From Mobula hypostoma (taxonomy: Eukaryota): 64,000 nucleotides of DNA. Below, piece after piece: positions 1 to 64,000 of this stretch. The notes beneath the pieces are model-generated. The model saw only the letters and a program-made list of their open reading frames with translations, ran no database searches and had not been told where the DNA came from. Where the stretch lies: positions 44,146,001-44,210,000 of the forward strand of contig NC_086097.1 of NCBI RefSeq assembly GCF_963921235.1. Direction: 5' to 3'. Position numbers and translations under genes: made by a program. Numbering within the stretch: the stretch's first letter is position 1; every line of letters starts with the position of its first letter.

Positions 1-3000
1 CATCTGATGGGGGAAGACTGGTGAGCAAGTCCAGGGCAATGTGGGACCAGGGTCTCTTGCGGATAGACAGGGGTTGTAACAGACCAGCGGATGATCGGTT
101 AGAATTCTTGCCTTGAGCACGGACCGAGCAGGCTGAGACAAAGTTGCGGATGTCATCTCTCATGGAGAACCACCAGAACCGCCGACTGATGAAGGCCTGA
201 GTACACTTGGTTCCAGGATGACAGGATAACCGGGAGGAATGATCCCACCGCAATACTTGTGAGTGGACAGAGCTGAGAACATAACCACGGTTAGTGGGGC
301 ATTGACTAGGGGCTGCCTCGCTCTGTTGAGCAGCTTGCACAATGGATTCAATGTCCCATTGTGCTGCACCCACAAGCAGGGAGGATGACATTGGGTACCT
401 CAGGGGTCTCAGAGGAGGGAAATCTTCGGGAGAGGGCATTAGGTTTTCCATTCTTGGAACCGTGGCCAAAGGACAGAGTAAAATTGAATCTTGAGAAAAA
501 CAGGGACTACAAGCTTGATGGGAGTTGAGATGCTTGGCAGGACGGATATATTTTGGATTCTTGTGTTCAGTCCAGACCAAGATTGGCACCTTGGCTCCTC
601 CAGCCAATGCCTCCAATCCTCCAGAGCTAGCTTCACAGCCAGCAGCTCCCAGTTTTTGACATCTTAATTCTGCTCTGTGGGAGTGAGGTGGAGAGAGAAG
701 GCAGCACAGGGGTGTACCTTCTCATCCTTGGCCGAGTGCTGAGAGAGAACAGCTCCTACACCGATGTCAGATGCATCCACCTCCACAATGAACTGCCGGT
801 TGGTGTCGGGTTGAATCAGGACAGGGGCAGAGGTGAAACGTTCCTTCAGGTCAGAGAATGCTTTTTTAGCAGCAGGGGATCAGGAGAATCTGACAGATCA
901 GGTAAGAGCAGAGAGTGGTGCAGCCAGTGTACTGTAATCACTGAAGTAGCGACAGAAGTTATCGAAGCCCAAGAAACGTTGCAACTCCCGACGAGTCAAA
1001 GGTTGGGGCCATCCGACTATCGCCTTAACCTTCTATTGGTCCATGTGAATGGAACTGCCTGAAATTACATACCCCAGGAAGGAGACGGTATTGCAATGAA
1101 ACTCACATTTCTCAGCCTTCACAAAGAGCTGGTTCTCCAGAAGGCACTAGAGAACTCTGCAGACGTGCCCTGTGTGTTCAGCAAGGGACTTAGAAAAAAA
1201 ATCAAAATGTCGTCGAGTTACACAAAAACAAATTGGTTCAGCATGTCCCTGAGAATGTCATTTACCGGGGCTGGGAAGACGGCGGGTAGACCGAATGGCA
1301 AGATCAGATACTCACAATGGCCTGAAGTGGTGCTGAAGGCCATTTTCCACTCGTCCCCTTTGTAGATGCGGACAAGATGGTAGGAATTACGGAGATCAAG
1401 CTTGGTGGAAACTGAGGCTTCTTGCAGTAGTTCAAATGCTGAGGTCATGAGCAGAAGAGGGTAACGGTTCTCAACAGTGACTTCATTCAGTCCCTGGTAA
1501 TCAATGCATGGACGCAAGGAGCCATCCTTCTTTTCAACAAAGAAAAAAGACTAGCACCAGCAGGGGAAGAAAATGGCCGGATAATGCCTGCAGCCAGAGA
1601 CTCTTGAATATACTTTTTCATGGCTTCTGTTTCAGGTACAGACAGGGAGTACAGGCTGCCACTTGGGGGAGATATACCAGGCAAGAGGTCAATGGTACAA
1701 TCATATGGACGATGAGGCATCAGGGAAGCGGCCCAGGACTTGCTGAACACAGCCATGTATTCAGGAGGGATGGCACTAAGGTCTGGAAATTCCTCGGGAG
1801 GATCTGGGCTTGGAGACAAGGGGATCTGAGCATGGCGGAGGCAGTGAGAGTGACAGAATGGGCTCCAGCCTACAACCTTGTGACTGAGCCAGTCAATGTG
1901 GGGGTTGTATTTAGCTAACCAGGGATGGCCCAGGACAATGGGAGCTTGACTGTTAATGATGGTTGCCAGATAAACTGAGACTCATCGGGGCCATGACATG
2001 GGTGATGTTAGCCAGTCTCTGACTGTTCAAGGCATTGGCCATCAATGGTGACTGGAGAGCAGACCTGGGTAATCCCCACTGGGCAGCCAAGCCAGAATCG
2101 ATAAAACGCACCTCCGAACCTGAATAGACCAAGATGGAGACTGCTCGCTGTTGGACACCCCACTCCAGAGAAGCAGGTATGAGATTGAGTGGTGTCGAGG
2201 AGGGTCGGACAGGGGTCACACTCACCAATACTCCTCGTCCTACTGGTGAGCGCTGGCTTTTACTGGGCAGGTGGCGATAAAGTGGTTTGGTTGGCCACAG
2301 TACAGACAGGAACAGGTGCTGATTCTCCTGTGTCTTTCAGTCGGCATCAGGCAGGTACAGTCAACCTTCGTAGCTTTGGGTTCTGGAACAGGAATTGTAG
2401 ATGGGGGCAAACGGTAGGGCAATGTAGACCGACGAGGAGCTTGGAACTCACCCAGTGCCCCCAGGGACCTTCTGCAACCCCTCCCTCTGTGGCACTGCTG
2501 AAGGCGACAATCAATACGGATGGCCAAATCCACCAGGGCTTCAAAGGTGGCAGGAAGGTCCTGGGTGACCAGCTCATCTGTGATGTCTTCGGAGATGCCA
2601 TTCAGGAAGGTGTCGTACTGTGCCTCCGAGTTCCAGCCACTGGAGGTACTTGGATTTCGGCGTAATCCAACACAGATCTGCGCCCCTGGTGCATGAGCAG
2701 CATTTCACAGGCAGTCTCTCTCCCATGTTTGGAGTGATCAAATACTTTTCTCATCTCCTCAAAAAATAACTGAAAACTACTGCAGAAAGGGGAGCCTGCC
2801 TCCCAGACGACTGTTCCCCGTTCTCTCGCCAGACTGGACAGTTGGGTGATAACATAGGCTACCTTGGCTCGATTAGACAGAAATGTTATTGGTTGCAATT
2901 CAAAAATGAGGGTGCACTGGGAAAGAAAAGAGTAGCAGGTACCAGGCGCACCTGAGTACTGCATTAACTCTCCAACATTTTGACCATATTTCCCCCCCAA

Positions 3001-3352
3001 GAGGACTAGGAGAACAGAACTGTTGAAGCAACCCAAATACCTATGGATGCAGGTACCGGGCTCACCCGAGTACTTTTCTGGAGGAGGTCAACGGGGCTCT
3101 TGGATGGGAGAAGCATGCGAGGATGCAGATGGCAGGGCGGAAGATGCAGTCGCAGAGTGTTGATGGGTACTCTGGGACAACTGGAGTGACTGAGTCTGGG
3201 CCATGAGATCGGCTACATTGCCAGGAAGTGACTCCACTGCCCTGAGAGCATACTCCAGCTGGCTCTGGTGTCTCCCCAGTATCACTCCCTGTTGTTCCTG
3301 GGCAGCTCTCAGATGATCAGGGTCTGCTGGATCTATTCTGGCTAGAGTGTAC
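1..3352 (-). mobile_element. Decayed Ty3/gypsy LTR retrotransposon, sushi/chromovirus type; internal region runs off the window start
   Basis: Fragmented gag with CCHC knuckle CLYCGQPNHFIATC. Protease ILVYSGSE (catalytic D lost). RT RPCIDY..LN / [13 protein letters not shown] / DEWKMAF / PFGL. RNase [12 protein letters not shown] and LALEDWRHWLE. Start of integrase. Many frameshifts and stops. Confidence 0.92.
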
Positions 3353-3859
3353 TGTCAGGACACTGGAGCAGGGATCCAATCGCAGAGATCCAATCGCAGA
3401 CCCAGTACTGTGCACACAGTGATATTAATTGAGTAACAATTCCCAAGGTGCAAACAAAGTTGGCATCAAAGTTCAGGCAGAGATCAAAACATTCAGAGAA
3501 ACCCAAAAACCAGAATCAGGAAACAAGCAGAGTCAATATTCAGACAGACAGAGTACAGATACAAATGCTGGAAAGACTCGGGAAAATTCACTGGCACAAT
3601 CTGGCAACAAACAGGTGAAAACACAGGACCAAAATACACTGAGCAATAAACAGAGAGGCAGATGATAGGTGGAGCACAATGAGACACAGGTGGCAGCAAT
3701 ACAGGTAATAATGAGAAGCAGGTGAGAGACAGGGTACTCAGTAATACAGGGGCCAGAGTAGAGCAGGAGCCAGGACAGGAGCACGTGACAATACAAAACC
3801 ACAGACTGACAGCTAGGGGGAACACACAAAAAGACAAAGTTCAACTGGAGGTACTGACA
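3353..3859 (-). repeat. 5' LTR of the sushi-type element
   Basis: Bounded by TGTCAG...CTGACA inverted termini and abuts the gag leader. Contains a 14-bp tandem duplication gatccaatcgcaga at about 3373-3400. Confidence 0.8.
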
Positions 3860-4975
3860 GAATCTGATTTGTACATATAACACTTTGCAATATGAGAGTT
3901 GGAGAAAAAATTGAGGCTGTTCTGCAAGAACTAGGGAGTCTCAAGAGAATACGAGCACATCAGGCAAGACTGAATCATTTGCATCCAACTTGTAATCCAT
4001 GACACCCTTTATATCAGATTCCCACCATTGTGGAATCCAGTCTCCAGTTCATGGAGTTAACACAACAGGAATGACGGAGCACATCAAATATTGCTAAAGG
4101 CATAATTCCCAACATGATCTCAGCTGTAGTGTCAAAGATTTGTGCTCCAAACCCAGATAAACTTTAGCCAAACTAATCTAGCGGAGCTAGAAAAAATAGC
4201 ACAGAAGCCACCCTTAATCAGTGGAAGATCGTCAGCTCACTATTCACACAGCCGCCCACCCACCTTATCTGGTACATCTCAGATATGGAAGAATCTGCAG
4301 TTTCCTTACTTGTCTTATCAAACATCTCTGAACTCATAGAACAAGAATGGAGGCAAGTCATCCTTGATGCCAAGGACTGTCTGAATAACAACAGAAGACA
4401 ACCCTTCTTTCTCCTTACGTTATTAATCCGCACAAATCATAGGAAATCCAGCCTAATGAATGTAGCCTTATCGGTCTACATCTAATCTTTGCAATGGTAT
4501 TGCTTATACTGCCAGCAAGTAGCACCTTATCAATAATTAGTTCAATGATTATTCACATTCCACTGGGACTTATTTGATTGTGGCTTTGGTCCTATCTTAC
4601 ATATTCGGCCACAACCTCAGCACCACGTTGTGGGCTCCTTTATTTTAAGGAGCTGGCAATTTGCAGGGATGGCTGGTACATTCGCAGCCAGGATCACTGT
4701 AGATGAGAAAGAAGCGGGACTTGTACAATAGCAGAGATGGAGCCACCCTGAAAGCTATATGTTGCACCACTAATTTTCAAGATTCCTTGCTGTAATCTAC
4801 CAAAGTTTCTGAAAGAGCTTTCTCCATATCTGTAGCATCTGCCATTTAGAAGGCTGCGGTCAAATGTGCAGTGGGCATCATCACCTGCAAGTTGCCATCA
4901 GGACTCAGAAATACATTGCTGTTCTTTCATCAATATTGGATCAGATCCTTTCCTGAAGAACATGCTTAGATTATG

Positions 4976-5572
4976 AAGACACGTAGTCCTCTTTATTGTC
5001 ATTTAGTAATGCATGCATTAAGAAATGATACAATATTTCCTCCGGTGTCCTATCACAAAACACAGGACAGACCAAGACTGAAAAAACTAACAAAACCACA
5101 TAATTATAACATATAGTTACAACAGTGCAACAATACCATAACTTGATGAAGAAGTCCATGAGCACAGTAAAAAGTTCAAAGTCTCTCAAATGTCCCACAT
5201 CTCACGCAGACGGGAGAAGGAAGAAAAACTCTCCCTGCCATGCCTGACCACAGTCCGACTCTGAGTCGTCCGAAAACTTCAAGCCTCTGATCAGCTCTCC
5301 GACACCGAGTACCAAGCGCCATCTCTATCCGAGCGATTCGACCTCAATCTCAGTCGCCAATAGCAGGCAAAGCCAGGGATTTTGAGGCCTCCCCTCCAGA
5401 AGATTCATGATCGTGCAGTAACGACAGCAGCGAACCGGCGTTTCAGAAATTTCTCCAGATGTTCCTTTGTGTTTTCTCGTCTGTCTCCATCAAATCAGAA
5501 TTGTCCACGGCCCCTATTTAATGGATACAATATCATTTTTCACCGGAGGGCTGCGCATGCACACTCTCTCCT
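4976..5572 (-). mobile_element. Non-autonomous retroposon with Rex1/Babar-like tail
   Basis: Shares the 3' tail (ttcttaatgcatgcat..aaatgacaataaa) and body segments with the element at 27230-27880. Confidence 0.55.
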
Positions 5573-6035
5573 CCCACTTGATGTTGGGAAGTGCATTTTA
5601 TGGCACTAGTTCATCTTCACCTTCTTGAGAGCAGTTCTGGATAAGCATTAAATGCTGGCCTTTCCAGTAATATCCACATTCCACAACTGAAATACAAAAT
5701 CATTTACATACTTATAATTAAGATATGGCTTGCCATATTCTTGTTACCTCAGGCATAGTTTAACTAACACATGCACTTAGTACATTAGAGTCCTGAATAA
5801 TTGCATTCTTTTAAGTGGGAGAGTATAATTTATCTGCAGTGAACTTATTGCATTTTAATTAATTTGTGATATGTTCTGCATGCATGAATTATTTTTTGTT
5901 GGTTACCTGCCACTTTTTATTCAAATGTCAACATTTTATGCACAAATTAATTACGAAATATTTCATGGGAGGATGGGAGTTCCTTTAGCATTCTGCATGG
6001 GGAGTGTAATTTACATGAATAACAGCAATTTATAC

Positions 6036-8770
6036 CATAAGACATAAGAGCAGAATTAGGCAATTCAGCCCATTGTGTCTGCTCTGTCATTTTGTTATGG
6101 CTTATTTATTATCCCCCTCAACTCCATTATCCTGCCTTCTCCATGTATCCTTTGACATCCTGACTAATCAAGGATCTATCAACCTTCAGTTTAAATATAC
6201 CCAGCAACTTGCCATCTGGGGCAATGAATTCCACAGATCCACTGCCCTCTGGCTAGAGCAATTCCTTCTCACCTCTGCTCTGAATTAGAGGGCTATGGGT
6301 AACCCTAGGTAATTTCTAAGATAAGGACATGTTTGGCACAGCTTTGTGGGCCGAAGGGCCTGTATTATATTGTTGGCTTTCTATGTTTCTAAATGACTGT
6401 CTCTCTATTCCAAGGCGGGGCCCCCTAGTTCTATACTCCCACACTAAAGGAAATATCCTCTCTACATCTACTCTATCTATGCCTTTTAATATTCCTGAAA
6501 CCTCATCCTTAATAATAGACCAATATCTTTCCAACCACTGAAGTGAAGTTAACTGGCCTACAATGTCCTTTCTTCTGTCTCTCTCCCTTCTGAAAGAGTA
6601 GAGTGACATTTGCAATTTTCTAGTCCTCCGGAACCATTCCAGATTCTAGTGATTCTTGAAAGATCATTACTGATGTCTCCACAATCTCTTCAGCTACCTC
6701 TTTCAGAACCCTGAGGTGTAGTCTATCTGGTCCAGGTGACTTATCTATCCTCAGAGTTTCCAGCTTCCCAAGCACCTTCTCCGTAGTAAGAGCAACAACA
6801 GTTGCTTCTGCCCCCTGACACTCCTACGTTCCTGGCATTCTGCTCGTGCCTTTCACAGTGAAGACTGATGCAAATTACCTATTAAGTTCATCCACCATTT
6901 ATTTGTCCCCAATTACTACATCTCCAGTGTCATTTTCCAGTAATCTGGATTCCACTCTCCTCTCTCTTTTACTCTTTATAAATCAGAAAAAACTTATTGT
7001 ATCCTCTTTTATATTATTGGCTAGCTAACCTTCATATTTAATCTTTTCTCTCCTTATGGCTTTTTCGTACCCTTCTGTTAGTTTTTAAATGCTTCCCAAT
7101 CCCATACCTTCCCACTAATCCTTGCGATATTATATGCCCTCTCTTTTGCTTTTATGCATCCTTGACTTCCCTTGTCAGCCTCTGTTGCCTTATCCTCCCT
7201 TTAGAATACTTCTTTATCTTCCCTCCACCTTCTAAACTGCACTCTGAAACTTCAACCATTGCTGTTCTGCTGTCATCCGTTTTGGTATCACCTTCCAGTC
7301 TAGTTTGGCCAGCACCTCTCTCATGACTCTGTAATTCCCTTTATTCTGCTGCAATTCTGATACATCTGATTTTAGCTTCTCCATCTCAAAATACTGGGTG
7401 TATTCTATAATATTATGATCACTACCTCTTAAGTTCTCTAATCAAATCTGGTTCATTACACAATACACAATCCAGAATTACCTTTACCCTAGTGAGCTCA
7501 ACCACAAGCTGCTCTAAAAAGACATCTTGTGGACATTCCCTCTCTTGGGGTCCAGCATCAACGTAGTTTTCCAAATCCCCATGACTGTTGTAACATTACC
7601 CTTTTTACATGCCTTTTTCTATCTCGCATTGTAATTTGTCTCCCACAAGTGGGCTACTGTTCAGAGGCCTGTACATAACTCCCAAAAGGGTCTTTTTACC
7701 CTTGTAGTTTCTTAACTCTATCCACAAGGATTCTAGATCTTCTTATCCTAAGTCACCACTTTATAAGGTTTTGATCCTAATTCATCTCCTATGTCTTATG
7801 GTCTTATATGTGCAGAGGATGTTTCCTATAATGGGTGAATCGAGTGGGTCGAGATTGATGGATTCTTGGTTTGTCAGGGTGTCAAAGGTTCCAGGGAGAA
7901 AGCAGGAGAAAGGGGCTGAGAGGATAACAAATCAGCCATGATGAAATGGTGGAGCAGACTTGAAGGGCCAAGTGGCCTAATTCGGCTCCTATGTCTTTTT
8001 GTCTTACAGTCTTATCACTCCATTTTTTACCGACAGAGCCACCCCACCCTCTCTGCCTACTTACCTGTCTTTTTGATACAATATGTATCCTTGGATGTTA
8101 AGCTCCCACCTGTGATCTTCTTTCAGCGAATACTCAGTGATGATCACAATGACATACCTGCCAATCTCTAAATGTGTTACATGATCATCCACCTTATTCT
8201 GTAGACCATGTGTATTCAAGTATAACACCTTCACTCTTGTATTCATCGTCCTGATTTTGTCCCCATGTTTCACTTCCATTTATCCCACTGACTGTAATTT
8301 TGTCCTATCACCTGCCTGTTCTTTCTCACAATCTCACTACACACTCCATCTACTTGCATGGCAACTGCCCCATCCTCAGCCCTATCACTCCTATGTTCCC
8401 ATCCCTCTGCCCAGTTAGCTTAAACCCTCCTCAACAGCTCGAGCAAACCTGCCCAAGAGTGTTGATCCCCCTCGGGTTCAGGTGTAACCCATCCCTTTTG
8501 TTAAGCTCATACCTTCCCCAGGAGAGATCCCAACGATCCAGAAATCTAAAACCAATGCCCCTGCACCAATTCCTTAGCCATGCATTCATTTCTCAAAACG
8601 TCCTATTCTTACTCCCACTGGAGCATGGCACTGGCAGCAATCCAGAGATTACTACCCGAGAGGTTCTGCTTATTATCTTTCTACCTATATTCTTCCTCAG
8701 GACCTCCTCCCTTTTTCTAGCTATTGTTGGTGCCAATACGTGCCTTGACTTCCGGCAGTTCACCTTCCTC
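6036..8770 (-). mobile_element. Degenerate, internally deleted CR1-clade LINE (ORF1 end, endonuclease, 3' end) with nested CR1 tails
   Basis: Endonuclease-like VKVLYLNTHGLQNKVD...IITEYSL at 8061-8279. Collinear with the copy at 43030-46430. Confidence 0.8.
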
Positions 8771-8899
8771 CATTTATAAAGTGAGAGTATGAAGTCACAA
8801 TAGTATTGAGGACATAACCATTAAGGCACTTCCATCAATTTCCCTAGAGGATGGAAGTAGCTGTTGATTGAAAAATTGTTGTCTGAATTTATTTATTTT

Positions 8900-9125
8900 A
8901 TTTAGAGATACAAGGCTTTCCAGCCTAAGGAGCTCAGTTACATTTATGTGACCAATTAACTTATTGACCCATACATCTTTGGAATGTCGGAGGAAACCAG
9001 GGTATCCAGAGGAAACATCACGTAGTCACAGGGAGAACGTATAAGGTTCGTGCAGACAGTGGTGGGATTGGAACTGTGTTGCTGGTGCTGTAATATCATT
9101 ACAATTACTGCTACACTATTGAGCT
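8900..9125 (-). mobile_element. tRNA-derived SINE (V-SINE/HE1-like), degenerate
   Basis: Reverse complement resembles the SINEs at 12268 and 14727. Confidence 0.55.
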
Positions 9126-10122
9126 GCCCTAAAGTTCAGTGCAGATTTTGTGCACTTGCTTCCCTCTTCCCCCAGTGCTTCTTCCAGTGTTTAGCATGTA
9201 TTAACATTAATTCCTCCATGAAGAGAAAGGGCAAAATGTGGCAGTTAGTTGGATGTTTCCTTGTCCATATTGTTCACAGGGTCCAGACCAAACATTAATA
9301 GCACCCAGGTCATTCTATTGTGACTGCATACTATTATATTATCATGGTATTATGTCTATATAGCAGAAGAGGTGGAACTTAATACTTAGATGGTAAATGG
9401 AGACTGTCTGAATGGTATGATGCTGTGAGTAAAATTAAGATTAAGCACTTGTGGAACAATTCTCCCAGTTTTGGCAGAAGTCCCAGATGTTACAAAGGAC
9501 AAACTGTACTGGGTATGCCTTTGTTACACCCACATTCAATACCTAGGTTAATGCCTGAGTGCTTCATCCAATGTTACTCTCATTACACTTCTATGTAGCA
9601 GTTTAATACAATTGAGTGCCTTTCTGGGCCATTTCAGAGACAATCATATTGTTGTGAGTCTGCAGGCATAGAATGGGTAAGAGTGGAAAGCTTCCCTTTT
9701 AAAAGGGCATTAATGAGTGTGTTGTTCTCTTTTTATAGCAACCCAGTGGTTTCACAGCACAAGCTTTTTATTCTAGATATATTTAATTAGCTGCATTCAA
9801 ATTCACAGACAACCATGATGGAATATGAGCTCATGTCTCTGGTCGATTAATTCAAGTCCCTCATTTACTGGTCTTTAACATGATGATCATGCCACAGTTT
9901 CAATTAATTCCCAGATTGCCTCTTTCATTTCAAATGCAAGAGAAAAGTCTTAACTCACAAAAAAGCAATGTCATGAAAGAACGGGAGTATTTTTACAGTT
10001 TTCGGCATCGTGTTTTTAGATTTGAATATCTGGTTTGTCTGTAACAGATCACTAAATATTTGAAGTAATTTTGGCTTTTTCTGTAAGCTCTTTAAGCATC
10101 ATAAACTTTCATTAAATGTTAA

Positions 10123-11105
10123 ACATAGAATAGTACAGCACAGTACAGGCCCTTCGGCCCACAATGTTGTGCCGACCCTCAAACCCTGCCTCCCATATAA
10201 GCCCCCACCTTAGATTCCTCCATATACCTGTCTAGTACTCTCTTAAACTTCACTAGTGTATCTGCCTCCACCACTGACTCAGACAGTGCATTCCACGCAC
10301 CAACCACTCTCTGAGTAAAAAACTTTCCTCTAATATCTCCCTTGAACTTCCCACCCCTTAGCTTAAAGCCATGTCCTCTTGTATTGAGCAGTGGTGCCCT
10401 GGGGAAGAGGCGCTGGCTATCCACTCTATCTATTCCTCTTATTATCCTGTACACCTCTATCATGTCTCCTCTCATCCTCCTTCTCTCCAAAGGGTAAAGC
10501 CCTAGCTCCCTTAATCTCTGATCGTAATCCATACTCTCTAAACCAGACAGCATCCTGGTAAATCTCCTCTGTACCCTTTCCAATGCTTCCACATCCTTCC
10601 TATAGTGAGGTGACCAGAACTGGACACAATACTCCAAGTGTGGCCTAACCAGAGTTTTATAGAGCTGCATCATTACATCACGACTCTTAAACTCTATCCC
10701 TCGACTTATGAAAGCTAACACCCCATAAGCTTTCTTAACTACCCTCTCCACCTGTGAGGCAACTTTCAGGGATCTGTGGACATGTACCCCGAGATCCCTC
10801 TGCTCCTCCACACTACCAAGTATCCTGCCATTTACTTTGTACTCTGCCTTGGAGTTTGTCCTTCCAAAGTGTACCACCTCACATTTCTCCGGGTTGAACT
10901 CCATCTGCCACTTCTCAGCCCACTTCTGCATCCTATCAATGTCTCTCTGCGATCTTTGACAATCCTCTACACTATCTACAACACCACCAACCTTTGTGTC
11001 ATCTGCAAACTTGCCAACCCACCCTTCTACCCCCACATCCAGGCCATTAATAAAAATCACGAAAAGTAGAGGTCCCAGAACAGATCCTTGTGGGACACGA
11101 CTAGT
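10123..11105 (-). mobile_element. Young 5'-truncated CR1 LINE (RT C-terminus, 293-aa open frame)
   Basis: FADDTK RT motif, LVRPHLEYCVQFWSP, RRMRGDMIEVY, and a CR1 3' tail. Confidence 0.95.
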
Positions 11106-11107
11106 TA

Positions 11108-11571
11108 ACTGGGTTTCATCTCCTAAGTTACAGAGAAAGGTTGAACAAGTTGGGTCTTTATTCTTTGGAGTATAGAAGGTTGAGGGGGGACTTGATAGAG
11201 TTATTTAAAATTATGAGGGGGATAGATAGAGTTGACGTGGATAGGCTTTATCCATTGAGAGTGGGGGAGATTCAAAGAAGAGGACATGAGTTGAGAGTTA
11301 AAGGGCAAAAGTTTAGGGGTAACATAAGGGGGAACTTCTTTATTCAGAGAGTGGTAGCTGTGTGGAACGAGCTTCCAGCAGGAGTGGTTGAGGCAGGTTC
11401 AATGTTGGCATTTAAAGTTAAATTGGATAGACATATGGACAGGAAAGGAATGGAGGGTTATGGGCTGAGTGCAGGTGGGTGGGACTAGATGAGAGTAAGA
11501 GTTCGGCATGGACTAGAAGGGCCGAGATGGCCTGTTTCCGTGCTGTAATTGTTATATGGTTATATGGTTAT
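11108..11571 (+). mobile_element. CR1 LINE 3' fragment from a different subfamily
   Basis: LGLYSLEYRRLRGDLIE...FFIQRVVAVWNELP, followed by a (ttatatgg)n tail. Confidence 0.9.
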
Positions 11572-12267
11572 AAACTATTCATACCTAATCCTTATCTCTG
11601 CATCTCATTTTCCTACTATCTGGAATATTTTCTTTGACTAACCTCTACCTTCACCATGTTCTTAGCCGTGTTCAGGAAGGCACAAACTCTCACCTGGGCT
11701 CACCTATGAACCAGAGAAGAGTGATAAAGAAAACACCTTGCAACCAATCCATTACTTACAAACACAATCCAATAAATGACACTTTGTAGAAGGTGGAGTC
11801 TCATCTGGGGAGAGGTTGCTATGTTGACACACGAGTGATATAAAGGCAGAAATGTAAAGAAATATGCAAGAACTAATTGTTAACAATTGTATGCCTTTGT
11901 CATGAGAGAATGTGTAAATATAGTTTAGGATTATAACGGTTTAGTATTGTATTTATTTGTTGTGGTCAAACTATCAACAAAGTAATGGTCATCAACAGAA
12001 GAAGACTAAAATAGGAATTATAGTGGAATAAGGATCATTAATTTTATAATTTTTTCTTTAACCATGGGGGATGGACAGCTTTTAATGACCAATGCTACTT
12101 GATTTTTGGAAGTTGATGAAATCCCTCCATTACCTGGCCTGCAGGTACCGTCACATTTCGGAAAGCAGTTCCAAGAATTTGTCCACAAAATTTAAAGAGG
12201 AGGAGCACAGATATGTATCCAGGTCAAGGTGTGAGTTATCTCTGAGGTGTGCTCTCAAGTGGCATTT

Positions 12268-12530
12268 GGCACAGTAGCATAGTGGTTAGCACCAGAGACC
12301 CAGGTTCAATTCGTGCTGCTGCCTCTTTGGAGTTTGTACATTTTTCCCGTGACCGCGTGGGTTACCTCTAGCTGTGCCGGTTTCCTCCCGCAGTCCAAAG
12401 ACAAACCGGTTGGCAGGGCAGATGGTCATTGTAAATTGTCCCACGATTAGGCTAGGATTAAATTGGGGGTGGGTGGAGCAGTTCAAGAGGCTGAATGGCC
12501 TCTGCTCTCTATCTCAATGAATAAAAACAA
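12268..12530 (+). mobile_element. tRNA-derived SINE (V-SINE/HE1-like)
   Basis: A box tagcatagtgg, B box ggttcaattc, and central ggagtttgtac...tttcctcccgcagtccaaagac domain. Confidence 0.75.
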
Positions 12531-13032
12531 CAAATAACTATTCCTGTGCATTAGTTGCCATAGTCCTTCTAGATGGCAGAACTCCTGGGTTCCGTAGGCG
12601 CTGCCAAGAAAGTTTTGATACATTGGAAAGTAGATTCTCTGCTTAAAAATGACATCACCAGTTGCCTATTTTGCATATTTCTTCATAGTCATAGGGTTCA
12701 GCTATCCAATTCACGAGCAGCGAGAATTATAATAAAATTGTGTCTTCAATCCATGCTTGATATTAGAAGGGTATTGAAAAATTGCAGCCAAATTTCATGA
12801 ATTTGCTTAGTTTTTCTCTTCCTGTTGGATGTAATATTGCTATATTTTATGACCACCTAATTGTTAGAACTGATTTCCAAACAGAAGAGAGTATTCCATG
12901 TCTTCTCACATTACATATTTGCTTCCCATTGTTAGTCATCGGCAAACCTTAGCTTTACTGTACATAATCTTTAGTGCATGCCGTGTAACACCTCGTTTTC
13001 TGTTTCCGTCATCAAAAAGATATGTTTGCTTT

Positions 13033-13050
13033 TGCCACTAGATGTCAGCA
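13033..13050 (+). promoter_or_regulatory. Candidate CTCF binding site
   Basis: TGCCACTAGATGTCAGCA closely matches the CTCF core consensus and lies in apparently non-repetitive sequence. Confidence 0.45.
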
Positions 13051-13247
13051 TCTCATTGGTTCTTGCATTCAATGGAATGCATGTGGCTAAATAATGCATC
13101 TTTCAGAATATGGTTATTTTCAAAGTCAAAACACCCAAGATTTCAAATTGGTGTTATTATGAACAATTATAGTGTATAACAAATAATAAGAATTTTATTT
13201 TATGTCATAATATTGCTCTATTTCTATTTCTAGGAATAGTTTCTAGG

Positions 13248-13958
13248 GCACTGAGGCATGCTGTAGAACAAAGGGATCTGGGAATACAGGTCCATTATTC
13301 ACTGAAAGTTGTGTCACAGCTAGATAGGGTCATAAAGAAAGTTTCTGGCACATTGACATTCATAAATTAAAGTATTGAGTACAGGAGTTGGGATGTTATG
13401 TTGAAGTGGTATAACACATTGGTGAGGCCTAATTTGGAGTATTGTATGCAGTTTTGGTCACCTGCCTACAGGAAAGATGTAAATAAGATTGAAAGAGTAC
13501 AGAGAAAATTTACAAGGATATCGCTGGGACTGGAGGACCTGAATTATAAGGAAGGATTGAATAATTTCAGACTTTATTCCTTAGAGTGTGGAAGACTGAG
13601 GGGTGATTTGATAGAGGTATACAACATTATGAAAGGTAAATGCAGACATTTTCCTCTGAGGTTGGGGGGGACTATGACTAGCGGTCATGGGTTAAGGGTG
13701 GAAGATGAAAAGTTTCAGGGGAACATGAGGGAAAACTTCTTCACTCAGAGGATGTGGAACAAGCTGCCAACACAAGTGGTGCATGCAAGCTCGATTTCAA
13801 CGTTTAAGAAAAGTTTGGATAGGTACATGGATGGTAGGTGTATGGAGGGGTATAGACCTGATGCTGTAACTACTCGATGGGAGTAGGTAGTTTAAATGGT
13901 TCAACACAGACTAGATGGGCCGAAGGTCCTGTTTCTGTGCTGTACTTTTCTATGACTC
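13248..13958 (+). mobile_element. CR1 LINE 3' fragment
   Basis: ORF 13398..13886 contains LVRPNLEYCMQFWSP and RLRGDLIEVY. Confidence 0.9.
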
Positions 13959-14726
13959 TAGTTACGGTTGACATTCTGAAGGATTTCTTCTTCCTCCTCT
14001 TCTTTATAGAAAAGCTCTCAGGGTGGCGAAGATGATTTGTTTCCACTATGGCCATGAGGTCACCGAAACTAGCCAGTGTGGGAACTATAATCTCTTCCCC
14101 CGGTGGGACAGGGGATCTCTGACAAGGCAGGCCAGTCAGCAGATGCAGAGATGGTGTGCCCCTCCCCCGCTGACGCAAGGCAGGTGTACAGATGATGCAA
14201 AGAGCTGAGCTTCATAACATCATATTATGATATTATATGATATCATATAATATCATATCAAATCTTCCTGATTTGTGCATTGTGGGTCAGTGAGGAGGTA
14301 GCATTTCTTTAAATGCATCTCTGAGCACATCCCAGAATCTTTTCCCCTGTCTGGTAATTTGCACAGTGACAGAGTTTAGAACGGAGTTTCTATTTCAGGA
14401 ATGTGGTGTGAGGCATCTGAGTAGCACAGCTTGTTCGACATTGCTGATCGAAAGTGCTCGGAGCCTAATGCCGGGAATAGTGGCCTTGGCAAAGAATACT
14501 GGCATCGATTTGCTTACCCTTCCACTGAATTTGCAGGATTTTGTTGAGACAGTATTTTTCCTGCTGTATGGAATCCAGTTTGAAGCAATTCAGGAGAGAA
14601 ATGAATGCTGCCAATAGACTATCTCTGTCAAAGCGGAAGTCTTGATCTTCAGGCATGCTTTTTCCATAACCAAACAAAGGCATTGAAGGTGATGATAAAT
14701 TTCAACATCAATGTCTCACTTCACTG

Positions 14727-15012
14727 GGCAGGACAGTAGCGTAGTGGTTAGCACAGTGCTTTACTGTGCAGGCGACCTGGGTCCAAATCCTGCTGCTTCT
14801 TGTAAGGAGTCTACACGTTCTCCCCATGATCGCACAGGTTTCCTCCGGGTGTTCCAGTTTCTTCCCAAAGTCCGAAAACGTATCAGTTGGTAGGTTAATT
14901 GGTCTTTGTAAATTGTCCCATAATTAGGCCAGGATTAAATCAGGGGATTGCTGGGCAATGTGGCTTGAGGGGCCGGAAGAGCTGTTCCATGTTGTATCTC
15001 AATAAAAATAAA
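14727..15012 (+). mobile_element. tRNA-derived SINE, same family as 12268
   Basis: tagcgtagtggttagcac head, with body and tail shared with 12268-12530. Confidence 0.75.
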
Positions 15013-15326
15013 TATGAGAAGTGATCTACACTGTGACCCGTTATTGTTAGAGAGCAGTGTAGTACAGCAGGGGCAGGTTGTTAGATGACTTTGCCTTGAA
15101 GATGTTGAGCATAAGGCCTAATCTCCTGTATGCTTCTATGAAATAGTCAATGCTGGTCTGGAGCTCAGCATCTGAGTGTGAACAAGCCCAAGTGTCACGT
15201 CGTGCTGCCTAGCTAGTCTCGGGAGCTCTTGGTCAAGACATTTTTGGAGCATATGCAAAAAGGGTGTGAGGAGTTAGGAGGGAGACAGTGCTATTCGGCA
15301 TAAACCCACTTGTGTGTTTGGCTTGA

Positions 15327-15356
15327 GTGTGTTTGTGCATGTGCGTGTGCGTGTGC

Positions 15357-15418
<62 letters not shown>
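15327..15418. repeat. (TG)n microsatellite
   Basis: Directly visible GT dinucleotide run with degenerate flanks. Confidence 0.97.
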
Positions 15419-15517
15419 AAAGTACACCTACTAAAGCACGTGAGCATGAATGCTTGTTCAGAAAAGCCTAGTTTGCGGCTGTCTGTTCCCTCCCCCCCCC
15501 CCACCCCCACCATATCT

Positions 15518-15880
15518 GAGATTATCATCTAGTTCTGTGGTATCAGTGAGATTATGACCTAGTTCTGTGGTATCTGTGAGATTATGACCTAGTTCTGTGG
15601 TATCCATGAGATTATGGCCTTGTTCTGTGGTATCAGTGAGGTTATGACCTTGTTCTGTGGTATCAGTGAGATTATGACCTTGTTCTGTGGTATCAGTGAG
15701 ATTATGACCTTGTTCTGTGGTATCAGTGAGATTATAGCCTTGTTCTGTGGTATCCGTGAGGTTATGACCTTGTTCTGTGGTATCTGTGAGATTATGACCT
15801 TGTTCTGTGGTATCAGTGAGATTATGGCCTTGTTCTGTGGTATCAGTGAGGTTATGACCTTGTTCTGTGGTATCCGTGAG
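15518..15880. repeat. 30-bp minisatellite, about 12 copies
   Basis: Unit TATCAGTGAGATTATGACCTTGTTCTGTGG repeats in exact 30-nt register with no spacers. Confidence 0.97.
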
Positions 15881-16103
15881 ATGACAAGTTGCAACAAAAG
15901 AAGCAAGAATCTGGCAACATTCAATCTGCTGATGAAGTTTGAGAACTGGAATGTCAGAATCTTCATGGACGATCCCAACAGCGATACATCTGAGCTTCAT
16001 TATCATGGCCCAGGGACTCAATTGCTTTGAAATCAACATTATCACACTGGATTACACAATACAGGCAGGATAATGGGTCGGTTAAAAAACAAGGTGATTG
16101 GTA

Positions 16104-18744
16104 TGCAGAGTTTCACAAATAAGACCATATGAGGCATTTTATGTTTAAGAAAAACTGTAACAACTCATTTTTTGTACTCCAAAGCCAGAATGCAAAGCAC
16201 AGTAACCGAACTTCACATAGTTACATTGCCACATCAGACCATCCCCTTAAAGTGAACCCCAACTCAATATGGGGGGTTGAGCATTATGTATGTTTCCACC
16301 AGTTACGTTTTCCTGCACAGGCATCCCCACAATTCACTAAAACTGGCATTATGAGCCTGTCCAGAGCTCGGATGAGCTGCCCAGCTCCAGTCCTGTGTTC
16401 CATGGGTGGAGGAACAGCAAATTCCTCTGGCTCATCCAGAGGTGTGTTGACATGTTCATGGTCACATCGTGATGGCAGGGGCATGGTAATAATCCACCAA
16501 AACTTGGGGGGCCGGCTTAAGGTGACCTACTGAAATATATTCCGGTTTACCCTTCTTATCTATGATAAAAAGACTTCTCTCTCCGATCCAAAATGTGGCT
16601 ATTGATAAGGGGGCCTAAGGGAATGTTGGTGTGCACCTTGGAAGATGAAAACAGATGAGACAGAGTGTAGGTCAACAGGAACCCCAGAGTGCAGTAGGCC
16701 ATGATGGGGGGTAGGAATTGAATTTACTGAGGAGAGTGGAACACTGCTGAGAGGCCAACCAGGCGGTCGTGGTGTCAAGAATAAAATCACCTGGTACTCG
16801 TAACAGCTGCCCGTATACCAACTCAGCCGTGGATGGCTGTCCACCCTCTTTTGGAGCTGTTCTGAGCCCCAGCAGGACCCACGGGAGATGATCAACCAGA
16901 CAACCCAGTCTGGCACTTAGCAGGGTTAATAATCAAGCTGTGTTGTCTTAAGCCCTCGAAAAGTTTGTGGAGGTGAGATACGTGTTCAGATGTGGATCCA
17001 CTGGCAACGAGTAGGTCATCCAGGTAAACAAAAAGAAAATCTGAGTCTTTTAATACAGAGTCCATCAGCCTTTGGAAAGTCTGTGCTGCATTTTTCAGCC
17101 CAAACTGCATGTGCAGAAACTCAAAAAGGCCAAACGGGGCTATTACAGCCATTTTGTGAATGTCCTCCCAGCACACAGGCACCTGATGATAGTCCCTAAC
17201 TAAGTCAACTTGGGAAAAAATTCACTTTCCAGCTAAACGTGGTGAAATGTCTTGGATGTGAGGGACTGGGTAACAATCAGGGATGGTGACCACGTTAAAG
17301 CATCAGTAATCCCTCCATGGGTGGCAACCACCATTGGACTTCGGGAGCATATGGAGGAGTGAATCCCTGAGGCTATTCGACCGGCGTACAATGCCGGGTT
17401 TTTCCATGTTGGCAAACTCAGCCTTCGTGGTTGCCACCTTTTCTGGGTCGGGTCTACATGCCCGGGCATGGACTGGTGGGCCGGTTGTAGAAATGTGGTG
17501 CTTGACCCCATGTTTTGTGACGGTAGTGGAGAATGTGGGCTTGGTGAGGTTTCGGTATTCGCCCAGCGGTGAAATAAACTCACCTGTGCTTGCGCTCGAC
17601 AGAGTTGTTGTGGGGAACTTACTGGAGGAAGAGGGTAACGTCCCAAAACCCTTGACATCCACAAGCCAGCAGTTCTTAAGGTTGTCTAATAGTCCTTGGG
17701 CACACAGGTAGTCTGTACAGAGCAGAGGTCCAGCCACTTTAGCCAGGACAAAGTTCCATGTGTAACGTCATCCACAGAATCAGAATGTCACCTGTTGTGT
17801 CCTGTAGGTCTGGATCCTGCTGCTGTTAGCAGACTCCAGCCAGGTTTCTTTGCCTTCTCATCAATAGGCGATGGTGGCAGCACATTCACTTCAGCACCCG
17901 TGTCACACAGGAAGCGTTGCTCTGAATGGGTGTCCATAATGAACGGTAGACGACCCTGGCAGCTGGAACCCATGGTGTTCACAGATCTCTGATGTCCCAG
18001 TGTGCTGGCGCTGTTGAAGCTGCAGGGTGGTCAGTACTTCCTGGTGTTCGTACCAAAGCAGGCATGGTGAAAAGACAGGCCTGGTGTTGTCTGTTTGGAC
18101 TGGGCTTTATTGAGGCAGGGAAGGGAGGAGGAATTATGCACCTCTGGCTGGCTGAGTGTAGACTGGCCAACATTTTACCAAGCTCCCTATAGTTTATTGC
18201 GAGTGCACTAGCAAGGGCTATGCGAATTTGATCAGGCATTTTCTTCATGAAGATCTCTTTAAAAATAAAGCAAGGATGGTGATTTCCCGGGAGAGGCATT
18301 AGTTCTGATGGTTTAGCATCGCTGAGGCCGGGCAAGGAGAGAAGTTGCTTGGCGTGCCCAGACTCCGATAGTCCAAAAGTCAGTAAAAGGTAAGTTTTCA
18401 GCGTTTGGTATTTATCGTGTTCAGGTGGGTACTCAGGCAGACTCACCACTCCCGCGATGCTACCATATTTGGTGTCGTCAGTGGAAATTCCTCACAGAGC
18501 GAATTGGGCCGTGGCTTGTACAAACCAAGCAACAACATTTTGTTTCCAAAACTCCAGCAGTTTCAAAACGACTGTGTTGGCCGACATGTTCAATAACTCA
18601 GGAATTGTCCTAGAGTATCGGGGTTACCAATGTAAGTTTTCGCAAATAAAACAAAGTGAGGCATTTTATGTTTAAGAAAAACCGTAACAACTCATTTATT
18701 GTACTCAAAAGCCTGAGCACAAAGCACAGTAACAGTACTTTACA
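16104..18744 (-). mobile_element. Decayed CsRn1-like Ty3/gypsy LTR retrotransposon with internal deletion
   Basis: Matching LTR segments at about 16104-16319 and 18631-18744. PBS TGGTAACCCCGA (tRNA-Trp-like) at 18618-18629. Protease FLCDTGAE; RT PFGLFEF / AAQTFQRLMD / YLDDLL; integrase tail LRPPY. Confidence 0.85.
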
Positions 18745-19626
18745 ATATTTTTATTAATTTGTTTTGAAATAATAAACTTCTCTGGCAAGTAATCTAAATA
18801 ACTAAAATTAAACAGTAAATAAGAGGTGAAGAGTCCTGATGAAGAGTCTTGGCTCAAAACGCTCTTTTCCATAGATGCTGCTGAGTGTTAGGTGTTTCCA
18901 AAAGAACAGGGAGGGAGGCAAAAGAGGGTGTGGCATTGCTAATCGGGGTCGTGTCCTGGCTGCAGAAAAGGAAGAAGCCATGGAAGGATTGTCTACTGAA
19001 GGGGGCAATAACCCCACTGGGTGTCTTTTATAGACCACTCCCCAATAGTAACAGAGACATCGAGGAGCAGATAGGGAGGCAGATTCTGGAACAGTGCAAT
19101 AATAATAGGGTTGATGTGATGGGTGATCTTGACTTTCCTAAGATTGACTGGCATCTCCTTAGAGCAAGGGGTTTGGATGGGGTGGAATTTGTTAGTTGTG
19201 TTCGGAAAGGTTTCCTGATGTAATATGTAGATAAGCCAAATAGAGGACAGGCTGTACTTGATCTGGTATTGGGAAATGAACCTGGTCAGCTTTCAGATCT
19301 TTTGGTGGGAGAGCATTTTGGAGGTAGTGATCACAATTCTATCTCCTTTACCATAGTGCTGGAGAGGGATAGCAGCAGACAATTTGGGAAAACATTTAAT
19401 TGGTGTAGGGGAAAATATGATGCTATTAGGCAGGAACTTGGGAGCATAAACTGGGAACAGATGTTCTCAGGGAAATGCACAGCAGGGAACATTTGCATGG
19501 AGTTCTGCATAGGTACTGTATGTTCCATTGAGGCGGGGAAGGATGGTAGGGTAAAAGAACCATGGTGTACAAAGAATGTAGAAAATCTAGTTAAGAAGAA
19601 AAGAAAAGCTTACAAAAGGTTCAAGA

Positions 19627-19864
19627 AACATACATCAAAGTTGCTGGTGAACGCAGCAGGCCAAGCAGCATCTATAGGAAGAGGCGCAGTCGACGTTTCA
19701 GGCCGAGACCCTTCGTCAGGACTAACTGAAGGAAGTCCTGACGAAGGGTCTCGGCCTGAAACGTCGACTGCGCCTCTTCCTATAGATGCTGCTTGGCCTG
19801 CTGCGTTCACCAGCAACTTTGATGTATGTTGCTTGAATTTCCAGCATCTGCAGAATTCCTGTTG
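19627..19864. mobile_element. Palindromic Penelope-like-element terminal fragment with 16-bp TSD
   Basis: Perfect inverted arms 19627-19723 and 19734-19830 with a 10-nt spacer. TSD aaaaggttcaagaaac at 19614-19629 and 19865-19880. Confidence 0.85.
19734..19769 (+). ncRNA. Minimal type I hammerhead ribozyme motif (mirror copy on the minus strand at 19688-19723)
   Basis: AGTC-CTGACGA-AGGGTCTCGGCCT-GAAA-C-GTC^GACT: stem I AGTC/GACT, CUGANGA and GAAA boxes, GUC triplet, palindromic ACGT stem III. Confidence 0.7.
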
Positions 19865-22800
19865 AAAAGGTTCAAGAAACTAGGTACTGTCAGAGCTCTA
19901 GAAAATTACAAGGGTGCCAGGAAGGAGCTCAAGAATGAAATTAGGAGAGCTTGAAGGGGCCATGAGAAGGCTTTGGTGAGCAGGATTGAGGAAAACCCCA
20001 AGGTATTCTACAAGTATGTGAAGAGCAAGAGGATGAGCCGTGTGAGAACAGGACCAATCAGGAGTGAGAGTGGAAACGTGTGCATGGAGTCGGAGGAGGT
20101 AACAGAGGTACTTAATGAATACTTTGCTTTAGTATTCACCAGGGAAAAGGACTGTGGGGATGTATAAGAATGTATAAATAATTGTAATTTTATACATATA
20201 AAAAAATGGAAAAGGTTATATGTGTGAAAAAAGTACATGATAATTGTGAACTCCTTATCCAAATAAAAATAAAATTAAAAAAAAAAAGGAAGAGGATGAT
20301 CTAGAGCTTTTGAAAGGTATTAAATTAGATAAGTCACTGGGATCAGACGAGATATACCCCAGACTACTGTGGGAAATGAGGGAGGAGATTGCTGAGCCTC
20401 TGGTGATGATCTTTGCATCATCAATAGGGATGGGAGAAGTTCCAGAGGATTGGAGGGTTGCAGATGTTGCCCCCTTGTTCAAGAAAGGGAGTAAAGATAA
20501 CCTAGGAAATTATAGTCCAGTGAGTATTTCTTCAGTGGTGGGCAAGTTGTTGGAGAAGATCCTGGGAGGCAGAATTTATGCACATCTGGAGAGACATAAT
20601 CTGATTAGGGATAGTCAGCATGGCTTTGTCAAGGGCAGGTTGTGCCTTACAAGTCTGATTGAATTCTTTGAGAATTTAACAAAACAAATTGATGAAGGTA
20701 GAGCTGTGGATATAGTGTGTATGGATTTCAGTAAGCCATTTGGTAAGGTTCCCCATGCAAGACTCCTTCAGAAAGTAAAGAGACCTTGCTTTGTGGATCC
20801 AGAACTGTTGCCCACAGAAGGCAAAGGGTGTTGTAGATGGTTTGTATTTGGCATGGAGGACAGTGACCAGTGGTGTTCACAGGGATCTGTTCTGGGATCC
20901 CTCTTCTTTGTGATTTTTATAAATGACCTGGATGAGGAAGTAGAAGGGTGGGTTAGTAAACTTGCTGATGACACAAAAGTTGGGGGTTTTGTGGATCATC
21001 TGGAAGGTCGTCAGAGGTTACAGTGGGACATCGATAGGATGCAAAACTAGGTTAAGAATTGGCAGATGGAGTTCAACTCAGATAAGTGTGAGGTGGTTCA
21101 TTTCGGTTGGTCAAATTTGAAGACAGAATATAACATTAATGGTAAGATTCTTGGCAGTGTGGAGGATCAGAGAGATCTTGGGGTCCATGTCCATAGGACA
21201 CTCAAAGCTGCTGAGCAGGTTGACAGTGTGATGGCCTTCTTCAACCATGGAATTCAGGTCAAGAGCCGTGAGGTAACGTTAAAGCTATATAAGACCTTGA
21301 TCAGACCCCATTTGGTGTACTGTGTTCAGTTGTGGTATCCTCATTACAGGAAGGATGTAGATACTATAGAGAGAATGCAGAGGAGATTTACAAGGGATAT
21401 TGGCTGGATTGGAGAGCATGCCTTATGAGAACAGATTGAGTGAACTTGGCCTTTTCTCCTTGGAGTGATGGAGGATACGAGGTGACCTGATAGAGGTGTA
21501 TAAGATGATGAGAGGCATCGATTGTGTGTGTAGCCAGGAGCTCTTTTCCAGGGCTGAAATGCCTAACACGAGGCGGCATAGATTTAAGGTGCTTGGAAGT
21601 AGGTACAAGGGGGATGTCAGAGGTAAGTTTTTCACACAGAGAGTGATGGGTGCGTGGAATGCACTGCTGGTGACGGTGGTAGAGGTGGATACAATGGGGT
21701 CTTTTAAGAGACTCTTTACATAGGTACACGGAGCTTAGAAAAATAGAGGGCTATGTGGTAGGGAAATTCTAGGCCGTTTCTAGAGTAGGTTGCATGGTCG
21801 GCACAACATTGTGGGCCGAAGGACCTGTAATGTGCTGTACATTTCTACGTTCTATGTTCTATGTTCCAAAAGAATGAAATAACAGTTGAAGTGTAAATCC
21901 CTGCAGTTAATTACCTCCTCAGTCTCTTGGTTATTGTCATGGTTGTTGGTTGTTCTTGTTAGAGAAGCCAAAAATCTCTTCACAAGTGCCATTCATGGGG
22001 GCTTTCATGCAGGCCATAAGATGTGAACACTTTGAATCCACTATTGCCTGAGATCTGACTGTTTCTAGTGAGGCTTTGTCCAAGAAGAGCAACCTTGTGG
22101 AATCCTTGACACCTTCAACAATCGTCTGTTGATGCTGATGCTTCAGGACCAGGTTGATGGAGACAACAGAGCAGGTTAGTTAGTGATCCATCGTGCAATC
22201 ACAAGTAGCCATCATGGCAAGAGCAGTCTGGATGTGCTTGTACTCCAAAGTATAATCTAGCAGGTGCTGGTACTTGGACCAGGATTATTGCCTTGATTCC
22301 TTTTGCTCAATTTTCTGATGAAACAGTACGGTTGTTGTAACTCAGTGCTCCAAAGAAGGACCACGTTGGAGCTAGTCATCTCCACTTCCTTCGTGTTAAT
22401 CATGCCTGGGCAGAAGTTTACGTCCTTCCTCTCCTTCAACTTGAAGCTGATAAGGAGTTAAATTTAGTTATTTAGATTACTTCCCAGAGAAGTTTGGATT
22501 ATTTCAAAAAAATTTCATTAAAACATTGTTTTGACACGCACTCAATCATGCCAACTTCCGGGGACTGGACACTCTGACTCTCTGGAACATGGATAGCTGG
22601 CACAGCCCCTTGAAAGATTCAAGACTGTCCCACTAGTTTCCAGTCATGTTTTGGGTGCTGACAATTGAGTCTTTAAAGAGCACCTGAACAGAGCCTCACT
22701 GCTCAACCAAAGATATCGTCTGGCCTTGCCTTTTGTGCTCAGTTCTCAATCCAGTTTTATTCCGTTCCTCGATCCTTGCCTCAGACACTACAGCATTTGG

Positions 22801-23094
22801 GTCCAAGCCATCCTCATCAAGGACTCTCATCACAAATATATACTGTGCAAGAAATCCAAAATCAGAGCATGGCTTTATTTACATTTGTGGTCTCATTCCA
22901 TTCAGTGTTACCTGTTCTATATATTTGTATTGTTAGCACTATCTGTGTACGGGGTAACAATTCCATTCGTGCATCCTCCTTGGATGATACAATCTCCAAG
23001 TGTTTGAGATGCTTTTACTCAGCTCTGAAGGATAACTTTGTTCACTCTCCCCCTGCCTGCAAGGATCTGGTGCTGCTGGGTGTGGTATGGCTGT

Positions 23095-23635
23095 GTAGTC
23101 AGTCGCCATTTTATTGGGTACACCTGTAGACCTGCTCGCTAATGCAAATGTCTAATCAGCCAATCCTGTGGCAGCAACTCAATGCACAAAAGCATGCAGA
23201 CATGATCAAGAGGTTCAGTTGTTGTTCGGATCAAACACCAGAATGGGGAAGAAGTGTGATCTAAGTATCTTTGGCCATGGAAAGATTGTTGGTGCCAGAC
23301 AAGGTGGTTGGTGTGGTTTGAGTATCTTAGAAACTGCTGATCTCCTGGGGCTTCCATGCACAATAGTTTCAAAACTTTATGGAGAATGGTGTGAAAAATA
23401 ACAAAAAAAATCCAGGGAGTGGCAGTTCTGTGGGTGAAAGCATCTTGTCAGAGAGGTCAGAGAAGAATGGCCAGACTGGTTCAAGCTGACGGGTAGCAAC
23501 AGTATCTCAAATAACCACAAGTTACAACGGTGAACGGTAATGCAGGGGAGCATCTCTGAATGCACAACATATTGGTAGCAGTAGAAGGCCACACCGAGTT
23601 CCACTCTTGTACCTAATAAGGTGGTCAGTGAGTGT
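23095..23635 (+). mobile_element. Non-autonomous Tc1/mariner element
   Basis: Degenerate TIRs (..gccattttattgggtacacc / gtacctaataaggtggtcagtgagtg). Transposase N-terminus MGKKCDLS...IVGARQGG..SILETADLLG. Confidence 0.8.
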
Positions 23636-24936
23636 CTATTACTTGCTTGAAGTCTGCCTCATACTACTTTGGTGAAGGCACTTCCCCTAGAGTCAGGACT
23701 ATAATTCTCTTATTTAAAGGGTAGAATAACTTTATTTAAATGATGGAATTGGATGTTTTTTTTCAGGGCCTGTTTTCAAGTTTTCAGTTCTCAAGAGCAC
23801 ACCTGCCACTTGATGAATTAGCATTTCTTGATGCTAGTGGGCAAAAGGGAGCTGATGTATCTACTGGATGAAAGGATGTTTCTTGTGGTATGTTTTGCTA
23901 CTCTTGAAGGTGTTCTTTTGAGAAAAAAAAGAACAAGAATCTTTGGGTCTTGCACTCTTTGTGGCTGCAGTCATTGATGGTCAGAGGTGTGCCTCATGGG
24001 TGGAGGATGAAGAATAGAAACAGCAAGGAGGACACCTACTGAGCTGTTGGAGATGCTGGAAGCAGGCACTGTGCCTCACCCACAATAGGCAGCGAGCATC
24101 TCTTCACTGTTACCTTTACTCATGAGCGATGTCTGAGATGCTATCCCTTACCTAGAAGCTTTACTCTCAGATATGGCATCTTCATTGCAAATAAGTCAGA
24201 ACTGGCTCCAGTGGAAAGCACTACTTGACTGTCCAGACGTGCTGGTCCACAGGTTTGTTGCCGTATGCTGCTTTAAATGTGTTACAAATAACACTAGTGA
24301 TTGCTCCTGCATGGAGCCTTTCACTACAACATTAACTCATCCCCATCTCCCAGTGAAGCTGCTGTAATGTGCCTCAAGGTACCCTGCAGATTCAAAGGTG
24401 CTTTATAAATACGCTGTTGTTTTGACAGCCAGGATGCTTCTCCTTTATATGGAGCTCTGTCACAGGAAACGATTCCCAGATGACAGAAGAAAAGCTTCAA
24501 AGATTTTTTCACAGCCTCCTTGAAAAATGCATTATCCCTACAGGCTGCTGTGAATCCCTGGCCCCTTGCTCGTTCCAAGTAGAGAAAGAAGAATTCAGAA
24601 GCTAAGTGTAAATTTAGAAATGGATGCACAGCTCACAAAATGTCTAATTCTCTGTCAGGTAGATCCTGTCCCATCTTTGGAAGTGTCTTTTTAGGATCCA
24701 CCAAATTGAGTTAGAAGCAGCTTATCCTTGCTCTTGGCCTGAAGTTAATGCACTGGCTCTGAAGACTGGAAGAGAGGTGGGCAGGGGGACTTGCCTTTTT
24801 GCTGTGACAAGGGGTATATTTGATCTCTTTAATTAAGATCAACTGGATTGTCAGCAATAGTCTTTTGATACATTTGGATAATGTATCTTTCATGGCAATA
24901 GCTGGCATGCTGTATGTAAGATATGTATGTCTAAGG

Positions 24937-26158
24937 CAGCAGTCCCCAACCACTGGGCCATGGACTGGTGCCGGGCCGCAAAGAATGTGCTACCGGGCCG
25001 CGAGGAAACGCTATGATTTGGCGACATGAGTCAGCTGCACCTTTCCTCATTCCCTGTCACGCACTGTTGAGCTTGAATGCACATGGGGTCATTACGCACG
25101 CGTCATCCATGTCAGCGCGGGAAGGAGATCAACTCCTCGAGCTTGCAAATGACGGTGGGCTGAAAAGTATGTTTGACATAACATCTCTGCCTGCTGGCAT
25201 TCTGGATCAAAGTCGAGGCTAAATATCCTGAGATAGCCACGAAAGCACTGAAAACGTTGCTTCCATTTCCAACATATCTCTGCAATGAATGCAACGAAAA
25301 CTAAATTGCGGAATAGACTGGACTTAAGGAATCCCCTTCGAGTATCGCTGTCTCCCATCACCCCTCGATGGCACCATCTTGCTGCAGGGAAACAAGCCCA
25401 GGGCTCCCACTGATTCAGCGATATTGGTGCGTTGCAATGATTTTATATTTTCATACGAGGAAAATATGTGCTGTGTGTTTAATATCCAAACATTACTTAA
25501 AATATTATGATGCTATTGACATGTAACTTATATAACCATATAACAATTACAGCATGGAAACAGGCTATCTCTGCCCTTCTAGTCAGTGCTGAATGCTTAC
25601 TCTCACCTAGTCCCATCGACCTGCACTCAGCCCACAACCCTCCATTCCTTTCCTGTCCATATATCTATCCAATTTTTCTTTAAATGATAATATCGAACCT
25701 GCCTCTACCACTTCTACTGGAAGTTTGTTCAACACTTACTTCAAGCTCCCCTGTCCTCCCCAATAATTGACTTATCACTATATTCATGCATGGAAAATAT
25801 GCGCTGTGTGTTTAATATTAAATTTGTTAGATAAACCCTTTTAGAAACGAAATTGAATGTATTAGCCACTTATCACCTATATTCCGGTCATGATTAACAC
25901 CCCCCCCCACCCCGAACAGAATCGCCAAAAACAATTTGTAGAAAAAAATCAGCACGTACACGCATGCGCATACAAGTGCCCGCGCAAGGCTTCATGGTCA
26001 TTGTAGTCTTTCTCGGGGTAAACACAACGTATTTGACTACTACTCTTGTTCGTTGGCAACCCTACTCCCCCTCCCCCCCACCCCCCGGGTCAGCCGGTCC
26101 TCAAGAATATTGCCAATAATAAACCGGTCCGCGGTACAAAAAAGATTGGGGACCCCTG
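24937..26158 (+). mobile_element. hAT-Charlie non-autonomous DNA transposon with 8-bp TSD
   Basis: TSD gtctaagg at 24929-24936 and 26159-26166. TIRs cagcagtccccaacc / gattggggacccctg. Transposase C-terminus FWIKVEAKYPEIATKALKTLLPFP...KQAQGSH*. Confidence 0.92.
25522..25732 (-). mobile_element. CR1 3' tail carried within the hAT element
   Basis: Reverse complement matches the CR1 3' end at about 11370-11570. Confidence 0.75.
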
Positions 26159-27229
26159 GTCTAAGGTGTGAGAGTCTGTTGCAAACATGGTGAGATAGAT
26201 GTCTTGCTATGACAGCCCTGAAAAGACAATTGAATATACAGTATTCTGGTACTGGCAGTCATGCTCTTAATTCCTTACTTCATGCATTGACCTTTTATAT
26301 GACTTCCTTTAATATGCATTAGTGATACAACTTCTTATTCCCTGTCTGCACTACAACCTTTGACACATCATTAGAGATCATAACTGTTTTATCTAGAATA
26401 TCCTAGGCCTTTGAGAATATCTTCTACTCTCTGCTCCAGTATATCTCCCTTTTAAATGGTTTCAAGGCTGTTTAATTTCCGTTTCCCTTCCACCTAGATC
26501 TAAAAATCTGACAGAGTTCTAAATCTTTCTAGATCTAGAAACCTGTCTCTACCACTCCATATAAAAATGTGCAGGAATGACAAAAATGATGATTCAGTTC
26601 CTGCACACTTGAATCATTTTGTAAAGACCTAGCCCAAATTTAATGTACTGCCATGAGCAGCCTTGTGAAACAGTCAGCCCACTCCATGCAAGCATTTGAT
26701 TTCCATCCAAATCAAATGTTTAGGCATCCTGTCCTAAGGATGAAACATAAAGTGGAACTTTCATCTTCCCGTCAGCTAGTTGCAAGCGGTCCCATGGCAC
26801 TACATATAGGAAAAAGCAGGAACATACTCCTGAAGTCCAAACCAATATTTATCATCCAGCCAATGTCATGAATTCTCTTGAAATTATTTAGGTATCTTGA
26901 TAACTGCTGTTTGGAGGAGGACAGGATCTGGATTCATGGGCAATTGACCAAAGGGAATGCCAGATAAAATAGAACTCAGGTAAGCACAAAGTAATGGATG
27001 GTGGGGTATTACACCCGCTCAGCGCATACTCAGTAAATGACAAGGTCTGAGGGAATGTTATCCACAGCAAGATCTAGCACTATAAGTACATAGTTCCCAG
27101 AAAGTGAGTAGACCGAATGCTGATATGAACATACAACATAGAACATAGAAATTCACAGCACCTTACAGGCCCTTCGGCCCACAATCAATGCCCCTCACCA
27201 TCTTATGCTTCATATACCTGGTATGATTT

Positions 27230-27880
27230 CCAGGAGGAGAAGATGGCGGCGCGACGCAGCTTGCACGGCCATGCTGGTGAATGATATCTGTAATCTGTCA
27301 AGCAGGGTGCCATGCACAATTCTGATTTGATGGAGACAGACGTGAGAGAATGGAGGAACATCTGGAGAAACTTCTGAGATGCCTTTTTCACTGCCACTGT
27401 TACTGTGTGATCCTGAATCTCCGGAGGGGAAGGCCCCGAATCCTCGGCTTTGCTTGTTGCTCGGCGGCTGGGGCGGGGTCGAAGCGCTCGGCAGAGGTGG
27501 TGCTCGGTGCTCGGTGTCGAAGGGCTGGTTGGAGGCTTGAAGTTTTCAGACGGACTCAGAGTTGGCTGAGGTTGGGTGCTTCCAATGCATCGATTGTTGT
27601 CAGTGCCTGGAGGTTTATGGCAGAGAGAGTTTCTCCCTTCTGCCGCCTGCTATCGGGGACTATCGGAACTCTGAGACTTTTTGTTATCGTTCCCATGGTC
27701 TGTTCTTTATCAAATTATGGTATTGCTTTGCACTGCTGTAACTATATGTTATAATTATGTGGTCTTGTCAGTGTTGGTCTTTGGTTTGTCCTTTTTTTTG
27801 TGATATCACTCTGGAGGAACATTGTATCATTTCTTAATGCATGCATGCATTTCTAAATGACAATAAACGAGAACTGAGTG
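27230..27880 (+). mobile_element. Non-autonomous retroposon (Rex1/Babar-like tail) inserted into a decayed CR1 (about 26890-28190)
   Basis: GC-rich head gaagatggcggcgcgacgcag; tail shared with 4976-5572. Confidence 0.6.
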
Positions 27881-28523
27881 CTTGATATGCTTGCTTTCAT
27901 CAGTCAAGACATTTTATACATTAGGATGTCTAAAACTCGAGGGCGTATGACCTAATGTGAGAATAAAAACATTTAAAAGGAACCTAGGAGACAGAATTTT
28001 CACACAGAGGGAACAAGCTGTGAGAGGAGGAGGTCGGGACAGGTATAATTCATCAGTTAAAAGAATTTGGATAGGTGCATTGATAAAAAAGGTTTAGAAG
28101 GATATGGGGCAAACACAGGAAAATGGGATTAGTGTAGATGGGCATGGATGTGTTAGGCCAAAGGGCTTATTTCCAAGCTGTTTAACTGTGAATCTACGAG
28201 GATCCTTTTACTAAAGAAACTAGATGCTACAGTTTCTGACATGACAGCAGTAATTTCTTGACTAAGATTTGCCAAAGTGATCGATAATACAATTCAACTG
28301 CAAATTGTTTCTTTCTAATTCCACTTGTCACATTTTGCAGCTAATTGTGTGAATTAACGTTTTTATGGTATGAACCTTTGAAACAAGCTTCTACATACAA
28401 CTCAAAATGAAGACTTGCTGATCAGCATACTAAATGAACAATTATCTTAACAGACTTGAATTTGTTTTTTTTAATTCAAAGCCACTGCATCTGAGTACAT
28501 TGTGTGACAGTCAAAGAAAAATG

Positions 28524-28529
28524 TTTATT
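28524..28529 (-). terminator. Candidate polyadenylation signal for dlk1
   Basis: AATAAA on the minus strand about 500 nt past the stop, after an AT-rich non-repetitive 3' UTR and followed by a T-rich stretch. Confidence 0.5.
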
Positions 28530-29025
28530 TGGTCAAAGTTTTAAATTTATGCAAAATGAACATTGTCACAACACTGTCATAATGCCAGACTGTGACAAGT
28601 TCTTTAAGTACATGAACATCTTAAACATGAGTTTTTTTAATATATATGGCTAAATATATTTCATCATATGACACACATTTTGACTAAAATGACTAATTTC
28701 AGACTAAAACAGGACACAGTTATGTTGGAACCACGAGAATGTAAACAGTTAAAAGGGTATTTGATTCTGTCTTATCTGCTTTCTGCTGATTACCAAATGA
28801 TGGGAGGTCAAAAATGACCAGAAGTCATGTAATTATTATTTTTGTTGAAAATCCTGGACAAGCACTTTACATGAATGTATACATGTGTTATAGCAAAGAT
28901 CAAAACAATTTAAATAATGCGGTACATTATTAACAAAACACTTCATTACGCTGTAACAATTGAAAACATTATTAAATAATGCAGTATGTAGATGTATTTA
29001 ATTTACAAAAAAAAACAATAAAACT

Positions 29026-29794
29026 TTAGATAGGTGTATAATCCTTTCCATAGTTTGTAAACTTATTCATGCTTGGAGATATAATTTTAACTGAAAGGTC
29101 TTCATTTTTGTCTTGGAGTAAATACCTTCTTTGCTTCCAGAGGAGATGTCGATACTTAGCATTTGCCAGCCACATTTCACACCTGGAGAAGAAGATGATT
29201 CCTGTAGTTCCCAGGATCACAAGACACGTCAATAACCCAAGTACTGTAAAACAGATCAGTTGACTGCTGTTGAACAGAGAGCCAGATGTGTGGGCGGTTT
29301 CTTTCCTTGTGATCTTGATCAAATCACTTTCTTGTTGTGGTGTTGATTTACGAGAGCTGTGTAGCACAGAATGAAAATACTTGCTATGACTGATCCATTT
29401 TGCTCTTGGATGCTTGGATATGTTCTGCTTCGAGTCATGCTTAAAGTTCTTAAATACTTTTTCTTGGCAGATTTCTCCTAAATAATCAGGCAAACATGTG
29501 CAATCAAAGCCGCCCTCGGGACGATCGTGGCATGTGCCTCCATTTTGACATGGATGGTTAAGGCAAGATGTGACTCTATATTCACAGGATTTGCCAGTGA
29601 ATTCTTTAAGGCAAAGACAACTGAAGCTGGAAACCAGATCTGTGCAGGTTCCATGGTTGGCACAAGGGTTTGGATTACAATTATTGATGCTTATTTCACA
29701 GAAGTCCCCAGTAAAACCAGGCAAACATAAGCAGTAGTTCTTAACTGCAGTCCTACTATCTTCAAAGCAACTTCCTCCATTCTGGCAAAAAGGT
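29026..29794 (-). CDS. dlk1: DLK1 coding exon 5 (EGF4-6, juxtamembrane, transmembrane, cytoplasmic tail, stop)
   Basis: ttcag|A CCT TTT TGC CAG, within ORF 29026..29844. PFCQNGG...QLICFTVLGLLTCLVILGTTGIIFFSRCEMWLANAKYRHLL...EDLSVKIISP resembles the DLK1 TM and tail (QAICFTILGVLTSLVVLGTVGIVFLNKCETW...EDLAVNIIFP) rather than DLK2. Confidence 0.96.
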
Positions 29795-30289
29795 CTGAAG
29801 GCAAAAAATAAGTAAGATATTGAATAGCATTGAAACATGGACACTAATTCATATAAAATCCATAGTTAACACCTAAACAATAGTATATGCTATTGTTTTA
29901 ATGGTGTTATTGCCTTAAAAAATGTCAATTTAGTTTTCCTGTGCCTGGGTCATTTGATCACCTAGATATATTAAAACTGGTAAAGCATGAGGATGTGTGA
30001 ATGCATCTATAAAGGCAACATTGTTTTTGCCTGTAAATTTTGCATTTAACTATATCCATATTTCTGAAATAAAGGACCTCACCGAATGGGGCAGAAACAG
30101 GTAAAGGGATATCTAATCTAATGTTAAAAGATTATCTGCTAGCCTTGCTCCTTTCTGTATTATTACCACAGAAACTGTAAAACCTCTCGGCCTGGTACAT
30201 CAATCTAATACCATGTTTCTGATTAATTGTAAAAAAAATCTTATATTAATGGTCTGGTACACCACTATTTCCAGTGACTTTAATATTTT

Positions 30290-31360
30290 AGATATCACAC
30301 GTTAACAAACTCATCATCGAGCTTCAAAACCAGGGCCTCCATACCTCTCTCTGCAGTTGGATACTCAGCTTCCCTTAGGTAGACCTCAATCAGTGAGGAC
30401 TGGTAATAACATCTTCTCCTTGCTGATCATCAACACAGCTGCATGCTTAGCCCTTACTCTGAACTCTCTATACATACACATGACTGTGTGACTAAGCACA
30501 GGTCCAATGTCATCCTCAAAACTCACTGATGATGCTATTGTTGTTAGATGAACCGTAGGTAGTGATGAATCACCGTACCAGACCAACAACAACCTCTTGC
30601 TCAACTTGAGCAAAACTAAAGCGCTGATTCTTGACTTTAAGAAAGGGAAGGAAGACCAACATGTGCCCTTCTATGTAGGAGGAATTGACAGTGGAAGGAG
30701 TCGCCAGCTTTAAACTCCTGGGTGTTAACTTGTCCTGGGCTCAGCATATAGATGTAATCATAGGGAAAGAGTGATGAAACTATCTTTACTTTCTTTTAAG
30801 GTTAAGGGGGTTTTGTTTGTCACCGAACACACAAACAAGCTTCTGCTGGTGCATTTTGAAAGTATTCTGACTGGATGCATCATAGTCTGGTATGGCATTT
30901 TGAATGCACAGGAACAGCAGAGAGTAGTGGATCCTGCCCAACACATCAAGGGCCCATCCCTCCCCAGCCTTGGTACTAACTACAGGAGCCACTACCTCAA
31001 GAAGGTCCGTACATCTGGCCCATGCAGTGTTTTGCAACTACAATTGGGCAGGAGGTGCAGAAGCCTGAAGTCCCAAACCACCACATTCAAGAACAGCCAC
31101 TTCCCTTCAACCATTTGTTTCTTGAACCAGCTGGCACAACCCTAATCACTGTAGTTCAGCAACGTTATAACCACTTTGTTCTACATTGGACTTTGTTTGT
31201 TCTAAATGTGTTCTTTCTTGTAAAACAACGTGCATAATATGTTTTTCTTATGAATACTGCTCACATAATGCTATGCGTCTTTGATGCTACTGTAAGTTTT
31301 TCATCATACCTGTGCATGCATGTACTTGTGCATATGACAATAAACTTGACTTTGACTTTA
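30290..31360 (+). mobile_element. Degenerate Rex1/Babar LINE 3' part
   Basis: LLNLSKTKALILDFKK and ESILTGCIIVWYG motifs; tail gacaataaacttgactttgac. Confidence 0.8.
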
Positions 31361-31669
31361 ATGTATTTTTGATCTTGTTATCAGTAACTCCAAGGGCAAT
31401 CTGAACATTATGTAATGAAGTTCTAGAATGTGAACGAAAGAACTCAGATCCTGAATCCATTACAAAATAGCATAAAATGGGCAGGCAAATCTGACTATAA
31501 ATTGCACTGACTGACATACTGGTGAGGGCATTGATCTTTGCACCAGTTACCCCTGTGAATGCATGCAGAGTAGACAGTTTGTGATTTTGCATTGATTTAA
31601 CAATAATGATATCATGATTAAACTCAACATCTGGTCAGTGCCTTCTATTAAAGTCACTTCCGTCAATCA

Positions 31670-31829
31670 CAAACACAAGAAAATCTGCAGATGCTGGATA
31701 TCCAAAAGCAACACACACAAAATGCTGGAGGAACTCAGCAGGCCAGGCAACATCAGGGTGAAGGGTCTCGGCCCAAAACATCAACTGTTTGCTGCCTGGC
31801 CTGCTGAGTTCCTCCAGCATTTTGTGTGA
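31670..31829. mobile_element. Palindromic Penelope-type terminal fragment, older copy
   Basis: Inverted arms cacacaaaatgctggaggaactcagcaggccaggca around a degenerate hammerhead core (tgaagggtctcggcccaaaac). Confidence 0.75.
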
Positions 31830-31998
31830 GAGACTTTGGTCAATACCCATTCAACAGCAGGGACGATATAGCCCACTCCCAGTCAATACTACATCCACTG
31901 CTGACTGATTAGTTGCTGATTGTTATCATCATACAGTTGCCGCAATTCTACAAGAGTCTGTTACTTCATAGGGTTCTGTATGGGGGTGGGTACAGATA

Positions 31999-34900
31999 TG
32001 TAGGAGCCAGATATCTATTTTCTATTTGCTTTGTATTCAGTTTTGCACGTTTATTATGCTAACTGATCATATTAGTGGGGGTGTGGTAAAAGCAAAGGTA
32101 ATAAGTTACATATTTTGCTTATTTCGCAGCAGTTTGTAGTTTGGGACTGGCAGATGTCACATCTTTGCTGACCGCTTAATATTGCTGAGATAACACTCAA
32201 TGATGCTTAATTGTACGTTTGCTGATTGCTAATAAAGGATTCAGCTCTTTGGAATAATCATTTCATTGAAGCTGGGGTGCATCATACAAGTATAATAACC
32301 CCATGGCAGTCACAGGCCAGTGACAGTCGTTTTATTTGATCTTGGATTAGTTTTGCTGCTATATTTTATAAGTAAAGATTTTGACAGTTATGCCAAATGA
32401 ACATCAGCATCCTAATGTGCATGAGAAATTAGAAGCACCACAGCTTGGAGTAGCTTGCAGTAAATAATGAACCTTTGTTGATTTGTGCTGTGTGGTTTTG
32501 GATTTGAAACACAGTTTTCAATGGTCAAATGGTGCTGTGTCCAGCTGGGTTGGACTGAAAAGCTGTATCGTGGTGTCTGCCTGAAGTGTTCTGCTGAAAA
32601 AACGACATCATCGTTCTGTTGAAAAAAAAAGCTGACAAATTGAAATATTGCTTCCATTGTTGAAAAGCTGAATTGAATTGCCATTGTTTTGTTTTGCTTG
32701 TGCACTTGGAAGACAAAATGAGTTCAGCTGGAAGCATTGACCTTAAAGCCAAGAGAGAAATTAAGCAAATATGCGATGTTGAAGGTCAGTTCCCTGGGGG
32801 AGATAAAGAGCAACTTAGAAGGAAGGTGGAGAGCTTAAGTTGATGGAGGAAATTACAGCCAAGTTGGTCAGAGTTAAAGTGCTACAGGCTTCAAGTGCCA
32901 TGGGTGCTAAATGTTCTCCAACAGAGCCGTCCTCTGGTGAGAGTTCCTATGTTGTCGTGGAACAGAGAAGATTCAACATACTCGATACAGGTGGATACAG
33001 TTGAGAAGCAAATGTTTATGAGCCATGAGTTTGAACCCCAAGGGGTAGTTCATTCTCAGCCTGCATCAAGGAGGTAATCTCAACCCATGCTATATCCAAT
33101 AGCACAAGGTGCTTCTAAGAGCATTGATTTACAATGCTCATGACACTCATGTTTCAGATGATAAAGGTCTAAATGTTGTGCTGGAGGCCATAAGAAAATG
33201 ATAGGAAATAGCACGCATATTGATACAACAACAATGCATTGCATCTCTGCCTAAAAGAGAGATTCCAATCTTCAATGGTGATCCATTGCAGTATCATTAA
33301 TTTATGAGGGCTTTCAAGAATAGCATTGAAGGCAAAATTCAAGAGTATGGTGACCATCTCGATTTTCTTGAATAGTACATTGGAGAGAGTTTGTCAAAAG
33401 TTTCCAGCAGGCCAATCCAAAGGAAAGATATCTAAAAGCCCAAGCTTTACTACAGGAACATTTTAGTGATGAGCAGATAATTAGTGTGGCCTACATGGAA
33501 TGGGCTCTTCCTTGGTCCTATATGAAATCAGAAGACATGAAAGCTCTTCAAGACTAGTCTTTTTCTTAGAAGTTGCTGCAATGCTATGGAAGGTGTGCAA
33601 GGCATGCCTGAGTTAAACATGCCTGCTAATATGAAGATTGTTGTAACTAAATGGAGATCAGCAGTGTATGAACTACAAGAAAGGCACAATGGTAAGGTTA
33701 ATTTCACTGACGTTGTTGACTTTATGAAAGGCAAATAAAGATTGTTACACACCCAGTGTTTGGGAAAGTATACAAGGCTACATCGCCAGCAATAAAGTAA
33801 AGGTGTGAACAAAACTGGATCATGAAGTCATTCTCAAGTTAAAAGAAGCAGCTTTGTTGTTATTGTGGCTACTGTGGAAAGTGAAAATGAGTCTGGAACT
33901 AATGATAAGGTTTGCCTATTCTGCCAGGGTGAACATATTTTGGATTTATGCTCTAAGTTGATGACAAAGGTTCATAAGGAGAAGTAAGCTTTCCTAAAAG
34001 ACAATGGGGTCTGCTTTGGTTGTTTGTATAGGGAACACATCAGCAAGAATTAAAGGAGTGTCTTTCATGTAAAGTATGTGTTGGCAAACATCCCTGCATA
34101 CTTCATATGAAAAGGGTGCAAGACGTGGAAGAAGCAAGCACAACAGCAAGTACTGCCCTGGTATCTACTGGTCTTACAGGGACTGGTGATCAAACTTCCT
34201 ATTATTCCAGTTCAGGTGAATTCTAAGAAGAGTAACAAGATAGTGGTTAGCTATGCTTTCCTAGATCAAGGAAGTACAGCAGTATTCTGCACCGTGAGCC
34301 TCATACACAAGCTCAACTTGACATGAAGAGAAACATACATTCTCTTACGCATTATGGGTCAAGGGAAGGTTGTGAGTAGCTACTTTGTTTCAGGATTGGA
34401 AGTGGCTGGCTTAGATAGCGAAACCTATTGTGAACTGCCTAACATCTATACAAAGGAACATCTTCGTCAATGAGATCTTCAGGACTGGTCTCACCTGAAG
34501 TATGTTTATTTGCTGAACATTGATTCAGAAAATGACCTGTTGATAGGGGTGAATATGCCTAAGGCATTGGAGCCATTGCAAGTAATTTGCAGTGTTAGTG
34601 ATGGACCCAGAACAGTGCTAGTTTGGACTGTTAATGGACCATTGAAAGGAGACCGTGGTGGTGGAAGAGACTGTGCTTGGCCAGAGCTAACAGTTAAAGG
34701 AACTTCAGTTTTGCACTTGGATGAGCTTTGGCAGCAGCAATTCAAGACAGATTTTTCTGAATGTATTCAAGACCTGCTTGGCAGGAGGAGGTCACAATCC
34801 AGGATAGACTACTTACCAAAGAGGACATTAAGATTTTATGTCTCCTGTGTCTTAGTAGCATGTAGTTGTAATTGTTCTAGTATAATAATTAGGGGGCTGG

Positions 34901-35273
34901 AATGTAGCAGCCATGTATTTGCTTTGTGTTCTGTGTTGTGCATTTATTATGTTGATTATGGTGACTAGTCACATGAATGGGGGCGTGGTAAAAGCGAAGG
35001 GAATAAATTCTTGCTTATTTCATGGCAGTTTGTACCTTGGGACTGGCGGAGGTCATATCTTTGCTGGCCACTTGATATCACTGAGGTAGTGCTCAAAAAT
35101 ACTTAATTGTATATTTGCTTATTGTTAATAAAGGATTGAAATAAAAGAGATTCAATTCTTTGGAACAAACATTTCATTGGAGCCAAGGGTGCGTCATGCA
35201 AAGATAACAACCCTGTGGCGGTCGCAGGCTAGCAGCAATTGTTTTGTTTGATTTTGGATTAGTGGTTCTTCCA
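31999..35273 (+). mobile_element. Decayed BEL/Pao LTR retrotransposon in dlk1 intron 4
   Basis: Diverged direct LTRs at about 31999-32363 and 34903-35273; PPT agggggctggaa before the 3' LTR. Three Cys/His knuckles (CLFCQGEH..., CFGCL..., CKVCVGKHPCILH) and protease AFLDQGS. Most of pol is deleted. Confidence 0.85.
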
Positions 35274-36389
35274 GGGAATGGATTTTGCCCAACCTTGGCA
35301 GCTTCTGCACAAAGCAGCTGCAAAGAAAGGAAAAGGAATAAGAGGGGAGATAACTTTTTATGGGAGACCATATTCGCAGGTAGCATTTCTCCATACTGAA
35401 CCTCAAAAAGTCTTCACTTAAATCTGCCACGTGCTGCAGCCACAATTGCAGCTTCAGACCAGACCTAGGAGTATATAACCATGGCTATGGTATTTGGAAT
35501 CCTTCAAGACTAGAACTTGTTGTCTGAGGTACCAGCCTCATATCTATTCAAAGAGAGACCACAGTCCATTCTCTTTCATTGAGATGCTGCCAATAGAACA
35601 ACTAGGCACTGTGATGATGATTCCGGTTCCCCACATGGTACTGAGTGTCACTGAGTGCATGTATATCATTTCCACATCCTGCATGTCAACATTGCGATGT
35701 CTAGAAAGCAAAAGGAGGTTTGTGCACCGTGTGCCCACTGCCAGGGGTCCAGGTAACAGTACTGAAGTCTTTACTGCCAACACTGTGCCATCTACATCTG
35801 ACTAGCATGGCAAACCAAAGGGATCAAAAAAGGTGGCAAGGCTCCTGATCCAGGAGCACAAGACCACACACACACAAAATGCTGAGAAATAGAGTGTAAA
35901 AGACTGCACTGATGTCACATTCAAAGAATGATTTCCATAGTGATTGAACAGCCTCAGACAAGTCCCGCAGTATTCTGTGCCCAGATTTAGGGTGGCTTGT
36001 CAAATGCTGCTTAAACTTTAATGTCTGGATCATTTAGCTTGCCAACAAACATACAGCAAACATCTGTGAAGAAAGAAGAGAAAGATAAGCCATGGTCTAG
36101 ACTGCCATTTCCCAGACAAGCACTTTATAATCAGCTCTTAACAATGAAGTGGCAATCCCAATTCACTAGTCGTTAACCTTATCCTTCATTGTTTAAGACC
36201 ACCCTAGCTTCCAAGATATTATAATATGATGATAACTCAGCAGAAATGAAACATTTCCAACAAATTTATAAAATGAAAATCAATAAAGTGAGCACCTAGA
36301 AACTACCTGCAGAGCTGACATTACAGTATTTATGCTTTACTAGAATCTAGCTGTGTGGTACATGTGACTGCACACTTATTTTTAACTTA

Positions 36390-37200
36390 AGGCTACAGAA
36401 GGACTTCGATAGATTAGGGGAATAGGTAAAGAAGTGGCAGGTGGAATACAGCATCAGGAAGTGTATGGTCATGCAGTTTGGCAGAAAAAATAAAAGCATA
36501 GACTATTTTCTAGATGCAGAGAAAATTCAAAAATTTGAGGTGCAAAGGGACTTGGGATTCTTCGTGCAGGATTCTCTAAAGGTTCATTTGCAGGTCGAGT
36601 CAGTAGTGAGGAAGGCAAATGCGTTATGAGCATTGATTTCAAGAGGAAGATAAAAGCAAGGATGTAATGATGAGGCTTTATAAGCACTGTTGAGGCCTCA
36701 CTTGGAGTATTGTGAGCAGATTTGGGCACCTTATCTGAGAAAGTATGTGTTGAAACTGGAAAGGGTTCAAAGGAGGCTCACAAAAATGATTGTGCGATTG
36801 AATGGCTTGCCATATGAAGAGCATTTGATGGCTCTGGGCTTGTACTCACTGGAATTCAGAAGAATGAGGTGGGATCTCATTGAAACCTATTCAATGTTGA
36901 AAGGCCATAGAACAGAGGGATGGCCTTTTAGAACAGAGACGAAAAGGAACTTCTTTGCCCAAAGACTGGTGAATCTGTGGAATTTTTTGCCACAGGTGGC
37001 TGTGGATGCCAAGTCATTGGGTATATTTAAGGCAGAGTTTGACAAATTCTTGATTAGTCAGGGCATGAAGGGATACAGGGAGAAGGCAGGAGACTGGGGC
37101 TGAGAGGGAAAATGGATCAGCCATGATGAAATGGTGGAGCAGACTCGATCGGCCAAATGGCCAAAGGAGCAGATATTCTGCTCCTATATCTCATGGCCTT
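36390..37200 (+). mobile_element. CR1 LINE 3' fragment
   Basis: RPHLEYCEQIWAP and RRMRWDLIETY. Confidence 0.9.
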
Positions 37201-38324
37201 ATGCAAGTCTGTCTCCTGCTATGTTGCTGAAGGTGGCTATCCTAGAGGCAGAGATCAACTCACTTTCAAGGACTCTTCATCTTATATTCTTGAAAGTTAC
37301 TGCTTATTTATTTTTAATTATTATTTTGTGGTTTTTCTCTTTGCACTTGCACGTTGTTGACTTTTGCACATTGGTTCAAAGGTTCAAAGTACATTTATTA
37401 TCAATGAATTCATGCATACACACAACCCTGAGATTCTTCTCACAGGCAGCTACAAAACAAAGAAACACCATGGAACCTGTTCAAACAAAACATCAAACAC
37501 CCAACATGCAAAAAAAGGAGTAAATACTGCAAACAACAAAAGAAGTGCAAATAACACACAAAATATGAAGCAGTCTAGGGGTGTTCAGTTTAGCTCAGTT
37601 CAATTTAGCTCTCTGTCACTCATAGACTGCAGGCTATAGAACCAGGTCTGTGAAGTGCCCTGATCAAAATTGCATAAAATAGCAATTTTTAAAAAAGTAA
37701 CCAGAAATGAGAAACTCATGTAACATGAACCACAGAGTCCTCTAAAAACGAGTCCAATCCACAAACTGCACCAATCAAACCTTGCCCATGATCCAAGACT
37801 CCTGCAGCAGTGAGCAAGAGGAAAGGAGTCCGATCAAACGCAGGCAAATGACGCTGGACATCCACTTGCCTTCTGCTCACGTCCTTGTCGATTTCAATCT
37901 TGCTCGGTGTTTTAATTGGTGAATAATGGAGATGATCACGCTTTCGTGTTCTGCTATTAGGCCGCACACTCTGTTCTCAACCTTGCTCTCAACACCTTGC
38001 CGAATTCTCTCGGAGACAGCAAACACGCTACATTGCTTAGTCGGCCCAGAAGTACATTATCAAAATGTAAACTACAGGTTCCAATCACATGCAGATTAAT
38101 AGAAGTATATTTAAAATAAGGAGGAAAAGAAGTATTTCATGAACTGTCTGCATGACGTCATTGTTGGTCGGTGGCGTCGTGGTTGTTTGTGGATTTTCAT
38201 CGATTATATTACGATTCTTTGTATTTACTGTGAATGCCCACGAGAAAATAAATCCCAGGGTATTAGATGGTGACATATGCTGTATGTACTTTGATAATAA
38301 ATTTACTTTGAACTTTCAAATTTG

Positions 38325-38925
38325 AACATAGATGCAATCACAAGAAAGGCACACCTGCATCTTTACTTTCTTAGGAGGTTAAGGAGGCTTGGCTTGTCAC
38401 AGAATATTCTAACAAATTTCTCCAGATCCACTGTTGACAACATCTTGACCGGTTGCACTAGAATGGCAATTTGAATGTGCAGGAATGCCAGAAGCTGCAA
38501 AGAATAGTGGACTTAGCCCAATGCATCACGTGTATATCCCTCCTAATGATCGGCAGTACCTACATGAACTGCTGCCTCAAGAAAACAAGGTCCACATCAA
38601 AATTCTCCACCACCTGGGCCATGCAATCTTCTCACAGCTAACACCATCAGGTTCAAGAATTACTACCCTTCAACATTTAGTTCTTGAAACAACTGGTACA
38701 ACCCTAAAACCTACAGTTTTGCAATACTGGGATCACTTTGATAACTTAGCATTATCATTGACTTTGATTTTGTTTTGTTCTAATTATGCTCTTTATTGTG
38801 TATAAGTTATGCTATTTTTAATTGTTTTCTTGTAAATGCTGCTGAAAAAATGTTAAGTCAATAAATTTTTGTTTGCACTGCACACATGCATTCATGCATT
38901 TGACAATAAACTTGAATTTGACTTT
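38325..38925 (+). mobile_element. Degenerate Rex1/Babar LINE 3' part; related minus- and plus-strand tail fragments at about 37200-38320
   Basis: KKGTPASLLS / LYFLRRLRR-type sequence; tail gacaataaacttga. Confidence 0.65.
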
Positions 38926-39090
38926 ATTATTTAAAAGGTAGAATAATTTTATTTAAATGATGGCCCTAGTTTTCTTGTACAGCCTGTTTTCAAGTTTTGA
39001 ATTCCCAAGAGCACAAACTCCATTTTTAAATTTGCATTTGTTTCACCCCCAGCTATTCAGAACATGTCAATAAATAGGATGTGGGAGCAG

Positions 39091-39402
39091 AAGCAACACA
39101 CGCAAAATGCGGGTGGAACGTAGCAGGCCAGGCAGCATCTCGAGGAAGAAACACAGTCGACATTTCGGGCTGAGACCCTTCGTCAGGACTAACGGAAAAA
39201 AGAGCTAGTAAGAGATTTAAAGTGGGAGGGGGAGGGGGAGGGGGAGGGGGAGGGGGAGATCTGAAATGATAGGAGAAGACAGGAGGGGGAGGGATGAAGC
39301 TAAGAGCTGTGAAGTTTATTGGCAAAAGGGATACAAGGCTGGAGAAGGGGGAGTATCATGGGACTGAAGGCCTTGGAAGAAAGAAAGAAAGGGAGGGGAG
39401 CT
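39091..39402 (-). mobile_element. Penelope-like element 3' terminal fragment with near-intact hammerhead motif at 39155-39190
   Basis: Minus strand reads AGTC-CTGACGA-AGGGTCTCAGCCC-GAAA-T-GTC-GACT, preceded by a pyrimidine-rich region. Confidence 0.75.
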
Positions 39403-39849
39403 CAGGAACAGAAGACAATGTTACTGATAGCACAAGACTGGGTGGGACTGTGAGTTTAGAGGAAGATGCAAAGAAGCTTGAAGGTGATTTAGACAAGTTT
39501 GAGAGAGTTGACAAATACATGGCAAATGCACTGTAATGTGGTTAAATTTAAAGTCCTCCACTTCTGTGGGGAAAGGAAAGATAGAATATTATTTTTAAAT
39601 GTCAATGCACAAAGGATTCTGGCTGTCCCTGTGTACCAGTTACTGAAAGTGAACAAACGGTAGCATCAACCAGCTAAGAAGGGAAATAGCATGTTTGCTT
39701 TCCAGGTGAGAACAGAAGCAAGGAAGTCCAAGGGCCCCAATGAGATCTGTGGAGCAGCATGCAGTTTGGGTCATATCTGAGAAGAGGAATTACTTGCCAG
39801 AAAACAGGTGCAACAAAGGCTCACCAGTCTGATTCCGGTTGGCAAAGAG

Positions 39850-40870
39850 TCAGAGAGAAACACAGCAAGGAAAAAGGACCTGCAGCCCAGCTCATCCATG
39901 ACAACCATGGTGCCCACCAAGCTAGTCCCATTACATACGTTTGCTTCATATCTTTCTATCCGTGAACTTATGCAAATGTATTTTAAATGTTATTTTACCT
40001 TCCACTTCCTTCAGCAGTTCATTCCATATACACACGACCCTCTGCATGAAGAGGATGCCTCTTAGGTCCCTTTTAAATCCTTCACCTCTCCCCTTAAACC
40101 TGTGACCTCTAGTTTTTAGTTCCTCTTTCCTGGGGAAAATACCAACATGCATGCTCCCTATCTGTACCCCTTTTGATGCTATGCACCCTAAAAGGTCGCC
40201 CATCGATCTCCTATATTCAAGGAGAATGCTGGAGCCTGCCTACCCAACTTCTCTCTATAACTCAGGCTCTCGACTCCTGGCAGCTTTCTCATAAATCTTC
40301 TTGGTTCGCTTTTCAGTTTAATAATGTCTTTCCTATAACAGGGCAACCAAAACTTAACACTAGACTCCAAGAGCAGTCTCACTGAGTTGTGCAACTACAA
40401 CACAATATCCTATTTCCTATATTGAATGTTTTGAGTGATGAAAGCCAGTGTATCTATCTGTGACAACACCTTCAGCAACTATGTGCTTGTACTCTTAGTT
40501 CCTCAGTTCCACAACACTTTCCAGAGCCCTACCAGTCACTGTACAAGTCCTATCCTGGTTTGATTTCCCATAATGCAACACTTCACTCTTATCTGAATTG
40601 AAAGTTATTATCCAATCCCTGGCCAATTTACATAAGGTGACCTAATTTAGTATCATCCTCAAACTTACTAACCTTCGTTGAACACGTACACAGAAATTGT
40701 TTCTACAAATAACGAACAACAAAGGTCCTAACACTGAGGCATACCACGAGTTACCAGCCTCCAGTCTAAGAAAGAACATCTGGCCATCAGTATTCCTTCT
40801 TACCATTGATCCGATTAGCTATCTCTCCCTGGATCCCATGTGATCCTACCTTCCATGTGGGACTTTGAAA
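39850..40870 (-). mobile_element. Old CR1 LINE 3' fragment (a plus-strand CR1 remnant precedes it at about 39410-39850)
   Basis: VRLLLESSVKFWLPCYRKD and FMQRVVCIWNEL. Confidence 0.8.
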
Positions 40871-41490
40871 GGAATAAATGAGACTCCGTAGCTACGGTTG
40901 GGGTCCATTCAGCTCAAGCACAACGGGTTGAAATTTTCAATAGGTTTCTGGTTTTCAATTTCTGTAAGTGATGACAGTGCTTTCTGAATACAGTTCTGCA
41001 AACTGACTTGGTAGAGTGATTTTCAAACCAGTGTAACTGTGCACCAAACGCCAGCTAAAAATAGACCTTTTGCAACTTCGGATTTATCTTTACTATGGGA
41101 TATTTTGAGTGCATTCCATTAATTCTGGCAAAACACAATGTAATTCACACTCCACTAACACAAGCAGTGTAAGACATGCTTCAAAGATATTTAAATCCAA
41201 TGCTTGGGCAAAGGATCAGGTTGGAACCCAAAATACACAAAACTCTTAAAGAAAGAAAAGGCAATTCTTAGGACTGTATCAGATGATCCTCCTCGTACAC
41301 AGAATGATCAATGTAAAAGGAATGTGTCAGAAACAAAGATGCTACAATTAGTTGCACACCATGCTGATTGTCCCATTTTGAGGGCTGATTAAATGAGTCA
41401 AATTCACATCTAGCACATGCACCACATATGGAGTTGATGTACAGTATCTTATTAATGTAACATGAAAATTGTACACCATCCATCCCTTAC

Positions 41491-41635
41491 CCATTGTCAT
41501 TGCAAGGCCTTTTCCTAAAATGGCATTGTTTTCCTGTGAACTCCTCTACACAGCTACACATATAATCACCATCTTCATTCCTTATACATGTAGAGTTATT
41601 AGTACACGGATATTCAGCAGAACAATTATGGGATG
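41491..41635 (-). CDS. dlk1: DLK1 coding exon 4 (EGF3 and start of EGF4)
   Basis: ttacag|CA TCC CAT...GAC AAT GG|gtaagg, 145 nt, phase 1 in and phase 2 out. Encodes (A)SHNCSAEYPCTNNSTCIRNEDGDYMCSCVEEFTGKQCHFRKRPCNDN(G). Confidence 0.95.
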
Positions 41636-42210
41636 CTGTAATGAAAAGTGTAGCTAATTAAACATAGAAAACATTTTGCATTATGAATAATAATGTATTA
41701 ATAAAATAAATGTTTAGTTGTTAATTCATTTTATGTTGCATGAAAGGTTTTTCAGACATTACTAAAGCATTGATCTAAAGGCACAGAAACACACAGATAG
41801 AGTTCAGTAGATACTGGAATAAAACTAAATACCAGAGAACTCTAAGGTAGAGGCTTCCCTCTATTTTAATGATAATGGATATTGGGCCCTGAATGCATAA
41901 GTTAGCATTCAGGGCATCAGTAATCAGGGCAAATAGCAGGGGGATTACACTAGGCAACAATTTTTTTCACAAGTGTTGTTTCCTCAGAATTTTTGTTTAT
42001 GATAGACTGCTTGAAGCTGAACACAAATATAATTTCCAGAGTACTTGTATCATGTAGGAGTTTGAGAAACAAGAAATTAACTTTTATTGAATATAATGTG
42101 TTTAATTGCATAACAGTGCTGATGCTTTGCAATAGTTCAACTAAGTTAAAAATGTTTCGTTGATGATTTTCGTTTGTACTCAGTGTCTGAGGCTTCTCGC
42201 TTTAAGTATC

Positions 42211-42722
42211 CAACAATAATCACCCAGCACTGATGGATGCCAGTTGCCCCAATACAGTTTCTCCATGACTAATGTCCTGGTGAAACCCTTCACCGTGCTT
42301 GTCACTGACACTGCCAAGATTTGCAGGGAATAAGTCTAAATGGGAATGCGAAAAATGGATCTTTAGTGACATGTTCCACTTCATGGTTTTGTATGCTTGA
42401 AGCATGTTGTCAACCAGCTGCATGTAGTTTGGTTCACTGTTGTTGCCAAGGAAATTGTCAACAAGTTCCTTGAATGCCTTCCATACGTTTTTCTCCAGTC
42501 CCACTAGAAATTCTTCGGGTTACCTGATGACCTGTTTGATTTGTGGATCAATAAAAATGCCTTGCTTAATCTTGGCATCAGTTATTCTGATTGGAATTAT
42601 GAATTGAAATAATGAGTATAGGTGATATAAAAAATGGTTAGTGATAGGGAAATTTCATGGTGACTTTCATGATCTGCAGCCCAAGATCTACAAGATACAT
42701 CCATAATCTTTGTTGTCCAGTT
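42211..42722 (-). mobile_element. Chapaev3-like (CMC) DNA transposon remnant
   Basis: NMSLKIHFSHSHLDLFPANLGSVSDKHGEGFHQDI matches the MSLKIHFLHSHLDFFP..LG.VSDE.GERFHQDI signature. Terminus resembles cactggacaaca. Confidence 0.8.
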
Positions 42723-43029
42723 GTATCATTATCAGATTGATACAGTCCCATTCCAGGAAGGACTTCCATGGAGCTTTATATTAGCCAAAATATTAACTAG
42801 CTCATAAATAACCACTTTTTCTACAAGAGCTATTTGGGAAACAAATATATTATCAGTCACATTTCACTGAACTTTTGAAGGTTAGAGAGATTAAAGGCTT
42901 TCATACTAAAATTCAGCTTGAGATGTGACAATTGTGGCATAAACTCAATATTATCGATAGGATAGTAAGAGTAGGCAGAAAAGTTGTCCACATGATCTTA
43001 TGAGAAATATTTGCCATGAATTTGGGGCA

Positions 43030-46000
43030 GAAATTCTCCTACTTATTACCGTAACATTTGACGCCCTGATTAATCAAGAACTATCAACCTCCACTTTAAG
43101 TATCCCCAATGACATGTTTCCACAGCTGTCTGTGTCTGGCTAAAGAATTTTTTCTTCATTTCTGTTGTACATGGATGTTCCTCTATTCAGAGGCTGTGGC
43201 CTCCGGTCCTAGACTCCCCCACTATAGGAAATATCTTCTACAGGCTCAGAGCCATCAAATACTCATACATTAACCCTTTCGTCCTGGAATTATTCTCATG
43301 AACCTACTATCAACCCTTTCCAATAACAGAACATCTTTTCTTAGATAAGGAGCCCAAAACTGCTCACAATATTCTAGTGCTGTCTGACCAATAGCTTATA
43401 AAGCTTCAGCATTACACCTTTGCTTTTGTATTCTAGTGCTTTCAAAATGAATGCCAGCTAACCTTGCATTTGCATTCCTTACCAGCAACTTAACCTGCAA
43501 GTTACCTTTTAGAGAATCTGCGTGAGAACTCCCCAGTCCCTTTGCACTTCTGATTTTTGAATTTTCTTCCCAGTTAGAAAATAGCCCATGTCCTTATTCC
43601 TTCTCCCAAAGTGCATGACCATACACTTTCTGACACTATATTTCATCTGCTACTTCTTTGTTCATTCTTCCAATCTGTTTAAGTCCTTCTGCAGACTCCC
43701 TGCTTCCTCAACACTACCTACCCTTCCACTTATCTTAATATCATCCACAGTCTTGGCCCCAAAGCCATCAATTCCATCATCCAAATCATTGACATATAAT
43801 GTGAAAAGAGTTGTAGAACACATTAGTCACCGGCAGCCAACCAGAAAAGGCTCCTTTTATTCCCACTCTTTGCTTCCTGCCAGTCAGCCAATCTATGATC
43901 CATGCATGTATCTTTCCTGCAACACCACAGGCTCTTATCTTGTTAAGAGCCTCATATGCAAAACCTTGCAAAATGACTTCTGAAAATCTAAATAAACAAA
44001 ATCCACTGACTCACACAAAATGCTGGAGAAGTTCAACAGGCCAGACAGCATCTATGGAAAAGAGTAAACAGACAATGTTTTGGGCTGAGGCCCTTCAACA
44101 AAGGTTCAAGGCTACAATTTAATATCAGAGAAATGTATACAATATACATCCTGAAATGCTTTTTCTTCGCAACCATCCAGAAAACAGAGGAATGCCCCAG
44201 AGAATGAACGACAGTTAAATGTTAGAACATTAGAACGGTTAAATGTCCCCCCCCTCCAGCTCCCCACTTTGCGCGCAAGTGCAACAAGCAACAATCCCTT
44301 CCCCCCACTGGCAAAAAAAGCATCGGCACCACCACCGACCACTCAAGCATGAGCAAAGCAACAGCAAAGACTCAAAGACTTCGCATTTCACCCCGTATTC
44401 AACATACCATAGGTTCTCTCTCTCCCTAATAAGGGAGAGAAAGGTGTCTCAATTTTCTCAGCGAATGGGGAGACATAACAAACAACTCGCTAGTTTATGA
44501 TGTTAAGGTCTGTTAGGTCACTTTTTTTGAGCTCTGTGCCTGAAGATTGCAGAGATCCTGGGTCTCCAGGCACAGAGTTCTGATGCACATTTGTAATTTT
44601 CCAGTCCTCCAAAACCATTCCAGAACCAAGTGATTCTTTAAAGATCATTCCTAGTGTCTCTAAAATCTCTTCAGCTACCTCTTCTAGAATCCTAGGGTGT
44701 AGTCTATCTGGTCCAGGTGACTAATCTACCTTTAGGCTTTTCAACTTCCCAAGCACCTTCTCCTTAGTAATAGCAACTTCAATCACTTCTGCTCTATGAC
44801 ACTCTAGCACTTCTGGCATTTTGCAAGTGTCTTCTACAGTGAACACTGATGCAAAATACTTAACTTCCTCCACCATTTTCTGTCCTCCAATACTGCCTCT
44901 CTAGTGCCATTTTCCAGCAGTCCAATATCTATTCTCATCTCTCTTTTACTCTTCATATCTCACCTTCACATTTCATTTTTTATCTCTTTATGGTTTATTT
45001 AGTAGCCTTCTGTTTGTTTTTAAATGCTTCCTGATTCTATAGCTTCCCATTATTTTTTGCTATATTATATACCTTCTCTTTAACTTGTATGCTGTCTTTG
45101 ACTTTCCTTGTCAGTCATAGTTACCTCATCTTCCATTAAGAATCTTTGGGGATGTATCTTTCCTGTACCTTCCAAATTGTTCACAGAAACTCCAGATTTT
45201 GCTGTTCTGCCATCATCCCTGCTAGTGTTCCCTTCCAAGTAACTTTAGCCAGTTTCTCTCTCATGACTCCGTAATTCCCCTTACTCCACTATAATACTGA
45301 TACATCTGATTTTAGCTTCTCCTTCTCAAATTGCAGGGTGAATTCTATCGTATTATCATCACTGGCTCACTAATCAAATCTGGGTCATGACACAGTATCC
45401 AGAATTGCCAGTTCCCTTGTGGGTTCAACCCACAAGCAGCTCTAAAAAGATATCTCATAGGTATTCTACAAATTCCCTCTCTTGCAATGCAGCACCAACC
45501 TGATTTTCCCAAACTATCTGCCTATTGAAATCCCCTACAGCTATCACAGCATTGCCATTTTTACATGCTTTTTTAAAATTTCCCATTATAATTTGTAGCC
45601 CATTTCCTGGCTACTGTTCAGAGGCCTGTGTATAACTTCCATCGGGGTCTTTTTACTCTTGCAGTTTCTTAACTCTATCTACATGGATTCTACATCTTCC
45701 AACCCTTTTCACCTCTTTCTGAGAATTTGATTTCTTTTTTTTAACCTACACAGCATCCCCACCCTCTCTGCCTATCGCTTTGATACAAAGTGTATCCTCA
45801 GATGTTAAGCTCCCAACTCTGATCTTCTTTTAACCATGACCCAGCGATGCCCACATCACACCTGCCAATCTCCATCTGCACAACAAGATCATCTAACGTA
45901 TTTTGTATACTACACGCCTTCAGTCTTGTATTGGTCACCGTTTTTGATTTTGGCCATCTGTTGCGCTTTAACTCATCCCATTGACTGCAATTTTACCCTA

Positions 46001-46430
46001 ACACCTGCCTGTCCTTCCTTGCAGTCTCACTACATCTAGCTCTATACCAACTGCCCAACCCTCAGCCTTATCAGTCTGTTTCCAATCCCCCTGTGAAATT
46101 ATTTTAATCCCTTTCCAACAGCTCTAGCAAACCTACCCACATGGATATTAGTCCTCCTCAGGTTTAGGTGTAACAGGTCATAGCTTCCCCAGAAGAGATC
46201 CTAATAACCCAGAAACCTGAAACCCTGCCCCCTGCTCCAATTCTTCAGCCATGTATTCATCTGCCATATCGTTCTACTCTTACCTTCACTGGCACATGGC
46301 AAAGGCAGCAATCCAGAGATTACTACTCTAGAGGTCCTGCTATTCAGCTTCCTACCTAACTCCTTGTGTTCTCTCTTTAGGACCTTCTCCCTTTTCCTAC
46401 CTATGCAGTGGGTACCAACATGTATGACTT
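43030..46430 (-). mobile_element. Degenerate CR1 LINE with nested Penelope fragment (about 44011-44100) and non-autonomous retroposon (about 44103-44575)
   Basis: WIIDWLTGRKQRVGI motif; collinear with 6036-8770. Confidence 0.8.
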
Positions 46431-46639
46431 AAATCATCAATATGAAAATATCACATAAGTAGTTCAAGTTGTCTGAATAAAAAATGAACTTGTGTACTAG
46501 ACTTAATAATAAATCTGCAGCAACACATTATTTTTCAGCTCAGGTGTGAGTCTGGACAGCTGCCAGCTGTTTGCAAGTGATAACCTGCATTTTACACATT
46601 TGCTTTAATATTGAGATGTTACCTCATTGATGGACTAAC

Positions 46640-46770
46640 CTGTGTTGCACAGACTGCCAGTCCAACCCTCTTTACAAACACACTGCCAAGGTTTGGTGCA
46701 CGTCCCATGTAAACAGCCAGGAGAAGGGATACACTTATCACACAACTCTCCTTGCCAACCAGGCTTACAC
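46640..46770 (-). CDS. dlk1: DLK1 coding exon 3 (EGF1 end and EGF2, DOS region)
   Basis: ttgcag|G TGT AAG...AAC ACA G|gttagt, 131 nt. Encodes [43 protein letters not shown]. Confidence 0.96.
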
Positions 46771-48855
46771 CTGCAACAGAGAAAAGAATCATCATATTCT
46801 GGGAATGTGTGGCTACTGATTGTCGGCTATGAAACAGGATACTAACTCTTACTCTGTACAGTAATGCAATTTATTAACATTAGCAGTTAGTGGGATATAA
46901 GCTCCCTAGAAATGGTACAATGTCTTTAATATTTTATGTCCAAGACAAGGAGCCTGCTGCATCATATATTCTCTTCAGTCTCTTGCCTGCATTAAGGTCA
47001 GGACTTTAAATTCCCCTTCATAAGTAGAAGTTCCAGAATTACTTTTATCTCTCCTTTTTGATCGATGATCAATGTGTGCACTGCAGGCAGGTTGGCAGGG
47101 TTCCAGCCTACTGTTCTAGATACACCCTTACTCATGATTTATGCCCAGTGAGAATAACCTTTAAAAATGAATGATCAAATGACTTAGAGATGAATTGCAC
47201 TGTGATAAATGGCAATGTTATTCTTTATTTGGTAGTGTTATACCTGAAAGTGTACTGATATTTTCACTAAATACAAGAAGTGGAGCAGGGGTTGGAGACC
47301 ATGTTTGACTCTTGATAAGAACATCCGTTAGCTAATGAGCACACATTTCAGCAACAGTGATTCTTTCTTCCTGACTAGCCTTGCTGATCATTTTTTTTTC
47401 AAACTGCCACTTCAACGAGGTTTTATTTCTGCTTCCTTGGGAAATTTGTCATTTACAGGAGTCACCTAGCACAGGGAACTATTCAGTAGATATGGGACAG
47501 AAAGTTAACAATGAGCATTTCTGATCTGGCTATTGTTCATGATTGCACTTAATAAAAAAAAACACAAATGAGGAGCTGGAGTGGCCCTTCAGACCTTTCA
47601 GTAAACCCATGACTGGTCTGATTAATAAAATGTTAGTAGATCACTCTTAGATTTCAACTCATTATTTCCATCTCTTGGATAGAGCTTAGCACATCCTCAT
47701 TTAACTGAAGTAGCCTATCGAGAATCTCTGCTTTAAAAATATTCACAGAATCTGCTCCTTCCACTTATGAGAAAGAGAGTTACAAATACTCATAAGAAAA
47801 AGTGATTGTTTCCCATGAGAAATAGACCTTGTAAAGAAACTAAGATCATGTATAGAAAAGCCTGACATTATTGTAATATCTAGCTGTCTACATGGAGAGC
47901 TTTCACTCTCGTTCAATATGTCTAAATTCTATACTCATTTGAACAATTGAGGGCTAAGCTCTATACAAGAGGTGGAAATTAGGAGAGCTGAGTGATCTAT
48001 TAATACTTTATTTATCTCTACTCACTTTTTGGGATGTGGGCTTCACTGGTAAGGTCAGAGTTTATGCCCTTTGCCCCTGAGTTGAGAAGGATAAGCCAGC
48101 TCTTTGACCTTCTGCAGTTCTTCTGGTGAAGGTATCCCTTCACTACTGTGGAGTGGAGTGCTAATTCCGTTAATGAAGGAATGGCAATATATTTTCAAGT
48201 CAAGATGATATGTGATTTTATAGGAACAATGCTACAAATACTCCTTACACAAGTTGATTCCAGGAACATCTGTAAGGAACATGCTAAAGAAATAAAGGAA
48301 CAAAGATCAAGGAGAATTTTCATATGAACGTGCATGTGGAAATGAACTTCTGGCGGATATACAGTATGACTGTCAAGTGCTGTACCTTCAGCAAAAGAGC
48401 CAAGGAAATGTCCCTAAACTGCTGGAGAACAGTGCAGAAAGAACAGTTGCTGTTTTCTCCTGGTAGGGATTAGTTTTTAGTTCCAAGTGCTCCTGCCACA
48501 TTTTGTCACCCTGCAGCCTTATCCTTCAATCTCTTTGAATTATGGAGGACAGCATGTATATAAATGTTTCTCTCCAGCAGACTTCATCATGATCTTCATG
48601 ACTCCAGTATTTCTACTTTTTTTTAATGTTTCTGAATGGTACATATGATTTTTTTTGTGTTCTATCGTTGAGCAGCAGTGAACCATCTCACTGGCCTATC
48701 AGAGTTCTCTTTGGGAACTAGTTGACTTGATCCGCATTTCTGACCTGGCTATTATTCACGATTGCATTTAATTTTAAAAAAAATGTCAGAGATTAGTTAT
48801 CAGGTATAATCTTCCTATAGGATTTTTCTCAAGAATCCTTGAATAATACAACCTT

Positions 48856-50145
48856 GGCAGAAAGGGCAGGTCCTGTTTGACAAACTTACTGGAGTTCTTT
48901 GAGGACATAATGAGTGCAGTGGATAGAGGGGAACAGGTGGATGTCGTATACTTGGATTTCCAGAAGGCATTTGATAAGGTGCCACACAAGAGACTTATAA
49001 ATAAGATACAGATGCATGGAGTCGGAGGAAGTGTATTGGCATGGATAGTGGATTGGTTAACCAATAGAAGGCAGAGAGTTGGTATAAATGGGTGTTTCTC
49101 CAGTTGGCAGTCAGTGGTGAGTGGGGTGCAGCAGGTCAGTACTGGGCCCACAGCTGTTTACCATTTACACTGATGATTTGGAAGAGGGGACTGAGTGTAT
49201 CATAGCAAAATTTGCTGATGACACTAAACTGAGTGGAAAAGCAAATTGTACAGAGGATGTGGAGAGTCTGCAGAGGGATATAGATAGGTTAAGTGAGTGG
49301 GCCAAGGTCTGGCAGATGGAATACAATGTTGGTAAATGCGAGATCATCCACTTTGTAAGGAATAATAGAAGAGCAGATTATTATTTAAATGGTGAAAGAT
49401 TGCAGCATACTGCTGTGCAGAGGGACTTGGGAGTGCTTGTTCATGAATTGCAAAAAGTTGGCTTGCAGGTACAACAGGTTATTAAGAAGGTAAACGGAAT
49501 GTTGGCCTTCATTGCTAGAGGGATTGAATTCAAGAGCAGAGAGGTCATGCTGCAACGATACAGGGTACTGGTGAGGCCGCACCTGGAGTACTGTGTGCAG
49601 TTCTGGTCCCCATACTTGAGGAAGGATATACTGGCTTTGGAGGCAGTGCAGAGGAAGTTCACCAGATTGATTCCAGGGATGAATGGGTTAACCTATGAGG
49701 AGAGATTGAGTCACCTGGGACTATACACTCTGGAGTTCAGAAGAATGAGAGGGGATCTTACAGGAACATACAAAATTTTGAAAGGGATAGATAAGATAGA
49801 AGTAGGAAAGTTGTTTCCATTGGTAGGTGAGACTAGAACTAGGGGACATTGCCTCAAGGTTCAGGGGAGAAGATTTAGGACGAAGATGAGGAGAAACTGT
49901 TTTTCCCAGAGAGTGGTGAATCTGTGGAGTACTCTGCCCAGGGAAGCAGTTGAGGCTTCTTCACTAAGTATATTTAAGAAACAGTTAGATAGATTTTTAC
50001 ATAGAAAGGGAATTAAGGGTTACAGGGAAAAGGCAGGTAGATGGAGCTGAGTTTACGGACATATCAGTCATGATTTTATTGAATGGCGGGGCAGGCTCGA
50101 TGGGCCAGATGGCCTACTCCTTCTCCTATTTCTTATTTTCTTATG
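48856..50145 (+). mobile_element. Young 5'-truncated CR1 LINE (RT), one apparent frameshift
   Basis: YLDFQKAFDKVPH, FADDTK, RPHLEYCVQFWSP in ORFs 48877..49173 and 49121..50050. Confidence 0.95.
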
Positions 50146-51082
50146 GTGATAAAGTACCTAGTTTTCAAAAAAGTAGGACCCACATACATGAACATCTTTC
50201 AAGATCACAAGACTGTAAAGTGTTTTACATTTGATGTTGTTTTAGTGTGATCATTGTTGTATTGCAGGAAGTTTGTAAGCCACATATGCCACAAACAGCA
50301 ATCTGATAATGGTCATATACTGTGAATATTTCAATGTAATTTAAGGGAAAATATCATTGCAGTATACCAACAAAAATATCCTCAAAATATATGAACAAGC
50401 TGTCAGTGGAAGTGGTGAATGTTGGTTCAATTTCAACACTTTAGAGAAGTTTGGATAAGTACATGGACAGGATGGGGATGGAGGGCTATGGTCCAGGTGT
50501 GGGCTGATGAGACGAGGCAGAATAATAGCTCAGCATGGACTAGATGGGCTGAAGGACCTGTTTCTGCGCTATAGTGCTTTATGACTCAATGACACTTTTC
50601 ATTACAATAGCACAATGTTATCTAAATAGACTTTTATATTTACATTGCCTGGGTTTGCGTGGGATGATGAGGAAACGGAACCAATAGTGTTCAGAAAAGA
50701 TTGAATCCACAGGATTTAGACTCAACAATGAGACTGCTAAAAATGGATTATATTGTTATGATCATGCTCCTTGACCACAGTGAATAGTTAGATTTAAATG
50801 CAAGTTAAATAAAATTTTAACAAAATTTAAATCAAAGCAGGCTAGTTCCAAAAGCCAATAGATTACCAAAGAACAACTATTTCAGGAATGCCTAAAAATT
50901 GCTTTCTTAACAAGACAGAGGTAAAACAATATTAATATGATTTTAATTATAATGTTTTAATTATTATTGAGATGTGTGTACAATGAATTTTGTTAATTTA
51001 GTATTGGACAAAAAATGTTTTAAAAAATAAAATCCTTAGTTCAGTCAGTTCTCCTCCGGTTGAATACGTTATGAGTTTGTAC

Positions 51083-51146
51083 CTGCATTCACCAGTGATC
51101 TCACAGAATCCATTTAATGAATGACAGCCAGGCTGGCACTCAGCCC
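51083..51146 (-). CDS. dlk1: DLK1 coding exon 2 (first part of EGF1)
   Basis: tttag|GG GCT GAG TGC...GAA TGC AG|gtacaa, 64 nt. Encodes (G)AECQPGCHSLNGFCEITGEC(R), similar to the mammalian DLK1 N-terminus GAECFPACNPQNGFCE. Confidence 0.95.
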
Positions 51147-51638
51147 CTAAAGGCATAGAAAAAAATGTCAGTTATTGATTATCAAACAAGTAATTTGCAG
51201 AGTTATTTTCTATACCCAACAAGGAACACCTCTGCAATTTTAAATGGACTTTCATTTTCCCTCTAGTATATACAAAAGATATTTAATACTGTAGATAGTA
51301 GAAGTGTAATTACTTCTGGTATACTGAATAGAGAAATATATCAACTGATTTCCCAACTATCTACTTTTTTTATTTTATCATTTTCTTACAAAAATCTATC
51401 ATATTTAATTTAAGAAATGGATTGGATTGAAAACTCCAGGAAAATGGGGATTTAGGATTCTGTTGCTTATAAAGAAAAGCAAGTCTGAATGAATTGTGAT
51501 GCAATGTCAATTAATCGCCTGCATTAAAGTTTCCAGAGAATTAGAGTAAAACATCATTCTAATATTTAAAATAGTCAATTTGAAGGTCAAAGAAAATCTG
51601 TTATCAAAGCACATATATGTCACCATACACAACACTGT

Positions 51639-51955
51639 GTGGGCACGTGGCCAAGTGGTTAAGGCACTCGACTAGCGATCTGAAGGTTGTGAGTTCGAGC
51701 CCCAGCCGAGGCAGCATGTTGTGCCTTTGAGCAAGGTACTTAATGACACAGTGCTCTGCGATGACACTGGTGCCAAGCTGTATGGGTCCTAATGCCTTTC
51801 CCTTGGACAACATCAGTGTCGTGGAGAGGGAAGACCTGCAGCATGGGCAACTGCCGGTCTTTCATACAACCTTGCCCAGGCCTGTGCCCTGGAGACTGGA
51901 GACTGAAGACTTTCCAGGCGCAGATCCATGGTTTCACAAGACTAACAGATGCCTT
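51639..51955 (+). mobile_element. tRNA-head CORE-type SINE inserted into a minus-strand Rex1/Babar fragment (about 51600-52410)
   Basis: A box tggccaagtgg, B box gagttcgagcc, CORE-like ttgagcaaggtacttaa. acaacact is repeated on both flanks. Confidence 0.75.
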
Positions 51956-54359
51956 TAATACAACACTAAGATTTGGTTTCTTGCAGGCATACACAGGAAA
52001 TTCAAGAAACACAATAGAATCAATGAAATACACCACCCAATAGGACAGACAAACAACTAATGTGCAAAAGACAACAAACTATGCAAATATAATAATAATA
52101 AAAATAAATAAGCAATAAACATCGAGAACATGAGATGAAGAATCCTTGAAAGTAAGTCCATAGGTGTGGGAACAGTTCAGTGATGGGCCAAGTAAAGTTA
52201 TCCCCTCTGGTTCAAAGGCCTGATGGTTGAGGGGTATAACTGTTCCTGAACCTGGTGGTGTGGGTCCTGGGGCTCCTGTACTTTCTTCCTGATGGCAGCA
52301 GCAAGAAGAATGCATGACCTGGATGGTAGGGGTCCTTGACGATGGATGGGGCTTCCCTGCAACAGCTCTCCATGTAGATGTGCTCAATGGTGGGGAGGGT
52401 TTCACCCATGATGGACTGGCCATATCCACAACCTATGACAATCTTCTACAGTATCCTCAACACCACCAACCTTTGTGTCATCTGCAAGCTTACTGACCCA
52501 CTCCTCCACTTTCTCATCCAAGTCATTTATATATATATTTTTTAAAAATCACAAAGCGCAGGAGTCTCAGGTCAGAGACTTGCAGATCACAACTGGTTAC
52601 TGACCTCCAGGCAGAATTATGGTCCATCGACCATCACCCTCTGCTTTCTATGGGCAAGTCAATTCTGAATTCACTCAGTTTCCACTGGTGAGTCTTGACT
52701 GAAGGAACACAGCCACAAGAGAAAAGAGAGGTCACTTAAAACTGAGGTGCTCAAAAGTTTCTTCTCAAAGAGAATCTCTGTAATCCTCTGCCCTGGCAGG
52801 TTTTGGAACCAGATCACTGGAGGTATTTAAAGTGAAGGGAAATTATATTCTGAAATAATTGAGAGCTATGAGGAACTGTCAAAGAAAGAAAGTTGAGTTC
52901 AGGGACATATCAGTCATGATCACCTTGAGTATTTGGGCATGCATGAGAGGGAAGGTTGTCTGATTTTGTTTCTGGACGTCATGTACTGGCGTTATGATAA
53001 CCCCTATAGTCTGGCTTCTATAAAATACCTTCCTATCAATTGATTCCTTTTCCTGTTGCAACCACCTGGACTAGATTTTTGGAAGTTCTTGATACTACAG
53101 CTCATCGACTAAGTGTGAAAACTCAAGAGTGGCGAGTGTCTTGTGTCCAGCTGGAATGCAGGAACACCTAAAATTATTTCAGATTCCAGAGAGTAATATT
53201 ACATTTAAAAGGCCATAAACATGTCCAATCTCTTTCATTTTAATAAAGTTATGAATGACGACGTGATCATATTTACAGACGGCAGGAATAAATTCAGATG
53301 AGAGATATAAATTTCGCAAATTGTAGTGTTGACAATGAAATAACTCAAATCATTCGGGCAATGAAACCGCTGCAAAGCGGCACCACGTTCCATGGCAGAG
53401 ACACAAGGCGGCAGTTTGTCCCCACACAAAAGGACTATGCAGCATCTGACTATAATGCTCCATAAACAGCAGACCACCTCTCTCGTTTATTTATATTATA
53501 AACTGTTTAAAACCACGGTGATTTAACATAATCCACTCGCTTTCTCAAAGGATGCCTTCTGCCTGTTTCTCCGAGAGAACGGGGATCGCCAGATTTGTTT
53601 TGGCGAGATCTTAAGAGCTGAGTTTCAAAAGAGACTCTCCCTCTATTTCAAAGCTGCAGCTGTACAGGATCTCGATTTGATCACATTTCTTAGCACACTC
53701 TTGGATTCAGTTACGTCTAATGGGCTATAAATCATGGACAGTGGTTGCGTCCAGCGTTTTAAAGCTTGGCGAATGCCTTAAACAATCTGCTTTAGTATTG
53801 CATTGCTTGAATCTTGAATTGGTGCTTTTGGTCTTCCAATACCTCCTTCAAATTATTGTTTAAACGTGCCCAAAACAAGTTGATTTAAGGAACTCCCTGG
53901 ACGGGTTATCGAATCTTTGCCCTTGCTTCACTATACTTTATAATCAATTCTTCACTTAAATAACCACTTATCATCGGCGATCGATAGTCCTTCTGCTATC
54001 TAAGCACGTACGGATAGTAACGTGAAAGTACGGGTTGCATTAACTTTAACCCAGTAATTGATACGAATCGAGTTTGTTCATCTTTCTTTCATTTTGCATT
54101 CAGACTTGTCTATTTAGGTGTTACTCGGATTGAATTCAAGTTACTTCGCATCTGGGAATATGCAAGTCGTATTGCAACGTATATAGCAAGACCGCCACCG
54201 TCAGCGGTCGTCCCTTACTACCGAAAGCAAATTCATGCGTGGGCGGCCAACAGCATCGTTAACGAGATAGATCTTGTTTCCTGACTGACGAAATATTGGC
54301 CCCTTCTTCAGAAAACATTTTACTTCTGCTACCGAATCTGAAATAAATATCAGTTTTAC

Positions 54360-54432
54360 CTTGGGCAAATCCACCGACAGCGAGGACCAAAATGCAGCAC
54401 CCTAGCATCGAATGAGCAGAGCGATGATCCAT
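54360..54432 (-). CDS. dlk1: Delta-like non-canonical Notch ligand 1, coding exon 1 (signal peptide)
   Basis: Minus strand reads gcagcaATGG (strong Kozak context), then MDHRSAHSMLGCCILVLAVGGFAQ+G, then donor G|gtaaaa. 73 nt, phase 1. Confidence 0.88.
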
Positions 54433-54856
54433 TGCTGCTTCCTTGCCGGGGGTTTATACACTTGTAACAGCCTAGGCAGTAGTTAGAAACATTTGTAATT
54501 CAGATCGAAATCGCAGTAATACCACGTTCGTCATCCCGCACAGGGGTCGTCCGTCCGTGAGATGATAAAGTTATATATTCCCACGAGAATTCGCGTCTCA
54601 ATGTCCCAGAAATAAAAACACCGGTTAAGATAATTTGGGTTTTAAATATGCAGGAGCGCAGGAGGGCAACAGAGTTTGCCTATAAATAAGAAAGAAAAGT
54701 GGGACTCTATTCTCAGATATTTAAGATGCGGTTAACCGCAACCAGTTATTTAAATACATTCGTGGAATGGGACAGGTAATAATTTATATCCTCCTTTGTT
54801 CGTCTTATTCGGAGGAGGGACTGATGAATCACGATTAACAACAGCAATAGTGAAAG

Positions 54857-54917
54857 ACACATCAAAGTTGCTGGTGAACGCAGCAGGCCAGCCAGCATCT
54901 GCAGAATTCCTCTTGTT
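54857..54917. mobile_element. 61-bp Penelope-type insert with 14-bp TSD upstream of dlk1
   Basis: TSD agcaatagtgaaag at 54843-54856 and 54918-54931. Sequence matches the two ends of the 19627-19864 element. Confidence 0.85.
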
Positions 54918-56351
54918 AGCAATAGTGAAAGGGCGGTTTACCTGAAGCTTGACAACCTTTTTCAGTTCCTGTGTGAGTAAAGGTGGTGTGAGAAGGGTGC
55001 TGTTGCGCCCGAACATTTTTGTTTAAAGTTCTTCGCTGGACTAGTATTATCTTACCTGCTGCCCAACACCGCCAAACAATGACCACAGACCAATCAATGA
55101 GGCCATATCGTCTGTCCAAACGTGAGAGTGCACCCCGAAAGACGCATGCGCCCACTCCAACCGGCGCTCTATATCAAAGCAAAGCCACTTTCTGAAAGGG
55201 TGCTTCGTGCCAGACATCAGTTATCTTGACAGCAAGTAAGAGAAAAATTGCTGAGGGCGTGACCCAATTAACGCTTTTAAAATTAGAAGGCGTTTTTGTA
55301 GTGGAAATGATTCTCTTTATAAATAAAAGCAATCTGCGTAAGACAATCACCAAGAAATCGGGAAGAAACTTCAGCACACAGAAAGTGGCGTCAATGTGCA
55401 GCTCGCTACATAAGGAGAAGCCACGGCAAGTAGCAGGGCAGTGTATGAAGCGACTGATACATGAAGGAAAACGGGCATTTCCGATGGGCAATAAACACCA
55501 ACCTCGACTGCTTGAATATCACGTGCTGTTTATGTGCCATAGGATTCGCATATATACCAATCTACATGAGGCGAACCTTAGACCTATTAGGAATAATCTT
55601 ATGCTGAGTTTTCCCCGTCACCTGTTTCTTTTTGTCAGTGATCACAAATCCGAGTTTTACTGTTATCAAATCATACATCATTTCCCTTTCTGTGTTTACC
55701 TATTCAATCATAGGTATCACTCTGGTCATATTTTTAAGCAGTTTACTTCATTTTTATCTGTCAAAATAATTAGCTGTAAGCATCACAATTCACTTTCTCT
55801 CTTAAAGCCTGCAGTCCCGCAAATCCCAGTGATTCCCCATTTTTGTGAGCTGTCGTCCTGCAGGACATGACGCTTGATTCACAGTCAGAAGGATGCGAGG
55901 TTAAGCCCCGATCCAGAGATTTGTACTCAAATATCCAGGCTAACGCTATAAAACAGTGATGCGGACTTCTGTCCCAATGAGCTGCCAATGGACGAGCGAT
56001 TAAACTGCAGTCCTTTTGTTGCTCATATGGAGAATATGCTTGACGAGTATGATAGTTATCCCTCATGGTGAGAAAAAAAATAAGGTAATACAGTAATCAC
56101 AGCACTGTTTGTGAACACACACTCAGTTCTAATTGGTTCATATGGGGGAAACGATGACTACTCTTCAAAAACTTTTTATTGAATATGAAGAGCTTTGGTA
56201 CATTCCGAGGTCATAAATGATTCTGTTGGCATTGGTTTAATATTTTACATGTGTACCAAGATACAGCGGAAAAGCTTGTCTTGCAGTACCGTTCATACAG
56301 ATCAACCCATTACACAGTGCACTAAAGTGGAGCAAGATAAAATAATAACAA

Positions 56352-56566
56352 AGCAAGAGAAAATCTGCAGGTGCTGTAAATCCAAAGCAACGCACACAAA
56401 ATGCTGGAGGAACTCAAGAGGCCGGGCAGCTTCTATGGAAAAGAGTAAACAGTCGTCGTTTTGGGCCGAGACCTTTCAGCAGGAGTCCTGATTACGTCGA
56501 CTGTTTACTCTCTTCCACAGATGCTGCCTGACTTGCTGAGTTCTTCCAGCATTTTGCGTGTGTTGC
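56352..56566. mobile_element. Palindromic Penelope-type insert with 14-bp TSD
   Basis: TSD taaaataataacaa at 56338-56351 and 56567-56580. Imperfect inverted arms; hammerhead cores degenerate. Confidence 0.8.
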
Positions 56567-57759
56567 TAAAATAATAACAATGCAGATTTAAGTGTAAAGG
56601 CTACAGCGAAAGTATATACAAATATAACGTTTAAATGTATAATTCACTGCAGCACAAACGGCATTTCCTGTGTTCATCAGTGACATAGCTAATGTTATCA
56701 CGGACCTCAAAATATGGCAATAAATATTGCTGTAAAATAGGTTTTCACATTCCAATCAGTTCGTCGTTTCTATTTTCACCGTTCACTCTAGCCTTTCATG
56801 ATACGAGAACGCTAACATTATTTTACAGAAGTTTCACCGTTAGGACAATTAATTGCAATCTCAATAGTGGTAACTCGGAAGAGAAAGGTTTGACCCACAC
56901 AAAGGAAGTCGTGCCAGATCACTTACTCTAGAGCTCGTGAGTCCAACCACAATCCGGATACCAAACGCTAGTGTCTTTGTTGGGCTACTCTCATTCACGT
57001 GGGAGCTCATCCACGTACCTATTTACAAAAAATAGATAGACATTTTCCAGAAGAACCACAGTAACAAGGCCGGAGATCACGAAGGAAAAAAAACAATTTT
57101 GATACACCTAAATCTCTTTAGCCCAGCCTTGCTGGGAAATAAACTAAAATTGTAATTGTGTTGTAATAATCCAGCTCAGTGGATCACGAATCGACTGATA
57201 CGCAGTCTGCTTTAGGAATTGCAAAGCACATTGCCTTCTTAAGTCAAACACCGTGGGTAATGCAACTAAACAATCTGCCGCACGAGCATTTCACCAGCTA
57301 CTGCAGCCAGAAGCTCGTACAAGACAGACACGTCCATCATTCTTTCCTTGCTTAGAGTACTGAGATGTGGTACCACATCAAAGCTCACACTACATTAAGT
57401 CAATGACCGAGTATTAGCCTCGTTTAATTCATCTTTCTTGTTTTTTAATCCAATTTATGTTCAGTTTGACAATAAATACTGGCGCCACTGCAATGTTGTG
57501 ATTTTCCCCCGTAAATTCGTCCTTTCAAAGTCAATTTGCATCTGACAGCTGACAGTGAAGGGCACTGAGACGTTTATACGAGGTATAAGTACAAGGAGTT
57601 GATTCCAAAATGTCCAGTTGCTTCTTAAAACTCATAGCTTTTTGTTTTGCTGCTAATGTCAGCAATCTACTTGATAATTATTTGATCAAGTTGTATTATT
57701 ATTTCCTCATTTTCATAAAGTAGTGGTTAAATTTGTCCAATAAAATTAGCTTGCATCCT

Positions 57760-58163
57760 TAGAACCATAGAACCATAGAAACTACAGCACAGAAACAGGC
57801 CCTTTGGCCCTTCTTGGCTGTGCCGAACCATTTTCTGCCTAGTCCCACTGACCTGCACACGGACCATATCCCTCCATGCACCTCCCATCCATGTATCTGT
57901 CCAATTTATTCTTAAATGTTAAAAAAGAACCCGCATTTACCACCTCGTCTGGCAGCTCATTCCATACTCCCACCACTCTCTGTGTGAAGAAGCCCCCCCC
58001 CGCTAATGTTCCCTTTAAACTTTTCCCCCCTCACCCTTAACCAATGTCCTCTGGTTTTTTCTCCCCTTGCCTCAGTGGAAAAAGCCTGCTTGCATTCACT
58101 CTATCTATACCCATCATAATTTTATATACCTCTATCAAATCTCCCCTCATTCTTCTACGCTCC
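57760..58163 (-). mobile_element. CR1 LINE 3' fragment
   Basis: ERRRMRGDLIEVYKIM; (ttctatgg)n tail. Confidence 0.88.
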
Positions 58164-60239
58164 TTCGTATTCAGAACTTTAATATTTTTAAACAATTGCG
58201 TACTATTTATTCTTCCAACTGAAAAGAGATTCAAATCATCATTAGCTTCTCATGTGTCGCTTCTTTAAATTCAGGCGTTAACCGGAAGATCTGACAGCTT
58301 TAACCTCTGGCTTCGGCATTCTGGGATACCGACCTGATTGAAACACATCGGTGCCCAAGGAGAGCATGGTGACCTGCCGCAATGATTATTATCCCAGTAG
58401 CATTTAGTTCCACTGCGACGAAGTGCTTTGAGTGGGTTGGTCGTGACGCATATAAACCCCCGCCTGAGAAGCGACTTGGATCCGCTCCAATTTGCCTCCT
58501 GTCACCAAGGTCAACAGCAGCTGCCATCTCGTTGGCTCTTCACTCAGCTCTATGGGTTCTCTTTCAAAGACTCTACGACTCATGTTCTCAGTATTGATTA
58601 ATGAATTAATTGTTTTTTTTATGTTTGTAGAAAGGTATTTTGATAATGGGTTTACTTTGAACTTTGATATATCCACTTCTGTCCCTATAAATGATAGTTT
58701 TTTTTTAAACGGGGACTGAAGCTGGTGTTTTGCCCAGGCCTGGTTGTACTTAGCCAAAATAAAAACATAAAATATTGGAGAAAATCAGCAGGTCAGGCAG
58801 CGTCTGCAGAAATAGACGATAAGGTATAGAAGCAGAATTAGGCCACTCAGCCCATCAAGTCTGCTCCGCCATTCCATCATGGCTGAGTAACTATCCCTCT
58901 CAACCCCCTTCTCGTGACTTCTCGTAACCTTTGACACCATTACTAATCACGAATTTATCAAACTCCGCTTTAAATATACTCAATGACTTAGCTTCCACAT
59001 CCATCATTGGTAACGAGTTCCCCAGATTCACCACAACCGGTTCCGACCTGAAACCTTAAATCTAACCCTCAAATCTCTGAGATTTTCCTCCTGCTCCAGT
59101 ACATTCTAATTTATTGCATAATTCACACAAAACTCCCCGTTAGATTTCACCTCTAGCTTGTATATACTGGATTTGATAAAAAAAAAGAACATCACTCCGA
59201 AATTAATTTCCTCTCTCAGTAGATGTTGATTTTTTTTCAGCGTGTTTACTTTTTAATTGTACAATGCATGTTTGATATTTACCCGGTACGGGATGAAATA
59301 TGTATGCTGATACCGTGATGTTAACCTTTTAGAGGCTCGCTTGAGAATCATGGAAAAAAAACCCTACTCACGTCCGTTACCTTCTCAAAGGATACAGTGT
59401 GAGCTGCTTTCTTATGCTAATGACCTAGCTCATCCCTTATTTAGCAAAATGTACACCGGGGCGCGTTGTTAAAATTCATTCAGCCTGCAAACCGGGTTAA
59501 TAATCGTTTGGGCAGCTACTGAAACCGGACAGTTAATCAGCATGAACCCGGTTCTTCGCTCACACATGGTTTATCAAGATCTTCAGTAACGTTGACGTAA
59601 AAACATAATTTTATTTTTTGAAAGTTGAATAAAAGGGTTCTTACTCTGGTAGCAGATTACAGGCGCTCTAAACGAATTTAAGAATACTCGGTCTCAATTA
59701 TCTTTTAATTTTTTATTCTTTTTTTTCTCGATGGGTTGTTTGACAGAAAAATAATATCAGACGATGTATTTCATTTGCTGAATATAAATAATAGTAATTT
59801 TCACGTGAAATTAGCCCATACTATAAAGCTCAGCTCAGATAACGGAAGGCTGAATGCGTATATTGACATTAACCTTTACTAACCAATGGAAACACACTCC
59901 TATTTCAAACGTGCGCATTTTAAGTAGGCATTTAATCACAACTCACCACTGATCACTACTCCTGGGTTTGCTCGGCTCTCTTCCGCATATCTCATCGTTT
60001 TCTTTCAATGCTGCATTCTTAACTAATAGAAAACACTACTAACCTCATTCTTGAACGCTTTAGTTGATCATTAGCATGCAAAGCCATTGGAAGAGAGTAT
60101 TCCAGAGATCCAGCACCTCCTGTGTAAACATGTGCGTTTTGAAGACCCGGTTCCAGTTATACATTGCCGACAGCGTTTGCCATTGTTGTTGATGTCAGGT
60201 CTGCTCCAGAGCTTGTCCTGACCCCTGACCTTTGGTAGT

Positions 60240-61670
60240 TATAGAAAACATAGAAAAACTACAGCACAACACAGGCCCTTCCACCCACAATGCTGTGCCG
60301 AACATGTACTTACTTTAGAAATTACCGAAGGTTACCCATAGCCCTCTATTCTTTTAAGCTCCATGTACCTATCCAAGAGTCTCTTAAAAGACCCTACTGT
60401 ATCGTCTCCACCACCATTGCCGGCAGCCCATTCCATGCACTCACCACTCTCTGCATAAAAAAAAATTTACCCCTGACATCTCCTCTGTACCTACTTCTAA
60501 ACACCTTAAAACTGTGCCCTCCTGTGATAGCCATTTCAGCCCTGGGGAAAAAGCCTCTGACTATCCACATGATCAATGCCTCACATCATCTTATACACCT
60601 CTATCAGGTCACCTCTCATCCACCATCACTCCAAGGAGAAAAGGCCAAGTTCACGCAACCTATTCTCATAAGGCATGCTCTCCGATCCAGGCAACATCCT
60701 TGTAAATCTCCTCTGCATCCTTTCTATGGTTTCCACATCCTTCCTGTAGTGAAGTGACCAGAACTGAACACAGTACTCCAAGTGGGGTCTGACCAGGGTC
60801 CTATATAACTGCAACATTACCTCTCGGCTCTTAAACTCAATCCCAAGGTTGATGAAGGCCAATGCACCGTATGCCTTCTTAACCACAGAGTCAACCTGTA
60901 CAGCAGCTTTGAGTGTCCAATGGACTTGGATTCCAAGATCTCTCTGATCCTTCACACTGCCAAGAGTGTTAGCATTAATATTAAATTCTGCCATCATATT
61001 TGACCTACAAAGATGAACCACCTCACACCAACATCCCATTTGCCTTCTCAATAGCCTGCTGGCCTGCTGCACCTGCAAACCAACCTTTTGTGATTCATGC
61101 AGAAGCACTCCCAAGTCCCTCTGCACAGCAGCATGCTGCAATTTTTACTATTTAAGTAATAATCTGTTCTTTCATTTTTCCTTCCAAAGTGGATGACCTC
61201 ACCTTTACCAACATTGTACTCTATCCACCAGACCCTTGCCCACTCGCTTAACCTATCTATATCACTCAGCAGACTCTCCATATCTTCTGCACAATTTGCT
61301 TTTCCACCCAATTTAGTATCATCAGCAAACGTAGATACACTACACTCGGTCCCCTCTTCCAGATCGTTAATGTATATCGTGAACAGTTGTGGGTCCAGCA
61401 CCGGCCCCTGTGGCACACCGCTCACCACTGATTGCCAACTAGAGTAACACCATGTATCCCAACTCTCTGCTTTCTACGAGTTAACCAATCCTCTATCCAT
61501 GCTAATACATCACCCCGAATTCTATGCATCCTTATCTTATGGATGAGTCTTTCATGAGGCAACTTATCGAATGCTTTCTGGAAATCCAAGTAAATAATGT
61601 CCATCTGTTCTCCTGTATCCACTATGCTTGTAATATCCTCAAAGAACTCCAGTAAATAAGTTTGTCAAAC
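60240..61670 (-). mobile_element. Two adjoining CR1 fragments from different subfamilies (junction near 61025)
   Basis: YLDFQKAFDKLPH, SGVPQG, FADDTK, RPHLEYCVQFWS. The CEVVH..RDLG segment occurs twice. Confidence 0.9.
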
Positions 61671-61671
61671 T

Positions 61672-62595
61672 TGTTCAGATTCCTTTTTGGTTTTGATGGG
61701 TCTTATGCTACATGCTCAAGGAGATCTGTTTTTTTTAGTGAGAATGATGTAATGATCTTTTGGAGGTCACCTGTTGTGATTTTCCCACCAATGTGAGGTC
61801 ACGTGATGACATGTACCCTGTGACTATATAAGGGTCTACTCAGGTGACGCAGTAGGGTTTTTAAGTTTGTAGATTTCCAGGTAGAACGTGCTGTGCCTCC
61901 GTTTCTCTTGCGTTTGTTTTTGTGACGCAGTTTCATTTTTAAAATGGTTGTGCATTCTGTTGAAAGATTCCATATTATTTGGATTGGAAATCTGTGGCTG
62001 GATGTGCCAATTTACTCAATTCCAACAGCTGAAGGGAGAGTGAAGAATTTATCGAAGGACCGCGAGAAGTCGGCATCGTTTGGCAGTTTAATAAAGAATT
62101 GACCTTATTGAGTCTTTGTTGGAGGAGTACTTGCATCGAGATAACTCTTGCCAGAAAGAGCAAGGAGTTCATGCAAAAAGGTGTTCTCTCTCTCTCTCTC
62201 TCTCTCTCTCAAAAGGAATTTAAGGTCAGTTGATTTAAACTGTTTATTTTCAGCATCGTGAATCCTGTGGACAGAACCGGCAGTAAAGTTGCGTCTGTGA
62301 AGAAATCCTTCTCCAGAGAAGTCTCTCCCAATTGAACGTGTAAAACTGTTGGACTTTCGAAGTTGTCGCTTGAAGAACTATATCTGACTGTATCACTTTA
62401 AGAACTGTTTTCGCATTTAACGCTTTAAGAACCAGAGCCGAGTGGCGAGTTGGTGAACGGTTGCATATCTGTTAACTTCCGGTTAAAGTTTTCCTTTGTT
62501 TTTATCCCCTTATCGTTTATACGTGTTTAATAAATGTTCGGTTGTTTTTATATAACCTGTCTTGATTGATATTCACTGTTGCCGTATACGTAACA
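61672..62595 (+). mobile_element. Probable solo LTR
   Basis: TGTT...AACA termini, TATATAAG near 61826, AATAAA near 62529, internal (CT)n. No clear TSD. Confidence 0.5.
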
Positions 62596-64000
62596 CTTAA
62601 AACAGGTCATTCTAGCAGTAGGTCAGATTTACTGTTGGAAGCTCCCAAACATTATTTCGTATACACAGTAATGCTTTACATCAATCTCAATCATCAATAA
62701 TCTATGCTTTCAACAACAAAAAACAAATTGTTGGAGGAATTCAAAATGTGAAACAGCATCTGTGGAGGCACAGGGATTGTTGATGTTTTGAATCAGGACT
62801 GATGTGAGATGATGAAGAGTTTTGACATAAATGTTGACTACCTCTTTGCTTCCACAGATGCTGCTTGTCTTTTTTATCCCCCGCCCCCCTTCAGATTCTA
62901 ACATTGGTATTTATTTTTGTCTTTGAGAACCTGTGTTTGCTGTATACAAGAGTATACAAATGCTGCTCCCTTGTTTACTTTAAAATGCCTGAGGTTACTT
63001 CACAGGAGGGTTCTCCCATTAGGAATATTGGGGCAAATGGGGGATAGGCATGTTCACGAAGCAGAGAAAAAGTTGATGGTTTTAAGGCTTGGGGTTTATT
63101 CAGCTGCATGTCTGACGAGTCAAGTGATTGACATTGGAAATAGGAGGACGGAGTTAGAGGAGTGAAGATATCCTGGATGTGTAAAGCAGGAGAGGATTGT
63201 AATGAAAGGGGGTAAGGTTATAGAGGGATTAGAAAATGGAGCTAACTTTTTAATATGGATTCATTGTGGGTTGATTATTAAAGGAGTAATTGGTGGATAG
63301 GACTTATAGTGAGTTAGAACAAGGATAATAGAACTTTGGGTAACCTTAGGTTATGGAGGGGGAAGGAAGTAGGAGACTGACCTGGGATGTGTTGGATCCA
63401 AGGCATAGGCAGAGTCAAGGATTGTTAGTTGTCTTCCAATAATAGATCTCAGACAAGCAGTCAGACAGCTTAGAAACTGTGGAGGGTTGGTGGCAGTTGT
63501 CCATTGTCCAGCACTTATTTTCTATGCTTAGATGATTTTAGTGCTTGTTTAGACACTTCTTAAGACTTCCTATTGATCAGCTTCCATCAACCTCCCAAAC
63601 ACTGTGATCCAGGTATTTGCCCTCTCTGGGTGAAAAGGGTCTCCTTTCCGATTTCCTCTAAGCCTCTTACCTCTTGCCTAAAATCTATATCCTCTACTTC
63701 TATCTACATTTGATATGGGGAAAGGTTTCCTGCCATCTATTACCTATACGCCTCATAATATTATATACCTTAACATCCCGCACTCTAAGAAAAACAGATC
63801 CATTCTTTCCTCTTAATTAAAATGCTCTCATTTGGCAAGAGTCAGATCCACCAACCTAAAACGCAGTTTTCAGAAATGGTATTTCAGAAAGATGAGTGTT
63901 GATTTGAAATAAGACCATAAGACACGGGAGTGGAATAAGGTCTCTGGGCCCATAGAGTAGCTACATCATTCAGTCATGGCTGACTTATTTTCCCTCTCAA

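Follow-up and report, generated by a model that had tools for sequence, protein, structure and literature searches.

The 64,000-nucleotide stretch of Mobula hypostoma DNA analysed here (the window) contains a 235-bp insertion flanked by a 16-bp target-site duplication (TSD) in an old CR1-type LINE, 9.1 kb past the DLK1 stop. Most of it is a palindrome: 19627-19723 and 19734-19830 match as perfect inverted repeats of 97 bp, separated by 10 nt, as the initial annotation had described; pairing reaches 104 bp if one mismatch is allowed. The palindrome folds with a z-score of -26, and none of 200 shuffles folds as well. The features of the locus are as follows.

18885..21860, plus strand: old, broken CR1-type LINE, host of the insertion (bounds approximate)
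19614..19629, plus strand: left TSD copy, 16 bp
19630..19735, minus strand: element end (pLTR) in inverted orientation and lacking the tail; it extends from the inner 3' limit as far as 12 nt upstream of the hammerhead
19688..19723, minus strand: minimal hammerhead motif on the inverted arm, with cleavage predicted between 19692 and 19691
19724..19735, minus strand: "spacer" together with 2 nt more; pLTR sequence from further upstream in the family itself, occurring in the inverted arm only
19734..19735, strand not applicable: 2-nt microhomology where the two arms join at the apex, common to both, as seen by comparison with the family's upstream sequence
19734..19769, plus strand: minimal type I hammerhead motif, predicted cut after 19765
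19734..19830, plus strand: element end in direct orientation, truncated 5' at the hammerhead edge
19831..19864, plus strand: 34-nt tail, direct arm only, ending at or near the family 3' end
19865..19880, plus strand: right TSD copy, 16 bp

The two copies of the direct repeat (19614-19629 and 19865-19880) match without mismatch, against a top score of 8 among 150 random position pairs, and deletion of 19630-19880 yields a continuous ORF2-like frame across the site. Both results bear out the earlier report of a perfect 16-bp duplication inside a CR1. The host LINE, whose family we take to be CR1, retains an RVT_1 domain downstream. The insert itself has no ORF; an open frame of 213 aa that runs through the palindrome (19224-19865) was taken as chance, and its CR1 part had no Pfam match.

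The unit is asymmetric, with the tail following the right arm only. The left arm's outermost 3 bp fall within the duplication. The inverted and direct segments overlap by 94 nt. The 10 nt at the centre, previously read as a spacer, are not neutral filler but family upstream sequence carried by the left arm. Similar sequence occurs in a copy at 39 kb of the window, and in public contigs (from four of 24 listed runs, compared over 19712-20155 only) the loose-end consensus before 19734 matches the spacer in 98, 46 and 17 contigs of X1, X5 and X15, respectively; the raw-read run X21 yielded 0 reads. The spacer region contains a pyrimidine tract ending CAG-TT, which by its letters would resemble the 3' end of an intron. 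A branch-point-like word, a pyrimidine tract and an AG lie just before helix I in the loose-end consensus (agreement about 0.5), and one of two Mobula gene models is compatible with use of that AG as an acceptor. In D. virilis Penelope, a retained spliceosomal intron ends at helix I of the hammerhead.

Each arm carries a hammerhead motif, on opposite strands and only 10 nt apart, in agreement with the initial annotation. On the plus strand the motif comprises a 4-bp helix I, the core, an extra A (A19745) after A9, and a helix II of 4 bp, compared with 7-8 in Schistosoma. The catalytic core (C3-A9, G12-A15.1 and U16.1-H17) is present together with helices I and II. Metazoan retrozymes are head-to-tail tandem units with a classical type I hammerhead; the head-to-head arrangement and the loop-less helix III of the focal unit rule against this class. 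Positions 15.2-16.2 are loop-less and form the palindrome ACGU, suited to an intermolecular (dimer) helix III. This feature and the extra A agree with the Penelope-type minimal hammerhead, which has a loop-less palindromic helix III (PMC4209133); the initial annotation had likewise named the Penelope type with its palindromic stem III. The 10.1-11.1 pair is G.U in both focal arms rather than the usual G-C, which is found in the copies at 39 kb and 18.8 kb; G10.1-C11.1 is typical of metazoan PLE min-HHRs but stands outside the descriptor (PMC4209133). The one active-dimer arrangement scored has a predicted energy of -9.5 kcal/mol, compared with -28.3 for the best co-fold. An Rfam search did not recover the motif: the whole window gave no match at the gathering threshold, and at E<=10 the region around the site gave nine weak matches, best to generic hairpin models and none to a hammerhead family.

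The window contains further copies of the same repeat, including the following four.

31652..31844, minus strand: sister insertion with two arms, older, within the final intron of DLK1
39091..39400, minus strand: longer single tail-less copy in a DLK1 intron
54843..54931, plus strand: tiny sister insertion with a perfect 14-bp duplication
56338..56584, minus strand: older sister insertion of the same plan, with its apex at the hammerhead edge and the hammerhead decayed

All four two-armed copies, the focal one included, carry the tail on the direct arm only (ending at the equivalents of 19860-19864), and their inverted arms end at the equivalents of 19825-19838. Their centres and arm lengths all differ. 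Clear duplications of 14-18 bp flank three of the four, compared with a maximum score of 8 in the null. The 56-kb copy has an 18-bp duplication with one mismatch around a tail-less inverted arm and a tailed direct arm that are identical at 62 of 74 positions; its direct arm, like that of the focal copy, begins at +2. The 54.8-kb copy consists of a tail-less inverted arm of about 40 nt and a 24-nt piece of tail, with no overlap between arms and no hammerhead. The arms of the 31-kb copy are identical at 38 of 39 positions and are flanked by a possible degenerate duplication (12/16). The 39-kb copy has a hammerhead motif, with G10.1-C11.1, and some 200 nt of pyrimidine-rich pLTR upstream. The single arms at 39 kb, 44 kb and 18.8 kb lack a duplication (scores of 7, 5 and none, within the null). 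No A tract was present at the 3' ends of the window copies examined. In the public contigs of X1, 203 leave the element after 19864 and 80 after 19860, into unrelated flanks, and other joints in public contigs link an antisense end at 19735 to 19802, 19827 or 19830.

This architecture and the hammerhead motif make it most likely that the repeat family is a Penelope-like element. L1 twin priming also yields a TSD of about 15 bp, an inverted 5' segment and microhomology at the junctions, all of which the focal insert shares; an L1 twin-primed insertion ends in poly(A), and its inverted and direct segments abut. The focal insert, unlike these, has no poly(A), a near-full overlap of its segments and a fixed tail offset, and an L1-type origin was rejected on the missing poly(A) and the 94-nt overlap. 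The published descriptions of Penelope-like elements include an inverted 5'-truncated pLTR, a tail of 30-40 bp and a TSD (Craig et al. 2021, PMC8557442; Arkhipova et al. 2013, PMC3846280), and a repeat of 34-37 bp (Schostak et al. 2008, PMC2377424). As in EN+ Penelope-like insertions (PMC3846280; PMC8557442; PMC2377424), the focal site has an inverted, 5'-truncated copy placed head to head with a direct copy, a variable junction between them, a tail (34 nt) on one end only, a hammerhead motif in the pLTR, a short TSD, no poly(A) and an AT-rich target. It differs from the insertions described there in that both copies are cut to about 100-130 nt, no ORF lies between them and the result is a near-perfect hairpin; the duplications are also longer, at 14-18 bp (16 at the focal site) compared with 8-10 bp in the rotifer examples. 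The insertion plan is the Penelope-like structure set out in PMC3846280, PMC8557442 and PMC11167929.

Searches for the element's coding region gave no link to an RT plus GIY-YIG ORF. DNA pattern scans for an RT plus GIY-YIG link in non-animal viral, genome and metagenome contigs found no matches in five of five. A protein search for a Penelope ORF returned four candidates, among them two Mobula gene models that hold the translated repeat; a representative-library search returned three matches, the third an unrelated repetitive protein; and a search from the 39-kb copy found none among 1896 candidates. In the literature we found no report on Penelope in Mobula, or on a Penelope-like hammerhead with a SINE in shark.

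Considered together, the data indicate that the locus is very probably a 235-bp TSD-flanked insert composed of a tail-less inverted and a tailed direct end of what is most likely a Penelope-like element, with the palindrome probably made during integration. Because the centres differ among the window copies and among the contig joints, the palindrome is likely to be made anew at each insertion, rather than moved as a fixed unit. Of the earlier statement that it was "mobilised as a TSD-flanked unit", the landing in one event stands, but a preformed unit does not fit the variable centres.

We infer a two-primer, end-joining path. The element endonuclease would nick both strands 16 nt apart, and each freed 3' end would prime reverse transcription on uncleaved element RNA. 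The tailed arm would come from an outer start site, the tail-less arm from an inner one some 30-35 nt further upstream. At the inner site the DNA end would pair with the RNA: the last 10 nt of the left TSD are identical at 9 of 10 positions to the reverse complement of element 19828-19837, a match that arises at any of 10 offsets by chance in 147 of 200000 trials. From the letters alone it may represent primer-template pairing; by eye, none of the other two-armed copies has a like match. Synthesis of both cDNAs would then end prematurely close to the hammerhead's 5' edge, the 2-nt microhomology would serve to join them, and fill-in would leave two identical arms with the two hammerhead motifs as passengers.

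A comparable system is the Poseidon element PAc of the green anole, for which cutting and extension of both strands in vitro is described; its reverse transcription uses uncleaved RNA and has two start sites, one on either side of the tail (Frangieh et al. 2024, PMC11167929). In the focal unit, too, two 3' ends are separated by the tail; a PAc RT start lies 111-118 nt after stem II begins, the focal tail ends at about +120, and an uncleaved template fits focal arms reaching 5' of the cleavage position (PMC11167929). Unlike PAc as described there, the focal unit has no ATG at stem II, and its 9/10 primer match differs from the PAc start site, which is not homologous to the cut DNA. In PMC8557442 the formation of inverted repeats in Penelope-like elements is called a still undefined step.

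PMC3846280 favours self-priming on an antisense template, argued from palindromes at inverted junctions. The element and product would be the same, with the inverted arm made by snap-back on a small junction hairpin. In the sense RNA the 27 nt surrounding the apex do form a hairpin, and in cDNA a weak one (-3.4 kcal/mol), and six of the 11 arm starts in the window fall within -12 to +9 of the hammerhead start. Fold-back of a tail-less cDNA, however, cannot template the 34-nt tail, nor can it produce the non-overlapping inverted arm and direct tail of the 54.8-kb copy, and a second primer is suggested by the 9/10 match found at the left junction. We regard self-priming as rather unlikely. As a single locus the focal insertion has little weight; the ray genome carries a great many such stumps of this abundant repeat. 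As a class, minimal, unmutated stumps are clean records of how Penelope-like elements build inverted repeats, and a census of their junctions could separate two-primer joining from self-priming and test whether an intron end gates the hammerhead.

A palindromic MITE or DNA transposon ends in symmetric terminal inverted repeats and has a constant interior; the one-sided tail and variable centre argue against it here. The related proposal of a non-autonomous, MITE- or SINE-like fixed unit, transcribed or excised whole with an antisense arm that controls the ribozyme, would account for the single duplication that brackets the insert and for the +2 start shared by the focal and 56-kb direct arms. 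Depth in the bin 19712-19726 is also non-zero in both DNA runs, which does not show that contigs cross the apex. Such a unit is nevertheless improbable: centres and arm lengths differ in four of four copies, the tail makes the ends asymmetric, other joints occur in public contigs, and a perfect 97-bp hairpin would be a poor template for reverse transcription.

The identity of the arms had been attributed to a very young insertion or to gene conversion. Zero mismatches set only a weak limit on age, and "very young" is an overstatement: no difference in 97 bp still allows up to 3.0% divergence, or about 2e7 generations at the rate given for the epaulette shark (PMC10587355). Conversion between the arms is not needed, since those of the older 56-kb copy have diverged (62/74). 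An older insertion with arms held identical by conversion or cruciform repair would be consistent with the 38/39 identity at 31 kb, with a very stable DNA hairpin that the arm pair could form (-136.7 kcal/mol), and with the minority variants at 19772 and 19826, which are present in both focal arms whereas the family majority differs (60-96% by run). These variants, however, occur often in the family (reaching about 40% and 21% of X1 depth), and their sharing is expected if both arms derive from one template subfamily; the duplication is also perfect and all six CpGs per arm are intact. We therefore consider arm conversion highly improbable. Perfect palindromes are a known class of artefact. 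An assembly or library fold-back artefact is the least credible explanation, close to negligible: PMC8557442 reports assembly trouble with such structures and no listed contig spans the apex, yet an artefact would not account for a 16-bp duplication, a host frame regained once the insert is deleted, family upstream sequence in the spacer or diverged sisters of the same plan. Among the contig pieces listed for 19712-20155, none spans the focal junctions and no orthologous empty site was seen.

If the locus were read through, the hairpin is predicted to bury both hammerheads and keep them silent. In the modelled fold the stem I probability is below 1e-36 and exposure of the ribozyme would cost 66-68 kcal/mol, in line with the sequestration suggested by the initial annotation. 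The same hairpin would be an ordinary ADAR substrate. Feeding of ADAR, also anticipated there, is plausible and hinted at for the family, but editing of Penelope is already on record, among edited repeats that include Penelope in lizard and palindromic Harbinger in frog (Porath et al. 2017, PMC5625713) and in Xenopus tropicalis (PMC10636886). The likeness to the lizard and frog repeats in those reports is a self-folding or inverted-repeat RNA as substrate; the difference is that here one probable RNA run, a single contig set, hints at A-to-I editing at the level of the family, and nothing ties editing to the focal locus.

A broader reading, which we advance as speculative and unlikely to hold as a whole, is that such stumps would preserve a trace of the second half of the Penelope cycle together with a built-in switch based on splicing and ADAR. 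Both nicked strands would prime on uncleaved RNA at sites bracketing the tail, the second aided by target-RNA pairing, and both cDNAs would tend to end where the intron 3' end and the hammerhead core fold into a small hairpin. Palindromic stumps would supply dsRNA by way of which ADAR would edit, and may disable, the family's hammerhead core. In unspliced RNA the small hairpin would mask the ribozyme, so that splicing would license cleavage. In the isolated 36-mer, helices I and II have predicted pair probabilities of 0.65-0.95; with 12 upstream nt added, the predicted hammerhead helix probability is 0.01.

The palindrome recognised in the initial annotation is real: over 97 bp, positions 19627–19723 and 19734–19830 are exact reverse complements, separated by 10 nt and enclosed by a perfect 16-bp duplication (19614–19629 and 19865–19880) that scores 16, against a maximum of 8 among 150 random position pairs. 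Its predicted fold reaches −223.8 kcal/mol (z = −26), equalled by 0 of 200 shuffles. Excision of 19630–19880 in silico gives an unbroken LINE ORF2-like frame spanning the insertion site, with an RVT_1 domain downstream, which identifies the unit as a genuine insertion within a LINE that is itself old. CR1, the family named earlier, is the presumed identity of this host. An AT-rich stretch at ∼20160–20290, with an A tract at its end, also interrupts the LINE and is likely a second insertion.

The right arm alone is followed by a 34-nt segment, 19831–19864, previously overlooked. This tail closes the family's 3′ end near 19860–19864, where 203 contigs (after 19864) and 80 contigs (after 19860) of the public DNA run X1 pass into long unrelated flanks. 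Over its final 10 nt, the left duplication agrees with the element at 9/10 positions, a level reached in 147 of 200,000 trials with random window 10-mers at 10 offsets.

Arm and tail match six other places in the window, three of them two-armed (31.7, 54.8, and 56.3 kb). In all four two-armed copies, the tail lies on the direct arm and ends at 19860–19864 in focal coordinates, while the inverted arm ends at 19825–19838; the tail is likewise missing from the three single arms. Three two-armed copies have duplications of 16, 14, and 18 bp (one mismatch), and the best candidate in the fourth matches at 12/16. The centres, as arm starts relative to the hammerhead start (19734), are as follows.

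Focal copy: inverted arm −12, direct arm +2
56.3-kb copy: inverted arm +21 (0 if read by eye through an 18-nt deletion), direct arm +2
31.7-kb copy: inverted arm +9, direct arm +51
54.8-kb copy: inverted arm +55, direct arm +107, arms without overlap

Among the public-contig matches listed (15 of 66 rows), further joints connect 19735 to 19802, 19827, and 19830. Centres thus differ between copies, contrary to the proposal that the palindrome was mobilised as a unit. Arm starts fall within −12 to +9 in 6 of 11 cases, divergence possibly shortening the alignments of older copies; the single 39-kb copy is left out of these six because it runs past the reference. The family is abundant, as shown by 51,149 (X1) and 34,429 (X5, also DNA) aligned contigs, some of which fall on the LINE flank; these totals indicate abundance rather than a copy number.

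The spacer is not neutral filler. Contigs exiting before 19734 (98 in X1, 46 in X5, and 17 in the probable RNA run X15) yield a consensus with agreement of about 0.5, whose final 12 letters correspond, once reverse-complemented, to the 10-nt spacer plus 2 nt, and the 39-kb copy continues upstream in the same way. The left arm is therefore an inverted copy reaching 12 nt further upstream, and both arms have 2 nt in common at the apex. At 19724–19735 and 39191–39215 (minus strand), helix I is preceded by a word resembling a branch point, a pyrimidine tract, and two AGs 5 nt apart, the second AG ending exactly at +2, the start of two direct arms. By sequence, this 12-nt stretch resembles an intron 3′ end, which we treat as a lead only; in Drosophila virilis Penelope, an intron ends at helix I of the hammerhead (PMC4209133). 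In a protein search, the translated focal arm matches two Mobula gene models, of which one is compatible with acceptor use of the upstream AG and the other reads through. In these models (P0001, P0002: a STARD3NL isoform and an uncharacterised protein) the translated repeat ends at the tail-less boundary, a possible exonisation or annotation error.

Any mechanism has to accommodate a single insertion event, two discrete 3′ ends, and variable centres. In the focal insertion, the apex and the left junction both show microhomology, and the two arms reach 5′ of the predicted hammerhead cut, which means that the template had not been cut. Staggered nicks 16 nt apart in the target probably supplied two primers on the element RNA, at outer and inner start sites; both copies would then have terminated early, joined through 2 nt, and been filled in. 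Self-priming remains a rival for copies whose arms meet at the small hairpin close to the edge of the hammerhead; it can, however, neither supply the tail nor explain the non-overlapping arms of the 54.8-kb copy. With regard to priming at two sites, PMC11167929 describes an anole element able to cut both strands and extend them, using uncleaved RNA and two start sites that bracket the tail.

Typical features of Penelope-like elements include a 30–40 bp tail and, at the 5′ end, an inverted 5′-truncated copy (PMC8557442); inverted terminal repeat units (pLTRs) occur with a 31-bp tail and 8–10 bp duplications, self-priming being argued (PMC3846280); D. virilis Penelope has a 34–37 bp repeat (PMC2377424); and inverted pLTRs are a recognised peculiarity (PMC8969392). 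The focal copy resembles the elements of the first three in its inverted pLTR, one-sided 34-nt tail, and duplication. This architecture is already known and, judged by it and by the minimal hammerhead, the focal unit is most likely a Penelope-like insertion reduced to a minimum and carrying an inverted pLTR. The one defining feature not found, in DNA pattern scans of non-animal collections and in protein searches, is a link of the family to an RT plus GIY-YIG ORF, and our literature search found no paper on this ray repeat family.

A hammerhead core had been noted on each strand. A descriptor scan of both strands gave six matches, three with full core and helix I: the two focal arms and the copy at 39190. 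Rfam returned no hammerhead in the window (gathering threshold) or around the site (E ≤ 10). In the isolated 36-mer, helices I and II form with probability 0.65–0.95, whereas helix III requires a second molecule, paired through ACGU. The single active dimer arrangement scored is far less stable, at −9.5 kcal/mol versus −28.3 for the best co-fold. Pair 10.1–11.1 is G·U in the focal copy and G-C in two sister copies. With 12 upstream nt, a predicted alternative hairpin masks the core (helix probability 0.01). Helix I has probability <1e-42 in the full palindrome and <1e-36 in a transcript ending just past the motif, and forcing the motif costs 66–68 kcal/mol on either strand, so that the suggested sequestration of the ribozyme stands as a prediction. 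Published work defines the minimal hammerhead, with no monomer and low dimer activity, and reports pairs on opposite strands 100–700 bp apart (PMC4209133); the anole hammerhead requires the protein (PMC11167929).

We favour an insertion young relative to the host LINE, given six intact CpGs per arm and the perfect duplication; the closest match to the LINE within the window stands at 80%. "Very young" overstates the case: zero differences in 97 bp allow divergence up to 3.0%, which a shark rate of 7e-10 per generation (PMC10587355) converts to about 2e7 generations. Gene conversion, offered for the identical arms, is not needed because in the 56-kb copy the two arms have diverged to 62/74 identity.

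X15, presumed to be RNA from an individual different from the DNA runs, shows A-to-G at 5.9% (19782) and 6.2% (19784) versus 0.4–0.9% in the two DNA runs, on 11 and 18 contigs perhaps from one expressed copy. ADAR prefers a 5′ U. If 19826 is set aside (G already predominates there in the family), only two of 23 adenosines follow a U, namely these (chance of both raised sites being so preceded, 0.004, by a test picked after the data were seen). One X15 contig reads core adenosines 19759–19761 as G, turning GAAA into GGGG. The excess and this contig hint that ADAR edits RNA of the family. Against this, X15 also exceeds the DNA runs in a non-editing change at 19783 (28% versus 11 and 21%), and it has no T-to-C row. 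Depth in X15 is zero in bin 19712–19726, so the signal is not tied to the focal locus. In published work, ADAR sites are depleted of upstream G and lizard Penelope is massively edited (PMC5625713), as is that of Xenopus tropicalis (PMC10636886).

The exon at 29029–29796 (minus strand) shares 93% identity with DLK1 from Hemitrygon akajei; together with the Mobula gene-model matches, this makes a myliobatiform ray the likely host. The DLK1 coding exons are as follows.

54432–54358, minus strand, coding exon
51171–51076, minus strand, coding exon
46775–46638, minus strand, coding exon
41636–41490, minus strand, coding exon
29793–29029, minus strand, coding exon

The focal insertion is located 9.1 kb beyond the stop codon, hence outside the coding-region introns, and five minus-strand AATAAA words separate the two. 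DLK1 introns do contain the 39- and 44-kb single arms and the 31.7-kb two-armed copy, which are therefore likeliest in pre-mRNA. At 54843–54931, a perfect 14-bp duplication marks a family insertion of 61 bp, which lies ∼410 bp ahead of the first coding exon and may fall within the promoter or 5′ UTR region.

Elsewhere, 15517–15882 is a tandem array of ∼30-bp units, 90–93% alike, with open frames on both strands. Diverged inverted repeats unrelated to the family (47620–47690 and 47953–48016; 77% over 71 bp, ∼260 bp apart) are possibly a MITE relic. Broken frames at 631–3100 and 17233–18491 (minus strand) look LTR-retrotransposon gag/pol-like by eye, and 14226–14257 is an AT-rich perfect palindrome of 32 bp.
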